DNA of 64,000 bases from an uncultured Oscillospiraceae bacterium. Lineage in GTDB: Bacteria > Spirochaetota > Spirochaetia > Sphaerochaetales > Sphaerochaetaceae. The stretch is from positions 10,931 through 74,930 of the forward strand of contig CAVHKW010000086.1 in the NCBI GenBank assembly GCA_963636745.1, written 5' to 3'. Below are positions 1-64,000 of this stretch, in pieces. The position numbers and the translations under genes were made by a program. The first letter of the stretch is position 1; each line of letters starts with the position of its first letter. The notes beneath the pieces are model-generated. The model saw only the letters and a list, made by a program, of their open reading frames with translations, did no database searches and had not been told where the DNA came from.

Positions 1-634
1 CGTGGTCTGTGAGATACTTGACTGAATATTCTGTTCTGTATTGAGCATCGATATTCTCCGGGTCTCCTTCGATCATTATGTAGGAGATAACGCCGTCACC
101 GTTGACATCGCCGTGATCCGGGAGCTCTGCAATGATCTGGCCCTGGAATGAACCTGAATCTCTTGCGTCACATCCGACATAACATACCTTCGGATTGTTG
201 AGGATGCCGGGGTAAGCTTCGTCGATGATTGATCCGTCCTTTGCATATTCGAGAGGTTCTCTGTTGATCAATACACATGGAATGTCAGCTGCAACGATCT
301 TGTCGATGATAGCATCAGCTGATGATGTCTGAACAAGGTTGAGAATGATTGCATCCATGCCCTGAGAGATGAAAGCATCGATCTGGTTTGACTGTTCAGC
401 CATGTCGTTCTTGCCGTCGACGAATGTCAATTCATATTTGACATCATCTGTCTCAAGCGTCTTGAAATATGCCTGAATCTCGTTTCTGTAGAGAGTCATG
501 AAGTTATCGGTGAACTGATAGATCGCAACGCCGACTTTATAAGTCTTGGCACCACTCTTCTCTGCTGTGCCCTGAGCGAATACTGTTGTTATACAAAGTA
601 AAGCAACCAGGAACATAACCAAAATTTTCTTCAT
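1..634 (-). CDS. mglB: Sugar ABC transporter periplasmic substrate-binding protein, MglB-like (galactose/glucose-binding). N-terminal part only; the rest lies beyond the window start
   Basis: Not in the ORF track because it runs off the edge. My own minus-strand translation from ATG 634-632 gives MKKILVMFLVALLCITTVFAQGTAEKSGAKTYKVGVAIYQFTDNFMTLYRNEIQAYF... It has a signal peptide. The VGVAIYQFTDNFM segment resembles E. coli MglB IGVTIYKYDDNFM. A GGAG SD lies upstream. Confidence 0.6.
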   Translation of the reverse strand, partial: MKKILVMFLVALLCITTVFAQGTAEKSGAKTYKVGVAIYQFTDNFMTLYRNEIQAYFKTLETDDVKYELTFVDGKNDMAEQSNQIDAFISQGMDAIILNLVQTSSADAIIDKIVAADIPCVLINREPLEYAKDGSIIDEAYPGILNNPKVCYVGCDARDSGSFQGQIIAELPDHGDVNGDGVISYIMIEGDPENIDAQYRTEYSVKYLTDH

Positions 635-948
635 ACGTTAAAATCTCCTTTTTTTATTGTATGTATTTCAATTGTATGACCATTTTATCGAATTGGAAAC
701 AAATATTTTTTTGACATCAACCAATTAACACAAAGCCGGTATTTCAATCCAATACCAAGAATTATGTTTTCAAAACAAAGAAAAGCACCTTTTCACTCAA
801 TAAACGCCATCTTTAAAACCCTCATCAAAATGAAAGCCCAGCGACTGGGAAACAACCCTCCCTCCTCCATCCTTTACACGGCTTGAGGAAGAAAATATCC
901 ATTTGTGTAATTACCCCGAATGAGTGATAATACAAAGGTAGGAAAATT

Positions 949-1623
949 ATGGACACAGTAAGAACAATATTGGTTAAGGAAAGCGTCTTTGCCGACAACG
1001 ATAGAGCAGCAGCAAAGTTAAGAAGTGAATTGAAGGACAAGGGAGTCTTTCTGATGAATCTGATGTCGTCTCCGGGCTCGGGTAAGACTACTACGCTCAC
1101 ACGCATAATAGAAGCTTTGAAAGATGAGTACAGAATCGGCGTAATGGAGGCCGACATAGACAGCGATGTGGATGCACTTACAATCAAGAAGCTCGGCGTC
1201 AAGTCGATACAGCTTCACACGGGAGGAATGTGTCACCTCGATGCAGCTATGACAAGGCAGGGTCTGGAAGGAATCGGAATCGGAGATCTGGACTTTGTGA
1301 CACTCGAGAATGTCGGGAATCTCATATGCCCCGCAGAATTCGACACGGGTGCGGTGAAGAACGTAATGATCCTCTCGGTACCCGAAGGCGATGACAAGCC
1401 TTTGAAGTATCCTTTGATGTTCAGCACGGTAGACTGTGTCATCATCAACAAAATCGATGCTTCTTCGTTCTTCAATTTCGACATCGATAGATGTAAGAGC
1501 TACATAAAGGAAAGAAACAGAAAAGATCCTCCGGTATTCGCCGTATCGGCAAAGACGGGAGAGGGAATGGAAGATCTCATCGACTGGCTGAGAAAAGAGA
1601 TCGAAGAATGGAAGAGAAAATAA
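949..1623 (+). CDS. hypB: Nickel-incorporation GTPase HypB
   Basis: 224 aa. Walker A SSPGSGKTT, GGMCHLDA, ENVGNLICPAEFD and NKID motifs are typical of HypB (G3E GTPase). Confidence 0.9.
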   Translation: MDTVRTILVKESVFADNDRAAAKLRSELKDKGVFLMNLMSSPGSGKTTTLTRIIEALKDEYRIGVMEADIDSDVDALTIKKLGVKSIQLHTGGMCHLDAAMTRQGLEGIGIGDLDFVTLENVGNLICPAEFDTGAVKNVMILSVPEGDDKPLKYPLMFSTVDCVIINKIDASSFFNFDIDRCKSYIKERNRKDPPVFAVSAKTGEGMEDLIDWLRKEIEEWKRK

Positions 1624-1634
1624 GGGGATAGATA

Positions 1635-4373
1635 ATGGCTGAAGTCAGAGAAAACATTATCAAACTCGGGCAGAAGATTACAGACCGCATAGGAGTCAAA
1701 GTTACCGGGAAAGAGCCTGAATACTGGGGACTGGATCCAATCCTCACCGACGAAATGGCGGATATAGCGCTCAAGATGGATGTCAGAAAGCCCATTACTC
1801 TTGAAGCACTGGCAAAGAAAACCGGAATTGAAAAGGATCATCTCGAGAAGGTTCTTCAGGACATGGCCTATGTGGGAATCATAGAGTACAACTGGGAGAA
1901 CGAAAAAAGGGAGAAGCAGTATGTGCTTCCGATGTTTGTTCCGGGCTCTGCAGAATTCACGAACATGAGACAGAGCCAGCTCGAGGAGCATCCGGAGCTC
2001 GGACGGTTCTTCGAGAACATGTCACGCCTACCGCTCGAGAAGGTGACACCCTTCGTTCCAATGGGCGGCGCGGGAATCGGGATGCATGTAATCCCCGTAG
2101 AGAAAGCTATCAGCATGGAGAGCGGAGCAGTCAGCCTCGAAAAGATATCCTACTGGCTCGATAAATACGACGGAGAGTATGCAGCATCCCCATGCTCGTG
2201 CCGTATGTCACGTAAGACGTTCGACGAAGGATGTGCAGACAACCCCGAAGACTGGTGTATCGGTGTCGGCGATATGGCACGCTATCTTGTCGAGACGGAA
2301 AGAGGACACTATATAACAAAGGATGAAGCACTCGCCATACTCAAGAAGGCCGAGGACCTGGGATTCGTCCACCAGATTACAAACATCGACGGCGAGAACA
2401 AGATATTCGCAATATGCAACTGCAACGTAAATGTCTGCTATGCATTGCGTACAAGTCAGCTCTTCAACACCCCCAACCTTTCAAGAAGCGCATATGTGGC
2501 AAAGGTGACCACAGAGGATTGTGTAGCATGCGGTAAATGTGTCGAACACTGCCCCGCAGGAGCTGTCAAGCTCGGACAGAAACTCTGCAGAAAAGACGGG
2601 AGCAGAATCGAGTATCCAAGGCAGGTTCTTCCAGACGATGTGAGATGGGGCCGCCATATGTGGAGTCCCGATTACAGAGACAAGAACAGGATAAACTCAT
2701 ATGAGAGCGGAACAGCCCCGTGTAAAAGCAGCTGCCCGGCACACATTGCAGTACAGGGCTACCTCTGCCTGGCGGGACAGGGTAAATACAAGGAGGCGCT
2801 TGCACTTATCAAGAAAGATAATCCCCTTCCTGCAATATGCGGTAAGATATGTAACAGGCGCTGTGAAGAAGCATGCACGAGAGGAACACTCGACAAAGCC
2901 GTTGCAATCGACGAAGTCAAGAACTTTCTTGCACAGCTGGATCTCAAAAGCGATACAAGATACATTCCGGAAAAGCACATACCTTCAAACCGCGGACCAT
3001 TTAAGGAGAAGATTGCAATAATCGGAGCGGGACCAGCAGGACTCAGCGCGGCATATTTTCTCTCTCTCCTCGGATACACCCCGACAGTCTTCGACAAGAA
3101 TGACCGGGCCGGCGGTATGCTCAGATACGGTATTCCTTCATTCAAACTTGAAAAGGATGTAATCGACGCCGAAGTCGAAATAATCAAGGAGCTCGGAGTC
3201 GAATTCAGATTCAATACAGAGATCGGAAAAGACAAGACAATAGAAGATCTCCGTAAAGAAGGATACAAAGCCTTCTATATTGCCACAGGCTGCAGCGGAG
3301 GAAGACTTCCCGGCATCAACGGAGAGGATGCAGAAGGTGCAATGACGGCACTGGAACTCCTAAAAAATGCAGAGAGCATGGAACTGGGAAAGAGAACAGT
3401 CGTTGTCGGAGGCGGAAACGTAGCAGTCGACGCAGCACGTACGGCAGTAAGAAAGGCCGAAAAAGTATCGATGTTCTCTCTTGAAGAGAGGGATCAGATG
3501 CCTGCAAGCGAAGAAGAGATAATTGAAGCCGAAAGCGAAGATATCTCGATCAATCCCGGCTGGGGGCCGAAGGAGGTTCTCACAGGCGAAGAGGGCCGTG
3601 TCAGGGCAGTCGTCTTCAAGAAGTGTCTCAGCGTATTTGACGAGAATAAACGCTTCAATCCGAGATACGACGAAAACAACACAATTACAGTTGAATGCGA
3701 CTCTCTTGTCTTTGCAATCGGACAGAAAGTCGTCTGGAACAACCTCATAGAAGGCGAATCCGTCGAGATCAGAAAAAACGGTCTCATCGTAGCGGACTCT
3801 CTCACCTACCAGACATCAAAGTGCGATATCTTTGCAGGAGGCGATGTATATACAGGACCGAAGTTCGCAATCGACGCAATCGCAGCAGGAAGGGAAGCCG
3901 CCATTTCGATGCACCGCTATGTACAGCCCCACTCTTCTCTCACAATCGGGAGAAACCGACGCGATTTCAATATCCTCGATAAAGAAGACATCCTTATAAA
4001 GGAATATGACAGAACAGAGCGTCAGAAAGCGCAGACGAACATCGAAAAGAAATCCTTCAGAGATACAAGAGCTGTCTTTACTGAGGAGATGGTGAAGAAG
4101 GAGACACAGCGCTGCCTCGGGTGCGGAGCAAGCGTAGTCGACCCGAACAGATGTCTCGGGTGCGGTGTGTGTACGACAAAGTGTGAATTCGATGCAATCA
4201 AACTCTACAGAGTACATCCGGAGGCATCGACGATGATAAAGAGCGAGGACAAGATAAAAGCTGTTGCAAAGTATGCGCTCAAGAGAGGAATCAGAATACT
4301 CAGAAACCCCAACAGCATATCAGACCCCGCTAAATTGAAACCGGGACAGGAGCCTAAGAATAAAAATGCATGA
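1635..4373 (+). CDS. Multidomain Fe-S flavoprotein: N-terminal Cys-rich/4Fe-4S region, GltD-like (glutamate synthase small subunit-type) FAD/NAD(P)H oxidoreductase, and C-terminal 2x[4Fe-4S] ferredoxin domain
   Basis: 912 aa. Motifs: CVACGKCVEHCP; GltD-type CPAHI...CGKICNRRCEEACTRG; dinucleotide folds IAIIGAGPAGLSAAYFL and VVVGGGNVAVDAA; C-terminal CLGCGASV...CLGCGVCTTKCEFDAI. Starts 12 nt after hypB and overlaps the hypA start by 8 nt. Confidence 0.75.
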   Translation: MAEVRENIIKLGQKITDRIGVKVTGKEPEYWGLDPILTDEMADIALKMDVRKPITLEALAKKTGIEKDHLEKVLQDMAYVGIIEYNWENEKREKQYVLPMFVPGSAEFTNMRQSQLEEHPELGRFFENMSRLPLEKVTPFVPMGGAGIGMHVIPVEKAISMESGAVSLEKISYWLDKYDGEYAASPCSCRMSRKTFDEGCADNPEDWCIGVGDMARYLVETERGHYITKDEALAILKKAEDLGFVHQITNIDGENKIFAICNCNVNVCYALRTSQLFNTPNLSRSAYVAKVTTEDCVACGKCVEHCPAGAVKLGQKLCRKDGSRIEYPRQVLPDDVRWGRHMWSPDYRDKNRINSYESGTAPCKSSCPAHIAVQGYLCLAGQGKYKEALALIKKDNPLPAICGKICNRRCEEACTRGTLDKAVAIDEVKNFLAQLDLKSDTRYIPEKHIPSNRGPFKEKIAIIGAGPAGLSAAYFLSLLGYTPTVFDKNDRAGGMLRYGIPSFKLEKDVIDAEVEIIKELGVEFRFNTEIGKDKTIEDLRKEGYKAFYIATGCSGGRLPGINGEDAEGAMTALELLKNAESMELGKRTVVVGGGNVAVDAARTAVRKAEKVSMFSLEERDQMPASEEEIIEAESEDISINPGWGPKEVLTGEEGRVRAVVFKKCLSVFDENKRFNPRYDENNTITVECDSLVFAIGQKVVWNNLIEGESVEIRKNGLIVADSLTYQTSKCDIFAGGDVYTGPKFAIDAIAAGREAAISMHRYVQPHSSLTIGRNRRDFNILDKEDILIKEYDRTERQKAQTNIEKKSFRDTRAVFTEEMVKKETQRCLGCGASVVDPNRCLGCGVCTTKCEFDAIKLYRVHPEASTMIKSEDKIKAVAKYALKRGIRILRNPNSISDPAKLKPGQEPKNKNA

Positions 4374-4710
4374 GCTTGGAATCGTGTTCTCCATTCTCGA
4401 TAAACTGGAGAAACTGGCTGAGGAGGAAAACCTCACCCACATTAAAAGTGTAACCCTTGAAGTGGGAGAAGTATCGACGGTGATTCCCGAGTACGTGACA
4501 CCCTGTTTCGACTGGGCTGTCAAAAAGCGCCCCGTTTTTCTCGACACCACTCTCAAAATTGAACCGATCCATGCAATAACACACTGTTATTCATGCTCGA
4601 AGGAGTACGACACAGTGCCCAACGGCATAACATGCCCGTACTGCGGCTCAAGAGATACCGTTCTTGTCACCGGCAACGAGATAAACATCAAGGAGATAGA
4701 GGCGGAGTAA
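4366..4710 (+). CDS. hypA: Nickel insertion metallochaperone HypA
   Basis: 114 aa. N-terminal MHE nickel motif and two CxxC pairs (CYSC...CPYC) forming the zinc site. The ATG overlaps the upstream stop (ATGCATGA). Confidence 0.9.
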   Translation: MHELGIVFSILDKLEKLAEEENLTHIKSVTLEVGEVSTVIPEYVTPCFDWAVKKRPVFLDTTLKIEPIHAITHCYSCSKEYDTVPNGITCPYCGSRDTVLVTGNEINIKEIEAE

Positions 4711-4805
4711 CACCAAAAATACACATTTGTCTGAAAATTGTTCATGTACTTTCTCATCTGAAGTCTTACAATTAAAAAAATATTTTTCTCAAAAGGAGAA
4801 GGAAA

Positions 4806-5249
4806 ATGGGAACATTAAGAAAGTTAAAAATGAGAATGAAGTTCGATAAGGACTGGCACAAGACTCTTATCCGCGGCTCAAGAAATGAAATCCTGATCGA
4901 TGTCGACGGCGATAAGGAACCCGATGTTGCAATTATGGATACAACCGGCAACGGCGATATCGACACAATTGCAGTCGACCTCACAGGAGACGGAGAATTC
5001 AACCTCTATATCAGCGACACAGACGGAAACGGTATTCCTGATCTTATTCTCCTTGATGAAGAAGGAAACGGAGATGCAAAGGTAGTCGCAATGGGCAAGG
5101 AAGTCGAGGATGCAATCATTGCAGCGGCAAATGTTGTAAGAAACCTGATTGTTGCAGGCGACTACGTATCCCAGGCTCTTGAAAATGCACTCGATGAATT
5201 AAACAAGGAAGTCAAGATCGCACGTAAAGAGCTCAAGAAGCTCAGATAA
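4806..5249 (+). CDS. Hypothetical acidic protein with five D-x-[DT]-G-[DN]-G-type loops and a charged helical tail
   Basis: 147 aa with an AAGGAGAAGG SD. Repeats: DVDGDKEPD, DTTGNGDID, DLTGDGEFN, DTDGNGIPD, DEEGNGDAK. No signal peptide. Confidence 0.6.
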   Translation: MGTLRKLKMRMKFDKDWHKTLIRGSRNEILIDVDGDKEPDVAIMDTTGNGDIDTIAVDLTGDGEFNLYISDTDGNGIPDLILLDEEGNGDAKVVAMGKEVEDAIIAAANVVRNLIVAGDYVSQALENALDELNKEVKIARKELKKLR

Positions 5250-5257
5250 GCAAACTC

Positions 5258-5286
5258 AAGGCGGCCGAAAGGTCGCTTTCTTATTT
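5258..5286 (+). terminator. Rho-independent terminator after 4806-5249
   Basis: Stem GCGGCC / GGTCGC (one G-U pair) with a GAAA loop, followed by TTTCTTATTT. Confidence 0.6.
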
Positions 5287-5370
5287 CCGGTCCCCTACCG
5301 CAGCGAATAAAGCTCTTCCGGACAGAGACTATAAAAAAGGACAAACACCAAAGAAAATGTCCTTATTTTT

Positions 5371-5438
5371 GTAGTACTACAATCTCTACTACAAAGCTAC
5401 TACAATAGTTACTACAATACCACTACAAATACTATCAA
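5371..5438 (+). repeat. Array of 5-6 direct TACTACAA repeats with 11-12 bp phasing, upstream of the pyrH-like gene
   Basis: TACTACAA at 5375, 5387, 5398 and 5410; CACTACAA at 5421; degenerate TACTATCAA at 5430. The array opens with the perfect palindrome GTAGTACTAC (5371-5380). Confidence 0.8.
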
Positions 5439-5507
5439 AGACGCTTTCCGACATCTATGTGTTTTCATTTCACTCAAATGTGCTATGATTTTCGAAAGGA
5501 GTAAATT

Positions 5508-6197
5508 ATGAGTTTAATGGTTCTCTCCGTCGGTGGTTCTATTATCGCCCCGGAAAAGGTAAATACAGATTTTTTGAAAGAGTTCAAAGAGGCTATTGTC
5601 AACTATCTTGAAGAAGATAAGGAAAGAAAGCTCATCTTCGTGTGCGGGGGCGGGGCTCCGGCAAGAGTATATCAATCCGCCTATCGTGAAATCACGGGAG
5701 GCAGCAGCAAGGACAGCGAAGACTGGATAGGAATCAAGGCAACTTATCTCAATGCAGAGCTCATGAGAGCAGTCTTCTCCGATTATGCCACATCTCCCGT
5801 TGTGACAAACCCGACAGGAGAGATTGAGAATCCGGGAAGGATCCTCGTTGCCTCGGGATGGAAACCGGGATTCAGTACAGATACCGATGCGGTATATCTT
5901 GCACGACGCTTCGGCGGGAAGAAGATAATAAACCTCTCGAATATCAAAAAGGTCTATACGGATGACCCAAGAAAGAATCCCAATGCACAGCCTATCGATA
6001 CAATAAGCTGGAAGCACTTCCGACAGATGGTAGGTTCGGAGTGGAAACCGGGATTGAATGCTCCGTTTGATCCTATTGCCTCGAAGTTGGCTGAGGAGAG
6101 CGGTCTCACCGTCATATGCGCAGACGGCCGCGATATTAAAAACACAATCGCAATCCTCGAGGAGAAGGACTTTGTAGGAACAACAATCAAGCCCTGA
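5508..6197 (+). CDS. pyrH: Amino-acid-kinase family protein, archaeal-type UMP kinase-like
   Basis: 229 aa. LSVGGSIIAPE, VCGGGAPARVY and GWKPGFSTDTDAVYLA match the uridylate kinase pattern, and the size fits short archaeal-type UMPK. AAAGGAG SD. Confidence 0.6.
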   Translation: MSLMVLSVGGSIIAPEKVNTDFLKEFKEAIVNYLEEDKERKLIFVCGGGAPARVYQSAYREITGGSSKDSEDWIGIKATYLNAELMRAVFSDYATSPVVTNPTGEIENPGRILVASGWKPGFSTDTDAVYLARRFGGKKIINLSNIKKVYTDDPRKNPNAQPIDTISWKHFRQMVGSEWKPGLNAPFDPIASKLAEESGLTVICADGRDIKNTIAILEEKDFVGTTIKP

Positions 6198-7185
6198 CTC
6201 TTTCCCTCTTTAGAGAAAGAAAATAAGGGCTCGGGTCTGCAAAGGGCTGGGGGAAAGGACAATCCTCTCTGAAGTCGGGAATCCAGAGGATGTCATCATC
6301 GCTCTTTTCCTGAATGAACCCGTTTTCTATTCCCTCGTCCTCGACAAGATCTACGAGTTCCCGGTACTCCTCATCGCTGATGGGGAGTAAATCTTTGTCT
6401 CCCTTTGGAGGAACGAACTGGCTCATGAGGGAGAGATAGAAATTATCCTTGTAGTGAGAAGCAAAATAGGATATGAACTTCTTTGAATGATTCACCGTTC
6501 CCGGGAATACAAGGTGACGCAGTATCGTACCTTTTATATTATCCAGATCAGTTGACGGATGCCTCTCTTTTATCCAGTCCATGACGGGGATTATCACATC
6601 GGCGTAGCGGCCCAGTCCGCAATAGACCTTCGATACATTACGGCTGAGACTCTTGCAGTCGAGTAGATATAAGTCAATATACTTATCTATAAGAGCAAGA
6701 GCCTCACAGTTCTCGTATCCCGAACTGTTCCACACAACAGGAAGCTTGAAACCTTTTGAAAAAGCATTCTCGAGGGCATTTACTATGGAAGGGATGAAAT
6801 GTGTTCCCGTCACAAGATTGAGTGTTCTTGCTCCCATTCTCTCGAGGTCCAGAAAGAGAGCGGAAAGTTCCCCGTCAGATATCTCGATTCCGAGATTGGA
6901 GCCGTCGGATCCCGAGATCTGTCTGTTCTGACAGTAGGCACAGTGAAGCGGACACCCCGTGAAAAAGACCATTCCCGAGCCTTTCTCTCCGACCAGCGGC
7001 GGCTCTTCGCCTCTATGAAGTCCCGACCAGGCGATACGGACTTTATCCGACATCTCGCAGCGTCCCTTCCCGCCGTTTGTTCTGTCCACACCGCATAAAT
7101 TCGGGCACAGTTTACATGATGAGTAAATGCTCTTTTCATTCATATCATGTTGATTATACCCAAATATTAACCTTGAACAATCCAC
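6187..7185 (-). CDS. Radical SAM protein, PflX/pyruvate formate-lyase activase-like
   Basis: 332 aa with the CxxxCxxC cluster motif as CPLHCAYCQN. An alternative ATG start is at 7143. The 3' end overlaps the pyrH-like gene by 11 nt (convergent). Confidence 0.75.
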   Translation of the reverse strand: MDCSRLIFGYNQHDMNEKSIYSSCKLCPNLCGVDRTNGGKGRCEMSDKVRIAWSGLHRGEEPPLVGEKGSGMVFFTGCPLHCAYCQNRQISGSDGSNLGIEISDGELSALFLDLERMGARTLNLVTGTHFIPSIVNALENAFSKGFKLPVVWNSSGYENCEALALIDKYIDLYLLDCKSLSRNVSKVYCGLGRYADVIIPVMDWIKERHPSTDLDNIKGTILRHLVFPGTVNHSKKFISYFASHYKDNFYLSLMSQFVPPKGDKDLLPISDEEYRELVDLVEDEGIENGFIQEKSDDDILWIPDFREDCPFPQPFADPSPYFLSLKRERVRA

Positions 7186-7208
7186 CCTCTTTGACTATCT
7201 TTATTTTC

Positions 7209-8399
7209 ATGCAATTGAATTTCTTTAAGAAGAAGGAAGAGAAGAAAAAGGAGATAAAATACATCCTCACGATAGACGGTGGAGGAATGAGAGGTATCGT
7301 CCCCGCCTATATTCTGAAAGAGATCAATGAAGAGCTGAAAACAAAGACAACACGCCCGTTCTACTCCTATTTCGACCTTGTTGCAGGAACAAGTACAGGC
7401 GCATTATTATCTCTCGGCCTTACATGTCCAACGAAAGGAACATCGCTTCTCAAAGAGGGAGGAGATGACTACCTTGTCGAGAGAATTTATACAAAGGGAA
7501 GATTAATCAAGAAAGAGTATAAAGAGGAAATCGGCTATATACCCCACCTGGCGGATCCCGACAATTTCATAGATCTCTACAAGGAAAACGGGAACAAGAT
7601 CTTCCACATAAAGGAAGCAAAGGGTCTGAAGAAGGTCTTCTCGATAGTCTCGCGCTTACTCTCCGATAAATACGAAGTTGCACCTTATGAGGAGTTTCTT
7701 TCATACCTCTACGGCGATGTACTTTTAAAAGAAGCCGCCGTTCCGACAATGGCAGTATCATACAACCTCAATAACGGCGAGAAGTATGTCTTCAGGAGCT
7801 GGGACAGTCACGATTTTCTCCTGAGGGAAGTGGCACGTGCATCGTCCGCCGCCCCGACTTATTTCGCTCCGGCAAGATTCATCGACAGAAAGACAGAAGA
7901 GGCGCTGACCTTAGTTGACGGGGGCCTAATTGCAAACAACCCGATTCTTGCGGCATATATCGAGGCAGTGAAACTCTATCCACATGCAGATGAATACAGA
8001 TTCCTCTCCCTCTCGACAGCATCGAGGTCGATTTCGATCAACGCCGATGACCTATCGAACAATATCGACTGGATGGGGCATCTCATATCAGCATACAGCG
8101 CAGCCAACATGAAGATAAGCCTGGAGGGCGTGGAATCAATCCCGAATGTAAAGGTACTCCGCGTGTGGGAGGATGTGATAAAGACCAAGATCAAACTTGA
8201 CGACACCTCTCCCGAGGCCGTTTCGGCTCTCACCGGGGCTGCAGAGGAGATCTGGAGCATGGAGAAAGAGGAGATCCTCCACTTCGTCAGCGAGATGATA
8301 AAGAATAACAGCATCCCGGAGCGCTTGAAGCTCGAGAACAGTCACACGGAAAGAATCGCGGACAAAACCTCACCCAGTCTTTCTCTACCCTCTCTATAA
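7209..8399 (+). CDS. Patatin-like phospholipase
   Basis: ORF track frame is 7077-8399. I start at ATG 7209 (MQLNFFKKK...) to avoid running into the divergent gene. Motifs: DGGGMRG oxyanion hole, GTSTG (GxSxG), catalytic Asp in LVDGGLIANNP. Confidence 0.85.
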   Translation: MQLNFFKKKEEKKKEIKYILTIDGGGMRGIVPAYILKEINEELKTKTTRPFYSYFDLVAGTSTGALLSLGLTCPTKGTSLLKEGGDDYLVERIYTKGRLIKKEYKEEIGYIPHLADPDNFIDLYKENGNKIFHIKEAKGLKKVFSIVSRLLSDKYEVAPYEEFLSYLYGDVLLKEAAVPTMAVSYNLNNGEKYVFRSWDSHDFLLREVARASSAAPTYFAPARFIDRKTEEALTLVDGGLIANNPILAAYIEAVKLYPHADEYRFLSLSTASRSISINADDLSNNIDWMGHLISAYSAANMKISLEGVESIPNVKVLRVWEDVIKTKIKLDDTSPEAVSALTGAAEEIWSMEKEEILHFVSEMIKNNSIPERLKLENSHTERIADKTSPSLSLPSL

Positions 8400-8917
8400 G
8401 AGAATGAGACATCACCGACAGTTGTCTTTTCTCCGACTATGTCGGTAATGAGCTTGACACAATAAAAACCAAGGCCGAGACACCTGGCAGCCACAGCAAC
8501 GCCGTAAGCCTCCATATCGGCAGCATCGGCTTTCAAAAAGGTATGAGATTCCGTTACTTCAGAAGAAAAGGTTCCTGATGTGTAAAGTATGTAGGGACTT
8601 GTCTTATCGAGGGAGTAGAGAGCATTGAAAGTAGCTCTGTCCGGTCCTATGGTGGAACCGAGACGTACGTGCATTGAAGAGAGGTCCTGGTCCGGTGTGA
8701 CGACAGAGCCGAAGGAGACTACATCGCCCTTTTTCAAGCGTCCGAGAGACCCGGCAGAGCCGATTGATACGACGACTTCGCTCTTGTAACGCGCGGCATA
8801 GACAGCTGTCATGGCAGCACTCTGAATGGGGCCGACGCCGCATACGCATGTATCCCAGTTGCCATCAAGACCCTTGAGCTCCGCCTTGTCGGACGCTACG
8901 AGAAGCACCCTACTCAT
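8342..8917 (-). CDS. Nucleoside phosphorylase-family protein (MTA/SAH nucleosidase or futalosine hydrolase-like)
   Basis: 191 aa. GVGPIQSAAMTA, SIGSAGSL and ADMEAYGVA motifs fit the PNP_UDP_1 fold. The 4-nt start overlap with the hexokinase gene indicates an operon. Confidence 0.6.
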   Translation of the reverse strand: MSRVLLVASDKAELKGLDGNWDTCVCGVGPIQSAAMTAVYAARYKSEVVVSIGSAGSLGRLKKGDVVSFGSVVTPDQDLSSMHVRLGSTIGPDRATFNALYSLDKTSPYILYTSGTFSSEVTESHTFLKADAADMEAYGVAVAARCLGLGFYCVKLITDIVGEKTTVGDVSFSYREGRERLGEVLSAILSV

Positions 8918-10200
8918 ATTGATAATGCCGATACCGCGGCACCGATTATCGGAGAGGAGTCTATGTTGATTATTCTGTAGAAGAGAGAGTTGTCTCTTTC
9001 AAGAATTTCATCAGTGAACAGGCGTGTATATCTCTCGAGGAACGGAAGCTTGTAGAATGTAGTGCCGTCGGCATTAATCAAAATAGGATGGAGCGGAGAG
9101 TTCTTTTCGCTCTTCTCCTTCAAAGCCGCACTTGCAATATTTATGGCAGTAAGCTTAGCCGCTCTCACAACTATCGCTTTAAGGATGATATAAAGATTCC
9201 AGGCATCACGGTCATTTGTGACAATCGATCCGAGTGCCGAAGAAGCGTTATAAGGAGATCCGAGATAGCTCCCGACATCCATTGTCGAAAGAGTTTTGAG
9301 CTTATTGAAGCCATCCATGAATTCAAGAGAGAAGACATTCTCCTTTACAGCCTGAGACAGAGTGTAGTGGCAGAACGGTCCTATATAAGCCCCGCTTATC
9401 ATCTTCTCGAGGTGATAGTTTTCGGGATTGTTCGTGGTGTTTGTAAATCCGGTGTCGAGGTCGCTGAGTGCTATGTCGAGTGAGCCTGACTCCGTGTTGA
9501 TGATCTGCGCGCCATCAGAGAGATTCAGCTTCTTTATATTCTCGTTCTTCTCTATGTAAGCGGTATTCGTACCCGTTCCGAGGATGAAGCCCACATAACC
9601 CGATGCATCCACACTGCTCTCGGCCGCAGCTGCAAGAAGAGTCGCGACAGTGTCGTTGACAACGCTGATCCTGTAGGAAGATACATCATATCCGCGCTTT
9701 TGAAGTACCGAGAGGATATTCTTCCCCAGCGGTTTACCGATTGCTTCGGGGGCCTTTATCTCCTTACTGAAGAGAAGAGGAATACCGTCATGGTCTTCGG
9801 TTATCTCGGCGGCATAAGAGAAGCAGAACCCTATACGGGAGCTCTTTCCCATAAAACGCTCTATGTTATCTGCAAATATCGAGTAGAACTCGTCGGCGCT
9901 GACACATCTCTCAAAGCCCGGCATCGCCACCTTTCTGAATTCCGATATCACAGGTTTGCCGTCGTCCCCGAAAGAGACAAGACAAGTGCGGAAATTGGTT
10001 CCGCCCGCGTCCATTACGATGACGTTCTCACCCCTTTTAAGCTCACTGGGCCTACGAGCATATGTCGGAATCATCTTGAGGGAGCTCTTCTCTCCGCAGA
10101 GCCCTTTATCCATCTCCGAAAAGAACAGGGAGAGAACAGAGTTTGAATCGACATATTCCTCCCCGAGTCTATGTTCCTTTAAAAATTCAACTGCTTTCAT
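8914..10200 (-). CDS. Hexokinase (eukaryote-type hexokinase family)
   Basis: 428 aa. Motifs: MDAGGTNFR, GFCFSY, VVNDTVATL, GFILGTGTNTAY, INTESGS. Confidence 0.85.
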   Translation of the reverse strand: MKAVEFLKEHRLGEEYVDSNSVLSLFFSEMDKGLCGEKSSLKMIPTYARRPSELKRGENVIVMDAGGTNFRTCLVSFGDDGKPVISEFRKVAMPGFERCVSADEFYSIFADNIERFMGKSSRIGFCFSYAAEITEDHDGIPLLFSKEIKAPEAIGKPLGKNILSVLQKRGYDVSSYRISVVNDTVATLLAAAAESSVDASGYVGFILGTGTNTAYIEKNENIKKLNLSDGAQIINTESGSLDIALSDLDTGFTNTTNNPENYHLEKMISGAYIGPFCHYTLSQAVKENVFSLEFMDGFNKLKTLSTMDVGSYLGSPYNASSALGSIVTNDRDAWNLYIILKAIVVRAAKLTAINIASAALKEKSEKNSPLHPILINADGTTFYKLPFLERYTRLFTDEILERDNSLFYRIINIDSSPIIGAAVSALSI

Positions 10201-10203
10201 CTT

Positions 10204-10815
10204 TCACTCCTTTTCCCTGCGGTATTTGACATCCACTCTGTAGAACTCTCCGTTGAGTGTGAGCGTATCTGAATAGACATGCATCGTTCCCTCTTCGTCA
10301 CCTTCTATGTTGAACGTCCCCTCCATTATATACTCTTCTCCTCCTTTTTGAATAATTAAATGTGGCCTGCATTTAACAGAGAGAGACGCAAGGCTCCCGG
10401 TTGTGAGGTAATCAAGTTTGTTGATGCTGCTTTTTTCCGGGATATCAACCTCGCCGGAAATCACAACATCCCCTTTATTGTATCCGGCACTTTCGAGCTT
10501 TTTCTTCGTCTTCTTCATTGTCGCACCGTTCTGTGTGAGGTTATAAAGAGGGATCTTCCAGAACGGAATGTTATCGGGTTTTGTATTGAGAGTATCAAGA
10601 TATGTAGAGAGGTCGGAGTTATTGAAGATGATTTTATCCGGGATTATCTCATCGTCGTCTCCGACGAATGTCACCCCGTCGAGCATAAGCGTCGGGATGG
10701 ACGTACGCGCAAGAATCACAGAAAAGGCCGCCGTCTCCACATCCTCATAGCAGGGAGAGGAGTAAAGAAAGAGAGCCGGGAAAAGAAAAAGAAGTATAAA
10801 AAGGAGTTTACGCAT
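10204..10815 (-). CDS. Hypothetical secreted protein or lipoprotein
   Basis: 203 aa with an N-terminal signal peptide (MRKLLFILLFLFPALFLYSSPC). Lies 3 nt upstream of the hexokinase gene. Confidence 0.55.
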   Translation of the reverse strand: MRKLLFILLFLFPALFLYSSPCYEDVETAAFSVILARTSIPTLMLDGVTFVGDDDEIIPDKIIFNNSDLSTYLDTLNTKPDNIPFWKIPLYNLTQNGATMKKTKKKLESAGYNKGDVVISGEVDIPEKSSINKLDYLTTGSLASLSVKCRPHLIIQKGGEEYIMEGTFNIEGDEEGTMHVYSDTLTLNGEFYRVDVKYRREKE

Positions 10816-10885
10816 CGCTATAAGTCTACTTTTTTTTGTACTTTGAGCAATATCAAAGAAGGAGTTTGTCTGATAGAATAGAGCT

Positions 10886-12286
10886 ATGCGTGATACTTTT
10901 CTCTTCTACGACCTAGAAACATTCGGCCTCAATACCCGTTATGACAGAATCGCCCAGGTGGCGGCGGTCAGAACAGACATGGATCTGAATATAATAGATT
11001 CCCCTATTCTCATGTACTCAAGACTCTCTCCCGACTATCTGCCGTCTCCGGGATCCTGCCTTGTCACGCACATAACCCCGCAGGAGGTGAACGAGAAGGG
11101 ACTCAGGGAAGCGGAAGTAATAAAAAGACTTAGAGACGAGATGATGAGGAACAACACCATCACACTCGGATACAACACCATACAATTCGACGACGAATGT
11201 ATCCGCAGTGCATTGTACCGCAACCTCTACGACCCATATGAGAGAGAGTACCTCAATGAGTGTTCGAGGTGGGATATAATAAATCTTGTCAGAGCTACAC
11301 GCGATCTCAGGCCGGAGGGACTTGTCTTCAACACACTCAACGAAGCGGGATTTACTTCATTCCGCCTCACCGATCTCACCGAGGAGAACAATATCAAGCA
11401 GGAAGGTGCGCATGACGCCCTTGTCGATGTATATGCCACGATAAATCTGGCAAAGCTCATAAAGGAGAAACAGCCAAAACTCTTCATGTGGGCGCTTACA
11501 CACAGAAAGAGAGAGAGCCTCAAGGAGATAATCGACATCAATAAAAGAAAGCCATTCCTCTCCACGAGCGCCGCATTCGCATCCGAAAAAGGTAACACAA
11601 GGCCACTTCTTCCTCTCTTCTATACATCGAAGAATGACCTCTACTGCTTTGACCTGACATATCCCCTTCCCTCTGCTGTTACACTCGACAACTACACGGA
11701 GAGCGGTATCTATCATCTTTCAACCAACAAATGTCCATTCGTCGCCCCTCTCTCGACACTCTCGAAAGAAGCGGAGGAGAGACTCGGGTTTACTAAAGCC
11801 GAGGTAATGGAGAAAGCCCGCCTTGTCAGGGAGAGCGGCATCTTCAAGGCTGAAGACTTCAAAAAGAGCTATCCCCCATCCTCCGACGAAGATCCCGATA
11901 TTTCGATATACGGCTCTTTTCTCTCACGAGACGACAAATCCAGACTTGAAAAGATACAGTCTCTCTCGCCGAAGGAGAAACTCATCAAAGGGGAGAAGAT
12001 CCCGTTCGACAATCCAAAATACCACAAGCTTGTGTGGCGTCATGTTGCCCGCAACTGGCCTGAGGTATTATCAGATAAGGAGAAGGAGCAGTGGCGTAAC
12101 TGGTGCTCTGGGCGTCTCTTAGTACCTCTTATCAAAGAGGCCCAGTCGATTGATGATTATCTTTATACTTGTAATGAATTATTAAATAGTTTAAATACTG
12201 ATGGGGAAGACAAGAGAACATTATTGTCCCTCATTGAATACGGTAAGTATTTGAAAAAGACAATTGTTGACATGGAGAAAAACTGA
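10886..12286 (+). CDS. sbcB: Exodeoxyribonuclease I
   Basis: 466 aa. FLFYDLETFGLN...DRIAQVAAVRTD and HDALVDVYAT are DEDDh exonuclease motifs arranged as in SbcB. Confidence 0.85.
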   Translation: MRDTFLFYDLETFGLNTRYDRIAQVAAVRTDMDLNIIDSPILMYSRLSPDYLPSPGSCLVTHITPQEVNEKGLREAEVIKRLRDEMMRNNTITLGYNTIQFDDECIRSALYRNLYDPYEREYLNECSRWDIINLVRATRDLRPEGLVFNTLNEAGFTSFRLTDLTEENNIKQEGAHDALVDVYATINLAKLIKEKQPKLFMWALTHRKRESLKEIIDINKRKPFLSTSAAFASEKGNTRPLLPLFYTSKNDLYCFDLTYPLPSAVTLDNYTESGIYHLSTNKCPFVAPLSTLSKEAEERLGFTKAEVMEKARLVRESGIFKAEDFKKSYPPSSDEDPDISIYGSFLSRDDKSRLEKIQSLSPKEKLIKGEKIPFDNPKYHKLVWRHVARNWPEVLSDKEKEQWRNWCSGRLLVPLIKEAQSIDDYLYTCNELLNSLNTDGEDKRTLLSLIEYGKYLKKTIVDMEKN

Positions 12287-13359
12287 TGAATAAATTGATA
12301 GATCTGCTTCCATCTTTTTCGCTTCAGCTGGAAGAGCTTGATAAAACGCTGAGTCTTCCCGAGACTCTCGGCGACATGAAAACATACAAGGAAAAGATGA
12401 TGGAACGCTCTCATATAGCACCGGTCGTTGAAAAACTCTCCGAAATGAAGAAAACAGAGGAAGAGATAAAAGATAACGAAGAGCTATTGAAGAGTGAGAG
12501 TGACCCTGAGATGGCCCAGATGGTGAAAGAGGAGATTACCTCTCTCAAAGAAAAAATCGAGAGAGACGAGAGGGAATGCAAGGTCCTTCTCATCCCGCAG
12601 GATCCACTTGAAGGCAAGAACATAATCATGGAGATAAGAGCAGGAACGGGAGGAGAAGAAGCAGCCCTCTTTGCCGCAGATATCTACCGCATGTATGTCC
12701 ACTATGCCGAGAAGAAGAAATGGAAGATAGAGGTGATGAGCGCGAACGAGACGGAACGCGGGGGCTACAAGGAAATTATTGCCTCCATCTCCGGTAAGGA
12801 CGTCTACGGCTCGATGCGCTATGAAAGTGGAGTTCACAGAGTCCAGCGTGTTCCCGAAACGGAGAGCGGCGGAAGAATCCACACCTCGGCTATAACTGTC
12901 GCTATCCTTCCCGAAGCAGAGGAAACCGACATCGTAATAAACGAAAAGGACCTCAAGATAGATGTCATGCGTGCAGGAGGCCCGGGAGGACAGTGTGTCA
13001 ACACGACCGACTCGGCTGTACGTATCACACACATTCCGACAGGCATCGTCGTCATCCAGCAGGATGAGAAATCACAGCTGAAGAACAAGAACAAGGCTAT
13101 GAGAGTTCTTAGATCGAGGCTCTTCGAAATGGAAGAAGAGCGTAAGATGAAGGAGCGCAGTGCCGAGCGTAAGAGCATGGTCGGAACGGGTGACCGCAGC
13201 GAAAGAATAAGAACATACAACTTTCCTCAAAACAGATGCACGGACCACCGCATCAACCTCACCTCCTACAATCTTGAAGGCGTTTTGAACGGTGAACTGG
13301 ATGAGTTCATCGAAGCATTGAAGATCCAGGCGGGAGAAGAAGCTCTGAAATCGTTATGA
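12286..13359 (+). CDS. prfA: Peptide chain release factor 1
   Basis: 357 aa. GGQ motif (GPGGQCVNTTDSAVRITHIPTG) and an RF1-type P-x-T tripeptide (VPETE). The start overlaps the sbcB stop (TGATG). Confidence 0.9.
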   Translation: MNKLIDLLPSFSLQLEELDKTLSLPETLGDMKTYKEKMMERSHIAPVVEKLSEMKKTEEEIKDNEELLKSESDPEMAQMVKEEITSLKEKIERDERECKVLLIPQDPLEGKNIIMEIRAGTGGEEAALFAADIYRMYVHYAEKKKWKIEVMSANETERGGYKEIIASISGKDVYGSMRYESGVHRVQRVPETESGGRIHTSAITVAILPEAEETDIVINEKDLKIDVMRAGGPGGQCVNTTDSAVRITHIPTGIVVIQQDEKSQLKNKNKAMRVLRSRLFEMEEERKMKERSAERKSMVGTGDRSERIRTYNFPQNRCTDHRINLTSYNLEGVLNGELDEFIEALKIQAGEEALKSL

Positions 13360-14195
13360 CGCTCTTTGAGTTGAAGAAAGCATTACTGGGTATCGAAAAT
13401 GATCTGGAGGACCCCTATCTTGAAGTAAGAGTCCTCCTGACAAGTCTTGGTTCCTCCCCCTCGGATCAGATCGCTTACTCCGACAGAACTGTCGATGAAG
13501 ATATTACAAAGAAAGCATTCGAGGATTTCAGGAGACGAATAGAGGGTACCCCGATGGCCTACATAACACACTCGAAAGAGTTCTACGGCCATGACTTCTA
13601 CGTAGACGAGAGCGTTCTCATTCCACGTCCCGACACGGAGACGATAGTTGACAAGGCAATCAATATATATAAAGAAAAGCGGTATAACGGAAGAATTCTC
13701 GACCTCTGTACCGGAAGCGGTGCCATAGCAGCATCCATCTCCAGTGCTCTCGGTCTTCCCGTCTCTTTCAGCGACATATCGAGAGAGGCTTTATCAATAG
13801 CGGAGAAAAACTACATTAATATTACAGGCCGAAAGGAAACGGATGCACGACTGGGATCCCTCTTCGAGCCCTGGAAGGGAGAAAAGTTCTCCCTGATCGC
13901 AACAAACCCTCCCTATCTGACAGAGGAGTGGTTTATAGAAACGGAGAGAAGTGTCAAAAGAGAGCCTCATGTCGCTCTTGTCAGCGATAACACAGACGGC
14001 CTCGATATAATTAAAAAGATTGTCTCATCTTCTCCTCAAGTATTGGAAAAAAATGGTACACTTTTAATTGAATGTGACTACAGACAGATAGATAACCTTT
14101 CTTCCCTATTGAAGGAAAACGGTTTCAGCTCGATCGGGATAGAAAAGGATATGGGTGGACTGGAAAGAGTGGTGTATGGAGAATATAAAGGCTGA
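13356..14195 (+). CDS. prmC: Release factor glutamine N5-methyltransferase (HemK/PrmC)
   Basis: 279 aa. SAM-binding DLCTGSGAI and catalytic NPPY (IATNPPYL). 4-nt overlap with prfA. Confidence 0.85.
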   Translation: MTLFELKKALLGIENDLEDPYLEVRVLLTSLGSSPSDQIAYSDRTVDEDITKKAFEDFRRRIEGTPMAYITHSKEFYGHDFYVDESVLIPRPDTETIVDKAINIYKEKRYNGRILDLCTGSGAIAASISSALGLPVSFSDISREALSIAEKNYINITGRKETDARLGSLFEPWKGEKFSLIATNPPYLTEEWFIETERSVKREPHVALVSDNTDGLDIIKKIVSSSPQVLEKNGTLLIECDYRQIDNLSSLLKENGFSSIGIEKDMGGLERVVYGEYKG

Positions 14196-16239
14196 AGAAA
14201 AAGAAGAAGCAAAGGCAATCGAAATCCCGAACAAGGAACTTGTCGACAGATTTGTTTCCAGAATTCTCAATTACTCGGATATAGACAAGGCCAAGATAAG
14301 CTCGGCAGCTGTCTTTGCGGCCAGGAAACACGGAGACCAGAAGCGTAAAAGCGGGGAGCCGTACCTCATTCATCCGATCGCCGTCGCCGAGATATTGATG
14401 AGCTTCAATATGGATGCCGACACAGTCTGCGCAGGGCTTCTCCACGACACAATTGAAGACACAGGCACAACAGAAGAGGAGATTGCATCCCTCTTCGGTA
14501 AGGAAGTTGCACAGATGGTCCAGGCGGTGACAAAGATCACCAGAATCACCCAGGACAAGTCCATCCAGGAAGCGGAAACCATAAAAAAGATGTTCTTCGC
14601 CATGAGCAAAGACCTCAGGGTAATACTCATTAAGCTTGCCGACAAGCTCCACAACATGAGGACGCTCTCGGGCCTCAGCAGCGAAAGACGAATAGCATAC
14701 GCAAAAGACTGTCTCGATATCTTCGCTCCAATTGCCGACAGCCTCGGTATGCAGACGCTGAAGAGCGAACTCGAAGACCTTTCCCTCAAGGCATTGAAAC
14801 CTGAAAGCTATGAATACATAAACACATACCTGCTTGAAAGAAAAGGCGAGTACACAGCATTCATCAAACAGGTGGCCAGAGCCATCGAAGAAGCATGCAA
14901 GAAAGAGGGTCTCGATAATATAGAGGTAACGGGAAGAGTAAAGCACGCCTACTCCATCTACATGAAAATCAAGAAGAGGAAGAAGGAGATAGACGAGATC
15001 TACGATATCCTGGGCATCCGTGTCATATGTAATACAACAGTCGAATGCTACACCATTCTCGGCATCATCCACTCAATGTGGATCCCGATCGAAGGCAGAT
15101 TCAAAGATTACATCGCAATGCCCAAAGCCAACAACTATCAATCCCTCCATACGACGGTTCTCGGGCCGCAGTCGAGGCATCTCGAGATCCAGATAAGAAC
15201 ATGGGAGATGCATAAGACGGCGGAGGAAGGTGTTGCTGCACACTGGGCTTATAAAGCTGCAAGCGGAAGCGAAAGCGGTGCCTGGAAAAGCATGGACTCC
15301 ATCAACTATCAGAAGATAGTCAAGAAAATCAAATCCTGGTCAAAGGAGATAGAGCAGAGCGAAGACTACATGGAGGAGATAAAGAACGAGCTTTTGAAAG
15401 ACTCCATAGTCGTCTTTACACCACAGGGCCATGTCATAGAACTACCTGTCGGATCGACTGCACTTGACTTTGCCTATAAAATCCACACCGAGGTCGGTAA
15501 CCACTGCTCGGGAGCGAAGGCGGACGGCTCAATCATCCCGTTGAATAAGCCTCTCGCCAACACCCAGATAGTCGAAATCATGACATCACCCTCGGCTCAC
15601 CCTAACCAGCAGTGGCTTGAGGCTGCAGCGGCAACCTCCACAAAGAAGAAGATAAAAGCATGGCTCAACAGATATCAGAGCGCAAACGTACCGGAGGTGA
15701 ATAAGCCGGTAGTAGCACAGCCGCTGCCAAAGAAAGTGCCGCAGCCTACCAATCCCGCAAAGCTCATCAACGGCACACTCAGCTATGTCTCCCCCGAAAC
15801 AAAAGGAACACTGATGGTCGGAGAGGACAGCAACATAATGTATTCATTTGCCAAGTGCTGCTCTCCTATGCAGGGCGATGACGTTGTGGCATATATCACG
15901 AGGGGACGCGGCTACATCATACACCGCAGAGACTGTTCAAACCTCAGCCATATGGCGGAGGTGAATGAGAGAACTGTCTCTGTAAAGTGGACCGGAGATG
16001 AATTGATGAAGCACTACCATGTTACGACAAAGATCGATCAGGATATCTTCGGACAGATCGAAAATGCCGTAAGAACACATGGTGGAAGACTCCGTAAGGG
16101 TACTCTCGGCATTGACGGCAACAGGCTCACGGGCGACTTCACGATAATCGCGGAAAGCGAAGATGCAATCAGAAAATGCACCTCCGCAATAAGAACAATA
16201 CCGACTGTCATCGAATTGACAGGGATAGCGGGAAAGTGA
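14155..16239 (+). CDS. rel: Bifunctional (p)ppGpp synthetase/hydrolase (RelA/SpoT homologue)
   Basis: 694 aa. HD hydrolase domain (HGDQKRKSGEPYLIHP, HDTIEDT), synthetase domain (RVKHAYSIYMKIKKR, DILGIRVI), and TGS and ACT-like C-terminal regions. The start is GTG 14155 or ATG 14176; both overlap the prmC end. Confidence 0.9.
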   Translation: MDWKEWCMENIKAEEKEEAKAIEIPNKELVDRFVSRILNYSDIDKAKISSAAVFAARKHGDQKRKSGEPYLIHPIAVAEILMSFNMDADTVCAGLLHDTIEDTGTTEEEIASLFGKEVAQMVQAVTKITRITQDKSIQEAETIKKMFFAMSKDLRVILIKLADKLHNMRTLSGLSSERRIAYAKDCLDIFAPIADSLGMQTLKSELEDLSLKALKPESYEYINTYLLERKGEYTAFIKQVARAIEEACKKEGLDNIEVTGRVKHAYSIYMKIKKRKKEIDEIYDILGIRVICNTTVECYTILGIIHSMWIPIEGRFKDYIAMPKANNYQSLHTTVLGPQSRHLEIQIRTWEMHKTAEEGVAAHWAYKAASGSESGAWKSMDSINYQKIVKKIKSWSKEIEQSEDYMEEIKNELLKDSIVVFTPQGHVIELPVGSTALDFAYKIHTEVGNHCSGAKADGSIIPLNKPLANTQIVEIMTSPSAHPNQQWLEAAAATSTKKKIKAWLNRYQSANVPEVNKPVVAQPLPKKVPQPTNPAKLINGTLSYVSPETKGTLMVGEDSNIMYSFAKCCSPMQGDDVVAYITRGRGYIIHRRDCSNLSHMAEVNERTVSVKWTGDELMKHYHVTTKIDQDIFGQIENAVRTHGGRLRKGTLGIDGNRLTGDFTIIAESEDAIRKCTSAIRTIPTVIELTGIAGK

Positions 16240-16282
16240 AACCCAATCGGAGAACGTAATCAAAAAAAACCAACTTTTCATC

Positions 16283-16337
16283 AAAAGTGTCACTTTTCTA
16301 GCCACTTTTGCTATTTCTTTTTCCATTACACTATATT
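16283..16337 (+). promoter_or_regulatory. Palindrome AAAAGTG-T-CACTTTT plus sigma70-like promoter (TTGCTA-N18-TATATT), copy 1
   Basis: Palindrome 16283-16297, extra half-site 16303-16309, -35 at 16308-13, -10 at 16332-37. Confidence 0.35.
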
Positions 16338-16428
16338 CAGCGCTGTAAGCGGATAAGGGTGTCACCTTGCTGTTCGGGAACAAAAGACGACTTTGTCGTT
16401 CTTATTCTTTGAAAAGGAGGTGAGCTGT

Positions 16429-16575
16429 ATGAATTTGAAGTTTATTATTTTGATTCTCTCAACAGTCAATGACGTTTTCGAGCTTGCTCGGAATTTCAGC
16501 TGGATGATGAAGTGTTTCAAAAAAGTAAAAACCAAAATAAATACCGCCCTACGCTCCACCAAAGCTAGGCGGTAA
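16429..16575 (+). CDS. Small basic protein, 48 aa (candidate type I toxin-like peptide), copy 1
   Basis: ATG preceded by AAGGAGGTGA with 8-nt spacing. Peptide: MNLKFIILILSTVNDVFELARNFSWMMKCFKKVKTKINTALRSTKARR. It is the internal-Met version of track ORF 16393-16575. Confidence 0.45.
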   Translation: MNLKFIILILSTVNDVFELARNFSWMMKCFKKVKTKINTALRSTKARR

Positions 16576-16710
16576 TACAACAAACCGAATAGCAAGGGGC
16601 ACCTCTTTACAGCGCCTTCTTGTAAAAACAATATAACACTGCCCGCAAAATTTGAAAAGACATAATCTCCACTTCAAAGAAAGTAATTTCTTGAAGAAGC
16701 AGAGCGCTGT

Positions 16711-16819
16711 CTTATCGAATGAATAAACTCCCTCTCAATACACCCGGCATGTCATAGACACAAAACCGGATCTCATTCCAGAGGAAACGGCGACGGTATT
16801 ATGAATCTGTAGTCAAAAG
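16711..16819 (-). pseudogene. Decayed duplicate of the 3' end of the CBS-pyrophosphatase gene
   Basis: Aligns to 17243-17370. Reads LTTDS*YRRRFLWNEIRFCVYDMPGVL..., whereas the intact gene reads LTTDSKYRRRFLWNEIRSCAYEMPGVL. It has a net 19-nt deletion. Confidence 0.8.
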
Positions 16820-16869
16820 TGTCACTTTTCTAGCCACTTTTGATGTTTCTTTTTCCATTACACTATATT
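16815..16869 (+). promoter_or_regulatory. The same palindrome plus promoter-like element (TTGATG-N18-TATATT), copy 2
   Basis: Identical to copy 1 except for two bases inside the -35 hexamer. Confidence 0.35.
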
Positions 16870-16960
16870 CAGCGCTGTAAGCGGATAAGGGTGTCACCTT
16901 GCTGTTCGGGAACAAAAGACGACTTTGTCGTTCTTATTCTTTGAAAAGGAGGTGAGCTGT

Positions 16961-17107
16961 ATGAATTTGAAGTTTATTATTTTGATTCTCTCAACAGTCA
17001 ATGACGTTTTCGAGCTTGCTCGGAATTTCAGCTGGATGATGAAGTGTTTCAAAAAAGTAAAAACCAAAATAAATACCGCCCTACGCTCCGGAAAAGCTAG
17101 GCGGTAA
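16961..17107 (+). CDS. Small basic protein, 48 aa, copy 2 (T44G)
   Basis: Same SD and ORF as copy 1. The only difference is codon 44 (ACC versus GGA). Confidence 0.45.
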   Translation: MNLKFIILILSTVNDVFELARNFSWMMKCFKKVKTKINTALRSGKARR

Positions 17108-17238
17108 ACCAAATACCGAATAGCAAGGGGCACCTCTTTACAGCGCCTTCTTGTATAGACAATATAACACTACCCGTAGAATTTGAAAAGATATAACTTC
17201 CACTTTCAGGATAAGCAATTAAATGGACAGGTAAAGAG

Positions 17239-18849
17239 CTATTCTATCGAATGAATAACCTCCGGGAGAAGCTGCTTCTTCCGGCTTAACACACCCGGCA
17301 TTTCATAGGCACATGATCGGATCTCATTCCAGAGGAAACGCCTGCGATATTTTGAATCCGTAGTCAAAAGAATGCTTTCCTCCTTCAATACATCGGTAAT
17401 CATAAGCATAGCCCAGTCAAGGCCGCGGTTGCCCTTTATCGTATTGAGAGTTTCTAGATACTTCTCTTCATAACTTGCTATGTCGCTGAGCGTCGTCACC
17501 TCACACTGTCCGATTGCAAACTTCACTCCCTTCTCGCTGTAAGTCTTGAAGTCTCCCTCTATTGCAGAGACAGGTTCTCTGTTTGCCAGACTGTCGATTA
17601 CGGAGAAGAGTTTGGCTCCGAATGCGTGTATATCGTATTCACCCGATATCGCGGCAAGGGCTCCGGCTGCTGTCTTATCGATTTGAGTCGTTGTCGGACT
17701 CCTGAGGACAAGAGTATCAGACATGATACCTGTCAAGAGAACACGGGCTGTAGTTTCATCCGGGACGATATTATGTCTCAGGTATTGCTGATATATTATA
17801 GTACATGTACTTCCGAGAGGCTCTGCATCTATGAATATCGGGAGACTCGTCTTCAGGGCATCAAGCCTGTGGTGATCAATAATCTCGATAACAGATGCCT
17901 CCTCTATTCCCCTTATACTCTGCCCCACTTCATTATGGTCTACAAGAATAACACTGTATTGAGGTTTCTTTAGAAAACATCTCCTTGTTACATAGCCGAC
18001 AAACTCATCGTCGTCGAATACGGCAAGGCCTCTCAGGAGGGAGGACGAGAGCGCTTCCCTCGCATCGTCGAAGAAATCATTGACGCCGAGGCGCGGTCCC
18101 TGTTTACCCATAATCGTCCTCACGCTAGGTGTCATTCTCAGTCTTCTCTCAACTTCAGCTGTCTGAAGCTCCGTCAGGTACACAGTTCCCTCATAAGACG
18201 AGAAGTCTATATCCTCATAACTTGACGAAGCTGTAATGATGATGGCCTCCACACCCTTCCTCATCGCATACTCTATATAGCGCTTACGGTAGCCTATGAC
18301 GACCACAGTATCTTTAGAGCCGTCGACAAAGTGACAGAAATCCTCATAAGCTGCAGCTCCTGCAAGGATGGAGGCGTTAAAGCTCTCCTTCCCTCTTTTG
18401 ATAATCCTGCCGGGTATGACAGTCTCGATATTTGATACGAGGAAATCATAATGAGGAGTCTCCTCTCTGTTATCTCTCAAGAACCAGGAAGTAATATCGT
18501 CAACACTCAAAAGACCGACGAAGGAACCCTTGTCATAGACGGGGAAAGCCGATGGATGTGTCTCGTTATATGCTTTGACAAGATTATATATCGGAGCCTC
18601 TGCTTCAACCTTCTCCGTCGGAAGCAGCATAACATCCCTCACCTTCGGTTTAACGTCCCTCATATATTCAGGAACAGGCACCCCTAACAGACCGAACTGT
18701 TTCTCGACTCCTTCACTCATATGGCCACACCTTACGGCATGATAGCGGTTATCTCTGTCTATATGATTCTTCAACTCTGCATAACCGTAAGCCGAACAGA
18801 TGCTGTCAAGGTCCGGATTGCGGTGTCCTGTGATGTAAATATCCTTCAT
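17239..18849 (-). CDS. DHH-CBS-DHHA2 protein (CBS-domain family II inorganic pyrophosphatase-like)
   Basis: 536 aa. N-terminal HRNPDLDSICSA, DHH motif (ILVDHNE), internal CBS pair and a DRTGG-like segment, and a C-terminal DHHA2-like region. Confidence 0.7.
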   Translation of the reverse strand: MKDIYITGHRNPDLDSICSAYGYAELKNHIDRDNRYHAVRCGHMSEGVEKQFGLLGVPVPEYMRDVKPKVRDVMLLPTEKVEAEAPIYNLVKAYNETHPSAFPVYDKGSFVGLLSVDDITSWFLRDNREETPHYDFLVSNIETVIPGRIIKRGKESFNASILAGAAAYEDFCHFVDGSKDTVVVIGYRKRYIEYAMRKGVEAIIITASSSYEDIDFSSYEGTVYLTELQTAEVERRLRMTPSVRTIMGKQGPRLGVNDFFDDAREALSSSLLRGLAVFDDDEFVGYVTRRCFLKKPQYSVILVDHNEVGQSIRGIEEASVIEIIDHHRLDALKTSLPIFIDAEPLGSTCTIIYQQYLRHNIVPDETTARVLLTGIMSDTLVLRSPTTTQIDKTAAGALAAISGEYDIHAFGAKLFSVIDSLANREPVSAIEGDFKTYSEKGVKFAIGQCEVTTLSDIASYEEKYLETLNTIKGNRGLDWAMLMITDVLKEESILLTTDSKYRRRFLWNEIRSCAYEMPGVLSRKKQLLPEVIHSIE

Positions 18850-18933
18850 AAGGAGAAGTCTAATCTAAAATAAAGAAACAATACACAGCCAAAATGACTT
18901 TCTTATGATCTGCTTTTACTCTAAAATCAAAGC

Positions 18934-19458
18934 ATGCAGAATATTCTAATTGTTGTCGATATGCAGAATGACTTCGTCTCCGGAAAGCTTGGAAAAGAGG
19001 AAAATCTGACCATTGTCGAAGGAATAAGAAAGAAGGTTCTTTCTTTTGACGGGAAGGTGCTCTTCACGCGTGATACCCATCACGACAACTACCTTGAAAC
19101 CGAAGAAGGTAAAAATCTTCCGGTAGTACATTGTATAGAGAACACCCGTGGCTGGGAGATCGTCGACGAGCTGAGAGACCTCAGGAATGACGGTATTATC
19201 GATAAGCCGACATTCGGCTCGGTTGAACTCGGCGAGAAGCTGAGAGAACTCGACAGAGAAGAGAAAATCGGAAGTGTCACACTACTCGGACTCTGTACCG
19301 ATATATGTGTAATATCGAACGCGATAATTGCCAAGGCATTCCTTCCGGATGCACATATCGTAGTCGATGCAGCGCTCTCGAAGGGAGTTACAGATGCCTC
19401 CCATAAGACTGCTCTCGAGGCAATGAAGAGCTGCCAGATAGAAATCATCGGAGAATAA
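18934..19458 (+). CDS. Isochorismatase-family cysteine hydrolase, nicotinamidase-like
   Basis: 174 aa. ILIVVDMQNDF and catalytic Cys in LLGLCTDICV. Confidence 0.75.
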   Translation: MQNILIVVDMQNDFVSGKLGKEENLTIVEGIRKKVLSFDGKVLFTRDTHHDNYLETEEGKNLPVVHCIENTRGWEIVDELRDLRNDGIIDKPTFGSVELGEKLRELDREEKIGSVTLLGLCTDICVISNAIIAKAFLPDAHIVVDAALSKGVTDASHKTALEAMKSCQIEIIGE

Positions 19459-19459
19459 A

Positions 19460-19903
19460 ATGAAAGTTGTTGTTGCTAATGATCACGGAGCCGTCGAAAG
19501 GACGAAGGAAATATTAAAGCACCTCGAAAAGAGGGGAATCGAATATACTTTTCTCGGAACACTTGAAGAGAAGAGTGTCGATTATCCCGATATGGCCGAA
19601 AAAGCCGTACTGGAATACCGTAAGGGAGGATACGACTACGGCATACTCCTCTGCGGAACAGGTATCGGGATATCGCTTGCAGCCAACAAGATGAGAGGCA
19701 TAAGATGCGCCCTCGTCCAGAACATGTATGCTGCAGAGAAGACAAGGGAGCACAACGACAGCAACTTCGTCGCATTCGGAGGCCGCTTTGAATACCCTGA
19801 CCCCGTCACGGAGATCCTCGACAAATTCCTCGACACACCCTTTTCAAACGAAGAGCGTCATATAAGAAGAATAGAGAAGCTAATGGCTCTCGAGGGGAAG
19901 TAA
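19460..19903 (+). CDS. rpiB: Ribose-5-phosphate isomerase B
   Basis: 147 aa. NDHGAVE... and LLCGTGIGISLAANKMRGIRCALV are typical of RpiB/LacAB. Confidence 0.9.
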   Translation: MKVVVANDHGAVERTKEILKHLEKRGIEYTFLGTLEEKSVDYPDMAEKAVLEYRKGGYDYGILLCGTGIGISLAANKMRGIRCALVQNMYAAEKTREHNDSNFVAFGGRFEYPDPVTEILDKFLDTPFSNEERHIRRIEKLMALEGK

Positions 19904-20461
19904 CTCTTTTATTGAGAGAGGCGCTTTCGTCTCGTCTCCATCCATTCTCTTTGCCATCCACATCAAACCGTAGGGACGATTGAACTTGTACCCGCACTTT
20001 TCGGCTTTTCCCACCTCTTCAAAACCCATCCTTTTATGGAAGTTAATGCTGTCATAGCTGGAGTATGGGTCACCGTCACTTCCGGGCATTGTTATGTAGG
20101 CATAGAGATTTATTATGTTCTGACGCCTCAATATTTCTTCGAGTGCGCCGTAGAGTCTGCGCCCGACACCGCCACGCCTGTAATCCTTATCGAGATAAAT
20201 CGTCAGCTCCACGTCCCAGTCGTAAGCCTTTCTCTCCTTGAAGCGTGCGGCATAGGCATACCCTATGATTTCACCTTCCCTCTCCGCCACAAGATATGGA
20301 TAGAATGAAGATATCTTCTCAATACGGGAGGAAAATTCCTCAAGAGTCGGAACAACATACTCAAATGAGACTGCGGTCTCTTCTATATAATAGCTGTAGA
20401 TTTCAAGAAGCCTCCTGGCATCTTGAGTTTCAGCCATTCTTATTACAACATCATCAATCAT
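19880..20461 (-). CDS. GNAT N-acetyltransferase (phosphinothricin acetyltransferase-like)
   Basis: The track ORF starts at TTG 20500. I prefer ATG 20461 (MIDDVVIRMAETQDA...). GNAT core: RRGGVGRRLYGALE. Confidence 0.75.
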   Translation of the reverse strand: MIDDVVIRMAETQDARRLLEIYSYYIEETAVSFEYVVPTLEEFSSRIEKISSFYPYLVAEREGEIIGYAYAARFKERKAYDWDVELTIYLDKDYRRGGVGRRLYGALEEILRRQNIINLYAYITMPGSDGDPYSSYDSINFHKRMGFEEVGKAEKCGYKFNRPYGLMWMAKRMDGDETKAPLSIKELLPLESH

Positions 20462-20516
20462 AACAAAAAATATGGGGGTGACCGGAAAAGCCTCCCCCAA
20501 TTCTCAATCAATAATC

Positions 20517-22028
20517 TCAGAGCACAACACCGTCTTTGAAGATGGAGATCTCCGAGTATCCGTTCTCTTCATTCCTTGTCTTCTTTCCGCTTGCAACATC
20601 GAGAATGAAGGAAATGAGATCATCTGTAACTTTAGCCGGATCCTCATCAAGCATGCGTCCTGCATTGAAGTCAATCCAATCGGATTTCTTTTCGGCAAGA
20701 GGCGTGTTCGTTGCGATCTTGACAGTCGGAACAGGAGCCCCGAGAGGAGTACCGCGTCCTGTCGTAAAGAGGATCATATGAGCACCGACTACACTCTGAA
20801 CCGTTGTCGAAACAATGTCGTTACCGGGTCCCGAAAGCAGGTTCAAGCCCTTCTTTGAAACTCTTTCGCCGTATTTGAGGACACCGGAAACAGGTGCACT
20901 TCCACCCTTCTGTACACAGCCGAGAGACTTGTCTTCGAGCGTTGTAATACCGCCGGCCTTGTTTCCCGGGCTCGGGTTTTCATAGACAACCTGTCCGTGT
21001 GATACAAAGTAATGCTTGAAGGCATTGATCATGTCGCAGATCTGGTTATATACATCGCGGTTTACGGCTCTGTCCATCAATACCTGCTCGGCACCGAACA
21101 TCTCGGGTACCTCTGTAAGTATTGCAGTTCCGCCGATGGAGACAAGTGCATCCGTAAAGCGTCCGACAAGAGGATTGGCTGTAATGCCGCTCAGACCGTC
21201 CGAGCCGCCGCACTTCATTCCGACGACAAGGCGGGATGCCGAGACAACTGTCCTTGTGTCCTTCTTGATGACGGATGCTATCTCTTCAAGAAGTTCCTTT
21301 CCTCTCTTGAGTTCATCCTTCTCATTCTGACATATCATGAACTTGACTCTTGTCTCGTCGACTTCACCCAGAAGCTCCTTGAAGGAATCCATTGTGTTGT
21401 TTTCACAACCGAGTCCTATTACAAGAACACCTCCTGCATTGGGGTGATGAACAAGCCCCGAGAGAATCTTACGTGTATTCTCATGGTCATCTCCGAGCTG
21501 TGAGCAGCCGAAAGGATGAGTCCATGCGTGGACACCGTCCTCGAGAGAAAGATTCTCGTTACCCCATGCGGCAAGCTTCTTCGAGATTTCATTGACACAT
21601 CCGACAGTCGGAACGATCCAGAGGCCGTTTCTTATTCCGATATTGCCGTCTTTTCTCTCATATGCCTTGATGCATGGAGAACCGTCGCTGAGTCTCTTCT
21701 CCTTGATCTTTTCAAAGATGGCAAGGTTCTTCCCGGCTGTAGCTTCATCATAGTGGTATTCAGCTTCTTCACTGAGTGCTGTCTTGATATTGAATGTGTG
21801 AACCCATTCACCCATTCTTATATCCTTCACAGCCTTTCCGATAGGATAGCCGTACTTGATGACACTCTCGCCCTCTTTAATATCCTTGAGGGCGACCTTG
21901 TGTCCGGCGACTATATCGTTGAGGATTGTAACTGCACATCCATCAACGACAATAACTTCACCTTTGTTCAAAGCTTCGAGAGCAACTGCAACATTGTCTC
22001 TATTATTAATTCTAATAAGTTTAGCCAC
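20517..22028 (-). CDS. uxaA: Altronate dehydratase
   Basis: 503 aa. N-terminal SAF domain (IRINNRDNVAVAL) and a UxaA-family C-terminal domain. Adjacent to uxaB. Confidence 0.85.
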   Translation of the reverse strand: MAKLIRINNRDNVAVALEALNKGEVIVVDGCAVTILNDIVAGHKVALKDIKEGESVIKYGYPIGKAVKDIRMGEWVHTFNIKTALSEEAEYHYDEATAGKNLAIFEKIKEKRLSDGSPCIKAYERKDGNIGIRNGLWIVPTVGCVNEISKKLAAWGNENLSLEDGVHAWTHPFGCSQLGDDHENTRKILSGLVHHPNAGGVLVIGLGCENNTMDSFKELLGEVDETRVKFMICQNEKDELKRGKELLEEIASVIKKDTRTVVSASRLVVGMKCGGSDGLSGITANPLVGRFTDALVSIGGTAILTEVPEMFGAEQVLMDRAVNRDVYNQICDMINAFKHYFVSHGQVVYENPSPGNKAGGITTLEDKSLGCVQKGGSAPVSGVLKYGERVSKKGLNLLSGPGNDIVSTTVQSVVGAHMILFTTGRGTPLGAPVPTVKIATNTPLAEKKSDWIDFNAGRMLDEDPAKVTDDLISFILDVASGKKTRNEENGYSEISIFKDGVVL

Positions 22029-22031
22029 ACT

Positions 22032-23522
22032 TTACTCCACAATAGTCTTGAGTGCTTCTGTCATACCAAGATTCCAGATCTTCTCAAGGTCTTCCTTGAC
22101 AAGAGAGACAAGACCGTCGACAAGAGAGAGATCCTGACCCCACCACTCTGTCTTCTTGAGAACGCTCTCTGAAAGAGCTGCAGCCTTCTCTTCTACGCTC
22201 TTATAGCTCTCGCTGTACTTTGAAGCGAAGAAGTCGATGACATCAGGTGAATCCATAATCTTGTACTCGTTGGCCTCTCTCTGACCGAAGTAACCATCTT
22301 CTCTCTTCTTTCCTTCATAGAATGCGATGAGAGCAGCAAGTGAGAATACGAGTGTCTTCGGAAGAGTTCCGAACTTCTCCTTGTATCCCAGGAGTGACGG
22401 GAGATCTCTTGTCTTGAACTTCGATGTGCTGTTGAGGCTGATGGACATGAGAAGGTGAACGATGCTCGGGTTGCGGAAACGGTTGAGAACATCTGTCGCA
22501 TAACCTTCGAGAAGAGCCTTGTCGCCATCCATTGACGGAATGATTTCCTTGAAGAGTCCCTGGTTCATGAATGCCGAGACGAGAGGATCCTTCATACACT
22601 CTTCGATTGTTGTCTTACCTGCAAGATAAGCAGCGAGAACTGTCATTGTGTGTGTACCATTGAGGATTCTGACCTTACGTGTTCTGTAGAATGACATATC
22701 GTCTGTCCATACGACGTTGAGACCTGCCTTACCCGTCGGGAGCTCATCCTCATGGCTCTTATGTGTGTATTCGATAGCCCAGAAAAGGAACTTCTCTGCA
22801 GCATCAAGGAGATTATCCTTATAACCAAGGCGCTCGCAGATAGCTTCAGCTTCAGCTCTCGGATAGCCGGGAACGATTCTGTCGACAAGAGAGCAGCAGA
22901 AATCACAGGACTCGTCGACCCACTTTGCAAAGCCTTCTTCAAGCTTCCAGTCTTCAGCGTGCTTCAAAACCCACTTTCTCAGGAACTGGCCGTTCTTGTC
23001 GATGAGCTCGCAGGGGATGAAGATAAGACCCTTGTTAACATCGCCGTTGAATGTCTTATATCTCCTGTAGAGGAATGCCGTGACCTTGCCGGGGAATGAA
23101 AGCTGGGGCTTGTCCTCGAATTTCACGCTCGGATCATATGCAATACCTGCTTCTGTCGTGTTGGAGAAAATGAACTTGAGATCGGGGTTGTCGGCAAGAG
23201 CAATGTATCTCTCATAGTCTGTGTACGGGTTGATACATTCCTTGACGGATGTGATGACTCTGTCTTCCTCGACTCTCTTTCCGTTCTCGACGCCGCTGAG
23301 GAGTGTTGTGTAAACACAATCCTGGGCATTGATCATGCTGCCCATTCCGTTCGGAAGAGGCTGTACCATAACAACAGAACCGTTGAAATCCGTCTTCTCG
23401 TTCATAACATCAATCTGATAGTCGATGAATGCCCTGAGGAAGTTACCCTCACCAAACTGTACTGCTTTAACCGGACGTTCCGTCTTCTTTACAACTTCGT
23501 TTATTGTTTTCATAAATTGCAT
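22032..23522 (-). CDS. uxaB: Tagaturonate reductase (altronate oxidoreductase)
   Basis: 496 aa. Long-chain mannitol dehydrogenase family (VQFGEGNFLRAFIDYQID) and the operon partner of uxaA. Confidence 0.8.
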   Translation of the reverse strand: MQFMKTINEVVKKTERPVKAVQFGEGNFLRAFIDYQIDVMNEKTDFNGSVVMVQPLPNGMGSMINAQDCVYTTLLSGVENGKRVEEDRVITSVKECINPYTDYERYIALADNPDLKFIFSNTTEAGIAYDPSVKFEDKPQLSFPGKVTAFLYRRYKTFNGDVNKGLIFIPCELIDKNGQFLRKWVLKHAEDWKLEEGFAKWVDESCDFCCSLVDRIVPGYPRAEAEAICERLGYKDNLLDAAEKFLFWAIEYTHKSHEDELPTGKAGLNVVWTDDMSFYRTRKVRILNGTHTMTVLAAYLAGKTTIEECMKDPLVSAFMNQGLFKEIIPSMDGDKALLEGYATDVLNRFRNPSIVHLLMSISLNSTSKFKTRDLPSLLGYKEKFGTLPKTLVFSLAALIAFYEGKKREDGYFGQREANEYKIMDSPDVIDFFASKYSESYKSVEEKAAALSESVLKKTEWWGQDLSLVDGLVSLVKEDLEKIWNLGMTEALKTIVE

Positions 23523-23642
23523 CTCCTTCTGCTTATAATCAAAGAGTAAACACTCTATCTAAAAGTTTAAATTGCACCTCTGAATAGGTCAACAAAATGT
23601 CTTATTCATATTCCTTTCACTTTTTGAACAATTAGGACAGCG

Positions 23643-23673
23643 AAAAGAAAAACCGGCCCCCGGAAGAGGACCG
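23643..23673 (-). terminator. Rho-independent terminator after the GGGtGRT gene
   Basis: The minus-strand RNA forms CGGUCCUC-UUCC-GGGGGCCG (two G-U pairs) followed by UUUUUCUUUU. Confidence 0.65.
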
Positions 23674-23695
23674 ATTCTACTTAAGATTGATAATC

Positions 23696-24697
23696 TTATT
23701 TGTTCATTGCTTCGGCAACAGCGACAGCCACTGCAACGGATGCACCGACCATCGGGTTGTTACCCATACCGATGAGCCCCATCATCTCGACGTGGGCAGG
23801 AACGGAGGAGGAGCCTGCAAACTGTGCATCAGAGTGCATTCTTCCCATTGTATCGGTCATGCCGTAGCTTGCAGGACCTGCAGCCATGTTGTCCGGATGG
23901 AGTGTTCTACCCGTACCGCCGCCGGAAGCGACAGAGAAGTATTTCTTACCGATCTCATTGCATTCCTTCTTGTATGTGCCTGCAACAGGGTGCTGGAATC
24001 TTGTGGGGTTGGTCGAGTTACCTGTGATCGATACGTCGACACCTTCAGCGTGCATGATTGCAACACCTTCTCTGACATCGTCAGCGCCGTAGCAGTTGAC
24101 AGCAGCTCTCTCACCCTTGGAGTAAGCTGTTCTGCTGAGGACTTCGAGCTTACCTGTAAAATAATCGAACTTTGTCTCGACATATGTAAAGCCGTTGACT
24201 CTGCTGATGATCTTTGCAGCATCCTTTCCAAGTCCGTTGAGGATAACCTTCAAAGGCTCCTTTCTTGCCTTGTTGGCATTCTTTGCAATACCGATTGCAC
24301 CTTCTGCTGCTGCAAATGATTCGTGACCTGCGAGGAAAGCGAAGCACTTTGTCTCATCGCTGAGAAGCATAGCTGCGAGGTTTCCGTGTCCGAGACCGAC
24401 CTTTCTGTCGTCAGCGACGGAGCCGGGGATACAGAATGACTGGAGGCCCTCTCCGAGAGACTTAGCAACTTCATAAGCTGTCTTCTGTCCCTTCTTGATT
24501 GCAATTGCAGCACCTGTGATATAAGCCCAGCAGGCATTCTCGAAGCATATGGGCTGAATGGACTTGACGATGTTGTATACATCCACGCCCTTCTCGTCAC
24601 AAAGCTTCTTTGCATCTTCGATTGATGCAATTCCATATCCGTTGAGAACACCGTTAATCTTGTCTATACGTCTTTCATAACCTTCAAATAAAGCCAT
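23696..24697 (-). CDS. GGGtGRT-family protein (conserved, function unknown)
   Basis: 333 aa. Contains the family-defining SGGGTGRT motif. Confidence 0.75.
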   Translation of the reverse strand: MALFEGYERRIDKINGVLNGYGIASIEDAKKLCDEKGVDVYNIVKSIQPICFENACWAYITGAAIAIKKGQKTAYEVAKSLGEGLQSFCIPGSVADDRKVGLGHGNLAAMLLSDETKCFAFLAGHESFAAAEGAIGIAKNANKARKEPLKVILNGLGKDAAKIISRVNGFTYVETKFDYFTGKLEVLSRTAYSKGERAAVNCYGADDVREGVAIMHAEGVDVSITGNSTNPTRFQHPVAGTYKKECNEIGKKYFSVASGGGTGRTLHPDNMAAGPASYGMTDTMGRMHSDAQFAGSSSVPAHVEMMGLIGMGNNPMVGASVAVAVAVAEAMNK

Positions 24698-24707
24698 AGC
24701 GTCCTCC

Positions 24708-25400
24708 TCATTCCTTTCTTGGATCGATGTACTTTACAGCATCCTGGAATCTGCCGTAAGTCTTCTTTGCTTTCTCCAATGCCTCTTTAGGATCAACGCC
24801 CTTCTTGACGTTCTCCATGAAGACACCCATGTTGACATACTCGTAACCGATGATCTCATCGTTCTCGTCAAGAGCCTGTCTGAGGATATAACCTTCTGCG
24901 AGGTTGAGATATCTTGGTCCCTTAGCACGTGTTGCGTATGTTGTTCCAACCTGTGAGCATGTTCCCTTTCCAAGGTCCTCGAGTCCGGCACCGATGACAA
25001 GTCCGTCCTCGCTGAAAGCAGACTGGCTTCTGCCGTAGCAGATCTGAAGGAAGAGCTCTCTCATTGCCGTATTGATGGCGTCACAGACAAGGTCGGTGTT
25101 GATAGCCTCAAGAACTGTTCTTCCGACGATTGCCTCACTTGCCATAGCTGCAGAGTGTGTCATACCGGAACAACCGATAGTTTCGATGAGTGCCTCTTCA
25201 ATAATACCGTTCTTGATATTGAGAGTAAGCTTACATGCGCCCTGCTGAGGTGCACACCAACCGACACCGTGTGTAAGACCTGAGATATCCTTGATCTCCT
25301 TGGCATATACCCACTTTCCTTCCTCGGGAATCGGAGCACAGCCGTGCTGTCCGCCACACCTTACCGTACACATGTTTTCAACTTCTGTGGAATATTTCAT
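24708..25400 (-). CDS. NifU/IscU-like Fe-S scaffold-domain protein, partner of the GGGtGRT protein
   Basis: 230 aa. Cys pattern CAPQQGACKLTL...IGCSGMTHSAAMAS resembles the IscU N-terminal domain. Lies 10 nt upstream of the GGGtGRT gene. Confidence 0.6.
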   Translation of the reverse strand: MKYSTEVENMCTVRCGGQHGCAPIPEEGKWVYAKEIKDISGLTHGVGWCAPQQGACKLTLNIKNGIIEEALIETIGCSGMTHSAAMASEAIVGRTVLEAINTDLVCDAINTAMRELFLQICYGRSQSAFSEDGLVIGAGLEDLGKGTCSQVGTTYATRAKGPRYLNLAEGYILRQALDENDEIIGYEYVNMGVFMENVKKGVDPKEALEKAKKTYGRFQDAVKYIDPRKE

Positions 25401-25495
25401 GTATAATCTCCTAAAAGTGTATTTCGACCTAAAGTCCTAACTATGATAATACAACCAAAAGCACTTCTTTTTAAAGAGTGCAGAATGAAAAACCG

Positions 25496-26020
25496 TCACA
25501 CCCAGTCGCGGTATGTACCCACAAGATATACTTCGATATCGAGCGGAGAGAATGTGACAAGAAGCTTTCTGTTGACGAAGTCGTACCCGATATTCGTTCT
25601 GAAACCGCGCTCCCGCTTCACTGTGGTGGGGGAGCCTATCGTAAGGGGGGAGATCCCGAGATAGATACCTGCGCCGTTGTCCCAGCTCTTCCAGAAACCG
25701 CCGACAGAGATGACGGAGTTTACACAGACTCCCGCAACCTTGCTCCCCGTATTTCTTGTGCCCATGAGCGTCATACCGACTTCAAGCATTAAGATATTGC
25801 GGTTGAAGGAAGAGGGAATGAGCTCACTCATCCCAACGAAAGAGATGTCGACGCTCTTACTTATTCCGAGCGTTGCGCCGTAGGAGACTGCAATGCCCTC
25901 CTTCGGATTGAAAAAATTGCCGCATCCCAGCATCAATGCAAAGTCCGTTGTCGAAGAGGCAAAGAGCAGGGAAGACGAAAGAAGCATAATGACAATAAGT
26001 AAAATTAAACGCCGTCTCAT
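25496..26020 (-). CDS. Hypothetical small secreted, beta-strand-rich protein
   Basis: 174 aa. Signal peptide ending LLFASS, with alternating hydrophobic patterns. Confidence 0.5.
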   Translation of the reverse strand: MRRRLILLIVIMLLSSSLLFASSTTDFALMLGCGNFFNPKEGIAVSYGATLGISKSVDISFVGMSELIPSSFNRNILMLEVGMTLMGTRNTGSKVAGVCVNSVISVGGFWKSWDNGAGIYLGISPLTIGSPTTVKRERGFRTNIGYDFVNRKLLVTFSPLDIEVYLVGTYRDWV

Positions 26021-26021
26021 T

Positions 26022-26519
26022 CTAAACCTCCAATAATGCCGTGACCTTCATTATTCTTATGCCGTATGCTCTCTTGCCGTCGAAGCCGAAACTCATATAG
26101 GGCGAGAGGAACTCATAGGAGAACTGTGTATCAACAAACTTGAAGGGGGAAAGCATCACCCCGAGTGCCCACTTCTCTCTTACACTTCTATATGAAAGGA
26201 GAGCCCCTGCTGTCGGCTCCCAGAGCACTCTGTTCGAGAATGCATAGGAGAAAACTTTATCAGACGAGGTGTAAAGCGGTGTCGATACCACGATATCGAA
26301 CCCCTGGAAGAATCTGTTCCACCCGAGAAGAAGGTCAATCTCCATAAGGCCGTACTGCTTTTCCTTCACCGGAGCAAACCCGAGTGACAGGGAAAGTGTT
26401 CCGAAACTCTCATCGCCGCACTTCTCTCCCGTCTGTGAGAGGGAATATGTGAAGGCGGATGAGGCGAAGAGAATGGATGAGATAAGTAAAATTATGATAG
26501 CTGATGTAATTCTTTTCAT
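26022..26519 (-). CDS. Hypothetical small secreted, beta-strand-rich protein
   Basis: Start moved to ATG 26519 (MKRITSAIIILLISSILFASS), which removes the overlap with the PLD gene. Confidence 0.5.
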   Translation of the reverse strand: MKRITSAIIILLISSILFASSAFTYSLSQTGEKCGDESFGTLSLSLGFAPVKEKQYGLMEIDLLLGWNRFFQGFDIVVSTPLYTSSDKVFSYAFSNRVLWEPTAGALLSYRSVREKWALGVMLSPFKFVDTQFSYEFLSPYMSFGFDGKRAYGIRIMKVTALLEV

Positions 26520-26523
26520 ATCT

Positions 26524-27807
26524 TCAACCTGCGAAAAAAGTAAAGAGATAGCAGAGAAAGCTGCCGTACTCTTTTTTATCTCTCTCTGCATCTTCAAGAG
26601 TAAGGAGAACAGGATTCCCGGCAACCTCTTTAACACTCTCTTTGAGAGAACGCGCCATCTCGGGAGAGTCGATTACAAGCGCAAGCTCATGAGAGAGCGT
26701 CATCGAGCGGAAATTGAAGTTCGCAGAGCCTATGACAACATATCTGTCGTCGACAACCATTGCCTTCATATGGAACATCGGAAGACTCTCACCGTTCTTA
26801 TCGAGAGAGACGTCATAATACGTTACGCCGCTCTCTCTCAATAGTTTCTCCACTGAATACGTTCCGCCGGAGTGTGCATAGCCTCGTGAATCGACGGAGC
26901 AGTATATCTCGACATCGACACCGCGTCCAACAGCGTCCCTGAGACTTTCCATCATATTCTCGTCAACTGTCGGGAGATACGGACAGAGAAAAATCGAAGA
27001 CTCGGCATCATTGATTAAAGAGCCGAACATACCAGAGAGCGAGACGCTGTCGGAATAGACATTGCGGTTGAAAAGCCATGCCTTGTACCCGCCCTTTTCT
27101 CCTTCGTCGTTGCTCTTGAACTCTTCAGCATTCATCTTGTCGACCGACCCCTCGTTCCAGATCGTGACGAATTCATCGATGAAGAGATTCGAGAGCTCAG
27201 CAGACGAGAAGACATACATGCTGTCTCTCTGGCACTTCTCCCCCGCTCCCATCGATATGTAATTCGTGTTCATACCGCCTATCACGGCAGTACTGCCGTC
27301 GATTACCATCATCTTGCGGTGGTCTCTGACAACAACGGATGAAAGGTTGATCAAATGGGTGAAGCTGAGAGGCGAGTAGATGAGAAGATTGACGCCGCTC
27401 TCTCTCAGGTAATTAAGAGGTGTCATTACAAACCGCGTCTCCGTCATATCGAGATTGGATGTACCGTCGATTATGAAATAGACGTCAACTCCCTCCTCCG
27501 CCTTCTGACACAACAGGTCATACAACGGCTCGAGAGTCGGAGAAGAGGACCCGAGAAATGTCGAAAGGAGAATATAGTCCTCGGCTTCCCCGATAAGCTC
27601 GGTCATCCTCTCGTACCATGCCTCCCCCTCGAAGTACATCTCGGGAAGATCGACAGTAACAGCCTTACCCCCGTAGTAGGTAAGCTTATCTTCAACTGAG
27701 AGTGTATCTGAAAGAGTCACCTCTGAGAGAAAATCCTTTGTGCTCGAGCATGAAACGGCAGAAAAGAGGATAAGAGCCGCCGTAACTAAAGTAAGTATTC
27801 TTCTCAC
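26524..27807 (-). CDS. Secreted phospholipase D / cardiolipin synthase-like protein (two HKD motifs)
   Basis: 427 aa. Signal peptide or lipobox (LFSAVSC). HKD motifs: HRKMMVIDGSTAVIGGMN and HMKAMVVDDRYVVIGSANF. Confidence 0.8.
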   Translation of the reverse strand: MRRILTLVTAALILFSAVSCSSTKDFLSEVTLSDTLSVEDKLTYYGGKAVTVDLPEMYFEGEAWYERMTELIGEAEDYILLSTFLGSSSPTLEPLYDLLCQKAEEGVDVYFIIDGTSNLDMTETRFVMTPLNYLRESGVNLLIYSPLSFTHLINLSSVVVRDHRKMMVIDGSTAVIGGMNTNYISMGAGEKCQRDSMYVFSSAELSNLFIDEFVTIWNEGSVDKMNAEEFKSNDEGEKGGYKAWLFNRNVYSDSVSLSGMFGSLINDAESSIFLCPYLPTVDENMMESLRDAVGRGVDVEIYCSVDSRGYAHSGGTYSVEKLLRESGVTYYDVSLDKNGESLPMFHMKAMVVDDRYVVIGSANFNFRSMTLSHELALVIDSPEMARSLKESVKEVAGNPVLLTLEDAERDKKEYGSFLCYLFTFFAG

Positions 27808-28964
27808 TTTTTCTCCCCATAGTCAAAAGGATGAGGAAGAAGGTCGCTGAATATATAGCGCTCCGTAGTGCCGTCTTCGGAGACAAGAATAACGGGGGTC
27901 TCGGGTCTTATGAACTCGCTCATTACCTGGAGGCATACAGCACACGGCTGAGCCGGAGGAAGAGAGTCTGAAGCGACAACAACCATGTCGATACCGATTG
28001 CGCCCTCTGCCGCGACTGCAGTTGTAATTGCATTGCGCTCTGCACAGATCGTTGCGCCGTAGGATGAGTTTTCAACGTTGCATCCCGAGTAGATACGTCC
28101 CGTCGCTGCCGATACGACAGCCGCCCCGACCTTGAAGTTGGAATAAGGAGCATAAGCGTTGTATCTTACTCTTTTCGCTTCTTCTACCGCCTTCTTCTCC
28201 ATTACCGAGCTCGATAGTGTTCTCTCGAGAGGGGTAATCCAGTTGGCACCGTACTTCTTTGCACCCTTCTTTATATTAAGGAGGTTCTTCACTACATCCT
28301 GGAGCTCTTCAATCGATTTGAATTCGGGAAAATGCGAGAGGTCGTCAATTACAAAGCTTGCGCCTCTTCTCTTTCCCTCCTCGCGTGGGATGGATGTTGT
28401 GAGTGCACAGCAGTATGCGCCGGATGCGAGTCCAGCCTTTATTCCCGAGGCGCTGTCCTCGAAGACGATTGCCTCCTTTCCCTCGAGGCCGAGTTTTATC
28501 ATAGCAAGGGAGAAGATATCGGGACAGGGCTTATTTCTAACAACATCGCTCTCCGTTAGGACCACATCGAAGTCGTCGAATGATAGCCCGAGTGATGCTA
28601 TATTCTCCTTCACACGCCATAGCGGAGCCGATGAGGCGACTGCTGTCTTGACACCGCTCTTCTTCGCCATTGAGAGAAGATCTAAAGTACCTTTCATCTT
28701 CTCACGTGAAGCAAGAAGCTCCGGATATATATTCTTCGAGTATTCAAGAGCCTCCACGGGGTCTACACTAAGCCCCAGATCGGACGCCGTATCTGTAAAG
28801 AGCCTTGTCATGCCCTTACCGAGATTCTTGACGACGTCAGAATCCTTTATGATGATATTCTTTGTTTTGAAAAATGACGTAACAAGTTCGACAGAGACCC
28901 TGGCTGTATCTGTCAGGACACCGTCGACATCGAAAATGAATCCCTTGATCATAATTCCCTCCAC
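27804..28964 (-). CDS. Fusion protein: HAD-superfamily phosphatase (beta-PGM-like) plus cytidine deaminase
   Basis: 386 aa. N-terminal FIFDVDGVLTD and EDSASGIKAG motifs. C-terminal CAERNAI and PCAVCLQ zinc motifs of the Cdd family. Confidence 0.75.
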   Translation of the reverse strand: MEGIMIKGFIFDVDGVLTDTARVSVELVTSFFKTKNIIIKDSDVVKNLGKGMTRLFTDTASDLGLSVDPVEALEYSKNIYPELLASREKMKGTLDLLSMAKKSGVKTAVASSAPLWRVKENIASLGLSFDDFDVVLTESDVVRNKPCPDIFSLAMIKLGLEGKEAIVFEDSASGIKAGLASGAYCCALTTSIPREEGKRRGASFVIDDLSHFPEFKSIEELQDVVKNLLNIKKGAKKYGANWITPLERTLSSSVMEKKAVEEAKRVRYNAYAPYSNFKVGAAVVSAATGRIYSGCNVENSSYGATICAERNAITTAVAAEGAIGIDMVVVASDSLPPAQPCAVCLQVMSEFIRPETPVILVSEDGTTERYIFSDLLPHPFDYGEKK

Positions 28965-29013
28965 TAATATTGTCCCCTTTTCACGGGGGACAACAGTTTA
29001 TCACTTTAAATCT

Positions 29014-30384
29014 TTATTTTCTATGAGCTTTCACGAACTGTCCGTCGCCTTCAAGCCCGAGGTATATACCATCACCCATGATGAGTCTTCCCCTGAGATA
29101 AGTCATCTTGACTCTTCCCATTACGGTTGTTCCTTCGTAAGGCGTGTAACCTGCTGCGGAGTGGGTGGTATCTTTGCTGATAGTCCATATCTCAGACGGA
29201 TCGAAGAGTACTATATCGGCATCACTTCCTTCTCTGAGTATTCCCTTCTTCGGATAGAGGCCGAAGTGCTTTGCGGGTCCCGTCGACAGGAGATTCACTA
29301 TCTGCCCCAGGGAAAGCTGTCCGCTTACATGACCGAAGTTATAGATCAAAGGAAGGAGCTCCTCCGTTCCCGGGATTCCGGGGTAGATGGTTCTGCAGTC
29401 ATGGCTTTCAAGTTTCTGCTCATAGGTGAATGAGCAGTGGTCGGTTGCCACAACCTGAATCTCGCCGTCAATCAAAGCCTCCTGGAGAGCTTCGTTGTCT
29501 TCCTTTGTTCTGAGAGGAGGTGTCATTACATAGAGAGGCCCGAGTTCTCCCTCAAGCTTCGATTTATCGAGAAGAAGATAGTGAGGCGTTGTCTCGACAA
29601 TTACCTTGACTCCCTTTTCTCTGAGATCACGCACAACCTCAAGCCCCTTCTTCGACGAAAGATGGACGATGTATACAGGCATATCGAGTTCGGCCGCGAT
29701 TTCGCCCACATATCTGATTGCAACTGCCTCGGCTTCGCTCGGACGCTGCGCAGCGTGGTCTATCGGTCTGTACTCACCCGTCCAGGAGTCATTTATATCG
29801 CTGATGATCTTGTCATCCTCGCAATGTACACAGACCATGAGTCCGAGATCCCTGCACATCGAGAAGATCGCCTTGAGCTCATCTCTCTTTTCAACCATGT
29901 AGCCGACATTCTTATATGTTGTGAAAATCTTGACAGCCCCGACTCCGCTTGCCTTGAGCTCCTTGAGTTCGGTCTTCAAATCATCACGGTAAGCATATAC
30001 CCCCTGATGAAGAGCGTAGTCGATGCTCATCGCGCTCATCTCTTTCTTTCTCTTCTTTGTGGAGCCCGGGAGTGACACATGGTCATCATCAGCAAAATCG
30101 ATGACTGTCGTAACGCCGCCGAATGCCGCGAGTTTACTTCCTTCCACAAAGGAATCGGCAGTGACGGTTCCCCTGCTCACAAGATGATAGTGCGTGTGCG
30201 CGTCGATAATGCCCGGCAGCACGCAGAGCCCGGAGGCATCAACAATATGTGTGCCCTCGGGACAATCCTCGAGGAGGATGTTTCTTGCAATTCTCTTAAT
30301 TCTCGACCCTTCAACCAATACATCACTGTGGCGGGTCCATTCCGTATCTACAACAAGACCGTTTTTAATAAGTATATTTGCCAT
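29014..30384 (-). CDS. Cyclic amidohydrolase (dihydropyrimidinase/hydantoinase/allantoinase family)
   Basis: 456 aa. PGIIDAHTHYHL metal motif, a carbamylated-Lys-type segment (GAVKIFTTY), and VATDHCSF. Confidence 0.7.
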   Translation of the reverse strand: MANILIKNGLVVDTEWTRHSDVLVEGSRIKRIARNILLEDCPEGTHIVDASGLCVLPGIIDAHTHYHLVSRGTVTADSFVEGSKLAAFGGVTTVIDFADDDHVSLPGSTKKRKKEMSAMSIDYALHQGVYAYRDDLKTELKELKASGVGAVKIFTTYKNVGYMVEKRDELKAIFSMCRDLGLMVCVHCEDDKIISDINDSWTGEYRPIDHAAQRPSEAEAVAIRYVGEIAAELDMPVYIVHLSSKKGLEVVRDLREKGVKVIVETTPHYLLLDKSKLEGELGPLYVMTPPLRTKEDNEALQEALIDGEIQVVATDHCSFTYEQKLESHDCRTIYPGIPGTEELLPLIYNFGHVSGQLSLGQIVNLLSTGPAKHFGLYPKKGILREGSDADIVLFDPSEIWTISKDTTHSAAGYTPYEGTTVMGRVKMTYLRGRLIMGDGIYLGLEGDGQFVKAHRK

Positions 30385-30431
30385 ACCCTAATTGTAGCTG
30401 TACAAATTCAGAAAGGCAAATGAAGAATTTC

Positions 30432-31955
30432 TTAAAGCTGTTCACCCTTATACGGAAAAGCTCTCTCAAGATACCCCAGGTCAAGCTCTCTGTAGAGAGG
30501 AAACCTTTCAAGAAGTGAGATAACCCTCGCTTTCGCATCCTCTTTTACCGACTTTTCGACATGAGCTCTGTTACGGCTTATCTCGCCCTTCTTCTCACCC
30601 TTCTGGATAACAGCCGGGCGGGCGGAAGAGAGAACATCGGTTATAATTGAGGCTATCTCGTCCATTTCATCCTTCCCCATGCCGAGGGTCGTTACGGCGG
30701 CGGTTCCTATCCTCAAGCCCGATGTATACCATGCACCGTTCTTGTCGAATGGAAGAGCGTTGCGGTTGAGTGTAATACCGCACTCTCTGAGAACGCTCTC
30801 GGCCTGTCTTCCGTTAAGGCCGTACTCCGATACATCAAGAAGCATAAGGTGATTGTCGGTTCCACCCGTGAGGACTTTGACTCCCCTCTTCATAAAAGAT
30901 GAAGCAAGATAAGAAGAGTTTTCGACGATTTTTGCCGCATATTTCTTGAACTCATCGCTTTCAGCTTCCTTGAGCGCAATAAGCTTTGCATTCATTACAT
31001 GAGGTAGCGGTCCTCCTATTACAAGCGGACATCCCTTGTCGACGCTCTCCTTGAATTCGCTCTTACAGAGAATCATTCCTCCCCTGGGTCCGCGGAGTGT
31101 CTTATGAGTAGTAGTTGTCACAACATCGGCCCATTTCACGGGATCCCAGTCTCCGGAGAATACTCCACCTGCGACAAGACCGGCGAAGTGTGCCATATCG
31201 ACCATGAAGACGGCACCGACGGAGTGTGCTATCTCGCTCAATCTTTTGAAGTTTATCTTCCTTGAATATGCCGAATAACCCGCAAGAAGGATCAAAGGTC
31301 TGATCTCCTTAGCCATTCTCTCTATCTCATCATAATCCAATAGAGATGTCTCTCTGTCGACGGAGTATGAATAAGAATCAAAGAGCTGGGATGATATGTT
31401 CTGTCTGTAGCCGTGGGTAAGGTGACCGCCGGAGTAGTAGTCCATGCCGAGAAGGCGCTGGTTATGGAGAAGTTCCCTGAGTCTGTTCCAGTCCTCTCTC
31501 TTCATATCACTCGGATTCCTGACACCGAGTTTTTCGAGGGACGGCACCTCGACCCGGGTCGACAATATCGCCCAGTAGGCACAGAGATTTGCATCGGCAC
31601 CGCTGTGGGGCTGCACATAAGCGTGTTCGGCGCCGAAGAGCCTCTTTGCAGTCTCGACAGCCTCCGCCTCTATCTCGTCTATGTTATCGCAGCCGGCATA
31701 AAACCTGTGATAAGGATAGCCTTCTGCATATTTATCTGTTAAAAGGTTGCCCATTGCAGCCTGCACGGAGAGAGATGAGAAATTCTCGCTTGCTATGAGT
31801 TTGAGATTTCTGTTCTGATCCCTGAGTTCCTTTACGACAAGAGATGCCGCCTCGGGCGACACTCTTTCGATCAAATCAAGCTCAGCAAGATACAATGCCA
31901 TTTCGTCGCTAATCGAACCGTTATGCTCTTTCAAGTAATCCTTTAATGCGTTCAT
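30432..31955 (-). CDS. glyA: Serine hydroxymethyltransferase (extended form)
   Basis: LIASENFSS and TTTTHKTLRGPRGG (PLP lysine). I start at ATG 31955, which has a GGAGG SD; the track start at 31979 is less likely. Confidence 0.9.
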   Translation of the reverse strand: MNALKDYLKEHNGSISDEMALYLAELDLIERVSPEAASLVVKELRDQNRNLKLIASENFSSLSVQAAMGNLLTDKYAEGYPYHRFYAGCDNIDEIEAEAVETAKRLFGAEHAYVQPHSGADANLCAYWAILSTRVEVPSLEKLGVRNPSDMKREDWNRLRELLHNQRLLGMDYYSGGHLTHGYRQNISSQLFDSYSYSVDRETSLLDYDEIERMAKEIRPLILLAGYSAYSRKINFKRLSEIAHSVGAVFMVDMAHFAGLVAGGVFSGDWDPVKWADVVTTTTHKTLRGPRGGMILCKSEFKESVDKGCPLVIGGPLPHVMNAKLIALKEAESDEFKKYAAKIVENSSYLASSFMKRGVKVLTGGTDNHLMLLDVSEYGLNGRQAESVLRECGITLNRNALPFDKNGAWYTSGLRIGTAAVTTLGMGKDEMDEIASIITDVLSSARPAVIQKGEKKGEISRNRAHVEKSVKEDAKARVISLLERFPLYRELDLGYLERAFPYKGEQL

Positions 31956-32021
31956 ACAGCCTCCGGACAGTGTAAGCATGTACTTTTATTTGTTTTTCTT
32001 CAAGACAAAAGAATGCCCAAG

Positions 32022-32050
32022 TTGACAACATCAAGCTCTATGTCTACACT
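32022..32050 (+). promoter_or_regulatory. Sigma70-like promoter for infA (TTGACA-N17-TACACT)
   Basis: Read directly. -35 at 32022-27 and -10 at 32045-50. Confidence 0.45.
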
Positions 32051-32077
32051 GTTCAAGGTTTTAACCAGGGAGAAAGA

Positions 32078-32296
32078 ATGGCTAAAGAAGAAGCAATTGA
32101 AGTAGAAGGCGTAGTAAAGGAAGCCTTGCCGAACACAACATTCCGCGTGGAATTGACGAATAAGCTTGTAATACTGGCTCACCTCTCGGGAAAGATGAGA
32201 AAGCATTATATACGTATCGTTCCGGGGGATACTGTGAAAGTGGAGCTCTCACCCTACGATTTGACGAAGGGTAGAATCATCTACAGAGAGCGTTGA
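32078..32296 (+). CDS. infA: Translation initiation factor IF-1
   Basis: 72 aa. [13 protein letters not shown]...FRVEL...[33 protein letters not shown]. Confidence 0.95.
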
Positions 32297-32298
32297 AG

Positions 32299-32321
32299 AA
32301 TGGGCTGAGCGCCCATTTTTT
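32299..32321 (+). terminator. Rho-independent terminator after infA
   Basis: AATGGGC-TGAGC-GCCCATT followed by TTTT. It overlaps the stop codon of the convergent Smr gene. Confidence 0.7.
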
Positions 32322-33909
32322 ATTCCCCTTTTTCCTTGAGAATTATCCACAAAGCCCCGCTTCCGCCTTTAGAGAGGGGCGCCTGGCTTGTCTCCTGGAC
32401 AAGAGGAGACGAAAGAAGTATGGAGAGCGTCAAATCTCTCAGAACGCTGTTTCCACCGTCACTGTGAAGACCCTTACCTGTTATTATGCTGACCTTTCTA
32501 AGTCCGTTGTCGACAGATTCCCCGAGAAACGAGGAGATGAGATCCCCGCTGTCCTTCTGCGTCTCTCCGTGAAGATCGAGCGTCGCCTGGACAGGCATGC
32601 GTCTGAGTTCGTTGATTGTGTATACAGTCTTCTTTTTTCTGTCGTCACCCTTCTCGTGTATGATTTCGCTGAATGTCTTCTCCGAGGGAGATACCTTCTC
32701 TTCATATGTTGTAAGGATCTCGGAAAATGATGTCCCGGGCTTGTACTCGGCGCTTTTCTGACTTGTCTTCGGCTTCTTTATAGGAGCAGGGCTCTCCGTC
32801 TTCCTGACAAAGTTCCCGTTTCTTCCGCCCTTTATCGACCAGGAGACATTATCGGGAACGGTTACACTCTCGTCATCGAGGAAGAAGCTCTTTTCTTCAG
32901 GAAGATCAATATCCTTCTTTTCTTCAGTCTTCTCCTCAACGTGATGTGCCTTCTTAATCTTCCCCTTCTCGTACTCCTCGAGAATTGATGAAAAAGATGA
33001 AGATGGAGAATACTCCTCCGATACTCTTCTGTATTCCTTCTTCTCTTCCTTCACCTCTTCCTTTTTTTCTTCTTTTCTGACGAAGTTTTCATTCTTCCCG
33101 CCGATTATCGACCAGGAGACATTGTCGGGGACAGGAGTCCCGTCATCCTTGAGAAAGAAGCTTGTCTCCTCCGTAATAACGGGACTTTCCTTCTCTTCAG
33201 GGGCCTTTTCCTCCACAGCTTGAACTTTCTTTTTTACCTTTCCCTTTTCGTACTCTTCGAGAATGGATGAAAAGGAGGATGATGGAGTATAGCCGGGAGT
33301 TGTCCTCTTATATCCCTTCTTATCTTCTTTTGGAGTTTCCTCTTTTCTGACAAAGTTCTCGTTTCTCCCGCCCATTACCGACCAGGAGACAGTAGAAGGA
33401 ACATCCTCATCCTTATCGAGAAACATCGTTGAGGCACGTAGAGATTGAGAGACCTCTGCACCCGCCTTCTCTTTGTCGAGTCTCGTCTTCTCCTTCTTCT
33501 CCTCTCTGTATATTCCTTCGTATTCGTTGAGAATGGATGCAAAACTCCGTGTTGCTTTATAAGACGAGAGATTCTCCTCCCTTGAAGGAGTTTTTGTTTT
33601 CTTCTTTTCCCTGCTGCCGCCGCTCTCCCACTCATCGAGTATATCGCCGAAAGAGACAGAGGATGATGCCGCGCTCTTTTTGGGCATACGGTACGGATCC
33701 CCCGTCTTTTCGTATGACGAGAGAATATCGGCAAACGAGAGCGAGGGATTATATCCCTTTACAATCTCTCCCGGTTTTTTTGAAGAAGGCGTTATCTTCT
33801 TCTCCTCCTTCTTCGGCTTGAGCACAACCTTCGAGAAGGGAGAGTATTCTTCCTTTGTTTCATCTATGAGGGTTCTTTTTACATCAATCCCTTTTTTTTT
33901 CTTTCCCAC
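32320..33909 (-). CDS. Smr-domain protein with a long, repetitive, K/E-rich N-terminal region
   Basis: 529 aa. C-terminal Smr domain (LDLHG...IITGKGLHS). N-terminal repeats of the SF(S/A)xILxEYE motif. Confidence 0.8.
   Translation of the reverse strand: MGKKKKGIDVKRTLIDETKEEYSPFSKVVLKPKKEEKKITPSSKKPGEIVKGYNPSLSFADILSSYEKTGDPYRMPKKSAASSSVSFGDILDEWESGGSREKKKTKTPSREENLSSYKATRSFASILNEYEGIYREEKKEKTRLDKEKAGAEVSQSLRASTMFLDKDEDVPSTVSWSVMGGRNENFVRKEETPKEDKKGYKRTTPGYTPSSSFSSILEEYEKGKVKKKVQAVEEKAPEEKESPVITEETSFFLKDDGTPVPDNVSWSIIGGKNENFVRKEEKKEEVKEEKKEYRRVSEEYSPSSSFSSILEEYEKGKIKKAHHVEEKTEEKKDIDLPEEKSFFLDDESVTVPDNVSWSIKGGRNGNFVRKTESPAPIKKPKTSQKSAEYKPGTSFSEILTTYEEKVSPSEKTFSEIIHEKGDDRKKKTVYTINELRRMPVQATLDLHGETQKDSGDLISSFLGESVDNGLRKVSIITGKGLHSDGGNSVLRDLTLSILLSSPLVQETSQAPLSKGGSGALWIILKEKGE
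32760..33560 (-). repeat. Three in-frame tandem repeats of about 270 bp inside the Smr gene
   Basis: The anchor A[TC]CGACCAGGAGACA recurs at 32834, 33107 and 33377. The protein repeats read ...SFFL.D....VPDNVSWSI.GG.N.NFVRKEE... Confidence 0.75.
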
Positions 33910-33911
33910 CC

Positions 33912-34550
33912 TTATACTTCCCTGATATCGAGGACGGAATCAACAATGGGCTTTATGGCATCCCTCAGGACCTCTTTGTCTATGCCGTTCACCTTCATTA
34001 TTATTGTCGAGTAGCCCATTTCGGTGTCGAGGTTACCGATACTGATTATATTAGCCCCTAGCTTATGAAGCGTTTCCGATACCGTGGCTATGACACCGGG
34101 TCTGTCCTTTATACTGAAGCACACCCTCACTCCATAGTGCCTTGTTCCGAAGAGCTCCAATAGGAGTCTGAAGAGATCGCTGCGGGTGACAACTCCGACA
34201 AGCTTTCCGTTGTAATCTATGACAGGAAGAATCGATACATCGAGGTCACTCATCTTTCTGGCAGCCTGTTCGACGGGGTCATCGACATATACTGTAATGA
34301 CCTCTCTGCTCATTACATCGCCGACCTTTAGGAGGGATAGCTGATGTGCAAACTCGACCATGCTCACACGAGTCGCGGGAGTTGCGTTGATGATGTTCTT
34401 CTCGCTGACAATTCCGACAAGATTTCCCTTGTCATCAAGGACCGGAAGGCGCTGGACACCCTCTCTTTTCATTATCTCGTTTGCTTCAAAAACAGGTGTA
34501 TCCGGAGTACATGTTACCGGATTCGGTGTCATTCTCTTTGCTACTGTCAT
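33912..34550 (-). CDS. CBS-pair plus ACT-domain protein (AcuB-like)
   Basis: 212 aa. Two CBS motifs (MTPNPVTCTPDTPV..., VMSREVITVYVDDPV...) and a C-terminal ACT-like segment. Confidence 0.7.
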   Translation of the reverse strand: MTVAKRMTPNPVTCTPDTPVFEANEIMKREGVQRLPVLDDKGNLVGIVSEKNIINATPATRVSMVEFAHQLSLLKVGDVMSREVITVYVDDPVEQAARKMSDLDVSILPVIDYNGKLVGVVTRSDLFRLLLELFGTRHYGVRVCFSIKDRPGVIATVSETLHKLGANIISIGNLDTEMGYSTIIMKVNGIDKEVLRDAIKPIVDSVLDIREV

Positions 34551-34606
34551 TGTTTACTCCTCTTCTTATTTTATGATAAACAAAAAAGAAAGAAAAGAAC
34601 TCTCTC

Positions 34607-34635
34607 TTGAACACTTTCCCCCTCTTTCCTATAAT
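34607..34635 (+). promoter_or_regulatory. Sigma70-like promoter for tRNA-Arg (TTGAAC-N17-TATAAT)
   Basis: -35 at 34607-12 and -10 at 34630-35, 9 nt before the tRNA 5' end. Confidence 0.6.
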
Positions 34636-34644
34636 CACACTCAT

Positions 34645-34716
34645 GGCCCCATGGTTTAATGGATAGAACAAGTCCCTCCTAAGGATTAGATGGCAGTTCG
34701 ATTCTGCCTGGGACCA
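34645..34716 (+). tRNA. tRNA-Arg (anticodon CCT)
   Basis: Hand-folded cloverleaf. Acceptor GGCCCCA/TGGGACC (one C-A mismatch), D stem GTTT/GAAC, anticodon stem AGTCC/GGATT with loop CTCCTAA, T arm GGCAG-TTCGATT-CTGCC. CCA is not encoded. Confidence 0.85.
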
Positions 34717-34775
34717 TATTTTTTACTTTCCAATCCTCTCATTACTCATGGTATTATGTCATAGGAAGAGGAACT

Positions 34776-36293
34776 ATGATTGAATATCTCTGGATTACTT
34801 TGTCTTCTCTTATCTCGGGAGCCGCATTAGGGCTCGTCGGGCTCTCGAACGCGACGGTTCTTGTCCCCGTTCTTGTCGTACTCTGTCCGTCATTCTCCAC
34901 CGGAAGCGGTACATACGCCGCAATAACAATTGCCCTCGCTTCCGATATCATAAGTAGTGCATTCACGGCTCTGGTTTATTATAAGAACGGGAATGTCTCC
35001 CTCAAAAGAAGCTGGATAATGCTTCTTTCTGTCGCCGTCTCCTCCATCCTCGGAAGCTATTTCTCGTCCCTTATCGACAACATTACACTCTCCTCCTTCT
35101 CCCTCATACTCACTCTCATAATAGGGCTAAGATTTCTTCTCGCACCGTCGTCCGATGTAAGAGAGAGAAGTGATGAGAAGATAAACAGAACAAAGGAGAT
35201 CATCATATCTCTCTTCTTCGGCCTTACCATAGGCTTCGGGTCGGGGTTCATAGGAAGCGGAGGCGGAATGATACTTGTTGTCGTTTTCTCGCTTTTTCTC
35301 AAACTCGATATGAAGAAAAGTGTCGGAACGACAGCACTCATTATGACAATCTCCTCTCTCATCGGGTTTCTCGGCCACATCCATTATGACAATTCGACAC
35401 TAACCGAACACCTGGTTCCTCTTCTCTTATGTGTCATCCTTTCATCCGTTACAGCAGTACTTTTCTCCATCTATGCCAATTGGAGAAAAAACAAAACGAT
35501 TTCTTATATCGCGGGTGCACTCTTAACAATTCTTTCACTTGCTCTCTTGATTATAAGGAACATCGATTACATAAGAGAGAGCGCTCTCATAATGGGGATC
35601 CTCGAGTGTATCCTCGAGTTCTCGGAATATGTATTCTTCGGTGCAGTAACAGCCGTCATCATATTTCTTCTCTTCAAGAACTTCCCGAAGGATATCTTCA
35701 GAAAGCTTCTCCATATCATAGCATTCTCGTCGCTTGTGGAGATGACGCTCATTGCCGGCACCTGGTATATTGCAGCCGTCACAGCGCTTCTTTTTGCTGC
35801 TGTCATCTATCCTCTTCTGAAGGCTCTCGAGGGCGCCTCATGGTACAAGGACCTCTTTGTCGAGAAGAAAAAAGGAGAAGCAAAGAAGAGCCTCATCCTT
35901 CTCTTCTCGATGTATGCATTACTCATCACAATATGCTGGGGACTGTTCGACAAGAGACATATAGCCAATGCCGCAACGCTCATGTGGGGAGTGGGAGATG
36001 CATTTGCCGCAATAGTGGGACGGAGACTCGGGAAGCATAAATTCAAGTTGAAAGCTGCAGACAGCACAAAGAGCGTTGAAGGAAGCCTCGCCATGGCTGT
36101 CTCTGCATTCATTTCCGGAATGGCAGCACTTCTGATCTCGGGGGAGTTTATGTGGTACGAAGTGGTCTTCTATCCCCTCATCTCAGCACCCTTCGCCTCT
36201 TATACCGAGCTTATAAGCAAAAACGGAGATGACACCGTTACCGTGCCTCTCGTCACAGCTGCTCTTCTTCTTATCCTCTCATTCTTATTTTGA
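34776..36293 (+). CDS. Membrane fusion protein: TauE/SafE (TSUP) transporter-like N-terminal half plus CTP-transferase-1 family (CdsA/dolichol kinase/phytol kinase-like) C-terminal half
   Basis: 505 aa and polytopic. N-terminal half has GLVGLSNATVLVP and GFIGSGGGMILV. C-terminal half has WGVGDAFAAIVGRRLGKHKF, KSVEGSLAM and ELISKNGDDTVTVPL. Confidence 0.6.
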   Translation: MIEYLWITLSSLISGAALGLVGLSNATVLVPVLVVLCPSFSTGSGTYAAITIALASDIISSAFTALVYYKNGNVSLKRSWIMLLSVAVSSILGSYFSSLIDNITLSSFSLILTLIIGLRFLLAPSSDVRERSDEKINRTKEIIISLFFGLTIGFGSGFIGSGGGMILVVVFSLFLKLDMKKSVGTTALIMTISSLIGFLGHIHYDNSTLTEHLVPLLLCVILSSVTAVLFSIYANWRKNKTISYIAGALLTILSLALLIIRNIDYIRESALIMGILECILEFSEYVFFGAVTAVIIFLLFKNFPKDIFRKLLHIIAFSSLVEMTLIAGTWYIAAVTALLFAAVIYPLLKALEGASWYKDLFVEKKKGEAKKSLILLFSMYALLITICWGLFDKRHIANAATLMWGVGDAFAAIVGRRLGKHKFKLKAADSTKSVEGSLAMAVSAFISGMAALLISGEFMWYEVVFYPLISAPFASYTELISKNGDDTVTVPLVTAALLLILSFLF

Positions 36294-37292
36294 AGAAGGT
36301 TTTCTTCTCCTGAACGTTTTCTTTGTCTTCGGTTTTTCCTTGTATTCGGCAATGAGAGAAGAAACCTTTTCATCCGTAAGGACTGATGGATCAGCCTTAT
36401 CTTCCTTCGACAGGGCTACGTTCTCCTTTCCCCACTTTATGTAGTAGCCGTAACTGCCGTTGATGAGAAGAGGAACGATTCCGTCGACCGGAGCGAACTC
36501 TCTTTCGCTCTTTCTACCGGCCTCTCCGTTCTTTTTGTGTTCTTCGACTATCTCCCCGAGTCTCCCGAGCGTCAAAGATGCTCCTTCCTTTTTGTCCTCT
36601 TTCGGGAGTGCTATATTCTCGTCGCCCCACTTTATATAGAGGCCGTAACGTCCCGATGCGAGTGATATTGGCTTTCCGTCGTACTCACCCTTGATCATTC
36701 TGCTCTCCGAGCCGTCCAGGATGTCGGAAAGGGTTACTTTCATCGGGTCGGCTACCTTAATGTTCTTTCCGTTGTAGGAGGCATAGAAGCCGTACGGGCC
36801 GAGTTTAAGTGTCACGCTGTTGTTCTCCCTGTCGACGCCGAGTACTCTCGGAAGAGAGAAAAGCATCTCTATATATTCCTTCGAGAGCCCCGTCAAATCC
36901 TTTTTTAGGCTCTTGGGACATGTTACCTTGACGCCGTCGGAAATACGTTCAAGATAGTCGCCGTAATGTCCTTTCTTGAGTATATAACTGTCAAAAAGAA
37001 TGACATTGTTCTCCTCGGGAGGATAAACAAGATCCAGTGCATCGCTGTCCGTAAATGAGCCGGGAAAGAGCGTCGGCGGGATGCTCCTCATCAAATCCTT
37101 TCCGTTCTCGTCCTTGAGCGACGTCAGGATGTAGGGTCCGAACTTTCCTATCTTTATCTCGTAGTGTACAGTCTCGCCGTCATGGACGAATTCATTTTTG
37201 AGACCGGGAAGAGTAATGCTCTTTGCCTCTCCTGCAGATATCGTCTCACCTACCTTCTTGAGGTCTTCACTTAGTCCCATCTTCTTCTCCAT
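36285..37292 (-). CDS. topA: DNA topoisomerase I, C-terminal repeat region (separate ORF created by a frameshift)
   Basis: 335 aa. Four Topo-C-type repeats: GKFGPYILT, GPYGFYASY, GRYGLYIKW, GSYGYYIKW. Overlaps the upstream topA ORF by 26 nt in the +1 frame. Confidence 0.75.
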   Translation of the reverse strand: MEKKMGLSEDLKKVGETISAGEAKSITLPGLKNEFVHDGETVHYEIKIGKFGPYILTSLKDENGKDLMRSIPPTLFPGSFTDSDALDLVYPPEENNVILFDSYILKKGHYGDYLERISDGVKVTCPKSLKKDLTGLSKEYIEMLFSLPRVLGVDRENNSVTLKLGPYGFYASYNGKNIKVADPMKVTLSDILDGSESRMIKGEYDGKPISLASGRYGLYIKWGDENIALPKEDKKEGASLTLGRLGEIVEEHKKNGEAGRKSEREFAPVDGIVPLLINGSYGYYIKWGKENVALSKEDKADPSVLTDEKVSSLIAEYKEKPKTKKTFRRRKPSSK

Positions 37293-38997
37293 TTCCGAAC
37301 CAGAATTGAGAGAGGTATTCTTCCTTCTCCTCTTCTCCGCGTGCTATGCGGTCGAGTCCCGCCTCCATCTCCTTTGTAAAGTCATATGCTATATAGCGCG
37401 GAAAGCTCTTCTCGAGGAAAGACTCTACAAAGTAGCCCGTGAATGTCGGAACAAGCGTTCCGCTCTGTCTTACGACGTAGCCGCGGTCAATTAGTGTCGA
37501 TATTATCGTTGCATAGGTCGAAGGACGCCCTATCTCCTCGCTCTCGAGCTTCTGCACAAGGGTGGCTTCAGTGTAACGTGAAGGCGGCTGGGTTGTATGA
37601 ACCTTACCCGAAAGATCCTTAAGCGTAACCCTGTCACCCTCTTTCAACGGCGGAAGTGTCTCCTCTTTCTCCTCCTCGCTCTCGGAGGACGCCATATATA
37701 CCTTTCTGAAGCCGTCATACAGGATAACCGAGCCCGACGCAGAGAACGTATACTCCCCCGCATCCATCTTCACACTCGTCACAGCTTTGAGGCTGTCCTT
37801 CATCTGGGAGGCTATTGTACGCTTCCATATAAGAGTGTAGAGCTTGAGTTCATCTCCCGTAAGTCCTGTCTCGTCGGGGGTGCGGAATCTGTCGCCCGAG
37901 GGTCTTATAGCCTCATGGGCCTCCTGGGCACCGAGTGTCTTCGCCTTGTACTGCCTTATTTCGAGCATTGAGTCGCCGTAGTGCTCCCTTATGTAGTCGG
38001 CTGCAGCGTGTATGCACTCCGAGCTCAATGTGGGGCTGTCGGTACGCATATATGTTATGAAGCCGTTTTCATAGAGCCGCTGGGCAATGCTCATTATCTC
38101 CTTGGCACTCTTACCGAGCTTTCTTGTTGCGTCCATCTGGAGTGTCGATGTCGTGAACGGCATACTCGGCTTCTCGCTCTTCTTTGTCTGGACGACGCTC
38201 TTCACCACAGCCTCTTTTCCTTCGAGGGAGGATGCGATTTTCTCGCCCTCCTCCCCAGTTAATACTCTGACACCTTTTTTGGGCTCACCCGTTTCGGGAT
38301 TGAAGCTCTTACTTGAAGCGACGGGAGAATCGGAAATGGAGATGAGTGTTGATTTGAATGAAGGAACGGTATCGGAAAAGGCTGTTACGGTCACATAATC
38401 CGAATACTTGAACCTCCGTCTCTGGTTTTCCTTTTCGACAATGAGTTTCAAGGCCGGTGACTGCACACGCCCCGCGGAGTACTTTCCTCCGAGTTTACGC
38501 GAGAGTATGGGGGAGATGCCGTAACCCTGGAGGCGGTCGACGACACGTCTTGCCTCCTGTGCGTAGACGAGATTCATGTCAATATCGCGGCAGGATGAGA
38601 AGGCCTCCGTTATCGCCTTCTTTGTTATCTCATGGAATACCATCCTGTATACCGGAACTTTCGGTTTCAGCGTGTTGTAGAGATGCCATGCAATGCTCTC
38701 CCCCTCACGGTCCTCATCACTTGCCAGCACAAGCTGCTCGGCACCTTTGAGAGCACTCTTTAGCTCACTTATGAGTTTCTCCTTCCCTTCGACCACTCTG
38801 TAGTCGAGGGAGAAGCCGTTATCGACATCGATGCCGTATACGCTGCCGTCTTTGGGGTCCGGAGTCGGATTGAGGTCTACGATATGCCCCAGGGATGCCA
38901 TTACCTTACAGCTTGACGGCAGGTATTTGCTTATTGTTTTAGCCTTTGTAGGTGACTCTACGATAATCAGAGTCTTTTTATTGGGATCTGCAATCAA
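37267..38997 (-). CDS. topA: DNA topoisomerase I, Toprim plus type IA core
   Basis: 576 aa. LIIVESPTKAKTI, DEDREGE (Toprim), and the active-site region GFITYMRTDS. Confidence 0.9.
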   Translation of the reverse strand: MIADPNKKTLIIVESPTKAKTISKYLPSSCKVMASLGHIVDLNPTPDPKDGSVYGIDVDNGFSLDYRVVEGKEKLISELKSALKGAEQLVLASDEDREGESIAWHLYNTLKPKVPVYRMVFHEITKKAITEAFSSCRDIDMNLVYAQEARRVVDRLQGYGISPILSRKLGGKYSAGRVQSPALKLIVEKENQRRRFKYSDYVTVTAFSDTVPSFKSTLISISDSPVASSKSFNPETGEPKKGVRVLTGEEGEKIASSLEGKEAVVKSVVQTKKSEKPSMPFTTSTLQMDATRKLGKSAKEIMSIAQRLYENGFITYMRTDSPTLSSECIHAAADYIREHYGDSMLEIRQYKAKTLGAQEAHEAIRPSGDRFRTPDETGLTGDELKLYTLIWKRTIASQMKDSLKAVTSVKMDAGEYTFSASGSVILYDGFRKVYMASSESEEEKEETLPPLKEGDRVTLKDLSGKVHTTQPPSRYTEATLVQKLESEEIGRPSTYATIISTLIDRGYVVRQSGTLVPTFTGYFVESFLEKSFPRYIAYDFTKEMEAGLDRIARGEEEKEEYLSQFWFGNGEEDGTK

Positions 38998-39009
38998 AAT
39001 GCGCTCTCC

Positions 39010-39576
39010 TTAGCTGTCTATACGGGAGAGTGTGAAACTCCCGTCCGCCTCATCCGGATTCTGGAAGAACTTGCCCTTGGCAATATCCTGGTCGGCGTCC
39101 ATTGAAAAAGTTAATTGCTCTTTGCCGTTTTCGTCAAGTGAAAAGATGTATTCGACATCCACGAGGATTTCCAGTCCGAATGCCGAGGCTGTGAGCGTTG
39201 TGAATATTAAATCGGGAGAGGCATCTATCGAGCCCATCTTCCATTTACCGGGGGTGAAGAATGTCGTGTTCATTCTCTTGTTGTTGACTCTGAAAGCCTT
39301 TGCTTCGGTGCTCTCTTCATTGTAGGAATGCCATAGAGAATATCGCTCGGAACCGGGTTGGACAAGAGGGAATATCCTGTACTCCTCACCTTCATGAACA
39401 AGATATAGATTATACAGATAGTCCTCTTCAACGCTCTCGACTCTCATCGTTATTTCATTAACCTTTCCCCAATTGTTCTTATCCGTATTATTTATCCACT
39501 GATATGTCCCGTCCCAGGAAGCACAGAGGGAAGGAGAAAGCATGAAAAGTAAAGATAAAAGAAGTAATAAGCTCAT
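39010..39576 (-). CDS. Hypothetical secreted protein or lipoprotein
   Basis: 188 aa with a signal peptide (MSLLLLLSLLFMLSPSLC). Confidence 0.5.
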   Translation of the reverse strand: MSLLLLLSLLFMLSPSLCASWDGTYQWINNTDKNNWGKVNEITMRVESVEEDYLYNLYLVHEGEEYRIFPLVQPGSERYSLWHSYNEESTEAKAFRVNNKRMNTTFFTPGKWKMGSIDASPDLIFTTLTASAFGLEILVDVEYIFSLDENGKEQLTFSMDADQDIAKGKFFQNPDEADGSFTLSRIDS

Positions 39577-39684
39577 TGATAATCCCCGCCTTACGAAAAA
39601 CTCAATCTTAATATCATTATTTAATATTGTTGTCTAGTCTCACTAGAGTTGTCTTTTCCGGGAGTTATGCAATAAACTCAATCT

Positions 39685-40389
39685 ATGAAAAAGCTGTTTC
39701 TGCTTATAATTACACTATCTCTTCTTCTCTCGTCATGCGTCGTCAGCGAAAAACTCACCCTCAACGGAGACAGAAGCGGTGAGAGTTTATCAGATATAAC
39801 AATCGACCCGTTCTTCATATCGGTATTGAATGATCTATCCTCCATTTCCGATAAAAGCGGGAGTGACATTATGGATGATGCAATGATGAGCTTTGCCGGC
39901 TCCCTCACATCCTCATCTTCTTCAAAGAATGTATCGCTCCTCACTACGGCGGACGAAAAGAGATATGTTATCTCATTCACATACTCGTCACTCGAGAAAC
40001 TTCTCACGGATCTGAATAACGGGAAGTCGAATACCCTTCTCAAGATCACAGACAACTCACTCTCCTTCAATCTCGACATAAACAACTACGGCGAACTCAA
40101 GAGCGTCATTCCCCTTCTCAGCGACAGAAACTTCGAGGTTTACGGCCCTGAATACTCCTACGGCATGAGCGAAGAGGAATATATCGAGATGATTACCTTC
40201 CTCCTCTCGGAGGAGAGCGAAGATGCATTGAAATCGAGTTACGTTTCAGTCGACATAACACTCCCGGGGAAGATAAAGAGCGTCAAAGGCGCGGAAATAA
40301 AGGGAGAGAAGGAAGTTGTCTTCACATTCCCAGTCATAGATTTTCTTCTTCTCAACGATCCTCTCTCATTCTCAATCGAATGGACATAA
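39685..40389 (+). CDS. Hypothetical lipoprotein
   Basis: 234 aa. MKKLFLLIITLSLLLSSC lipobox. Confidence 0.55.
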   Translation: MKKLFLLIITLSLLLSSCVVSEKLTLNGDRSGESLSDITIDPFFISVLNDLSSISDKSGSDIMDDAMMSFAGSLTSSSSSKNVSLLTTADEKRYVISFTYSSLEKLLTDLNNGKSNTLLKITDNSLSFNLDINNYGELKSVIPLLSDRNFEVYGPEYSYGMSEEEYIEMITFLLSEESEDALKSSYVSVDITLPGKIKSVKGAEIKGEKEVVFTFPVIDFLLLNDPLSFSIEWT

Positions 40390-40416
40390 AAAAAAGCCCC
40401 CGTCATAATGCGGGAG
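40388..40416 (-). terminator. Rho-independent terminator about 150 nt downstream of rpsD
   Basis: The minus-strand RNA forms CUCCCG-CAUUAUGA-CGGGGG followed by C and U8. On the plus strand the stem has a C-A mismatch. Confidence 0.6.
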
Positions 40417-40565
40417 CTCCAGAGTTGTTATTTCACATTTTCCGTTTTTGAGGGTAGCCGCCGGAAAAAGTTCAAGAAAGCGGACATAATTGGAATGAGG
40501 CCCGTTCTTTCTCTCTTCACCCGAAATGTGGCCGGGCGCGAAATACTCGTCTATCAGACTCAGTC

Positions 40566-41159
40566 TTACTTTGAGTAGAACTCTACGACAAGCTGGTCGT
40601 TGACTTCGATCGGGATTTCCTTTCTCTCAGGAAGACGGGAAAGTGTACCTGTCCAGTTGTCCTGATCGACTGTGAAGTATTCACCCTTGAAGGACTTCGG
40701 CCCCTTGAAGCAAGCTTCGAACTGTGCGTTCTTTCTTGACTTCTCCTTGAGTGATACTACATCACCAACCTGAAGCTGGTAAGAAGGAATATCGACCTTC
40801 TTTCCGTTAACGAGAATGTGGCCGTGACTTACGAGCTGGCGTGCAAGTCTGATTGAATTAGCGAAGCCGATTCTGTAAACAGCATTATCGAGTCTTCTCT
40901 CGAGAGAGATGACAAGAGCATCACCTGTCATCATGGAAGAGCTGAGAGCCTTCTCATAATAACGATGGAGCTGCTTCTCCATAACGCCGTAATAAGCCTT
41001 GAGCTTCTGCTTCTCTGTCAGCTGCTTGCTGTAGTCAGTAGGCTTTTTTCTCTTTGCGAAAGCCGGACTTCCAGCTCTCTTCATTGCCTTAGGGTGTCCA
41101 CATACATTAACCCCAAGTCTTCTGCACTGCTTAAATCTAGGAGTGAAATTTCTTCCCAT
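40566..41159 (-). CDS. rpsD: 30S ribosomal protein S4
   Basis: 197 aa. N-terminal basic region and an S4 RNA-binding domain ([39 protein letters not shown]). Confidence 0.95.
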
Positions 41160-41310
41160 GATTTAGACCCTCCAGTTAGAATATTTGGTTTTGTGTCGAA
41201 ACTCGACCCCTTCAATTTACTACCGGACAAAGAAAAAAGTCAATTTGAGAATATGTTAAAGAGAATAAGAAATTGAGTTTTGACTGACTTTCTGCATTAT
41301 AATCCCTCAT

Positions 41311-42546
41311 ATGAGTAAAAAATACTGGCTTTCTCTAATAATTATAGGCCTCGCCGGACAGATCGCCTGGACTGTCGAGAATATGTATTTCAATGTCTTC
41401 ATGTACAACACCATCACAACCGACCCCGGGTGGATAGCGGCGATGGTGTCGTCCTCGGCGGTAGTTGCAACCGTCACGACCGTTATCATGGGAGCGCTCT
41501 CCGACAGAAAAGGAAACCGCCGTCTCTTCATAGCGGTTGGGTACATAATATGGTCGTTCACAGTTCTCGCCTTCGCTTTCGTCAACGCGGGGAGAAACAG
41601 CGCACTATTTGTAGTGGTTCTCGACTGCATAATGACATTCTTCGGCTCTACTGCCAATGATGCGGCATTCAATGCCTATATAACAGAGAGCACAGATAAT
41701 ACCAAAAGAACAAAGGTTGAAGCCGTAGTCCAGGTTCTTCCGATGGTGGCGATGCTCTTCGTCTTCGGCGTCATGGACAGTTTCACGCAGAATGGAGATT
41801 GGCCTCTCTTCTTCGCTCTGACCGCCGCAATAATGTTCACAGCGGGAATACTCTCGTTCTTTCTCCTGGAAAAGAATCAAAACACAGTAAGGAAAGAAGG
41901 TTCCTTTCTGGATGATCTGACCTTCGGATTTAAAAAGGAAACCATAAAGAGCAATAAAGAGCTCTACACTGCACTCACGGCATATGCCGTCAACAGCCTC
42001 AGTATGCAGGTATTTTTCCCATACCTTATTATATATATACAGATGTATCTCGGCTTTACTTCCTCCTATGTAATTCTTCTTGCCGTCACAATCGTGACAG
42101 CATCCATTATGTGCATACTCGGAGGAAAAGCGGCGTCAAAAAGAGGAGAAGTGAAGACTGCTCTCGTCTCCGTCCCCGTTATGGCAATCGGACTTGTCAT
42201 GATGTATGCTGCACGCTCCTTCGTCTTCACGACGATATCGGGCATAGTGATGATGACGGGATACCTTGTCTCCGTATCGATGCTCTCGGCATTGACCAGA
42301 GTCTACACTCCGAAGGGAAGAGAAGGCGGCGTCCAGGGTGTCCGCATGATTTTCCAGGTAATGCTTCCGATGGTCCTCGGACCTTATATAGGAGCAGCGG
42401 CCATAAAGAGTTCAAATATAACCTATGTGGAACTCGGGGTGACGAAGACAGTCCCCGCTCCCCTCATATTCCTAATTGCCGCGGCAGTTGATCTTTTGAC
42501 ACTTATTCCAGTCGCTCTATTGAAGAGAAAGGAGAGAGTATTATGA
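41311..42546 (+). CDS. MFS transporter
   Basis: 411 aa with about 12 hydrophobic segments and a GALSDRKGNRR loop motif. 4-nt overlap with the downstream GH2 gene. Confidence 0.7.
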   Translation: MSKKYWLSLIIIGLAGQIAWTVENMYFNVFMYNTITTDPGWIAAMVSSSAVVATVTTVIMGALSDRKGNRRLFIAVGYIIWSFTVLAFAFVNAGRNSALFVVVLDCIMTFFGSTANDAAFNAYITESTDNTKRTKVEAVVQVLPMVAMLFVFGVMDSFTQNGDWPLFFALTAAIMFTAGILSFFLLEKNQNTVRKEGSFLDDLTFGFKKETIKSNKELYTALTAYAVNSLSMQVFFPYLIIYIQMYLGFTSSYVILLAVTIVTASIMCILGGKAASKRGEVKTALVSVPVMAIGLVMMYAARSFVFTTISGIVMMTGYLVSVSMLSALTRVYTPKGREGGVQGVRMIFQVMLPMVLGPYIGAAAIKSSNITYVELGVTKTVPAPLIFLIAAAVDLLTLIPVALLKRKERVL

Positions 42547-44213
42547 TTCCTTTTGAAAATGACTATCCGAAACCCCAGATGGAGAGAGAAGGAGAATGGC
42601 TCAATCTCAACGGAGAATGGAACTATGAAATATTGGACGGGAACAAGAAGAGCATAAAGAAGGGAAAGATCCTCGTGCCCTACTCTCCTGAAGCTGCGAA
42701 AAGCGGGGTGGGTCATATCCTCCAGCCCGACGAGACTCTCATATATGAGAGGAGTGTATCAATCCCGTTTTCCTATGACAGCAGAAGCGATGGTCTTATC
42801 CTCCACTTCGGCGCAGTCGATTATGAAGCGAGAATCATCATCGACGACGAGGAAGTTATGTGTCACAGGGGCGGCTATCTTCCGTTCTCCGTCAAGGTCA
42901 ATAAGCCGTCATTCAACCTAGGCGTAATAGTAACAGACCCGACGGACGAGGACGAAGAGGAGAGAGGAAAGCAGAAGATAAAGAGAGGCGGCATATGGTA
43001 TACTCCGCAGTCCGGGATATGGCAGACGGTGTGGCTCGAGAAGGTAAAGAAAGAGCACATAGAAAAGATCGAAATAACACCGACATTGAAAGGCTTCTAT
43101 TTGAAGGCCGTCACAACAAAAGAAGGAGAGTGCATATTGAGACTCGGCGGTAAAACACTCTCCATTCCATCCTCTAAAGACACATTCATCGAAATCGAGA
43201 ACCCGAGGCTATGGAGTCCGGAGGATCCATTCCTTTACTACTTCACCCTCACCTACAAAGATGATACCGTCCACTCCTATACAGGACTCAGGACATTCGG
43301 TGTCGGGGAAGATGAAAACGGCATCAAACGTCTTCTTCTCAACGGTAAGAGCTACTTCCACCACGGTCTTCTCGACCAGGGATACTACAAAGACGGCCTC
43401 TATACGCCCCCAAGCGAAGATGATGTCATCCGCGACATGGAGATGGCAAAGAGGATGGGCTTCAACACACTTCGTAAACACATAAAAGTAGAGCCGTTGA
43501 GGTGGTACTACCTTGCAGACAGGATAGGTCTCATCGTGTGGCAGGATATGCCGTCAGGCGGAGGGAAATACTCACCTCTTGCAATAACGCTTCCGCTTTT
43601 TCTCGGCTCTCATATAAAAGACAACCACTACCGCTTTCTCAGGAGAAAGAAGAGGGAGAAAAGAGAGGAGTTCATTTCCAATCTACTCGAGATGATAGAA
43701 CTCCTGAGAAACGTCACATCAATCGCCATGTGGGTGCCGTTCAATGAGGGCTGGGGGCAGTTTGACAGCGTCTTCATCGGAAGAATGGTGGAAGACAAAG
43801 ATAAAACACGGACTGTAGACTATCATTCGGGATGGCTTGACCAGAAGAAGGGTTTCTTCAAAAGTCAGCATGTATACTTCAGACCCTACCGCTTTAAAAA
43901 GGACAGATACAACCGCTGTGTGATCCTCAGCGAGTTCGGAGGGTACGGCCTTAAAGTGGAAGGCCATACCTTCAGTGAAAAGGAATTCCAGTACAGGGGA
44001 TACAGGACAAAAGAAGAGCTCACCGATGCACTCGTCGCCATGTACAGTAGGGATATATTCCCGGCAAAGAAGAAGGGTCTCAGCGCAGCAATATATACCC
44101 AGCTCAGCGATGTGGAGGACGAGCTCAACGGCCTTGTCACCTATGACAGGGAGGTCGTCAAGTTTGACGAAGAGAAGATGAGAGAAATGAGCGGAGAGCT
44201 TATCAGATATTGA
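42543..44213 (+). CDS. Glycoside hydrolase family 2 protein
   Basis: 556 aa. GH2 sugar-binding region (HFGAVDYEARIIIDDEEV, GGYLPFS) and TIM barrel (NTLRKHIKVEP, WVPFNEGWG acid/base region). Confidence 0.75.
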   Translation: MIPFENDYPKPQMEREGEWLNLNGEWNYEILDGNKKSIKKGKILVPYSPEAAKSGVGHILQPDETLIYERSVSIPFSYDSRSDGLILHFGAVDYEARIIIDDEEVMCHRGGYLPFSVKVNKPSFNLGVIVTDPTDEDEEERGKQKIKRGGIWYTPQSGIWQTVWLEKVKKEHIEKIEITPTLKGFYLKAVTTKEGECILRLGGKTLSIPSSKDTFIEIENPRLWSPEDPFLYYFTLTYKDDTVHSYTGLRTFGVGEDENGIKRLLLNGKSYFHHGLLDQGYYKDGLYTPPSEDDVIRDMEMAKRMGFNTLRKHIKVEPLRWYYLADRIGLIVWQDMPSGGGKYSPLAITLPLFLGSHIKDNHYRFLRRKKREKREEFISNLLEMIELLRNVTSIAMWVPFNEGWGQFDSVFIGRMVEDKDKTRTVDYHSGWLDQKKGFFKSQHVYFRPYRFKKDRYNRCVILSEFGGYGLKVEGHTFSEKEFQYRGYRTKEELTDALVAMYSRDIFPAKKKGLSAAIYTQLSDVEDELNGLVTYDREVVKFDEEKMREMSGELIRY

Positions 44214-45312
44214 ACTTGAAGAAGACTATGTCTCCGTCCTGGACAATGTAATCCTTACCCTCGAGTCTGAGTTTCCCGTTCTCTCTTACTTTGGCTTCGC
44301 TTCCGTATGTGACAAGATCAGAATAGTTATAGACTTCAGCCTTGATGAAGCCTTTCTGGAAGTCAGTGTGTATGATTCCCGCACACTCTGGAGCCCTGCT
44401 TCCTTCCTTGAATGTCCATGCTCTGTCTTCGTCGCTTCCGGCTGTAAAGAATGTTCTGAGCCCGAGAGCGTGATAGGCTGCTCTGACAAGGTGATTCAAT
44501 CCCGACTCCTCAAGTCCTACTGCCGAGAGAAATTCCTCTTTCTCCTCCACTGACTCGAGCTCCGCTATCTCGGCTTCAATCTTACCGCATATGACAACAA
44601 CAGGCGCGTCGGAATCTTCTTTGGCGATCTCCCTCACCTCCTTTACATAGTCGTTGTCGCTGAGAATAGCGTCCTCGTCGACGTTGCATACATAGATTAC
44701 GGGTTTGAGAGTGATGAGATGGAGGTCATAGAGAAGAGCCTTCTCGTCTTCATCAAAACCCATACGGCGCGCGGCAATACCGTCGGAGAGTCCCTTCATC
44801 AGCTTCTCATAGAGTGGAAGAACCTTCTCGTTCTCCTTTGCCGTCTCCTTGTTGATACGGCCGAGTTTACTCTGCTTCTGATACCGCTTGTCGACGGTTT
44901 CGAGGTCGGAAAGTGCAAGTTCTATGTCGATTGTCTCTATATCGCCTCTAGGGTCGATTTTGTTGTTGACGTGTATGATATCGCTGTTGTCGAAGCATCT
45001 GACGACGTGTGCAATAACCCCCACTTCCTTGATTGCACCGAGGAATCTGTTTCCGAGTCCCTCACCCTGGCTCGCCCCTTTGACAAGGCCCGCTATATCG
45101 ACAAACTCAACAGTTGCAGGAACAACCCTCTCTGGCGGAATAAGCTCGACTATCTTATCGAGTCTCTTATCGGGAACATTCACCATCCCGATATTCGGAT
45201 CTATTGTACAGAAAGGATAGTTCGCAGCCTCGGCGGGAGCGGACGTAACAGCTGAAAAAATAGTAGATTTACCGACATTCGGTAACCCGACAATACCACA
45301 ATTTAAACTCAT
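44203..45312 (-). CDS. ychF: Ribosome-binding ATPase YchF
   Basis: Start at ATG 45312 (MSLNCGIVGLPNVGKSTIF). C-terminal TGS-like domain (IHTDFQKGFIKAEV). Confidence 0.9.
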   Translation of the reverse strand: MSLNCGIVGLPNVGKSTIFSAVTSAPAEAANYPFCTIDPNIGMVNVPDKRLDKIVELIPPERVVPATVEFVDIAGLVKGASQGEGLGNRFLGAIKEVGVIAHVVRCFDNSDIIHVNNKIDPRGDIETIDIELALSDLETVDKRYQKQSKLGRINKETAKENEKVLPLYEKLMKGLSDGIAARRMGFDEDEKALLYDLHLITLKPVIYVCNVDEDAILSDNDYVKEVREIAKEDSDAPVVVICGKIEAEIAELESVEEKEEFLSAVGLEESGLNHLVRAAYHALGLRTFFTAGSDEDRAWTFKEGSRAPECAGIIHTDFQKGFIKAEVYNYSDLVTYGSEAKVRENGKLRLEGKDYIVQDGDIVFFKFNI

Positions 45313-45332
45313 CGTTTTTCCTCGCCTCAATT

Positions 45333-46637
45333 ATGCAACAAAATCATTTTAATTGCTATCATGGGAATATGAATGAGAGCAATATCCTCCTCGTCATTCC
45401 ACGCCGTGAAGGAGAGCGGGAGAGAGATGTATACTACAGAGAGATAGAGATCAGATCCCTTCTTGAGACACTGGGTTTGAGAATCTCCTACGAAAAGAGC
45501 TTCACACTCAAAGAAAGACACGGTTTTGGAAAGGGACAGCTCGAGGAGATAAAAGAGCTTTGTATCACCTACGACATAACGGAAGTCGTGGTGGATGACT
45601 TTATCTCCCCGAGGGAGGAGATGAAGATGGAGGGGGTGATCAATCTTCCAGTCTCGGACAGGGAAGCTCTCATCCTCGCCATATTCAAAACCAACGCCCA
45701 CTCAATGGAAGCAAAGCTCCAGACAAGAAAAGCCGAACTTGTATATCTCAAACCACGCCTCGTCTCGAGAGAAGCAGACTACTCCCAGCAGCGCGGCGGC
45801 GTCAGAGGTGCCAAGGGAGAGGGAGAGAAGGAGAGAGAGCTCAAAAGAAGGAACATCGAGAAGGAGATCCTCACTATCGACAGGGCTCTTTCCGACATAA
45901 AGAAAAGACGTACCATCCAATACCACAGGAGAGAAAAGAACAATATCTACTCCTTTGCGCTCGCAGGCTACACAAACTCCGGTAAGACAACGCTGTTGAA
46001 TGCACTCTCAGAGAATACAAAGGCGGGAGAAGACAAGCTCTTTGCGACTCTCGACACGACAACAAGAGTCGTTACACTTCCCTCAAAGAGAAAGGTTCTC
46101 CTTTCCGACACAGTCGGCTTCATTCAAAATCTTCCGCCGTCTCTCATAGATGCATTCTCATCAACCCTCAGCGGAGCAGCCTCGGCCGACAGCATAATAA
46201 TAGTTGCAGACAGCTCGCACCCGGACGCCGTCAAATGCTTCAATACAACTCTTGAAACCCTCAAGAATCTTGGACTTGATGATAAGATATCGCTCGTTGT
46301 CATAAACAAGATCGACGAAAACAGAGATGACATAGCTCTCTCCTACCTCGAGTCATCACCATACAGGACAGTGAAGACAAGCTTCAAAGAGAAGAGAGGA
46401 ATAGAGGATCTTATATCGGCTATGGATGAAATAAGCGGCAGCTCTTTTATTACGATAACACTCACTCTCACCCCGGAGTCCCCTCTTCTTTCTTCATTGA
46501 GCCGTGACGGGACAATAAAAGATGTGAAGTACACGGATGATGGAAAGATGATCGTCAAAGCCGAAATTCATAAATCATTGAGGGTAAAATATCAAGAAGA
46601 AGAGGACCCCGTAACGGAGTCCCCGAGAAACAATTGA
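45333..46637 (+). CDS. hflX: GTPase HflX
   Basis: 434 aa. HflX N-terminal domain and G domain (LAGYTNSGKTTLLNAL, DTVGF, NKID). An alternative start is at ATG 45369. Confidence 0.85.
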   Translation: MQQNHFNCYHGNMNESNILLVIPRREGERERDVYYREIEIRSLLETLGLRISYEKSFTLKERHGFGKGQLEEIKELCITYDITEVVVDDFISPREEMKMEGVINLPVSDREALILAIFKTNAHSMEAKLQTRKAELVYLKPRLVSREADYSQQRGGVRGAKGEGEKERELKRRNIEKEILTIDRALSDIKKRRTIQYHRREKNNIYSFALAGYTNSGKTTLLNALSENTKAGEDKLFATLDTTTRVVTLPSKRKVLLSDTVGFIQNLPPSLIDAFSSTLSGAASADSIIIVADSSHPDAVKCFNTTLETLKNLGLDDKISLVVINKIDENRDDIALSYLESSPYRTVKTSFKEKRGIEDLISAMDEISGSSFITITLTLTPESPLLSSLSRDGTIKDVKYTDDGKMIVKAEIHKSLRVKYQEEEDPVTESPRNN

Positions 46638-46644
46638 TTCTCTC

Positions 46645-47148
46645 TTAGAATGTGTAGACTGCACCAAGTACACCGTAGAAGATTGGTGAGAATGTAGCAC
46701 CTGACTTAACGAATACCATACCGCAACCGCCGCCGAGCTTGAGGAACATTGTGATTGGAACATCGCTCCATGTATATTCAGCACCTGCAGCAAGGAATGC
46801 ATCGAGGCCGAGTGTACCCTGCTGAAGTGTGACTGCAACAGCAGGACCGGCAGAGAAGGAGATTGTCTGTGTCTTTGTGAGAGCGCCTGTATTGAACTTC
46901 CAGTCATAGAAGTTGTAGTAAGCGCCGAGATCACCGTAGAACTTGAAGTCTCCGATGAACTTAACACCAACGCTTCCCTGAAGATCAAACTTTCCCATAC
47001 CGTACTTTACAGCAACACCTGTGTTGGTACCTACTGCAACACCGAGAGAAAGATCATTCTTCTTGCTTGTGCCTGTTGTCTGTGCAGCAAAAACAGAACA
47101 GAGAGCAAGAGCAAAGATAAGAACCAAAGCAATAATTTTTTTGTTCAT
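46645..47148 (-). CDS. Small outer-membrane beta-barrel-like protein
   Basis: 167 aa. Signal peptide, alternating strand pattern and a C-terminal aromatic residue (GAVYTF). Confidence 0.5.
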   Translation of the reverse strand: MNKKIIALVLIFALALCSVFAAQTTGTSKKNDLSLGVAVGTNTGVAVKYGMGKFDLQGSVGVKFIGDFKFYGDLGAYYNFYDWKFNTGALTKTQTISFSAGPAVAVTLQQGTLGLDAFLAAGAEYTWSDVPITMFLKLGGGCGMVFVKSGATFSPIFYGVLGAVYTF

Positions 47149-47271
47149 TATATTTTCTCCTTGAATAATGACTAATTTTAACTAGCCACAATAATCGTAC
47201 AAAAACCGAATTTTGAAAAGAGTGTGCGCTATTTTTCTTATCCTTTCATTGTGTTATTATTGTGAACTGTA

Positions 47272-48279
47272 ATGGCTCAATTATATTGTTTGGATAATAG
47301 TAAACTTCAGGAAATACTGGCGCTTGAAAAACCCTTTCAGGCAAAGATAGTACGTTCCTTCCTCGACAGGGGTGTCACGGACTTCAAGGAGATGACATCT
47401 CTTCCGAAGGATGTGAGAGAGCGTCTCTCATCCTCCTTTCCCTCTGCTCTCTCAAGCTCCGTCAGGACAAAAGTCGAGAGTACGGATGCCGTAAAACTTC
47501 TTCTCACTCTCGAGGACGGCCTCGAGATAGAGTGCGTAAGACTCTCGGATGGCAATGGACGCTACACGGCATGTCTCTCCAGTCAGGTGGGATGTGCAAT
47601 GCACTGCGCTTTCTGTGCAACAGGAACAATGGGGATAAAGAGAAGTCTCAAGTGCGGTGAAATCGTAGAGGAGTACATACATCTCGAAAAGCTCGGGGAG
47701 CACATCAGCCATATAGTATTCATGGGTATGGGTGAGCCGATGGCCAACTTCAAGGAAGTTATGAGCGCCGTAACGGAGCTCCACAGGGAGGACGGGATCA
47801 ACATATCGTACAGGAGAATCACAATCTCGACATGCGGTCTTGTTCCCGGGATTAAGAGACTTGGAGAACTAAATATCCCGGTAAAACTTGCAGTTTCCCT
47901 CGTCTCAGCATCAAACGAGACAAGAAGCAGAATAATGAAGATCAACTCCACCTACCCTCTCGGAGAGTTGAAGAAGGCCCTCCTGCAGTTCCAGCATAAA
48001 GGAGAGAAGAGAATCACACTCGAATATTGTCTTCTCGGGGGCGTCAACACATCAAAGGAGAGCGCCGAAGATCTCTTCCACTTCGTGAAGGGACTCGATG
48101 TACTTGTAAACCTCATCAAGTGGAATCCTATTCCATCCCTTCCGTTCGAAAGCCCGACGGATGCCGAGGTAAGTTCATTTACCAAAGAACTCAAGCGCCT
48201 CAACATTCCATATACAATAAGACGCAGCAAGGGACAGGACGGGAATGCCGCGTGCGGGATGCTTGTAACTAAGAAATGA
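47272..48279 (+). CDS. rlmN: 23S rRNA/tRNA adenine-C2 methyltransferase RlmN (radical SAM)
   Basis: 335 aa. GCAMHCAFCATG cluster motif, MGMGEP, and a C-terminal conserved Cys (NAACGML). Confidence 0.85.
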   Translation: MAQLYCLDNSKLQEILALEKPFQAKIVRSFLDRGVTDFKEMTSLPKDVRERLSSSFPSALSSSVRTKVESTDAVKLLLTLEDGLEIECVRLSDGNGRYTACLSSQVGCAMHCAFCATGTMGIKRSLKCGEIVEEYIHLEKLGEHISHIVFMGMGEPMANFKEVMSAVTELHREDGINISYRRITISTCGLVPGIKRLGELNIPVKLAVSLVSASNETRSRIMKINSTYPLGELKKALLQFQHKGEKRITLEYCLLGGVNTSKESAEDLFHFVKGLDVLVNLIKWNPIPSLPFESPTDAEVSSFTKELKRLNIPYTIRRSKGQDGNAACGMLVTKK

Positions 48280-49411
48280 TCTTCTCGAAGACTATGAGAA
48301 CGAAGAGGAAGAAGAAATTAAGAAGCGAGAACTCCTTTAGATAGTCCCCCTTTTTCCCGGGATAACGGTGACAATATTCACGGAAAGTGATCAATGAGGC
48401 AAGGCTTGCGATAAGCGTTCCCACTCCCCCTATATTTACCCCCAGAAGGAGGTTCCTGTAATCGGATGAGAACTGGGAAAGAAGTATTGCCGACGGAACG
48501 TTGCTGATTACCTGGCAGGAGAGAGCCGAGAAGACGAGAGCATCCTTACCGAGAAGATAGGAGAAGAAGCGTCTTACACTCTCTATTCTTGCCATATTCC
48601 CGGCAAAGATGAAGAAGAAGACGAATGTAAAGAGTAAAGGATAATCAACCTTCGAGAGAGCTTTCCTGTCTATGAAAAAGAGGGAGAATGGAATTACGAT
48701 AAGCCCCCAATAGTAGGGAATGATGCGGAATACGATGATGATCGAAAATGCAAAGAGAGCAAGAAGAACCAGAGTCTTAGTTTTGTCAAGGACGATCTTC
48801 TCATCCTCTATCTCCACTTCTTCATTCTTCACTACAAGAATACAGCATATTGTTATGAGAGCTATCGAGAGAATGAAAGGCGGCGCCATAATGGAGAGGA
48901 ACTCCCCGTTCGGTATGTTGAACTTCGAGTAGAGATATAGATTCTGAGGGTTACCGAAAGGAGTGAGCATTCCCCCCAGGTTTGCCGCGATGTTCTGCAT
49001 GATGAAGCAGAAAGACATGTACTTCTCCTTCTTTGTCGTGGTGAGGACGAGTGCCCCCAGAGGAAGGAATGTCAAAAGCGCCATATCGTTGGCAATGAGC
49101 ATAGAGCCTATGAATGTAATGTAGACTATGGCGATGACAGCCTTGCGGGTTGTTTTGAAGACTCCCGCGATCTTTCTTGCAACGAGATAGAAGAAGTTTA
49201 TGTCCTTCAATGCCGATACTACGGCAAGCACACAGAAGAGACATGTCAGCGTCTTGAAATCGAAATAGCCGATGTAATTTTCATCGGGAGGAATAATAAG
49301 AGAGGTGACTGCCGCAAGAACGAAGGCAATCACCATAACAAAGTTCTTTTTGATAAAATCTACAAAAAAAGGAGAGTGTACCACGCCCCTGTTGACCACA
49401 ATATCTTTCAT
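48269..49411 (-). CDS. Anion permease (ArsB/NhaD / CitMHS superfamily)
   Basis: 380 aa, polytopic. TPFGNPQNLYL is typical of this superfamily. Confidence 0.55.
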   Translation of the reverse strand: MKDIVVNRGVVHSPFFVDFIKKNFVMVIAFVLAAVTSLIIPPDENYIGYFDFKTLTCLFCVLAVVSALKDINFFYLVARKIAGVFKTTRKAVIAIVYITFIGSMLIANDMALLTFLPLGALVLTTTKKEKYMSFCFIMQNIAANLGGMLTPFGNPQNLYLYSKFNIPNGEFLSIMAPPFILSIALITICCILVVKNEEVEIEDEKIVLDKTKTLVLLALFAFSIIIVFRIIPYYWGLIVIPFSLFFIDRKALSKVDYPLLFTFVFFFIFAGNMARIESVRRFFSYLLGKDALVFSALSCQVISNVPSAILLSQFSSDYRNLLLGVNIGGVGTLIASLASLITFREYCHRYPGKKGDYLKEFSLLNFFFLFVLIVFEKIIS

Positions 49412-49450
49412 AACCGGAGAGAAGTATAGTCAACAAGAGCATTCAGTCAA

Positions 49451-49975
49451 CTAGATGAAAAAGAGCCTTCCGGCCTTCCTCTCTTTAGCCTGAGGCTTTC
49501 GGCTCCCGTCATAGTAACCGAGTGCGATATGGCCCACTCCGACATATTCGTCTTTGAGGCCGAGAGATGAGATGAGAGCCTTCCCCCACTCTGTTTCGAG
49601 TTCCTCCTTCGCCCTGTGAATCCAGCATGTACCGAGACCGAGTGATGTTGCGGCGATGAGCATGTTCTCGATGGATGCAGCACCGTCGAGAAAAGCCGTG
49701 GAGCTTCCCTTCTTGTCAGCAACAAGAATTACGACCGGTGCACCATAGAAAGGATCAATGTTTTCCTTTCCCATAACGGAGGCATTGAGCGCCCTGATTT
49801 CGTCAAGCTTCTTCCTGTCCTCTATTACTATGATTACGCTGTCCTGTCTTCCCGCGCCTGACGGAGCATAGAGCCCGGCTTTCACAATTTCCTCTATCTT
49901 CTCTCTTTCAACTTTTCTGTCATCGAAGGCTCTTACAGCCCTTCTTCCCATGATTGTTTTGATGATTTCATTCAT
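49451..49975 (-). CDS. Nitroreductase-family protein
   Basis: 174 aa. RRAVRAFDDRKV...APSGAGRQ. Confidence 0.8.
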   Translation of the reverse strand: MNEIIKTIMGRRAVRAFDDRKVEREKIEEIVKAGLYAPSGAGRQDSVIIVIEDRKKLDEIRALNASVMGKENIDPFYGAPVVILVADKKGSSTAFLDGAASIENMLIAATSLGLGTCWIHRAKEELETEWGKALISSLGLKDEYVGVGHIALGYYDGSRKPQAKERKAGRLFFI

Positions 49976-50113
49976 ATTTCACCTCTTTTCATTATTATTT
50001 TCAAAGAAAATGGAAAATTCAAGGCCGGAATTATATACAGCTTATGGACATTATCCGAGACATATCCCCGCAATTTGTACTTTTATATTTTCTCTTCCCC
50101 CTTTATTTGTCCA

Positions 50114-50142
50114 AAGACACATTTATATAGCAAAGCTATAAT
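50114..50142 (+). promoter_or_regulatory. Promoter-like element (AAGACA-N17-TATAAT) with overlapping palindrome TATAGC-AAA-GCTATA
   Basis: -10 at 50137-42, only 8 nt before ATG 50151. Palindrome at 50126-50140. No SD is visible. Confidence 0.45.
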
Positions 50143-50150
50143 AAAGTACT

Positions 50151-50651
50151 ATGTCAACTAAGGAGATTTTTATAGCGAATTTAAAGAAATTGAGGGTGGA
50201 AAAAGGCTGGTCGCAATACGAGCTGGCATCCCGTTCGGGACTCTCGTCCAAGCAGGTTTCACGGCTTGAGACAGGCGGGAGTTTCCCCACTTCAGCGACC
50301 CTCGACATATTATCATCAACATTCGGCGTTCCGGTCTCCTCGTTCTTTGTTGATCCCGGGGATCCATATGCCGCCATCGATTTCAGAGTGCTCTACACAA
50401 TCGTCAACGAGCTCTCCACTTTCTATACCACATCGATAAAGGCAACGACAAACGCTCTCTTCAACGACATGCGTGAGCTTATAAAAGAGAACAGGTTCGA
50501 CAGATTTGAATTCGAGAAGCTTATCGATCCCGATACTCTCACATCCTTTTTCGAGAAGAGCAGAAAGGAGAGTGTCGATATTAAGGAAGTCATGAAAGGT
50601 GCCATCTCGGAGATGATGAAGGATTCCCTTTTAAAGAACGACAAAGAATAA
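50151..50651 (+). CDS. XRE-family HTH transcriptional regulator
   Basis: 166 aa. LRVEKGWSQYELASRSGLSSKQVSRLETG. Confidence 0.8.
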   Translation: MSTKEIFIANLKKLRVEKGWSQYELASRSGLSSKQVSRLETGGSFPTSATLDILSSTFGVPVSSFFVDPGDPYAAIDFRVLYTIVNELSTFYTTSIKATTNALFNDMRELIKENRFDRFEFEKLIDPDTLTSFFEKSRKESVDIKEVMKGAISEMMKDSLLKNDKE

Positions 50652-50652
50652 A

Positions 50653-50676
50653 GGCAGCTGAATTACTCCAGCTGCC
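50653..50676. terminator. Hairpin between convergent genes (GGCAGCTG-N8-CAGCTGCC)
   Basis: Perfect 8-bp stem. The U-tracts on both sides are weak. Confidence 0.45.
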
Positions 50677-50695
50677 GCATCTTAAATAATATACT

Positions 50696-51679
50696 TCAAA
50701 GTGTCGCAAGCATTACGGCCTTTATAGTATGCATTCTGTTTTCAGCTTCATCGAAGACAATTGAAGCTTCACTTTCGAAGACGGCGTCTTCAACTTCCAT
50801 TTCAGTCAAACCGAACTTCTCATATATATCCATTCCGACCTTTGTCTCGAGATCATGGAATGCAGGAAGGCAGTGCATGAAGCGGCACCCCGGTCCTGCG
50901 TTCTGAAGCAAAGCCTTCGTTACGCGGTAGGGTGAAAGCTTCTCTATTCTTTCCTTCCACACGCTCTCGCTCTCCCCCATGCTGACCCAGACATCTGTAT
51001 AGATTACATCCTGTCCCTTCGTGGCAGTGAGAGGATCGCTTTCAAGTCTTATGACAGCACCGGTTTTTGAAGCTGTCTCCCGCGCTGTCTTTAAAAGGTC
51101 CTCCGGAGGAAAATACCCCTCGGGGGCACAGAGGGTAATATCGAGCCCCATCTTCGCGGCACCGACCATCAACGAGCACCCCATATTGTATCTTGCGTCC
51201 CCCATATAGCAGAGTTTGATTCCCGCAAGATGTCCGAAGTGTTCCTTAATTGTCATAAAGTCGGCAAGAATCTGAGTCGGGTGGAACTCGTTTGTAAGTC
51301 CGTTCCATACCGGAACTCCCGCCCACTTGCTCAATTCCTCAACTCTCTCCTGCCCGTAACCGCGGTATTCAATGCCGTCGAACATTCTTCCGAGTACACG
51401 TGCCGTATCTTTAATGGACTCCTTCTTCCCCAGCTGGGATGAGGATGAGTCAAGATAGACGGAGTGCATGCCGAGGTCCGAGGCTGCAACTTCAAAGGCA
51501 CAGCGGGTACGTGTCGATGTCTTCTCGAAGATGAGAGCGATGTTCTTTCCCGTCAAAAGGGCGTGTTCCTTTCCCCTCTTCTTCTCATCTTTCAGCTTGA
51601 TTGCAAGATCAATAAGATACGATATCTCATCCGGAGTAAAATCCAGGAGCTTCAGAAAACTTCTATTTTTCAAATCCAT
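50696..51679 (-). CDS. argF: Ornithine carbamoyltransferase
   Basis: 327 aa. [31 protein letters not shown]. Confidence 0.85.
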
Positions 51680-51688
51680 AATTATCTC

Positions 51689-52411
51689 CTATAAAACTTT
51701 GGACAAAAATGTCCTGAGTCTCTCACTCTTCGGGTGAGAGAATATCTCGTCGGGCTTTCCCTCTTCGGTAATTGTTCCGTCGCTGAGAAAGAGAACACGT
51801 GACGACACCTCCCTGGCAAAGCCCATCTCATGTGTCACCACAACCATTGTCATACCTGATGCTGCAAGTTCCTTCATGACGAACAGAACTTCGCCGACCA
51901 TCTCGGGGTCGAGTGCGGATGTGGGCTCGTCGAAGAGCATGATGGAGGGCTCCATACAGAGCGCCCTTACTATTGCAACACGCTGCTGCTGTCCCCCCGA
52001 GAGCGACGAGGGCCTCATAAGTGCCTTATCCTTAAGCCCTACTCTTTCAAGAAGTCTCATTCCCCTCGCCTCTGCTTCATCCTTTCCAAGGAGCTTCAGC
52101 GTAACTGGAGCCACCGTGAGATTATCGAGGACACTCATATGAGGAAAAAGATTGAACGACTGGAAGACAAAGCCTATCTTCCGTCTGTAGAGGTCCACAT
52201 CGAGGTCTTTGTCCGCCAGGTCCTTTCCTTCGAAGTAGATATGCCCGGACGACGGTTTCTCGAGGAGGTTTAAGCACCTCAGGAATGTCGACTTACCCTC
52301 GCCAGAGGGACCTATTATCGAAATGACATCGCCTTTATTTATCCTGCAGTTTACATTTCTCAATACGCTTACATCTCCGAATGACTTACAGAGGTTATCT
52401 ACTTCGATCAT
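51689..52411 (-). CDS. Polar amino acid ABC transporter ATP-binding protein
   Basis: Start at ATG 52411 with an [43 protein letters not shown]. Confidence 0.9.
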
Positions 52412-53081
52412 TTTTGAGCCTCCTTTCAAAGTGAGAGAGCGTCTTTGTGAGCATAATGACTATCAATAGATAGATGACGGCTACAAGAAGAAGCGGGTTC
52501 ACAGCATCATATGTGTTGTTTCTTACGAGGTTTCCCGCCCTCGTGAGGTCGATTACCGCCACATACCCCGCAACTGCCGTCTCCTTGAGAAGCGCAATAA
52601 GCTCGTTGCCGACAGCGGGAAGAATATATCTTACCGCCTGGGGAAGAATGATCTTACGCATACTCTGAACCCTGGAGAGCCCGAGACTACGCCCCGCCTC
52701 CATTTGTCCGTGTGAGACTGCGTTGATTCCGCTTCTTATGAGCTCCGCCATATATGCCGATGAGTTGATGCCGAATGTGATTACGGCAACAAGAAGACCG
52801 TCAGAGCTTTTCAAGATAATGAAGTAGAAGATGAGAAGAAGTACGACAACAGGAATTCCCCTGATTACAGTAACGTAAATCTTACAGATCTTATCAAGAA
52901 CCCTGAGCTTCTCGTTATCCTCCGCAAGGTACCTCACCGCCGCTATAACTCCTCCCAGCACAATCGAAATGAAGAGAGCGCCGAGCGTTATGATAATGGT
53001 GTTCACGAGGCCTTCAATCATAATGGAGTAATAGCCGCTCTCGATGAAAGTCTCGTTTAATTTATTCAGCCAGCCTGCCAT
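52395..53081 (-). CDS. Polar amino acid ABC transporter permease
   Basis: Start at ATG 53081 (MAGWLNK...). EAA-type loop: [23 protein letters not shown]. Confidence 0.85.
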
Positions 53082-53085
53082 GCGA

Positions 53086-53847
53086 TTACCTTTCCGGGCT
53101 TGTGTATGGAGCGTCGTACTTCTTGAAGATACTCTCGATGGTGCCGTCCTCGAGAAGCTCAACGATTACTGCGTTGATCTTGTCTCTGAGCTCCGTGTTC
53201 TTGAGAGAGAGTGCGAATGCATAGGGCTCCGTCGTCATGGCTTCGTCAAGAATTACAAGCTTCTTATCGGCTGTGCTGTTGTAGGATGCAACCATCTCGG
53301 CTGCAGTAAGGTCGTCTATAACCCATGCATCGACCTTTCCGCTCGTGAGTGCCGCTTCGGCATCGCTGTTTGCACTGAATGCAGAGATTGTATATCCCAT
53401 CTCCATTGCATAGCTTTCGGCAGTTGTTCCCGTCTGGACGGAGATCGTCTTACCGCTGAGGTCGCTCTTACCCTTTATTGTGCTTCCCTCCATAACGACG
53501 ATAGCCTGGGCTGCAAGGCAGTACGGATCTGTGAAGAGAACATTCTTCTTTCTCTTTTCCGTTACCGTTATACCCGATGCACCGACAGTGAACTTTCCGC
53601 TCTGGACCCCCGGAAGGACCGAGTCGAAATCCATTTGATTGACTTCAAGCTCGAGAGAGAGCTTATCTGCAACGATGGAGAGTATGTCGATTTCAATTCC
53701 GACTACGCTGTTGTTGTCTCCCAGGTATTCGAAGGGAGGAAAATCAGGGCTTGTTGCAACACTGAGTTTTCCGCTGCCGTCTTTCTTCGAGCAGCTTGTA
53801 AGAACGAGAAGCGCGATCATAATGATGATGAAAAACTTATTCTTCAT
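53086..53847 (-). CDS. Amino acid ABC transporter substrate-binding lipoprotein
   Basis: 253 aa. Lipobox LVLTSC and a family-3 SBP pattern (FPPFEY, ITVTEKRKKNVLFTDPY). Confidence 0.8.
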   Translation of the reverse strand: MKNKFFIIIMIALLVLTSCSKKDGSGKLSVATSPDFPPFEYLGDNNSVVGIEIDILSIVADKLSLELEVNQMDFDSVLPGVQSGKFTVGASGITVTEKRKKNVLFTDPYCLAAQAIVVMEGSTIKGKSDLSGKTISVQTGTTAESYAMEMGYTISAFSANSDAEAALTSGKVDAWVIDDLTAAEMVASYNSTADKKLVILDEAMTTEPYAFALSLKNTELRDKINAVIVELLEDGTIESIFKKYDAPYTSPER

Positions 53848-55213
53848 TGTTTACCTTCCTTACATAATCTATCTGTTCCTGAACCCTGCCGGGTCCGCCG
53901 AGGCTCTGTCGTCTCTCCACGCATCGCCTCAAGTCGATTGCCGAGTATAAAGAGGAGTCGAAGAGCGGAGAGTGCTCCTTATATTTCCCGATCGGATACG
54001 TCTCGAGAATATACCCGCTCTCTATACACTCTCTTACTATCTCCCCCGCTATCTTGTAGGCGCTTCTGAATGCCATCCCCTTTGAAACAAGCCAGTCGGC
54101 AAGGTCGGTTGCATTCATAAAACCTTCCTTCGACGAGAGGAGCATTCTCTCCTTATCGGCCTCCATAGTGGAGATCATCCCCTTCATCACCTTAAGTGAA
54201 GAGATGGTGGTGTCGATTGCATCGAAGAGTCCCTCCTTGTCCTCCTGCATGTCCTTGTTGTAGGCAAGGGGAAGACCTTTCAAAACAGTCAGCATCGCCA
54301 TCAATGAGCCGTATACCCGTCCCGTCTTTCCTCTTATGAGCTCCGCCATGTCGCTGTTCTTCTTCTGCGGCATGATGGAAGATCCCGTCGTGTAGGCTGA
54401 AGAGAGGGAGACAAAGCCGAACTCCCAGCTCGTCCATAAGACAAGCTCTTCGCTGAGCCTGGAGAGGTGCATCATTATCAGAGAGAGATTCGAGAGTGTC
54501 TCGACTGTGCAGTCTCTGTCAGATACCCCGTCCATGCTGTTCATAGAGGCTCCAGTGAAAGATAGGAGCGAGGCTTCATAAACCCTGTCTGTCTTAAATG
54601 TGGTGCCGGCAAGAGCACACGATCCGATCGGCGAGATATTGATTCTCTTTTTCGTATCCCCGAGTCTCTCTCTGTCCCTGAGAAACATCATGGCATAAGC
54701 GAGAAGATGGTGGCCGAACGTCACGGGCTGTGCCTTCTGAAGATGAGTGTAGCCCGGCATTATGACATCCCTGTACTCGTCGGCTCTGTCCACAATTACC
54801 GAGATAAGCGCCTTGAGAAGTAAATCTATCTCCTCAGTTTCCTTTCTGAGATAGAGTCTCTCGTCTTGGGCAACCTGATCGTTGCGGCTCCGCGCGGTAT
54901 GGAGCTTCTTTCCGGCCTCTCCTATCCTCTCTGTGAGAACCTCCTCGATGAACATGTGGATATCTTCACTGTCTGATGATATCTCGAGCTTTCCGCTCTC
55001 TATATCAGAAAGGATCTCCTCGAGGCCCCGGACTATCTGATTCTTCTCATCTTCTCCTATGATGGAGCAGTGAGCGAGCATCTCGGCATGTGCTATACTC
55101 GCCGTTATGTCCTCTTTGTACATCCTCTTATCGAAGGAGATGGAGGAGTTGAAGCTGTCAGCTGTTTTGTCAGTTATGCCGTCGGTGCGTCCGACCCACA
55201 TCTTAGCCATCAA
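53837..55213 (-). CDS. argH: Argininosuccinate lyase
   Basis: 458 aa. Fumarate-lyase signature [10 protein letters not shown] and an ArgH-type N-terminus. Confidence 0.9.
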
Positions 55214-56430
55214 AGCATCCCCTTCTCTCTCAAAGCTTCAACCTTTGTCGGAAGTCCCCAGGCATTGATGAAGCCCTCGGCTCCCTTCTGGTCGTAGTCG
55301 CTCTCTCCGAATGTCACAAGATTCTCCGAATAGAGGGAATACTTACTCTTCATTCCGGCAGGTATCATATTGCCTTTGTAGAGTTTGATACGTACTTCAC
55401 CCGTTACATACTTGTTCGATTCATTTGCAAATGCCACAAGAGACTCGGTCAGGGTTGAATACCACTTGCCGTTGTAGATCTGGTCAGCCATTACGACTGC
55501 GAGTTTCTCCTTCTCGTGAAGAGTATCTTTATCGAGTGTAATCATCTCGAGCATCTCGTGTGCAAAGTAGAGGATTGTGCCGCCGGGTGTCTCGTATACG
55601 CCGCGGTCCTTCATGCCGACAAGTCTGTTCTCGACTATGTCGATGATGCCGATTCCGTTCTTACCGCCCTTCTTGTTCAAAACATCGATTATTGCGCTTG
55701 CCTTCATCTTGACGCCGTCAACGCTTACCGGTGCACCCTTTTCAAAGCCGATTGTCACATATTCGGGAGTATCGGGAGCCTGGAAGGGGGAAACACCCAT
55801 CTCCAGGAAGCCCGGCTTGTCGTAATCGGGTTCGTTCTCAGGATTCTCGAGATCAAGACCTTCGTGGCTGAGATGCCAGAGGTTCTTGTCCTTTGAATAG
55901 TTTGTCTCTCTGCTTATCTTCAAGGGGATATGATGAGCTTCAGCATAGTCGATCTCCTCGTCCCTTGATTTGATCTTCCATTCTCTCCACGGCGCGATTA
56001 TCTTCATATCGGGAGCAAAGCGCTTTATTGCAAGCTCGAACCTCACCTGGTCGTTGCCCTTTCCAGTTGCACCGTGGCAGATTGCATCAGCACCTTCCGC
56101 GAGCGCTATCTCGGCAAGTTTCTTTCCGATGACGGGGCGTGCGAAAGCAGTACCGAGAAGATATGTCTCGTATTTTGCATCCATCTTCAATGCCGGTATT
56201 ATGATATCGTCAACCATCTCGTCAACGAGATCGGCAACGATAAGTTTGCTCGCGCCTGTCTTGAGAGCCTTCTCCTCGAGTCCCTCGAGTTCATCAGCCT
56301 GCCCGACATTTCCCGCGACTGCGATGATTTCTGCGTTGTTATAGTTTTCCTTGAGCCAGGGAATGATTATTGATGTGTCCAGTCCACCCGAGTAAGCGAG
56401 AACAATCTTCTTGATATCTTTCTTTTCCAT
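55210..56430 (-). CDS. argG: Argininosuccinate synthase
   Basis: 406 aa. [23 protein letters not shown]. Confidence 0.92.
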
Positions 56431-56444
56431 ATTATGAATACCTC

Positions 56445-56520
56445 TTTGAATAATTTTGCAATAATTATTAATAAATATGCACTATTGTCAACTATATATC
56501 GAAAAATATTGCATATTTAT
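56445..56520 (-). promoter_or_regulatory. argG promoter (TTGACA 56486-91 on the minus strand, AT-rich -10 near 56463-69) overlapped by candidate ARG boxes
   Basis: TGAATAATTTTGCA (56447-60) and TTAATAAATATGCA (56468-81) are 21 bp apart. A weaker third site lies around TTGCA 56509-13. For comparison, the Bacillus-type ARG box is TGAATAAAAATGCA. Confidence 0.45.
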
Positions 56521-56584
56521 TTAACTATACTGGATAATTATTCGTAAGATATTGATAATTATGTTATTATTGAAACATAACAAT

Positions 56585-56605
56585 GCCCCTCCGGAAAGAA
56601 GGGGC
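56585..56605 (-). terminator. Terminator hairpin after alaS
   Basis: GCCCCT-N9-AGGGGC, followed on the minus strand by a moderately U-rich tract. Confidence 0.5.
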
Positions 56606-56623
56606 TTATTGAATACTCTTCTC

Positions 56624-58417
56624 TTATTTCTCGAGAACAGCCTTGATTCTTCTGACTCCTGCAGATGATGACTGCTCCTTGACAATCTTGAAGTGTCCGA
56701 GCTGACCCGTTCTCTCGACATGCGGGCCGCCGCATACCTCAATGGAGAAATCGCCTATGGAGTAGACCTTAACAAGCTCGCCGTACTTGGCATCAAACTG
56801 CGCGGCAGCACCCATCTTTCTCGCTTCGTCAAGCGTCATCGTCTCGCACTTGACGGGTAGATCAAGTTCGATCTCCTTGTTTACAAGATCCTCGACAGCC
56901 TTCAGCTCTTCCTTCGTCAAAGCCTGGGGATGGTTGAAGTCGAATCTGAGTCTCTCCGCCGTGATGTTTGATCCCAGCTGTTTGACATACCCGCCGAGAA
57001 CGACACAGAGAGCCTTATGAAGGAGGTGTGTTGCCGTATGGAGTGCGGTTGTAGCCTCGCTGTGGTCGGCAAGTCCCCCTTTGAACTTATCCTCAGCTCC
57101 TGCACGCGATATTGCCTGGTGCTTCTCGAATGCCTCCTTGAAGCCTTCCCGGTCGACAGTAAAGCCGTGTTCGCGGGCAAGCTCTTCAGTCAGTTCAATC
57201 GGGAAGCCGTATGTATCGTAAAGCTTGAATGCGATACGCCCCCCGATAACCCTGCTGTTGCCCTTCATGAGGTTCGGAAGGATCTTTTCAAATTCCTTCT
57301 CGCCGTTAGTGAGGGTCTTCATGAACTTCTCTTCTTCCGTATGGAGTTCGGAGAGTATGAAATCCTTATGTTCTATGAGCTCCGGGTAGGGTTCTCCGTA
57401 GAGATCGAGTACGACAAGAGCAAGCTGGGAGAGGAAGTGGTTTTCAATACCGAGCTTCTTACCGTGTCTTACTGCCCTTCTTATGAGACGGCGGAGGATA
57501 TAACCCTGGCCGACATTTCCCGGTGCCATACCCTTCTGGTCGCCGAGGATGAAGACTGATGTTCTCACGTGGTCGGAGATGATTCTTATCGATGTATCAT
57601 CCTCTTCATTGTCGCCGTACTTCTTTCCGCAGAGTCCCTCTATAGCTCTTATAATCGGCTGGAAGACCTCTGTATCGTAGACGCTCTTCTTACCCTGAAG
57701 AATGGCAATGGTTCTCTCGATTCCCATACCCGTATCGATACACTTTCTCTCCATCTCGTGGAATGTGCCGTCCTTCTCCTTGCGGTACTGCATGAAGACA
57801 TCGTTCCAGATCTCGAAATACTTTCCGCAGTGGCAGCCCGGCTTGCAGTCGGGAGAACAGGGCTCACGTCCCGTGTCGATGAACATCTCGCTGTCGGGTC
57901 CGCAGGGGCCCGTCTCACCAGCAGGTCCCCACCAGTTGTCCTCTCTCGGCATGAAGTAGATTCTCTCCTTGGGAATACCGAGGCTCTCCCACTTGGACGC
58001 AGCCTCATCATCCCTGGGGACACTCTCGTCTCCCTTGAAGACAGTTACGGAGAGCTTTTCAACGGGAATACCGAGAACCTTTGTCATGAACTCGAATGAG
58101 TAGCCTATCATCTCGCTCTTTGAGTATGCTCCGAGAGACCAGTTACCGAGCATTTCGAAGAATGTCAGGTGGTTTGGGTCTCCTACACTCTCTATATCGC
58201 CGGTGCGGATACACTTCTGATAGTCACAGAGTTTGTTTCCCGCAGGGTGTTCTTCTCCCAGAAGATACGGTACAAGCGGATGCATACCCGCCGTCGTGAA
58301 GAGGACAGTCGGGTCGTTCTCGGGAATGAGAGAAGCACCTGAAATCTGTTTATGTCCTTTTGAAACAAAAAAATCGATATACTTTTTTCTTAGCTCGTTT
58401 GCTGTTATTGGTTTCAT
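56624..58417 (-). CDS. alaS: Alanine--tRNA ligase, short form without the C-Ala/DHHA1 domain
   Basis: Start at ATG 58417 (MKPITANELRKKYIDFF). TTAGMHPLVPY and the editing-domain HTATHLLHKAL...GGPHV motifs are present. About 597 aa. Confidence 0.9.
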   Translation of the reverse strand: MKPITANELRKKYIDFFVSKGHKQISGASLIPENDPTVLFTTAGMHPLVPYLLGEEHPAGNKLCDYQKCIRTGDIESVGDPNHLTFFEMLGNWSLGAYSKSEMIGYSFEFMTKVLGIPVEKLSVTVFKGDESVPRDDEAASKWESLGIPKERIYFMPREDNWWGPAGETGPCGPDSEMFIDTGREPCSPDCKPGCHCGKYFEIWNDVFMQYRKEKDGTFHEMERKCIDTGMGIERTIAILQGKKSVYDTEVFQPIIRAIEGLCGKKYGDNEEDDTSIRIISDHVRTSVFILGDQKGMAPGNVGQGYILRRLIRRAVRHGKKLGIENHFLSQLALVVLDLYGEPYPELIEHKDFILSELHTEEEKFMKTLTNGEKEFEKILPNLMKGNSRVIGGRIAFKLYDTYGFPIELTEELAREHGFTVDREGFKEAFEKHQAISRAGAEDKFKGGLADHSEATTALHTATHLLHKALCVVLGGYVKQLGSNITAERLRFDFNHPQALTKEELKAVEDLVNKEIELDLPVKCETMTLDEARKMGAAAQFDAKYGELVKVYSIGDFSIEVCGGPHVERTGQLGHFKIVKEQSSSAGVRRIKAVLEK

Positions 58418-58470
58418 ATTTTTTTCCTTAAAACAAATTAGAAAGATGTTATTCTCACGCCCTTTTCTCG

Positions 58471-59346
58471 TCAAGGGTTAACGCTCTTCTTCCGCCTTGT
58501 CGAGGATGATACAAAAAGGAGGTTTATATCTCTCGGCTTCTTTATCTCGAGAGCCCCGTTTCTGTACCTCTCATAAGCAAATGAGAATGTGGGATTTGCA
58601 ATGCACTTCGAGCTTATGCCGCATTTCTTCCCGCTCTTCAAAGCCTGGTCGAAGACTGCCCAGCCCGGTCCCCCGTCCTTTTCTTCCGCAAGGAAGAAGG
58701 CATCTCCGAATGAAGAGAGAAACCTGTTACGGAGCACCACGTGCCACTTCTCCCTCTTTGTGGACGGCGGGAACTGGGAAAGAAGAAGGCCGTTCTTATA
58801 AACACCCTCCATGAGCTTCAATAGGTTCTCGTTCGGGCAGAGAGAGAGTTCGTTCGAGAGAACTGCACATACCTTCCCCCCTTCCTTGAGTGCAACCGAG
58901 AGAGCGTACGGCCCGAGTCCCGAGTCGAATGGAGCGGTGACAGTGTATCCTTTCTTCACAGCCTCAAATACGGCCTCCGCCGTATCTTTCCGTCCCTGAA
59001 GAGAGGGCATCACCGAGCCGAGAAAGACAAGCTTTCTTCCCTCAATTATCTCTTCGTTTCCGGCAAGGTAGAGAAAGTGGACATCAGAGGAATCTGACGA
59101 ATATGGAATAACCGAAAATGGAATTCTTGTTCTCTCAAAAGCTGATCTGACATCTCTCAATATTTCATTGAAGCGCTCCTCGTCTCCATCCGAGTGAGCG
59201 ACACATTTTGCGTAGGATGCGAAAGGAAGCGAGTAATCGGCATCAATGCTCTCGAGCAGAGACCAAGCTGTCTTGTCATCACCGGAATAAAAACGCGATA
59301 GTGCACTAAAGGCTTTCGCCTTCTCGAGTAGTAAGCTATCTGCCAC
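58471..59346 (-). CDS. DprA-like (DNA processing protein A / Rossmann-fold) protein, divergent
   Basis: 291 aa. LSQFPPSTKREKWHVVLRNRFLSSFGDAFFLAEEKDGGPGW parallels the DprA pattern ...SE.PpG..P....FP.RNRIIsgLs....vvEA...SG. Confidence 0.5.
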   Translation of the reverse strand: MADSLLLEKAKAFSALSRFYSGDDKTAWSLLESIDADYSLPFASYAKCVAHSDGDEERFNEILRDVRSAFERTRIPFSVIPYSSDSSDVHFLYLAGNEEIIEGRKLVFLGSVMPSLQGRKDTAEAVFEAVKKGYTVTAPFDSGLGPYALSVALKEGGKVCAVLSNELSLCPNENLLKLMEGVYKNGLLLSQFPPSTKREKWHVVLRNRFLSSFGDAFFLAEEKDGGPGWAVFDQALKSGKKCGISSKCIANPTFSFAYERYRNGALEIKKPRDINLLFVSSSTRRKKSVNP

Positions 59347-60223
59347 TTCTGGCCTCCAGAAGCATATAGAGGAAATCGGAATAAGGAGTCTTCACGCCGC
59401 ACCGGCGTCCCTTCTTCGAGAGCGTTCCGGCAAAGTATGCGTTCTCTGTCCTCCGTCCCCCCATAATATCGTCAAGTGTGCTGCTGACGCCCCTCGGGGG
59501 AAGAGAGAGGTTTGTCCTGATCATCCTCTCGATATCGTCCTGGGTTATTACTATCCCCTCTTCTTTTGCAACAAGCACGACTTCCCTTGCAACAAGGCGT
59601 ATGCAGCGTATGAGATTATCGCTTCTCATGAAGGTACCGTAGTCGTATTCCATCAAAGCCGTGAGAGTATTGAAGCATGTGTTATTCATGAACTTGACCC
59701 ACTGGTCTCTTCTTATATTCCCCGACACCTCATACTTCTGCTCTGTCTTATCGAAATAGGAGGTAAGAAATTCAACTCTTTTGCTTATCTCTCCGCTGTC
59801 CTCTCCGAATGTGATGACGCCTTGAGAGAATGATGTAACCTCCGCCCCCTCCCTGTGGGTACTCAAGTGCGATATGTATGCCCTCATCACGCTCTTTTGG
59901 CCATAGCATTTTCCGATTATCTCCTCGCTCTCAAGCCCGTTCTGGAGCGGAAGAATCACAGTCTTCTCTCCGACAAAGCCGCTCATAAGAGGAAGAGTAC
60001 TCTCGAGGTCGAAGTTTTTTACGGTGTTGATGATCAAGTCGGCTTTGAACGAAGACGATGGAGGTATAGTCTCCACATCAAGCTCTCTGCCGTTGAATAT
60101 TAAGGGAGACGCTTTCTTATATCTTTCGTCATCCATAAGAGAATAGACGTTTCCCGCTTTATATATATTATTAAGTACCGTCGCACCGACGCAGCCTCTT
60201 CCTATTACAATTACCTTTTCCAT
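59336..60223 (-). CDS. 2-dehydropantoate 2-reductase family (PanE/ApbA-like)
   Basis: 295 aa. N-terminal VIGRGCVG, LQNG, and SSTLDDIMGGRRTE. Confidence 0.7.
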   Translation of the reverse strand: MEKVIVIGRGCVGATVLNNIYKAGNVYSLMDDERYKKASPLIFNGRELDVETIPPSSSFKADLIINTVKNFDLESTLPLMSGFVGEKTVILPLQNGLESEEIIGKCYGQKSVMRAYISHLSTHREGAEVTSFSQGVITFGEDSGEISKRVEFLTSYFDKTEQKYEVSGNIRRDQWVKFMNNTCFNTLTALMEYDYGTFMRSDNLIRCIRLVAREVVLVAKEEGIVITQDDIERMIRTNLSLPPRGVSSTLDDIMGGRRTENAYFAGTLSKKGRRCGVKTPYSDFLYMLLEARSGR

Positions 60224-60305
60224 TAATGAAATTCTAATTAATGACTCTTATTTTTTTCAATAGATTATCAAAGTCGATTAAACTATCATAAAGAAGGAGC
60301 ATTTT

Positions 60306-61475
60306 ATGATAAGCACTTATTATACACCTACACGTATTACTTTCGGTCCCGGTGCCGAAGACAGAGTTGCAGAAGAAATAGAGAGAGAAGGAAAGAAAAA
60401 GGTTCTCATACATTACGGCTCAAGCCGCATCGAGAAAAACGGCTTACTCGATAAGATAATAAATCTCCTCAAGGAGAAGAATATAGAGAGTGTTCTCGTC
60501 CCCGGCGTTGTACCCAACCCGAGACTCTCTCTTGTGAGAGAGACTATCGAAAAGGCGAAAGAAGAGAAGGTCGACTTCATCCTGGCTGTCGGAGGGGGCT
60601 CGGTAATCGATTCGTCGAAGGCCGTGGCTTACGGACTGGGGTACGATGGCGACGTATGGGACTTCTACTCGGGTAAAGCTAAGCCCGTTAGATCCTTTCC
60701 AGTGGGGGCCGTTCTTACTGTTTCTGCAGCAGGATCCGAGATGAGTGACAGTTCGGTAATCACAAACGACGAAGAAGGCGGCCTCAAGAGAGGATGCAAC
60801 AGCGACATCTGCCGCCTCAGGTTCGCGCTTCTCAATCCCGAGTTGACTTATACTCTTCCACGATACGAGACAGCATGCAGCATTGTCGACATAGCCATGC
60901 ATACACTCGAGCGCTACTTTACAAAAGAGCACACAGTGCCTTTGACGGAGGAACTTTCCCTTACATTGATTAAAAGCGTCAATGAATACGGTCTCGAGGC
61001 ACTCGAAAGCCCCTCGTCATATAAAGCGAGAGCAACTCTCATGTGGGCATCTAGTCTCTCTCATAACGGCCTAATGGCAGTCGGAAACTCTTCCCGCGGA
61101 GACTGGGCTTCCCACCAAATGGAGCATGAACTTTCGGGTAAATATGACATAGCTCACGGGGCGGGACTTGCAATAGTGTGGCCGGCATGGGCGAAATATG
61201 TTTATAAAGAATGTCCGGAGCGCTTCCAAAAACTTGGAGAAGCGGTCTTCGGCCTCGAAGAAAACGATGACCCGTTGAAGACAATAGAGGCATTTGAAAA
61301 CTTCTACAGAAGAATCGGAATGCCGCTCTCACTCAAAGAGGCATCGATTAATGCGGGAAGTGAAGACATAGAAGAACTTTCCGACAAATGTTCCTTCTAC
61401 TCGACAAGAACAATCGGCGATATAAAAAAACTCACACGTGACGATATCGAGAAGATATACAGGACGATAATCTAG
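60306..61475 (+). CDS. Iron-containing alcohol dehydrogenase (YqhD/butanol dehydrogenase-like)
   Basis: 389 aa. AVGGGSVIDSSKA and metal-binding His residues (HQMEHELSGKYDIAHGAGLA). Confidence 0.85.
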   Translation: MISTYYTPTRITFGPGAEDRVAEEIEREGKKKVLIHYGSSRIEKNGLLDKIINLLKEKNIESVLVPGVVPNPRLSLVRETIEKAKEEKVDFILAVGGGSVIDSSKAVAYGLGYDGDVWDFYSGKAKPVRSFPVGAVLTVSAAGSEMSDSSVITNDEEGGLKRGCNSDICRLRFALLNPELTYTLPRYETACSIVDIAMHTLERYFTKEHTVPLTEELSLTLIKSVNEYGLEALESPSSYKARATLMWASSLSHNGLMAVGNSSRGDWASHQMEHELSGKYDIAHGAGLAIVWPAWAKYVYKECPERFQKLGEAVFGLEENDDPLKTIEAFENFYRRIGMPLSLKEASINAGSEDIEELSDKCSFYSTRTIGDIKKLTRDDIEKIYRTII

Positions 61476-62380
61476 TGGACAGTGTACTTACAATAGGGCT
61501 CTCTCCCGCATTCGAGAGAGTTCTGGTCTTTTCCTCTCTGAAAGAGGGAGAGGTCAACAGAGCAAAGGAAAACTACCTCTATGCTTCGGGGAAGGCTCTC
61601 AATGTAACAAGAGTCCTCCACTCTTATAAGAGACCTGCGGTCAACATAACACATCTCTCTCTTAGTCGTAAGGATGAGTTTCTCGCCCTTGCTGAAAAGG
61701 AAGGATTACCCGTCAGATATGTCCCCTCCCAATACCCGACACGTATCTGCACAACACTTATAAACAGGGAGAAAGGAACCTCGACGGAGCTTGTCGAAGA
61801 GGCGGGATATGTCGGAGATGGAGTCTCGGAGAGCTTTTACAGCCTCTTTGAAGAAGAAATCAAAAACCATAAGGCTGTGATAATCTCCGGCACAAGAGCA
61901 AAGGGATTTGACGACTCTCTTATTCCCCGCATAGTTGAAGAGTGCTCGAAGAGGAAGCTTCTCACCGTTCTCGATGTAAAGGGAGAAGATCTCATCAATT
62001 CCCTCGAGTACAGACCGACTCTCATCAAACCCAATCTTGTTGAGTTTGCATCGACGTTTCTGGGAGAAAACAATCTCAACGAAGGCGATGACAACATTCG
62101 CCTTATGGAAAAGGTAAAAGATAAGATGAAAGAGCTCTATGACTCATACAATACCATGTCCGTCATAAGCAGGGGAAAGTACCCCGTCCTCTCCTATGAC
62201 GGCGACTCTTTCTTCGAAACGGAGGTCCCGGATGTAAAAGCACAGAACACCATCGGATGCGGCGACACGCTTACGGCTGCGTTGACACATTTTCTCCTCT
62301 CGGGATGTTCACTTGAGACGGCTGTTGGTGAAGCTGTTAAAAGAGCATCGGAAAAAGCTGAAAAGGAGACCTTCCTATGA
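61475..62380 (+). CDS. PfkB-family sugar(-phosphate) kinase (1-phosphofructokinase/tagatose-6-P kinase-like)
   Basis: 301 aa with a GTG start. C-terminal GCGDTLTAAL motif. Confidence 0.7.
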   Translation: MDSVLTIGLSPAFERVLVFSSLKEGEVNRAKENYLYASGKALNVTRVLHSYKRPAVNITHLSLSRKDEFLALAEKEGLPVRYVPSQYPTRICTTLINREKGTSTELVEEAGYVGDGVSESFYSLFEEEIKNHKAVIISGTRAKGFDDSLIPRIVEECSKRKLLTVLDVKGEDLINSLEYRPTLIKPNLVEFASTFLGENNLNEGDDNIRLMEKVKDKMKELYDSYNTMSVISRGKYPVLSYDGDSFFETEVPDVKAQNTIGCGDTLTAALTHFLLSGCSLETAVGEAVKRASEKAEKETFL

Positions 62381-63003
62381 AAGAGATATTTCTCGTCCGT
62401 CACGCCAGACAGGATATAACAGCATTCAACCTGGATGTTCCGCTTTCGGAGAAAGGACACCTCCAGGCAGAGCTTCTCAAAGAGAGGCTCAAAGACGAAT
62501 CCTTCGACAAACTCTACTCAAGCACTCTCATAAGAGCTGTCGAAACAATTGATATAGTCAATGAAAACTGGAAGAAGCCTGTCGAGAGAAGAGCTGAATT
62601 CAATGAAATTGACTACGGCCGTCTCACATCAGAGCCTCTCAGTGTAAAAGAAACCTCTTACAAAGACTTCTTTACAAGACTGGAAAAGAGAAAGGAGGAC
62701 ATTCCCTTCCCGGGAGGCGAGAACAGCAGAATGGTATGGGAAAGAGCGAAAGTCGTTTTCTCAGAGATTGAAGAGAGCCCGTATAAGCGGATTCTCATCG
62801 TCACGCACGGTGGCACGATAAGATCCCTTCTATGCGGTCTGTTATCCCTGCCGTTTTCAAAACGCCTCGTTTTCTCTAAGCATCTCGAAAACACAAGTAT
62901 GACAAAGCTCTTATATGACGAGGAAAGAGGGCTCTATTATCTTGAGTGGCTCAATGACCACAGACATCTCCTGGGACACCCCGAGCTCTTCAGAGAGATG
63001 TAA
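62377..63003 (+). CDS. Histidine phosphatase family protein (phosphoglycerate mutase-like)
   Basis: 208 aa. N-terminal LVRHA (RHG-type) and VTHGGTIRSL. Confidence 0.8.
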   Translation: MKEIFLVRHARQDITAFNLDVPLSEKGHLQAELLKERLKDESFDKLYSSTLIRAVETIDIVNENWKKPVERRAEFNEIDYGRLTSEPLSVKETSYKDFFTRLEKRKEDIPFPGGENSRMVWERAKVVFSEIEESPYKRILIVTHGGTIRSLLCGLLSLPFSKRLVFSKHLENTSMTKLLYDEERGLYYLEWLNDHRHLLGHPELFREM

Positions 63004-63168
63004 AATACAATGGGATCTTATTTCCATCTCTCAAAAACTACAGAACACTCGGTCATATGCACATTCTTAAATCTATGTTTGTCTATATCTAGCTTTTTTA
63101 TTGTCATATTCCATAAACATAGCAACATATTTGTATACTTTTTGTAACATAAATAAGAAAATTAAGGC

Positions 63169-63546
63169 ATGAAAGAAAAAGATGACAAAGCATACGCCTT
63201 CTGGAAAAGAGTTGACGAACTACGAAAAGAAACGTTACAGGAGATTGCAGACGTTATAGGAATGAAGGAACAATCCCTTCGAGTCATGCGCTCGAGGCTA
63301 TCAATGCCAAGGGCCTTAGCTGTTAAGGCGTTAGCGGAACATCTTGGGACAACATCAAGCTATCTTTTGACCGGAGAAGAGGAGCCGGAGGAACGTGTTA
63401 TAAATAACGTAGTGCCGGAGGTTGAGTTTGTCCGGAACAACGAAAACGCTCGGATCTTAATAAGGGCGCTTATGCAATATCCGAAGCTCCTCGAAGAATT
63501 GTCGGCGGTTATTGCTGGCATTGAGGAAAGATTGAATACACAATAG
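63169..63546 (+). CDS. Small HTH-domain protein (XRE-like)
   Basis: 125 aa. LQEIADVIGMKEQSLRVMRSR...LAEHLGTTSSYLLTGEE. Confidence 0.5.
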   Translation: MKEKDDKAYAFWKRVDELRKETLQEIADVIGMKEQSLRVMRSRLSMPRALAVKALAEHLGTTSSYLLTGEEEPEERVINNVVPEVEFVRNNENARILIRALMQYPKLLEELSAVIAGIEERLNTQ

Positions 63547-63562
63547 ATCATAGGAGAATAAA

Positions 63563-64000
63563 ATGAAGAAAATTGTAATTATCGCGATCCTTTTTGTGGC
63601 TTTATTGCTCACATCCTGTACAAGCCTCTCGATGACTAAGGAGGAGATAGGTACATATCAAGAGGTTGTCGAGGTCGAAGGAGCAACGGCAGATGAGTTG
63701 TACGAAAAGGCTTATTCTTGGTTTGTATCGTCTTTTGTTGACGCCGACGCCGTGCTTGAGCAGAAGGACAAGGACGCTCATATTCTTAAGGGTAAATACG
63801 TCGAGAGTATAGATCGCAACTTGATGTGCGAACTCGAAACTGAAAGTGTTATAACGGTGGAACTGAAAGACGGTCGTGCAAGGTTTTCTATCTCGGCACC
63901 GATTAGACTTAGTGCGAAAGTCGGATATGATCGGATAGGGACAAAGCTTTCACAGAAAGAAGTTGAAAAATTCAACCTTGAAAGAACAAAGCTCTTTTCT
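63563..64000 (+). CDS. Lipoprotein, partial (continues beyond the window end)
   Basis: Not in the track because it has no stop. TAGGAG SD, then MKKIVIIAILFVALLLTSCTSLSMTKEEIGTYQEVVEVEGATADELYEKAYSWF... The frame is open to 64000. Confidence 0.6.
   Translation, partial: MKKIVIIAILFVALLLTSCTSLSMTKEEIGTYQEVVEVEGATADELYEKAYSWFVSSFVDADAVLEQKDKDAHILKGKYVESIDRNLMCELETESVITVELKDGRARFSISAPIRLSAKVGYDRIGTKLSQKEVEKFNLERTKLFS

What the first reader, a model, noticed from the sequence alone, without database searches (positions are those of the whole stretch)
16281..17370. Tandem 532/551-bp duplication downstream of rel, with sharply uneven decay between its parts
Unit 1 is 16282-16813 and unit 2 is 16814-17364. 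TCAAAAG sits at all three junctions (16281-87, 16813-19, 17364-70), which fits a microhomology-type tandem duplication. The unit includes the last ~42 codons of the minus-strand pyrophosphatase gene. The redundant copy (16711-16819) has decayed: it has a premature stop (LTTDS* versus LTTDSKYRRRF...), a net 19-nt deletion and many substitutions. In contrast, 16282-16557 and 16814-17089 (276 bp covering the promoter-like region and small ORF) differ at only two positions (16311, 16313). A 40-nt block holding the 3' helix arm (16585-16624 = 17116-17155) is identical between copies. The spacer between the stop codon and that arm, and everything after the arm, has diverged. Near-identity beside neutral decay within one duplication implies selection or gene conversion acting on the small-ORF module.
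Basis: seen in the sequence. Interest (0 to 1): 0.6.

Follow-up and report, generated by a model that had tools for sequence, protein, structure and literature searches.

The report
Duplicated toxin-antitoxin-like module, partly homogenised
A small-peptide gene with its own antisense RNA (it looks like a type I toxin-antitoxin module) was duplicated in tandem long ago between two housekeeping genes, and later copy-correction between the two copies made their front halves identical again while the rest kept drifting apart.

Summary
Units 16281-16812 and 16813-17363 are a head-to-tail duplication, and TCAAAAG sits at all three junctions. A 244-nt stretch is identical in both units. There are only 2 differences in the first 277 nt, while the 3' halves are 45-88% identical and carry a 19-nt deletion.

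The duplication looks real and old. Unit 1 ends in a dead copy of the pyrophosphatase 3' end, 82% identical to the live gene. That copy keeps ancestral residues that the live gene has since changed.

Each unit holds a complete module: a palindrome plus promoter, a 5'UTR locked to a 3' arm by a covarying long-range helix, a 48-aa helical and basic ORF, and a conserved minus-strand promoter and terminator for a ~95-nt antisense RNA. Related modules occur in 10 of 81 genomes of the genus (Sphaerochaetaceae MAGs) and in one genome of another genus, often as arrays of 2-3 or more. No Rfam, Pfam or NCBIfam family matches.

Selection alone does not explain the uneven decay. At columns that vary in the family, the copies differ at 1 of 198 in the 5' part and 12 of 69 in the 3' part (P=4e-7). 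A second genome shows the same mosaic. Gene conversion plus purifying selection on the RNA elements is the best reading.

The scan's sibling notes on this window had already flagged the hok-like layout, the antisense promoter and the palindrome.

The parts
14155..16239 (+). rel (RelA/SpoT-family) gene, the upstream flank
   Evidence: Pfam HD_4, RelA_SpoT and TGS.
16281..16812 (+). Duplication unit 1 (532 nt): one complete module plus a dead copy of the pyrophosphatase 3' end
16813..17363 (+). Duplication unit 2 (551 nt): one complete module plus the live pyrophosphatase 3' end
16281..16287 (.). TCAAAAG junction microhomology, also at 16813-16819 and 17364-17370
   Evidence: Read directly from the sequence.
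16283..16297 (.). Perfect 7-1-7 palindrome AAAAGTGTCACTTTT (copy 2 at 16815-16829), part of a promoter cassette shared with other genes
   Evidence: Four exact sites in the own genome and none for the reversed control pattern. Found only in this genus among genome contigs. Also lies upstream of a conserved 177-178-aa secreted-protein gene.
16308..16337 (+). Promoter-like TTGCTA-18-TATATT for the peptide mRNA (copy 2: TTGATG at 16840-16869). The only two differences in the 5' half (16311, 16313) fall in the -35 hexamer.
16314..16557 (+). 244-nt tract identical to 16846-17089; inferred gene-conversion tract
16339..16624 (+). Predicted peptide mRNA (copy 2: 16871-17155). The 5' arm (16340-16378) pairs with the 3' arm (16583-16624).
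   Evidence: MFE -93.5 kcal/mol, z -5.35. Across 12 family members, 90% of cells are paired, 11 of 30 pairs carry compensatory changes, 0 of 500 shuffles reach this, and slid controls pair at 38-53%.
16429..16575 (+). 48-aa ORF MNLKFIILILSTVNDVFELARNFSWMMKCFKKVKTKINTALRSTKARR with SD GGAGG at 16416-16420 (copy 2: 16961-17107, T44G)
   Evidence: Open and 46-48 aa long in all 15 family copies. dN/dS mostly 0.2-0.8. AlphaFold predicts a single helix, residues 3-47, pLDDT 80.5. No Pfam or NCBIfam family.
16542..16574 (.). Hairpin TACCGCCC...GGCGGTA over the stop codon (copy 2: 17074-17106). On the minus strand a U-run follows it, making it the antisense terminator.
   Evidence: The stem and the adjacent A-run are invariant in 15 copies, although the two subfamilies read them in different frames.
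16528..16623 (-). Predicted ~95-nt cis-antisense RNA (copy 2: about 17060-17154), complementary to the last ~10 codons, the hairpin and the 3' arm
   Evidence: Position of the promoter and the terminator fold. Expression was not tested.
16630..16658 (-). Antisense promoter TTTTCA-17-TGTTATATT (copy 2: 17161-17189)
   Evidence: Both boxes are conserved in all 15 family copies while the spacer varies.
16700..16819 (-). Dead copy of the pyrophosphatase 3' end (premature stop, 19-nt deletion)
   Evidence: 98 of 120 bases identical to the live copy. It keeps the ancestral CVYD where the live gene has CAYE.
17239..18849 (-). CBS-domain DHH/DHHA2 pyrophosphatase gene, the downstream flank; its last 44 codons lie inside unit 2
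   Evidence: Pfam DHH, DHHA2 and CBS.

Best explanation
Shown directly: a 551-nt segment was duplicated head to tail between two TCAAAAG words. The segment comprised one complete small-ORF/antisense module plus the last 44 codons of the convergent pyrophosphatase gene. The result is two intact modules and one redundant gene fragment.

Inferred: the duplication is old. The fragment has decayed about 18% and carries a stop and a 19-nt deletion, and the spacer that is neutral in both copies is about 35% diverged.

Inferred: after most of that divergence had built up, a gene-conversion event (or an unequal exchange within the array) copied about 244-277 nt from one unit onto the other. The copied stretch covers the promoter, the 5'UTR and nearly the whole ORF, and its divergence was reset to 0-2 differences.

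Inferred: the rest of the module diverged at the rate expected for constrained sequence, about 12%. The parts that must work stayed conserved: the 3' arm, which has to pair with the now identical 5' arm; the terminator stem; and the antisense -10 and -35 boxes.

[quoted passage not shown] A structured ~286-nt mRNA has its ends locked together by a long-range helix and its SD mostly paired, which keeps translation of a 48-aa helical, basic peptide low. A convergent ~95-nt antisense RNA, with its own promoter and terminator, base-pairs with the mRNA 3' end. This probably triggers duplex cleavage and frees the 5' arm (CACCUU) to cover the SD.
For: Repeat geometry and junction words.

Age and reality of the duplication: the dead copy is 82% identical to the live gene. 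The live gene is 76% identical to its closest ortholog L030 and 66% to L020. The dead copy keeps the ancestral V and D residues.

Related species: the rel/pyrophosphatase gap holds no module in most of them and exactly one, next to the pyrophosphatase, in L020.

Uneven divergence beyond constraint: win1/win2 identity by segment is 96, 100, 100, 91, 55, 100 and 86%, whereas the unconverted paralog pair L020/L052a is mostly 82-96% (50% in the short linker). At family-variable columns the copies differ at 1 of 198 against 12 of 69, P=4e-7, and the permutation test on the longest run gives P<1e-5. Synonymous sites in this ORF are free to change, with dS 0.72 between L020 and L052a.

Independent recurrence: L052a and L052b in another genome are 100% identical over the 5'UTR, ORF, hairpin, linker and 3' arm (304 nt), but only 52% identical over the antisense promoter.

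What the module is: the long-range helix covaries, and its G-U pairs fit only the plus strand. The antisense promoter boxes and the terminator are conserved. The SD is predicted mostly paired in 12 members.

Arrays of the module: G016, G079, G087 and G080, plus a 3-unit array in another genus that encodes a classic 23-aa hydrophobic peptide with the same RNA layout.

Literature: tandem duplication within one intergenic region is a recognised habit of type I TA loci (PMC2887945).
Against: No read-level check was possible. The window is a contig of a short-read MAG with 117 contigs and 80% completeness. An assembler can erase SNPs between two near-identical repeat copies, so the '100%' in the middle of the tract may be overstated.

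No same-species strain was found for comparison.

With only two copies, conversion cannot be separated from unequal crossing-over or from replacement by an allele from another strain.

The identical 40-nt 3' arm lies beyond diverged sequence, so it needs either strong selection or a second conversion patch.

Toxicity of the peptide and expression of either RNA are untested. The window's peptide carries charged residues in its N-terminal helix and is not a clear transmembrane segment. Folding predicts no obvious translationally active state.
Confidence: 0.7

Rival explanations
1. There was no conversion. The two 5' halves stay identical only because purifying selection on the promoter, the structured 5'UTR and the ORF is very strong.
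For: The region is functional. The long-range helix covaries, the SD and start codon are conserved, and the ORF is always open.
Against: 198 of the 277 columns vary among family members, yet only 1 of those differs between the two copies, against 12 of 69 in the 3' part. Synonymous sites change freely in the family (dS 0.72 for L020/L052a; dN/dS 0.2-0.8). Orthologous modules are only 34-72% identical over the same segments. Even at one tenth of the neutral rate about 9 differences are expected and 2 are seen (P=0.007).
Confidence: 0.05
2. Assembly effect. The tandem may be real, but the perfect identity of the 244-nt core comes from de Bruijn-graph repeat collapse or bubble removal. In the extreme case the whole tandem is a mis-join of strain variants.
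For: The genome is a fragmented short-read MAG. Related MAG contigs break inside such arrays, for example G016:C111 and C56. Reads could not be examined.
Against: The junction between the dead gene end and the palindrome (16800-16830) is a novel join that must exist in reads. The dead copy shows real evolutionary decay and retains ancestral residues, which no assembler can invent. My own inference from how such graphs work, not tested: differences within one k-mer of a repeat boundary or of another difference cannot be collapsed. Yet 16281-16368 and 16503-16557 (assuming k=55) hold only 2 differences in about 143 nt, still far below the 12% seen in the 3' part. The same mosaic appears in a second MAG, although probably from the same assembly pipeline.
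Confidence: 0.12
3. The homogenisation came from a different recombination route: unequal crossing-over in a formerly larger array, or replacement of part of one unit by an allele imported from another strain.
For: Arrays of 3 or more units exist in relatives. Such exchanges leave the same mosaic.
Against: Nothing separates this from simple intrachromosomal conversion. No third copy or near-identical donor was found in the assembled genome.
Confidence: 0.1
4. The module is not a toxin-antitoxin pair. It is an ordinary small-protein gene with a convergent terminator-sharing sRNA, or the ORF is incidental to a structured RNA.
For: There is no homology to any known toxin family. The peptide's helix carries D, E, R and K residues. 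dN/dS is only moderately below 1. The C-terminal tail is read in two frames.
Against: The ORF is open at 46-48 aa in 15 of 15 copies and has a strong SD. The module combines a 5'-3' lock, a mostly paired SD, a cis-antisense RNA with its own conserved promoter, multicopy tandem arrays and patchy lineage-specific distribution. That combination is the signature used to find type I TA loci (PMC2887945). The distant relative in G174 encodes a textbook hydrophobic 23-aa peptide.
Confidence: 0.2

Closest known systems
ibs/sib, ldr/rdl and zorO-orzO/zorP-orzP type I TA loci of E. coli (Fozo et al. 2010, PMC2887945)
   Same: They are small-peptide/antisense modules repeated in tandem within one intergenic region. 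They are lineage-specific duplications, and the same intergenic region is shorter in strains that lack them.
   Different: There is no sequence or structural homology. Those antitoxins overlap or pair with the 5' part of the mRNA. I found no paper linking gene conversion or concerted evolution to type I TA arrays in two literature searches.
hok/Sok and AapA1/IsoA1 (Arnion et al. 2017, PMC5416894)
   Same: The full-length toxin mRNA is closed by a 5'-3' long-distance interaction, and the SD is occluded.
   Different: In those systems the antisense RNA covers the 5' region or translation start, and 3' trimming activates the mRNA. Here the antisense RNA covers the 3' arm itself. No Rfam hit.
txpA/RatA, bsrG/SR4, bsrE/SR5 and yonT/SR6 of Bacillus subtilis (review PMC8167048)
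   Same: [quoted passage not shown] The peptide is 40-60 aa with a basic C-terminus. For SR4, binding at the 3' end changes the structure around the SD.
   Different: There is no homology. One family member gives a sub-threshold YonT hit (E=0.018). To my knowledge those mRNAs are not described as closed by a long 5'-3' helix, and they come from a different phylum.
Concerted evolution of bacterial paralogs by RecA-dependent gene conversion (e.g. tufA/tufB, rRNA operons; from established knowledge)
   Same: A tract of near identity inside older, diverged paralogous DNA.
   Different: Here the tract is short (about 250 nt) and lies in a tandem pair only 532 nt apart. The converted unit is a regulatory RNA/peptide module.

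Membership tests
Microhomology-mediated tandem duplication | Two head-to-tail homologous units, with the same short word at both outer ends and at the junction | tested here: met
   Units of 532 and 551 nt. TCAAAAG is at 16281, 16813 and 17364.
Microhomology-mediated tandem duplication | Physical support for two copies (spanning reads, depth) | not testable with these tools
No other assembly of this strain was found.
Gene conversion / concerted evolution between paralogs | A near-identical tract flanked on the same molecule by homologous but clearly older (diverged) sequence | tested here: met
   2 differences in 277 nt, against 12 in 103 nt and 18-35% divergence further on.
Gene conversion / concerted evolution between paralogs | The contrast is not explained by site-specific constraint | tested here: met
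   Fisher test on family-variable columns, P=4e-7, and the permutation test on the longest run. dS is 0.72 in an unconverted paralog pair.
Gene conversion / concerted evolution between paralogs | Segment-wise phylogenetic incongruence, or population data that dates the event | not testable with these tools
   There are only two copies and no conspecific strains. An independent case of the same mosaic exists in L052a/b.
Type I toxin-antitoxin system | A small (<60 aa) protein whose expression is toxic | not testable with these tools
   A conserved 46-48-aa ORF with a strong SD is present. Toxicity needs an expression experiment.
Type I toxin-antitoxin system | Hydrophobic or transmembrane peptide with a charged C-terminus | tested here: inconclusive
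   A single predicted helix and a Lys/Arg-rich tail, but the window's helix contains K4, D15, E18 and R21. The G174 relative is clearly hydrophobic.
Type I toxin-antitoxin system | An antisense RNA gene with its own promoter and terminator that base-pairs with the toxin mRNA | tested here: inconclusive
   An extended -10 promoter and an intrinsic terminator are predicted on the minus strand. Both are conserved in 15 of 15 copies regardless of reading frame. Transcription has not been observed.
Type I toxin-antitoxin system | Toxin mRNA folding that limits translation | tested here: met
   A covarying 30-bp 5'-3' helix. The probability that the SD is unpaired is 0.06-0.57 in the full-length mRNA and 0.08-0.26 with the 3' end masked.
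Known type I families (hok, AapA, Ldr/Fst, Ibs, TxpA, BsrG, YonT and others) | Sequence or covariance-model match | tested here: not met
   Rfam gives only noise at E>1. Pfam and NCBIfam give nothing above cutoff. Only 5 protein clusters match among 5.8 billion.

The most novel reading that the evidence does not exclude
These modules are an undescribed type I toxin-antitoxin family of Sphaerochaetaceae (Spirochaetota). It combines a hok/AapA-like 5'-3' mRNA lock with a Bacillus-like 3'-overlapping antisense RNA, and it grows into arrays. Within arrays, recurrent gene conversion homogenises the toxin transcript (promoter to 3' arm) and stops at the antisense transcription start, so each copy keeps its own diverging antitoxin promoter. 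The toxins would then evolve in concert while the antitoxins are regulated independently.
Probability: 0.3. Interest if true: 0.6.

Novelty: new variant of a known kind. Interest (0 to 1): 0.45.

Why it matters
As far as I could find, no type I toxin-antitoxin system has been described in spirochaetes. These loci are invisible to annotation pipelines. This locus supplies a ready-made family: 15 or more copies, a covariance model, a conserved antisense promoter and a covarying mRNA lock.

It also records how such arrays evolve. A dated duplication has a neutral internal clock in the dead gene fragment, sitting next to a tract that has been reset. That shows directly that copies in an array do not evolve independently. 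This matters when copy trees are used to date duplications or to argue for selection on duplicated TA loci.

The duplication itself is ordinary biology.

Tried and rejected
- Exact-protein look-ups to find other assemblies of the strain (pyrophosphatase, Rel and both 48-aa peptides) found nothing on record. Searches failed because I gave coordinates in the wrong frame.
- Two metagenome-contig scans, one module-specific and one with the palindrome cassette, each returned 0 hits.
- Searches of the plasmid and phage collections found no match, so there is no sign that the module is carried on a known mobile element.
- Rfam returned only chance hits (snoRNA sn2524, psRNA6) at E>1.
- Tandem Repeats Finder reported nothing, because the period exceeds its 500-nt limit.
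- I considered a type III TA (an RNA repeat array plus a protein toxin) and rejected it. The repeat unit here contains its own ORF and promoters, and no ~170-aa toxin gene follows.
- I looked for a translationally active mRNA state, as in hok and AapA1. Folding with the 3' end masked or removed leaves the SD paired, so no activation path can be proposed from folding alone.
- My first regex for extracting the modules was wrong and was corrected.
Full report
**1. The observation**

The region was read directly and checked with a repeat finder and a global alignment. Unit 1 is 16281-16812 and unit 2 is 16813-17363. They are head-to-tail copies, and TCAAAAG stands at 16281-87, 16813-19 and 17364-70.

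Identity is very uneven. Positions 16281-16557 and 16813-17089 differ only at 16311 and 16313, and 244 nt (16314-16557) are identical. The block 16583-16624 equals 17114-17155. The loop of the stop-codon hairpin, a 9-nt linker and everything after 16624 have diverged. Forty-nt windows there fall to 0.45-0.88 identity, and there is a net 19-nt deletion.

Tandem Repeats Finder found nothing because its period limit is 500 nt.

**2. Is the duplication real, and how old is it?**

The window is a contig of a 117-contig MAG that is 80% complete. Titles of related records place it in the Sphaerochaetaceae. Four exact-protein look-ups and two metagenome scans found no other assembly of this strain.

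Internal evidence nevertheless argues for a real and old event:
- The redundant pyrophosphatase 3' end (16700-16819, minus strand) matches the live copy at 98 of 120 bases (82%). It has a premature stop and a 19-nt deletion.
- The live copy is 76% identical to its closest ortholog (L030) and 66% to L020.
- The dead copy keeps CVYD, as in the orthologs, where the live gene now reads CAYE. An assembler cannot create that pattern.
- The 7-nt word inside the pyrophosphatase gene (CTTTTGA on the coding strand) is a synonymous variant seen only in this lineage, and both copies share it. The microhomology therefore existed before the duplication.

**3. The same site in relatives**

rel and the CBS-DHH pyrophosphatase are convergent neighbours across the genus and beyond. 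The gap between them is 7-142 nt in several species and 0.8-2.7 kb in others.

A profile built from the module found it at this site in only one other species, L020 (G086). There it is a single copy abutting the pyrophosphatase. The other expanded gaps hold unrelated genes.

So related species carry 0 or 1 copy at this site and this genome carries 2. The duplication is specific to this lineage.

**4. What was duplicated**

Each unit carries a complete module, made up as follows:
- **Palindrome and promoter.** A perfect palindrome AAAAGTGTCACTTTT sits next to a promoter-like TTGCTA-18-TATATT.
- **mRNA with locked ends.** The predicted mRNA is about 286 nt, and its first ~40 nt pair with its last ~40 nt (MFE -93.5 kcal/mol, z -5.35).
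- **Small ORF.** A strong SD precedes a 48-aa ORF.
- **Stop-codon hairpin.** A hairpin lies over the stop codon.
- **Antisense unit.** On the minus strand there is an extended -10 promoter (TTTTCA-17-TGTTATATT, 16658 to 16630). Its transcript would run back through the 3' arm and end at that same hairpin followed by a U-run, giving about 95 nt.

Fifteen family copies from eight loci were aligned:
- The long-range helix is 90% paired across 12 members, and 11 of 30 pairs show compensatory changes. None of 500 shuffles reaches this, and slid controls pair at 38-53%. G-U pairs place the helix on the plus strand.
- The antisense -10 and -35 boxes, the terminator stem and the A-run (the U-run on the minus strand) are invariant.
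- The two subfamilies translate that A-run and stem in different reading frames (KYRPKL... against NTALRS...). The constraint is therefore on the nucleic acid, not on the peptide tail.
- The ORF is open at 46-48 aa in all copies, and dN/dS is mostly 0.2-0.8.
- AlphaFold predicts one helix (pLDDT 80.5).
- The SD is predicted mostly paired in every member. When the 3' end is masked, as it would be with the antisense RNA bound, the freed 5' arm (CACCUU) pairs with the SD in the window's copies.

**5. Family distribution**

A covariance model of the 3' part (R1) finds the module in 10 of 81 species genomes of the genus, at 1-6 copies each. Arrays occur in G016 (3 or more copies, with contig breaks inside the array), G079 (3 copies), G087 (2 copies) and G080, and G086 has a pair 883 nt apart.

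In 150 other genomes of the family, one genome from another genus (G174) has four weaker hits. Three of them form a ~420-nt tandem array with the same layout, and that array encodes a textbook hydrophobic peptide, MSDYELLSLILMILAIIIAASKK.

The searches for known relatives came back empty or nearly so:
- Rfam, Pfam and NCBIfam: no match.
- Plasmid and phage collections: no match.
- A search of 5.8 billion proteins: only 5 clusters match.

**6. Why the decay is uneven**

Three classes of sequence lie side by side:
- **Neutral DNA.** The spacer that is neutral in both units (16661-16710) is about 65% identical. The dead gene end against the constrained live end is 82% identical.
- **The 3' part of the module (16558-16660).** It differs at 12 of 103 positions. 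The differences sit in the hairpin loop, the linker and the spacer of the antisense promoter. The stem, the 3' arm and the promoter boxes are intact. That is what purifying selection on a functional module of this age should leave.
- **The 5' 277 nt.** It differs at 2 positions.

Selection cannot account for the 5' part:
- 198 of those 277 columns vary among family members, yet only 1 of them differs between the copies, against 12 of 69 in the 3' part (Fisher P=4e-7).
- The longest difference-free run, 186 of 267 variable columns, was never reached in 100,000 permutations.
- Synonymous sites are free to change in this ORF. dS is 0.72 between L020 and L052a, and that unconverted pair is mostly 82-96% identical across segments.
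- Even at one tenth of the neutral rate about 9 differences are expected, and 2 are seen.

The simplest account is a gene-conversion or unequal-exchange event that reset 244-277 nt well after the duplication.

The identical 3' arm is best explained by strong constraint. It is the most conserved segment in the family, and it must pair with a 5' arm that is now identical in both copies. A second conversion patch cannot be excluded.

The same mosaic occurs independently in G086. L052a and L052b are 100% identical from the 5'UTR to the end of the 3' arm (304 nt). They are 94% identical in the promoter and 52% in the antisense-promoter region, and their flanks are unrelated.

**7. Caveat**

A de Bruijn assembler can erase SNPs between two near-identical repeat copies, so the perfect identity of the tract's interior is not secure.

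By my own reasoning about such graphs (not tested), differences within one k-mer of a repeat boundary or of another difference cannot be collapsed. The boundary zones (about 143 nt if k=55) contain only the two known differences. The contrast with the 3' half therefore survives this caveat.

**8. Comparison with known systems**

Tandem duplication inside one intergenic region is a recognised habit of type I TA loci such as ibs/sib, ldr/rdl and zor/orz, and it has even been used as a search criterion for them (PMC2887945).

The 5'-3' lock resembles hok and AapA1, where the full-length mRNA is inert (PMC5416894). The 3'-overlapping convergent antisense RNA resembles txpA/RatA and bsrG/SR4, and for SR4, binding at the 3' end remodels the SD region (PMC8167048). 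I have not seen the two features described together.

No sequence or model match ties the module to any of these families, so it is filed as working like a type I TA, not as a member of a known family. Toxicity and transcription are untested.

Literature searches found no type I TA described in spirochaetes. They also found no paper linking gene conversion or concerted evolution to type I TA arrays.

**9. Verdict**

This is an old microhomology-type tandem duplication of a probable type I toxin-antitoxin module. One copy of the co-duplicated gene end is decaying neutrally. The RNA elements are under purifying selection. A later conversion event homogenised the promoter, 5'UTR and ORF.

The evolutionary processes are ordinary. 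The module family itself appears to be undescribed. Interest 0.45.

Noticed in passing
L098:1-1260 (G174:C94, another genus of the same family): Three tandem ~420-nt units of a related module. Each encodes a 23-aa hydrophobic peptide (MSDYELLSLILMILAIIIAASKK) and has a 5'-3' helix, a stop-codon hairpin ACCGCCC...GGCGGT and a strong minus-strand TTGACA-17-TGaTATTTT promoter. Divergence between units 1 and 2 is spread fairly evenly.
   Followed up: partly
G000:C39 (L004:1492-1560); also L055, L057, L063, L066 and L011: The same cassette (CAAAAGTGTCACTTTTCTAGCCAyTTTT plus promoter) lies 54 nt upstream of the ATG of a conserved 177-178-aa secreted protein with no Pfam family. In L012 it lies upstream of a RelB-family antitoxin gene. 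This suggests a small regulon, or a shared strong promoter with an operator for an unknown regulator.
   Followed up: partly
Gap between rel and the pyrophosphatase gene in loci L019-L046: The convergent rel/pyrophosphatase gap is a variable spot. It is 7-142 nt in some species. L022, L024, L028, L029 and L046 hold a 464-aa AAA_14+DUF4143 ATPase there (L026 holds a shorter, 324-aa homolog). L020 holds a weak HigB-like toxin plus an HTH_3/M78-like pair. L032 and L036 hold lipoprotein-like ORFs.
   Followed up: partly
window 16527-16575 and the aligned family copies: The Lys-rich C-terminal tail of the peptide is read in two different frames in the two subfamilies, while the underlying A-run and hairpin nucleotides are invariant. 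The coding sequence doubles as the U-tract and stem of the antisense terminator.
   Followed up: yes
window 17074-17239, minus strand: No terminator-like site lies between the pyrophosphatase stop (17239) and the copy-2 antisense unit. The pyrophosphatase transcript probably runs through the antisense RNA sequence and ends at the module's hairpin. That would give copy 2, but not copy 1, extra antisense RNA.
   Followed up: no
L052:4906-6200 (G086): Two modules 883 nt apart flank an unrelated ~470-nt stretch. They are identical from the 5'UTR to the 3' arm, but their antisense promoters and flanks have diverged. This is a second, independent case of body-only homogenisation.
   Followed up: yes
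Record titles of loci L019-L046: Many MAG records that carry this clearly Sphaerochaetaceae-type locus are titled with unrelated taxa (Faecalibacterium, Comamonas, Muribaculaceae, Ruminococcus and others). The organism labels of that MAG set look unreliable.
   Followed up: no

What the first reader, a model, noticed from the sequence alone, without database searches (positions are those of the whole stretch)
16338..16624. 48-aa very basic small ORF enclosed by a 5'/3' long-range RNA helix: a type I toxin (hok-like) mRNA layout, present in two copies
ATG 16429 (copy 2: 16961) is preceded by AAGGAGGTGA at 8-nt spacing, a strong consensus-like SD. It encodes MNLKFIILILSTVNDVFELARNFSWMMKCFKKVKTKINTALRS(T/G)KARR, with a short hydrophobic N-terminus and 11 K/R against 2 D/E. 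The ORF is bracketed by an imperfect inverted repeat. GCGCTGTAA (16340-48) pairs with TTACAGCGC (16607-15). GGTGTCACCTTGCTGTTCGG (16358-77) pairs with CCGAATAGCAAGGGGCACC (16585-16603). The two base differences in the longer helix are U-G and G-U wobbles, plus one bulged A, on the plus-strand transcript. On the minus strand they would be C-A and A-C mismatches. This argues for an RNA structure read on the ORF strand rather than DNA terminal repeats. CACCTC (16600-05) in the 3' arm is also complementary to the SD core GAGGTG (16417-22), so the 3' arm could alternately pair with the 5' end or occlude the SD. Fold-back closure plus SD occlusion around a tiny peptide is the established design of hok-type type I toxin mRNAs. 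I do not recognise this peptide as a described family. One caveat: the hydrophobic stretch is only about 10 aa, which is short for a membrane helix, so a nucleic-acid-binding small protein is equally possible.
Basis: partly seen in the sequence, partly recalled or inferred. Interest (0 to 1): 0.75.

Follow-up and report, generated by a model that had tools for sequence, protein, structure and literature searches.

The report
Candidate RNA-controlled toxin gene pair, duplicated
Two tandem copies of a tiny gene for a 48-residue basic helical peptide, whose mRNA folds shut end-to-end and faces a small antisense RNA gene, look like a new type I toxin-antitoxin family in a gut spirochaete, though no experiment has yet shown toxicity or transcription.

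Summary
Both copies (16338-16624 and 16870-17155) carry a strong ribosome-binding site (SD), a 48-codon ORF and 5'/3' arms that close the whole mRNA (fold z about -5).

Relatives occur only at the same relA/DHH-pyrophosphatase intergenic site in a few Sphaerochaetaceae gut assemblies, in three lineages.
- All intact copies keep 48 codons. dN/dS is 0.2-0.3 in codons 1-20.
- All full-length copies keep the end-to-end helix, with 4-7 compensatory pairs. G·U wobbles make it 7-9 kcal/mol more stable on the ORF strand.
- One strain has a frameshifted ORF together with a degraded helix.

New here is a conserved convergent small-RNA gene of about 90 nt. It has a promoter-like site, a 5' stem-loop and an intrinsic terminator built on the hairpin over the stop codon. 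It is complementary to the 3' arm and the last ~13 codons.

Best reading: a new type I toxin-antitoxin-like family. Its mRNA closure resembles hok/AapA and its 3'-overlapping antisense RNA resembles the Gram-positive systems. It is not a member of any described family.

Toxicity and transcription are untested.

The parts
16282..16311 (+). Conserved upstream 30-mer CAAAAGTGTCACTTTTCTAGCCACTTTTGC. It contains the palindrome AAAAGTGTCACTTTT and overlaps the -35 region of the ORF-strand promoter. Copy 2 has it at 16814-16843.
   Evidence: It is 30/30 identical between the window and L002-type loci, whose elements are otherwise about 65% identical. There are 2 substitutions in L035 and 1 or 2 in the two L056 copies. 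Only two matches occur in the window. Its function is inferred: a UP element, an operator or the -35.
16308..16337 (+). Promoter-like site for the toxin mRNA (TTGCTA-18 nt-TATATT). The transcription start is inferred at about 16339-16345, at the start of the 5' arm. Copy 2: 16840-16869.
   Evidence: Consensus scan, 9 of 12 matches. No equally good hexamers exist in the L002 type, so the exact promoter and start site are inferred, not shown.
16339..16377 (+). 5' arm of the long-distance helix: A/GCGCUGUAA, GGA, GGUGUC(A)CCUUGCUGUUCGG. It contains a C-rich motif, UCACCUU, that can pair with the SD when the 3' arm is unavailable. Copy 2: 16871-16909.
16386..16410 (+). 5'-UTR hairpin GACGAC-UUU-GUCGUU followed by the CU-rich tract CUUAUUCUUU. 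It is terminator-like and acts as the local anti-SD. Copy 2: 16918-16942.
   Evidence: It is called terminator-like on the ORF strand in the window and in L039 with a different stem sequence, ATCCGGGA/TTCCGGAT + CCGTTTTTAT. AG->GA changes within the L002 type keep pairing through G·U on the ORF strand only. The SD pairs with this tract in the predicted ensemble.
16414..16422 (+). Shine-Dalgarno sequence AAGGAGGUG, 6 nt upstream of the ATG. Copy 2: 16946-16954.
   Evidence: GGAGGTG is invariant in all lineages.
16429..16575 (+). 48-codon ORF, copy 1: MNLKFIILILSTVNDVFELARNFSWMMKCFKKVKTKINTALRSTKARR. This is the putative toxin.
   Evidence: Orthologues with 48 codons occur in L035, L056 (two copies), L038, L002 and L039-L045. 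AlphaFold2 predicts a single helix over residues 3-47 with pLDDT 91.5.
16543..16573 (.). Hairpin ACCGCC..GGCGGU ending at the stop codon. On the - strand it is followed by AUUUAUUUUGGUUUUU (16542-16520), making it the intrinsic terminator of the antisense RNA. Copy 2: 17075-17105.
   Evidence: The stem is invariant. Column 63/81 is C-G in the L002 type and U·G in the window type on the - strand, which would be C·A on the + strand. The U-tract is conserved in all three lineages.
16585..16616 (+). 3' arm of the long-distance helix: CCGAAUAGCAAGGGGCACCUCUUUACAGCGCC. Copy 2: 17116-17147.
16534..16623 (-). Predicted antisense RNA of about 90 nt (putative antitoxin), copy 1. It runs 5'-ACAAGAAGGCGCUGUAAAGAGGUGCCCCUUGCU...-3' and consists of a 5' stem-loop, a single-stranded linker and the terminator. 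It is fully complementary to the 3' arm, the stop codon and the last ~13 codons.
   Evidence: The covariance model finds it only next to each ORF copy.
16630..16658 (-). Promoter-like site for the antisense RNA: TTTTCA-17 nt-TG-T-TATATT, an extended -10. Copy 2: 17161-17189.
   Evidence: 9 of 12 matches plus TG. The hexamer positions and the TG are kept in the L002 type (TTTCCA-17-TGTTAAATT) and in L038 (TTTCCT-17-TGCTATATT), while the spacer differs. These two fall below the scan threshold.
16713..16812 (-). Decayed copy of the 3' end of the DHH-CBS pyrophosphatase gene, carried along by the tandem duplication. It has a nonsense change and a 19-nt deletion. The TCAAAAG microhomology lies at the junctions 16279, 16811 and 17362.
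16961..17107 (+). 48-codon ORF, copy 2. It differs only at codon 44, Thr to Gly.
17066..17154 (-). Predicted antisense RNA, copy 2. It is identical to the one in L035.

Best explanation
Each copy is a type I toxin-antitoxin-like module of a family not described before.

**Proposed mechanism**
1. A promoter at about 16308-16337 gives an mRNA of about 285 nt. Its first ~39 nt pair with its last ~32 nt, about 31 base pairs. The transcript is therefore closed, compact and probably long-lived.
2. Its strong SD is kept paired. While the 3' arm is not yet made, or is occupied, the SD pairs with a C-rich motif in the 5' arm. In the closed form it pairs with the CU-rich tail of a terminator-like 5'-UTR hairpin, or in the L002 type with codons 8-10.
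3. The ORF encodes a 48-residue, strongly cationic peptide predicted to form a single helix. It has a hydrophobic N-terminal third and a conserved polar stripe: N14, D15, E/D18, R/Q21, N/H22. The peptide is presumed to be membrane-active or otherwise growth-inhibiting.
4. A convergent promoter just downstream of the 3' arm drives an antisense RNA of about 90 nt. It ends at an intrinsic terminator built on the hairpin that spans the stop codon.
5. This RNA is perfectly complementary to the 3' arm and the last ~13 codons. Pairing would create a long duplex, a substrate for RNase III-type decay. It would also displace the 5' arm, which can then clamp the SD.

**Shown in silico:** the ORF, the helix and the antisense-gene signatures, their conservation and their strand bias.

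**Inferred:** transcription, RNA ends, toxicity, and the order of events.
For: - **Fold-back helix.** It is present and highly non-random in every full-length copy of two deep lineages. z is -5.3, -4.8 and -6.2. 31 of 32 and 31 of 31 pairs are canonical.
- **Covariation.** Between the lineages, 4 pairs change on both sides under a conservative count (A6, A7, D7, D8), and up to 7 if B2, B3 and D9 are homologous. Several further changes are one-sided and pass through G·U.
- **Strand bias.** The arm duplex is 7-9 kcal/mol more stable on the ORF strand in all intact copies. Within-lineage substitutions are A-U to G·U (L002 to L039) and G-C to G·U (L056 copy 2).
- **Coding.** There are 48 codons with no indel in three lineages at 40-60% nucleotide divergence. 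dN/dS is 0.20-0.31 in codons 1-20. L002 versus L039 has 4 synonymous and 2 non-synonymous changes. Only this frame is open in both deep lineages.
- **Linkage of ORF and helix.** In strain L055 the ORF has an 11-nt frameshifting deletion. All 3 arm substitutions break pairs, arm energy falls to -32.7 kcal/mol and the strand bias is lost. The element is 88% identical to the window where the flanks are 96%.
- **Antisense gene.** The -35 and extended -10 positions are conserved while the spacer diverges. The 5' end ACAAGAAGGCGCU is invariant. The architecture is two stem-loops plus a U-tract. A truncated second copy in L039-type strains keeps exactly this antisense gene but lacks the toxin promoter, SD and first 17 codons.
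- **Tandem multiplication.** It recurs in the window, in L056 and in the L039 type. The T1TAdb paper lists tandem repeats as a trait of type I loci (PMC8594479).
- **Genomic neighbourhood.** The site is a variable islet that carries a HigB-like/HigA module next to the element in the L002 type.
- **mRNA size and anti-SD design.** Both match the class description in PMC8594479 and the AapA3 model in PMC6733600.
Against: - No transcription, translation or toxicity data exist.
- The peptide is less hydrophobic than classical type I toxins. The maximum 19-residue Kyte-Doolittle mean is 1.33, against about 2.2-2.5 for Hok, TisB, Fst and BsrG. Those reference sequences were recalled from memory.
- The antisense promoter passes the consensus scan only in the window lineage.
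- The antisense stems show no two-sided covariation.
- The - strand terminator could simply serve the convergent DHH gene.
- No convincing intrinsic terminator was found for the ORF-strand mRNA.
- Only two deep lineages have both arms. The third, L038, is cut 19 nt upstream of the ATG.
- The near-identity of the two window copies in the 5' UTR and ORF reflects gene conversion, not only selection.
- No homologue exists in Pfam, NCBIfam, Rfam or the large protein sets.
Confidence: 0.55

Rival explanations
1. This is an ordinary, non-toxic small basic protein gene, for example a nucleic-acid- or ribosome-binding helix. Its structured mRNA is tuned by a cis-antisense RNA. The architecture is real but it is not an addiction or toxin module.
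For: - Hydrophobicity is below the usual membrane-helix range and net charge is +9.
- The peptide is a single long helix.
- Purifying selection on the peptide is equally expected for a useful protein.
- No toxicity data exist.
Against: - Distribution is very narrow and patchy, at one variable intergenic site. The element is absent from most related genomes.
- It is readily lost or pseudogenised (L055).
- It multiplies in tandem.
- An orphan antisense copy is retained without the ORF start.
- A type II toxin-antitoxin module is its neighbour.
- These traits are typical of selfish toxin-antitoxin cassettes rather than housekeeping small proteins.
Confidence: 0.25
2. The functional product is only the - strand small RNA, and/or the region merely provides terminators for the convergent relA and DHH genes. 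The + strand ORF is incidental.
For: - The 3' region (antisense RNA plus promoter) is the best conserved part of the element.
- The hairpin over the stop codon is better on the - strand in the window type.
- The Lys-rich codons are the complement of the terminator U-tract.
- The truncated copy keeps only this part.
Against: - The ORF keeps 48 codons, its SD and its ATG in three lineages.
- Codon-position bias and dN/dS of 0.2-0.3 apply to the N-terminal half, which lies outside the antisense RNA.
- The 5' arm and 5'-UTR hairpin are conserved with an ORF-strand wobble bias.
- In the L002 type no gene reads into the element from upstream.
Confidence: 0.08
3. The inverted repeat is a pair of DNA terminal inverted repeats of a miniature mobile element that happens to carry a small ORF.
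For: - Imperfect inverted repeats bracket about 270 bp.
- The location is an insertion hot spot with alternative cargos.
Against: - There are no other copies in the 64-kb window or in 56 related loci outside this one site.
- No target-site duplication flanks the arms.
- The second copy arose by tandem duplication of a 532-bp unit that includes part of the neighbouring gene, via TCAAAAG microhomology.
- Complementarity is strand-asymmetric: G·U on the ORF strand and A·C on the other.
- No transposase is present.
Confidence: 0.03

Closest known systems
hok/sok (and the AapA/IsoA family of Helicobacter)
   Same: The toxin mRNA is closed by a 5'-3' long-distance interaction. The SD is masked by CU-rich anti-SD elements upstream or downstream during and after transcription. 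The peptide is tiny. Loci are chromosomal and multi-copy (PMC6733600; PMC8594479).
   Different: There is no peptide or RNA homology and no mok-type leader ORF. In those families the antisense RNA lies inside the mRNA at the 5' UTR or ORF start, and the 3' end itself carries the anti-SD. Here the antisense RNA overlaps the 3' end, and the 3' arm does not conservedly pair with the SD.
3'-overlapping type I systems of Gram-positive bacteria (bsrG/SR4, txpA/RatA, yonT/SR6, sprG/SprF; Fst/RNAII par)
   Same: The genes are convergent, with an antisense RNA of about 90-100 nt overlapping the 3' end of the toxin mRNA and the end of the ORF (typology in PMC8594479). Antitoxin binding at the 3' end could change SD pairing at a distance, as shown for SR4 (PMC3834814). 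From memory, par RNA I also has a 5' 'upstream helix' and shares a terminator with RNA II.
   Different: Those families are described in Firmicutes, whereas this one is in Spirochaetota. There is no sequence homology. Here the antisense target is the very strand that closes the mRNA, so the antisense RNA and the 5' arm compete for one site. The peptide is far more cationic and less hydrophobic.
TisB or AapA1-type cationic/amphipathic helical toxins
   Same: The peptide is a short single helix with polar or charged residues spaced on one face. Its hydropathy (1.33) is close to that of AapA1 (1.35). That comparison uses sequences recalled from memory.
   Different: No homology. The peptide is longer at 48 aa. 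Its C-terminal 20 residues are highly basic and partly dictated by the antisense terminator sequence.

Membership tests
Type I toxin-antitoxin systems (the class) | Short mRNA (150-400 nt) with a small ORF (<60 aa) and its own SD | tested here: met
   The predicted mRNA is about 285 nt. The ORF has 48 codons, with SD AAGGAGGUG 6 nt from the ATG. The class definition comes from PMC8594479.
Type I toxin-antitoxin systems (the class) | Antisense RNA gene whose product base-pairs with the toxin mRNA | tested here: inconclusive
   Sequence signatures of a convergent sRNA gene are conserved in three lineages: -35, extended -10, an invariant 5' end, two stem-loops and a U-tract. The promoter passes the scan only in the window lineage. 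Transcription cannot be tested here.
Type I toxin-antitoxin systems (the class) | cis elements that keep the SD sequestered (local anti-SD and/or 5'-3' long-distance interaction) | tested here: met
   The long-distance helix is present in all intact full-length copies. Predicted P(paired) of GGAGGUG is 0.67-0.93 in every state. These are in silico results only.
Type I toxin-antitoxin systems (the class) | Hydrophobic, usually membrane-spanning toxin | tested here: inconclusive
   A single helix is predicted over residues 3-47. The maximum 19-residue hydropathy is 1.33, below the usual membrane-helix level. The helix has a hydrophobic N-terminal ~12 residues followed by an amphipathic, cationic stretch.
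Type I toxin-antitoxin systems (the class) | Toxicity on overexpression, neutralised by the antisense RNA | not testable with these tools
   This needs inducible expression with and without the antisense gene.
hok/sok | Hok/Gef-family peptide | tested here: not met
   There is no Pfam or NCBIfam hit for any of the three peptide variants.
hok/sok | Overlapping leader ORF (mok) and a 5' Sok-type antisense RNA | tested here: not met
   No conserved overlapping upstream ORF exists. No Rfam antitoxin family matches. The only conserved antisense gene signature is at the 3' end.
hok/sok | 3'-terminal element (fbi) pairing with the 5' end | tested here: met
AapA/IsoA | The 3'-end anti-SD sequesters the SD in the full-length mRNA, and the antisense RNA overlaps the 5' UTR or ORF start | tested here: not met
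   The SD never pairs with the 3' arm in predicted ensembles. The CACCUC complementarity is specific to the window lineage. The antisense gene is at the 3' end.
TxpA/RatA, BsrG/SR4 and related 3'-overlap families | Convergent antisense RNA overlapping the 3' end of the mRNA and the ORF end | tested here: met
   The predicted antisense RNA spans 16623 to 16534 and covers the 3' arm, the stop codon and about 13 codons. The typology is in PMC8594479.
TxpA/RatA, BsrG/SR4 and related 3'-overlap families | Homology of toxin or antitoxin to the described families | tested here: not met
   No Rfam hit at E<=10 apart from chance matches. No Pfam or NCBIfam hit.
MITE / IS terminal inverted repeats | Dispersed copies, target-site duplication and strand-symmetric repeats | tested here: not met
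   Copies occur only at one locus. There is no target-site duplication. The strands differ in energy by 7-9 kcal/mol.

The most novel reading that the evidence does not exclude
This is the first type I toxin-antitoxin family of Spirochaetota and it works as a three-way RNA switch. The 3' arm of the toxin mRNA is a hub that pairs either with the 5' arm or with a cis-antisense RNA. Pairing with the 5' arm gives a closed, stable, silent mRNA. Pairing with the antisense RNA triggers decay and also frees a C-rich 5'-arm motif that clamps the SD. One antisense RNA would thus control both stability and translation from the far end of the message. The cationic 48-residue helix would be a new kind of toxin.
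Probability: 0.25. Interest if true: 0.7.

Novelty: new member of a known kind. Interest (0 to 1): 0.55.

Why it matters
Type I toxin-antitoxin systems are known almost only from Proteobacteria and Firmicutes. They are badly under-annotated because their genes are tiny and evolve fast.

If this module is confirmed, it would extend the class to gut spirochaetes. It would add a toxin family with no detectable relatives. It would also offer a compact natural example combining two regulatory designs usually seen in different phyla: end-to-end mRNA closure and a 3'-overlapping antisense RNA.

The case also shows a practical route to orphan small genes that protein databases miss entirely: synteny with neighbouring genes plus an RNA-structure strand-bias test.

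Tried and rejected
- **Direct homology searches with the peptide all failed.**
  - The word-indexed 5.8-billion protein set gave nothing.
  - Back-translated pattern scans of GTDB genomes and JGI metagenomes gave nothing.
  - phmmer against 1.84 billion representatives gave only P0001. This is a 682-aa low-complexity protein that also hits 11 unrelated Pfam families with no discrete domain, so it is a composition artefact.
  - The exact-sequence look-up gave nothing.
  - The ORF is not called by gene finders in the related assemblies.
- **Family libraries.** Pfam and NCBIfam gave no family. Rfam gave only chance matches far below threshold.
- **DNA-pattern scans.** Viral contigs gave nothing. 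The metagenome scan gave one hit, L037, a GC-rich unrelated contig that is a chance match.
- **SD occlusion by the 3' arm.** Rejected.
- **Selection inferred from the two window copies.** I first read the 244-nt stretch without differences as purifying selection. Comparison with L056 and L035 shows concerted evolution instead. The 5' UTR and ORF are identical within each genome, while the 3' parts are orthologous by position.
- **Formal pair counting.** An arms-only MAFFT alignment for the pair-counting tool was not in structural register between the two lineages. I counted pairs with an explicit script instead.
- **Sigma-54 or LexA-box readings of the conserved 30-mer.** I considered these by eye and dropped them, because the invariant GG/GC or known box patterns are not matched.
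- **Further copies.** A covariance model of the antisense RNA found none in the window or in 55 related loci. The L018 hit (E = 0.23) is an ordinary terminator.
- **The 5' arm of the L038 lineage.** Neighbour-protein look-ups could not retrieve it.
Full report
**1. The observation**

Every coordinate and sequence in the finding is correct.
- The ORF 16429-16575 follows AAGGAGGTGA and encodes the stated 48-residue peptide.
- GCGCTGTAA (16340-48) pairs with TTACAGCGC (16607-15). GGTGTCACCTTGCTGTTCGG (16358-77) pairs with CCGAATAGCAAGGGGCACC (16585-16603). These arms bracket the ORF.
- A second copy lies 532 nt downstream. The 5' arm occurs nowhere else in the 64 kb, against 0 expected.
- Folding 16338-16624 as RNA closes the molecule through the arms. 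MFE is -93.7 kcal/mol, z = -5.3, and no shuffle folds as well. Copy 2 gives z = -4.8.
- The opposite strand folds less well, at -86.8 kcal/mol. For the arms alone the difference is -49.3 versus -39.9 kcal/mol.

**2. Genomic setting**

The element sits between two convergent genes. One is a RelA/SpoT gene (14155-16239, +). The other is a DHH-CBS-DHHA2 putative pyrophosphatase gene (17239-18849, -). The closest relatives of both proteins are in Sphaerochaetaceae/Spirochaetales gut assemblies.

The two copies are a tandem duplication of a 532-bp unit. The unit includes the last ~100 nt of the DHH gene. TCAAAAG microhomology lies at the three junctions. In copy 1 the DHH fragment has decayed, with a nonsense change and a 19-nt deletion.

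**3. Finding relatives**

The peptide has no detectable homologue. This holds for Pfam, NCBIfam, 5.8 billion clustered proteins, 1.84 billion representatives, and pattern scans of GTDB genomes, JGI metagenomes and viral contigs. Rfam has nothing. Gene callers do not call the ORF in related assemblies.

Relatives appeared only when I fetched loci through the neighbouring genes and searched them with tblastn. There are three lineages, always downstream of the DHH gene.
- **Window type.** This comprises the two window copies and three further strains. L035 has one copy. L056 is an independent assembly 98% identical to the window and has two tandem copies. L055 has one degraded copy.
- **L038.** The peptide is 67% identical. 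The contig ends 19 nt upstream of the ATG.
- **L002 type.** This comprises L002 and L039-L048. The peptide is 46% identical.

In other related genomes the same intergenic site is nearly empty (7-140 bp) or holds other cargo.

**4. The ORF is coding**
- All intact copies have exactly 48 codons, the same SD and an ATG.
- The two deep lineages differ at 58 of 147 positions without any indel. Only this frame is open in both.
- In codons 1-20 the differences fall 6, 2 and 10 at codon positions 1, 2 and 3.
- dN/dS is 0.20-0.31 in codons 1-20 for the three deep pairs and 0.4-0.8 in codons 21-48. L002 versus L039 has 4 synonymous and 2 non-synonymous changes.
- The conserved core is MNxK.I.FI.S..ND.F[ED]L. 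The polar residues 14, 15, 18, 21 and 22 fall on one helical face.
- AlphaFold2, run on the single sequence, gives one helix over residues 3-47 with pLDDT 91.5.
- Hydropathy is modest: the maximum 19-residue mean is 1.33 and net charge is +9.

**5. The long-distance helix is conserved and acts on the ORF strand**

All full-length copies of both deep lineages fold with the first ~39 nt paired to the last ~32 nt. L002 gives z = -6.2.

An explicit pair table gives these counts of canonical pairs.

| Copy | Canonical pairs |
|---|---|
| Window type | 31 of 32 |
| L039 type | 31 of 31 |
| L055 (frameshifted) | 28 of 32 |

- Between the lineages, A6 (G-C to A-U), A7 (U-A to C-G) and D7 and D8 (U-A to G-C) change on both sides. 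B2, B3 and D9 do too if those registers are homologous.
- Other changes pass through G·U: A9, C1, D6, and B0 between L002 and L039.
- Within the window lineage, L056 copy 2 has C to U opposite G.
- The L038 3' arm has C where the window has the wobble U.
- The arm duplex is 7-9 kcal/mol more stable on the ORF strand in every intact copy. The full-length fold is 7-19 kcal/mol more stable on that strand.

L055 is the informative exception.
- An 11-nt deletion frameshifts the ORF after codon 6.
- All three arm substitutions break pairs.
- Arm energy falls to -32.7 kcal/mol and the strand bias disappears (-34.2 on the other strand).
- The 5'-UTR hairpin is disrupted.
- The element is 88% identical to the window where the flanks are 96%.

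So the helix is maintained only while the ORF is intact.

**6. A convergent antisense RNA gene**

The best conserved part of the element is the 3' region.

On the - strand there is a promoter-like site, TTTTCA-17-TGTTATATT, at 16658-16630. The corresponding positions are kept in the other lineages while the spacer sequence differs. They read TTTCCA-17-TGTTAAATT in the L002 type and TTTCCT-17-TGCTATATT in L038. Those two are below the scan's 9-of-12 threshold. The support is therefore a phylogenetic footprint, not consensus strength.

Six to seven nt downstream begins an invariant ACAAGAAGGCGCU. The predicted RNA is 89-96 nt long and folds the same way everywhere.
- It starts with a 5' stem-loop: CAAG/CUUG around GGCGCU-loop-(A/G)GUGCC.
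- A single-stranded linker of 16-25 nt follows.
- Next comes the GC-rich hairpin that spans the ORF's stop codon.
- It ends in AUUU(A/C)UUUU.

In the window type that hairpin has U·G on the - strand where the + strand would have C·A.

The RNA in copy 1 runs from 16623 to about 16534. It is fully complementary to the 3' arm, the stop codon and the last ~13 codons. A covariance model finds it only beside the ORF copies.

Several L039-type strains carry a truncated second copy. It keeps exactly this antisense gene with its promoter and terminator. It lacks the toxin promoter, 5' UTR, SD and codons 1-17.

The A-rich Lys/Asn/Ile codons 31-38 are the complement of the terminator U-tract. Part of the peptide's basic tail is therefore constrained at the RNA level.

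**7. SD control**

The motif is absent from the L002-type and L038 3' arms. The SD never pairs with the 3' arm in predicted ensembles.

Two other features are conserved.
- **A terminator-like hairpin plus CU-rich tract lies between the 5' arm and the SD.** The scan calls it in both deep lineages although the stem sequences differ. Its AG/GA variants keep pairing through G·U on the ORF strand only. In the window lineage its tail is the predicted SD partner.
- **The 5' arm can take over SD pairing.** When the 3' arm is masked or absent, a C-rich motif of the 5' arm (UCACCUU in the window type, CCCCUU in the L002 type) becomes the SD partner. This happens in three of four sequences tested, with P(paired) of 0.72-0.93.

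This resembles the successive CU-rich anti-SD hairpins of aapA3 (PMC6733600). It also resembles the remote SD tightening caused by SR4 on bsrG mRNA (PMC3834814). The order of events here is inference.

**8. The two copies**

In the window the element proper differs at 16 of 382 positions. The downstream DHH-derived part differs at 53 of 157. The 16 differences avoid the arms, the SD, the hairpin stems and the promoter hexamers.

This pattern is not selection alone. In both the window and L056 the 5' UTR and ORF are identical between the two copies of one genome, yet they differ between genomes. The 3' parts are orthologous by position: window copy 1 matches L056 copy 1, and window copy 2 matches L056 copy 2 and L035. 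That is gene conversion after an older duplication.

L035's single copy has copy-1-type sequence upstream and copy-2-type sequence downstream. It is either a recombinational collapse or an assembly collapse.

**9. Comparison with what is known**

The design matches the class description of type I toxin-antitoxin loci (PMC8594479).
- The mRNA is 150-400 nt with a tiny ORF.
- The SD is sequestered by local or long-distance anti-SD elements.
- An antisense RNA is present.
- Tandem multiplication is frequent.

The fold-back closure is what hok and AapA mRNAs do. The convergent, 3'-overlapping antisense RNA that reaches into the ORF is the layout the same paper lists for Gram-positive families: TxpA/RatA, BsrE/G/H, YonT and SprG/SprF.

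The element is not a member of any of these families. There is no peptide or RNA homology, no mok-type leader and no 5' antisense, and the 3' arm is not a conserved anti-SD. A full-text search found no paper describing a type I system in spirochaetes.

I therefore file it as a new member (family) of a known kind. Toxicity and transcription are untested.

**10. Verdict**

| Reading | Confidence |
|---|---|
| Type I toxin-antitoxin-like module | 0.55 |
| Non-toxic small protein under cis-antisense control (main rival) | 0.25 |
| sRNA or terminator only | 0.08 |
| Mobile-element terminal repeats | 0.03 |

Interest is 0.55. The case is well-formed and internally consistent, in an unexpected phylum, with a tidy and testable RNA logic. 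It is narrowly distributed and rests on computation only.

Noticed in passing
window 16240-17238; loci L001-L019, L028, L049, L054: The convergent relA/DHH intergenic site is an insertion hot spot. It is 7-140 bp in some relatives (L012, L016, L007, L009, L019). Elsewhere it holds one of several cargos: the small-ORF element, an AAA_14/DUF4143 ATPase gene (L001, L004-L006, L008, L010, L011, L028, L049, L054), or lipoprotein-like ORFs (L014, L018). L002-type loci hold the small-ORF element together with a HigB-like toxin and a HigA-M78 peptidase pair.
   Followed up: partly
L004 6640-6740, L008 6640-6720, L028 6640-6760, L011 4720-4810 (downstream of the DHH stop): Upstream of the DUF4143 ATPase genes lie 3-4 direct repeats of a locus-specific motif, spaced about 33-35 nt apart. 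Examples are GCAAAAGGTGGCA, GCAAAGTCGGGCA, GCAAAATCGGGCA and GCAAAGTAGGGCA. The reverse complement of the element's conserved 30-mer (GCAAAAGTGGCTAGAAAAGTGAC) resembles these repeats. This suggests a shared operator or recombination motif at this site.
   Followed up: no
L039 4664-4830 (also L040, L041, L043, L044, L046-L048): A truncated second copy lies next to the DHH gene. It keeps codons 18-48, the 3' arm and the complete antisense RNA gene (promoter, RNA, terminator). It lacks the toxin promoter, 5' UTR, SD and start codon, so it resembles an orphan antitoxin.
   Followed up: partly
L055 5605-5986: One strain carries a decaying copy. It has an 11-nt deletion in codons 7-10 (a frameshift), three arm mismatches, a disrupted 5'-UTR hairpin and a -10 change from TATATT to TATATC in the antisense promoter. 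The element is 88% identical to the window, whereas the flanks are 96%.
   Followed up: yes
window 16340-16575 vs 16872-17107; L056 5661-5900 vs 6122-6360: There is concerted evolution. The 5' UTR and ORF are identical between the two copies within a genome but differ between genomes. The 3' parts are orthologous by position.
   Followed up: yes
window 16520-16542 (copy 2: 17052-17074): The Lys/Asn/Ile-rich codons 31-38 of the ORF are the reverse complement of the U-tract of the predicted antisense terminator. Part of the peptide's basic tail may therefore be dictated by RNA-level constraint.
   Followed up: partly
L038 end (2517); L043-L048 ends; L034/L035 ends: Many metagenome contigs break inside or next to this element. 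This is consistent with assembly problems caused by the tandem repeat, so copy number in single-copy assemblies such as L035 is uncertain.
   Followed up: no
L002 5527-6943: Next to the L002-type element lie a 124-aa weak HigB/YoeB-like ORF and an overlapping 363-aa protein. The latter has a HigA-type HTH (TIGR02607, E = 1.4e-17) and a weak M78/IrrE-like peptidase region. This is a type II toxin-antitoxin-like pair, divergent from the small ORF and sharing the 30-mer region.
   Followed up: partly
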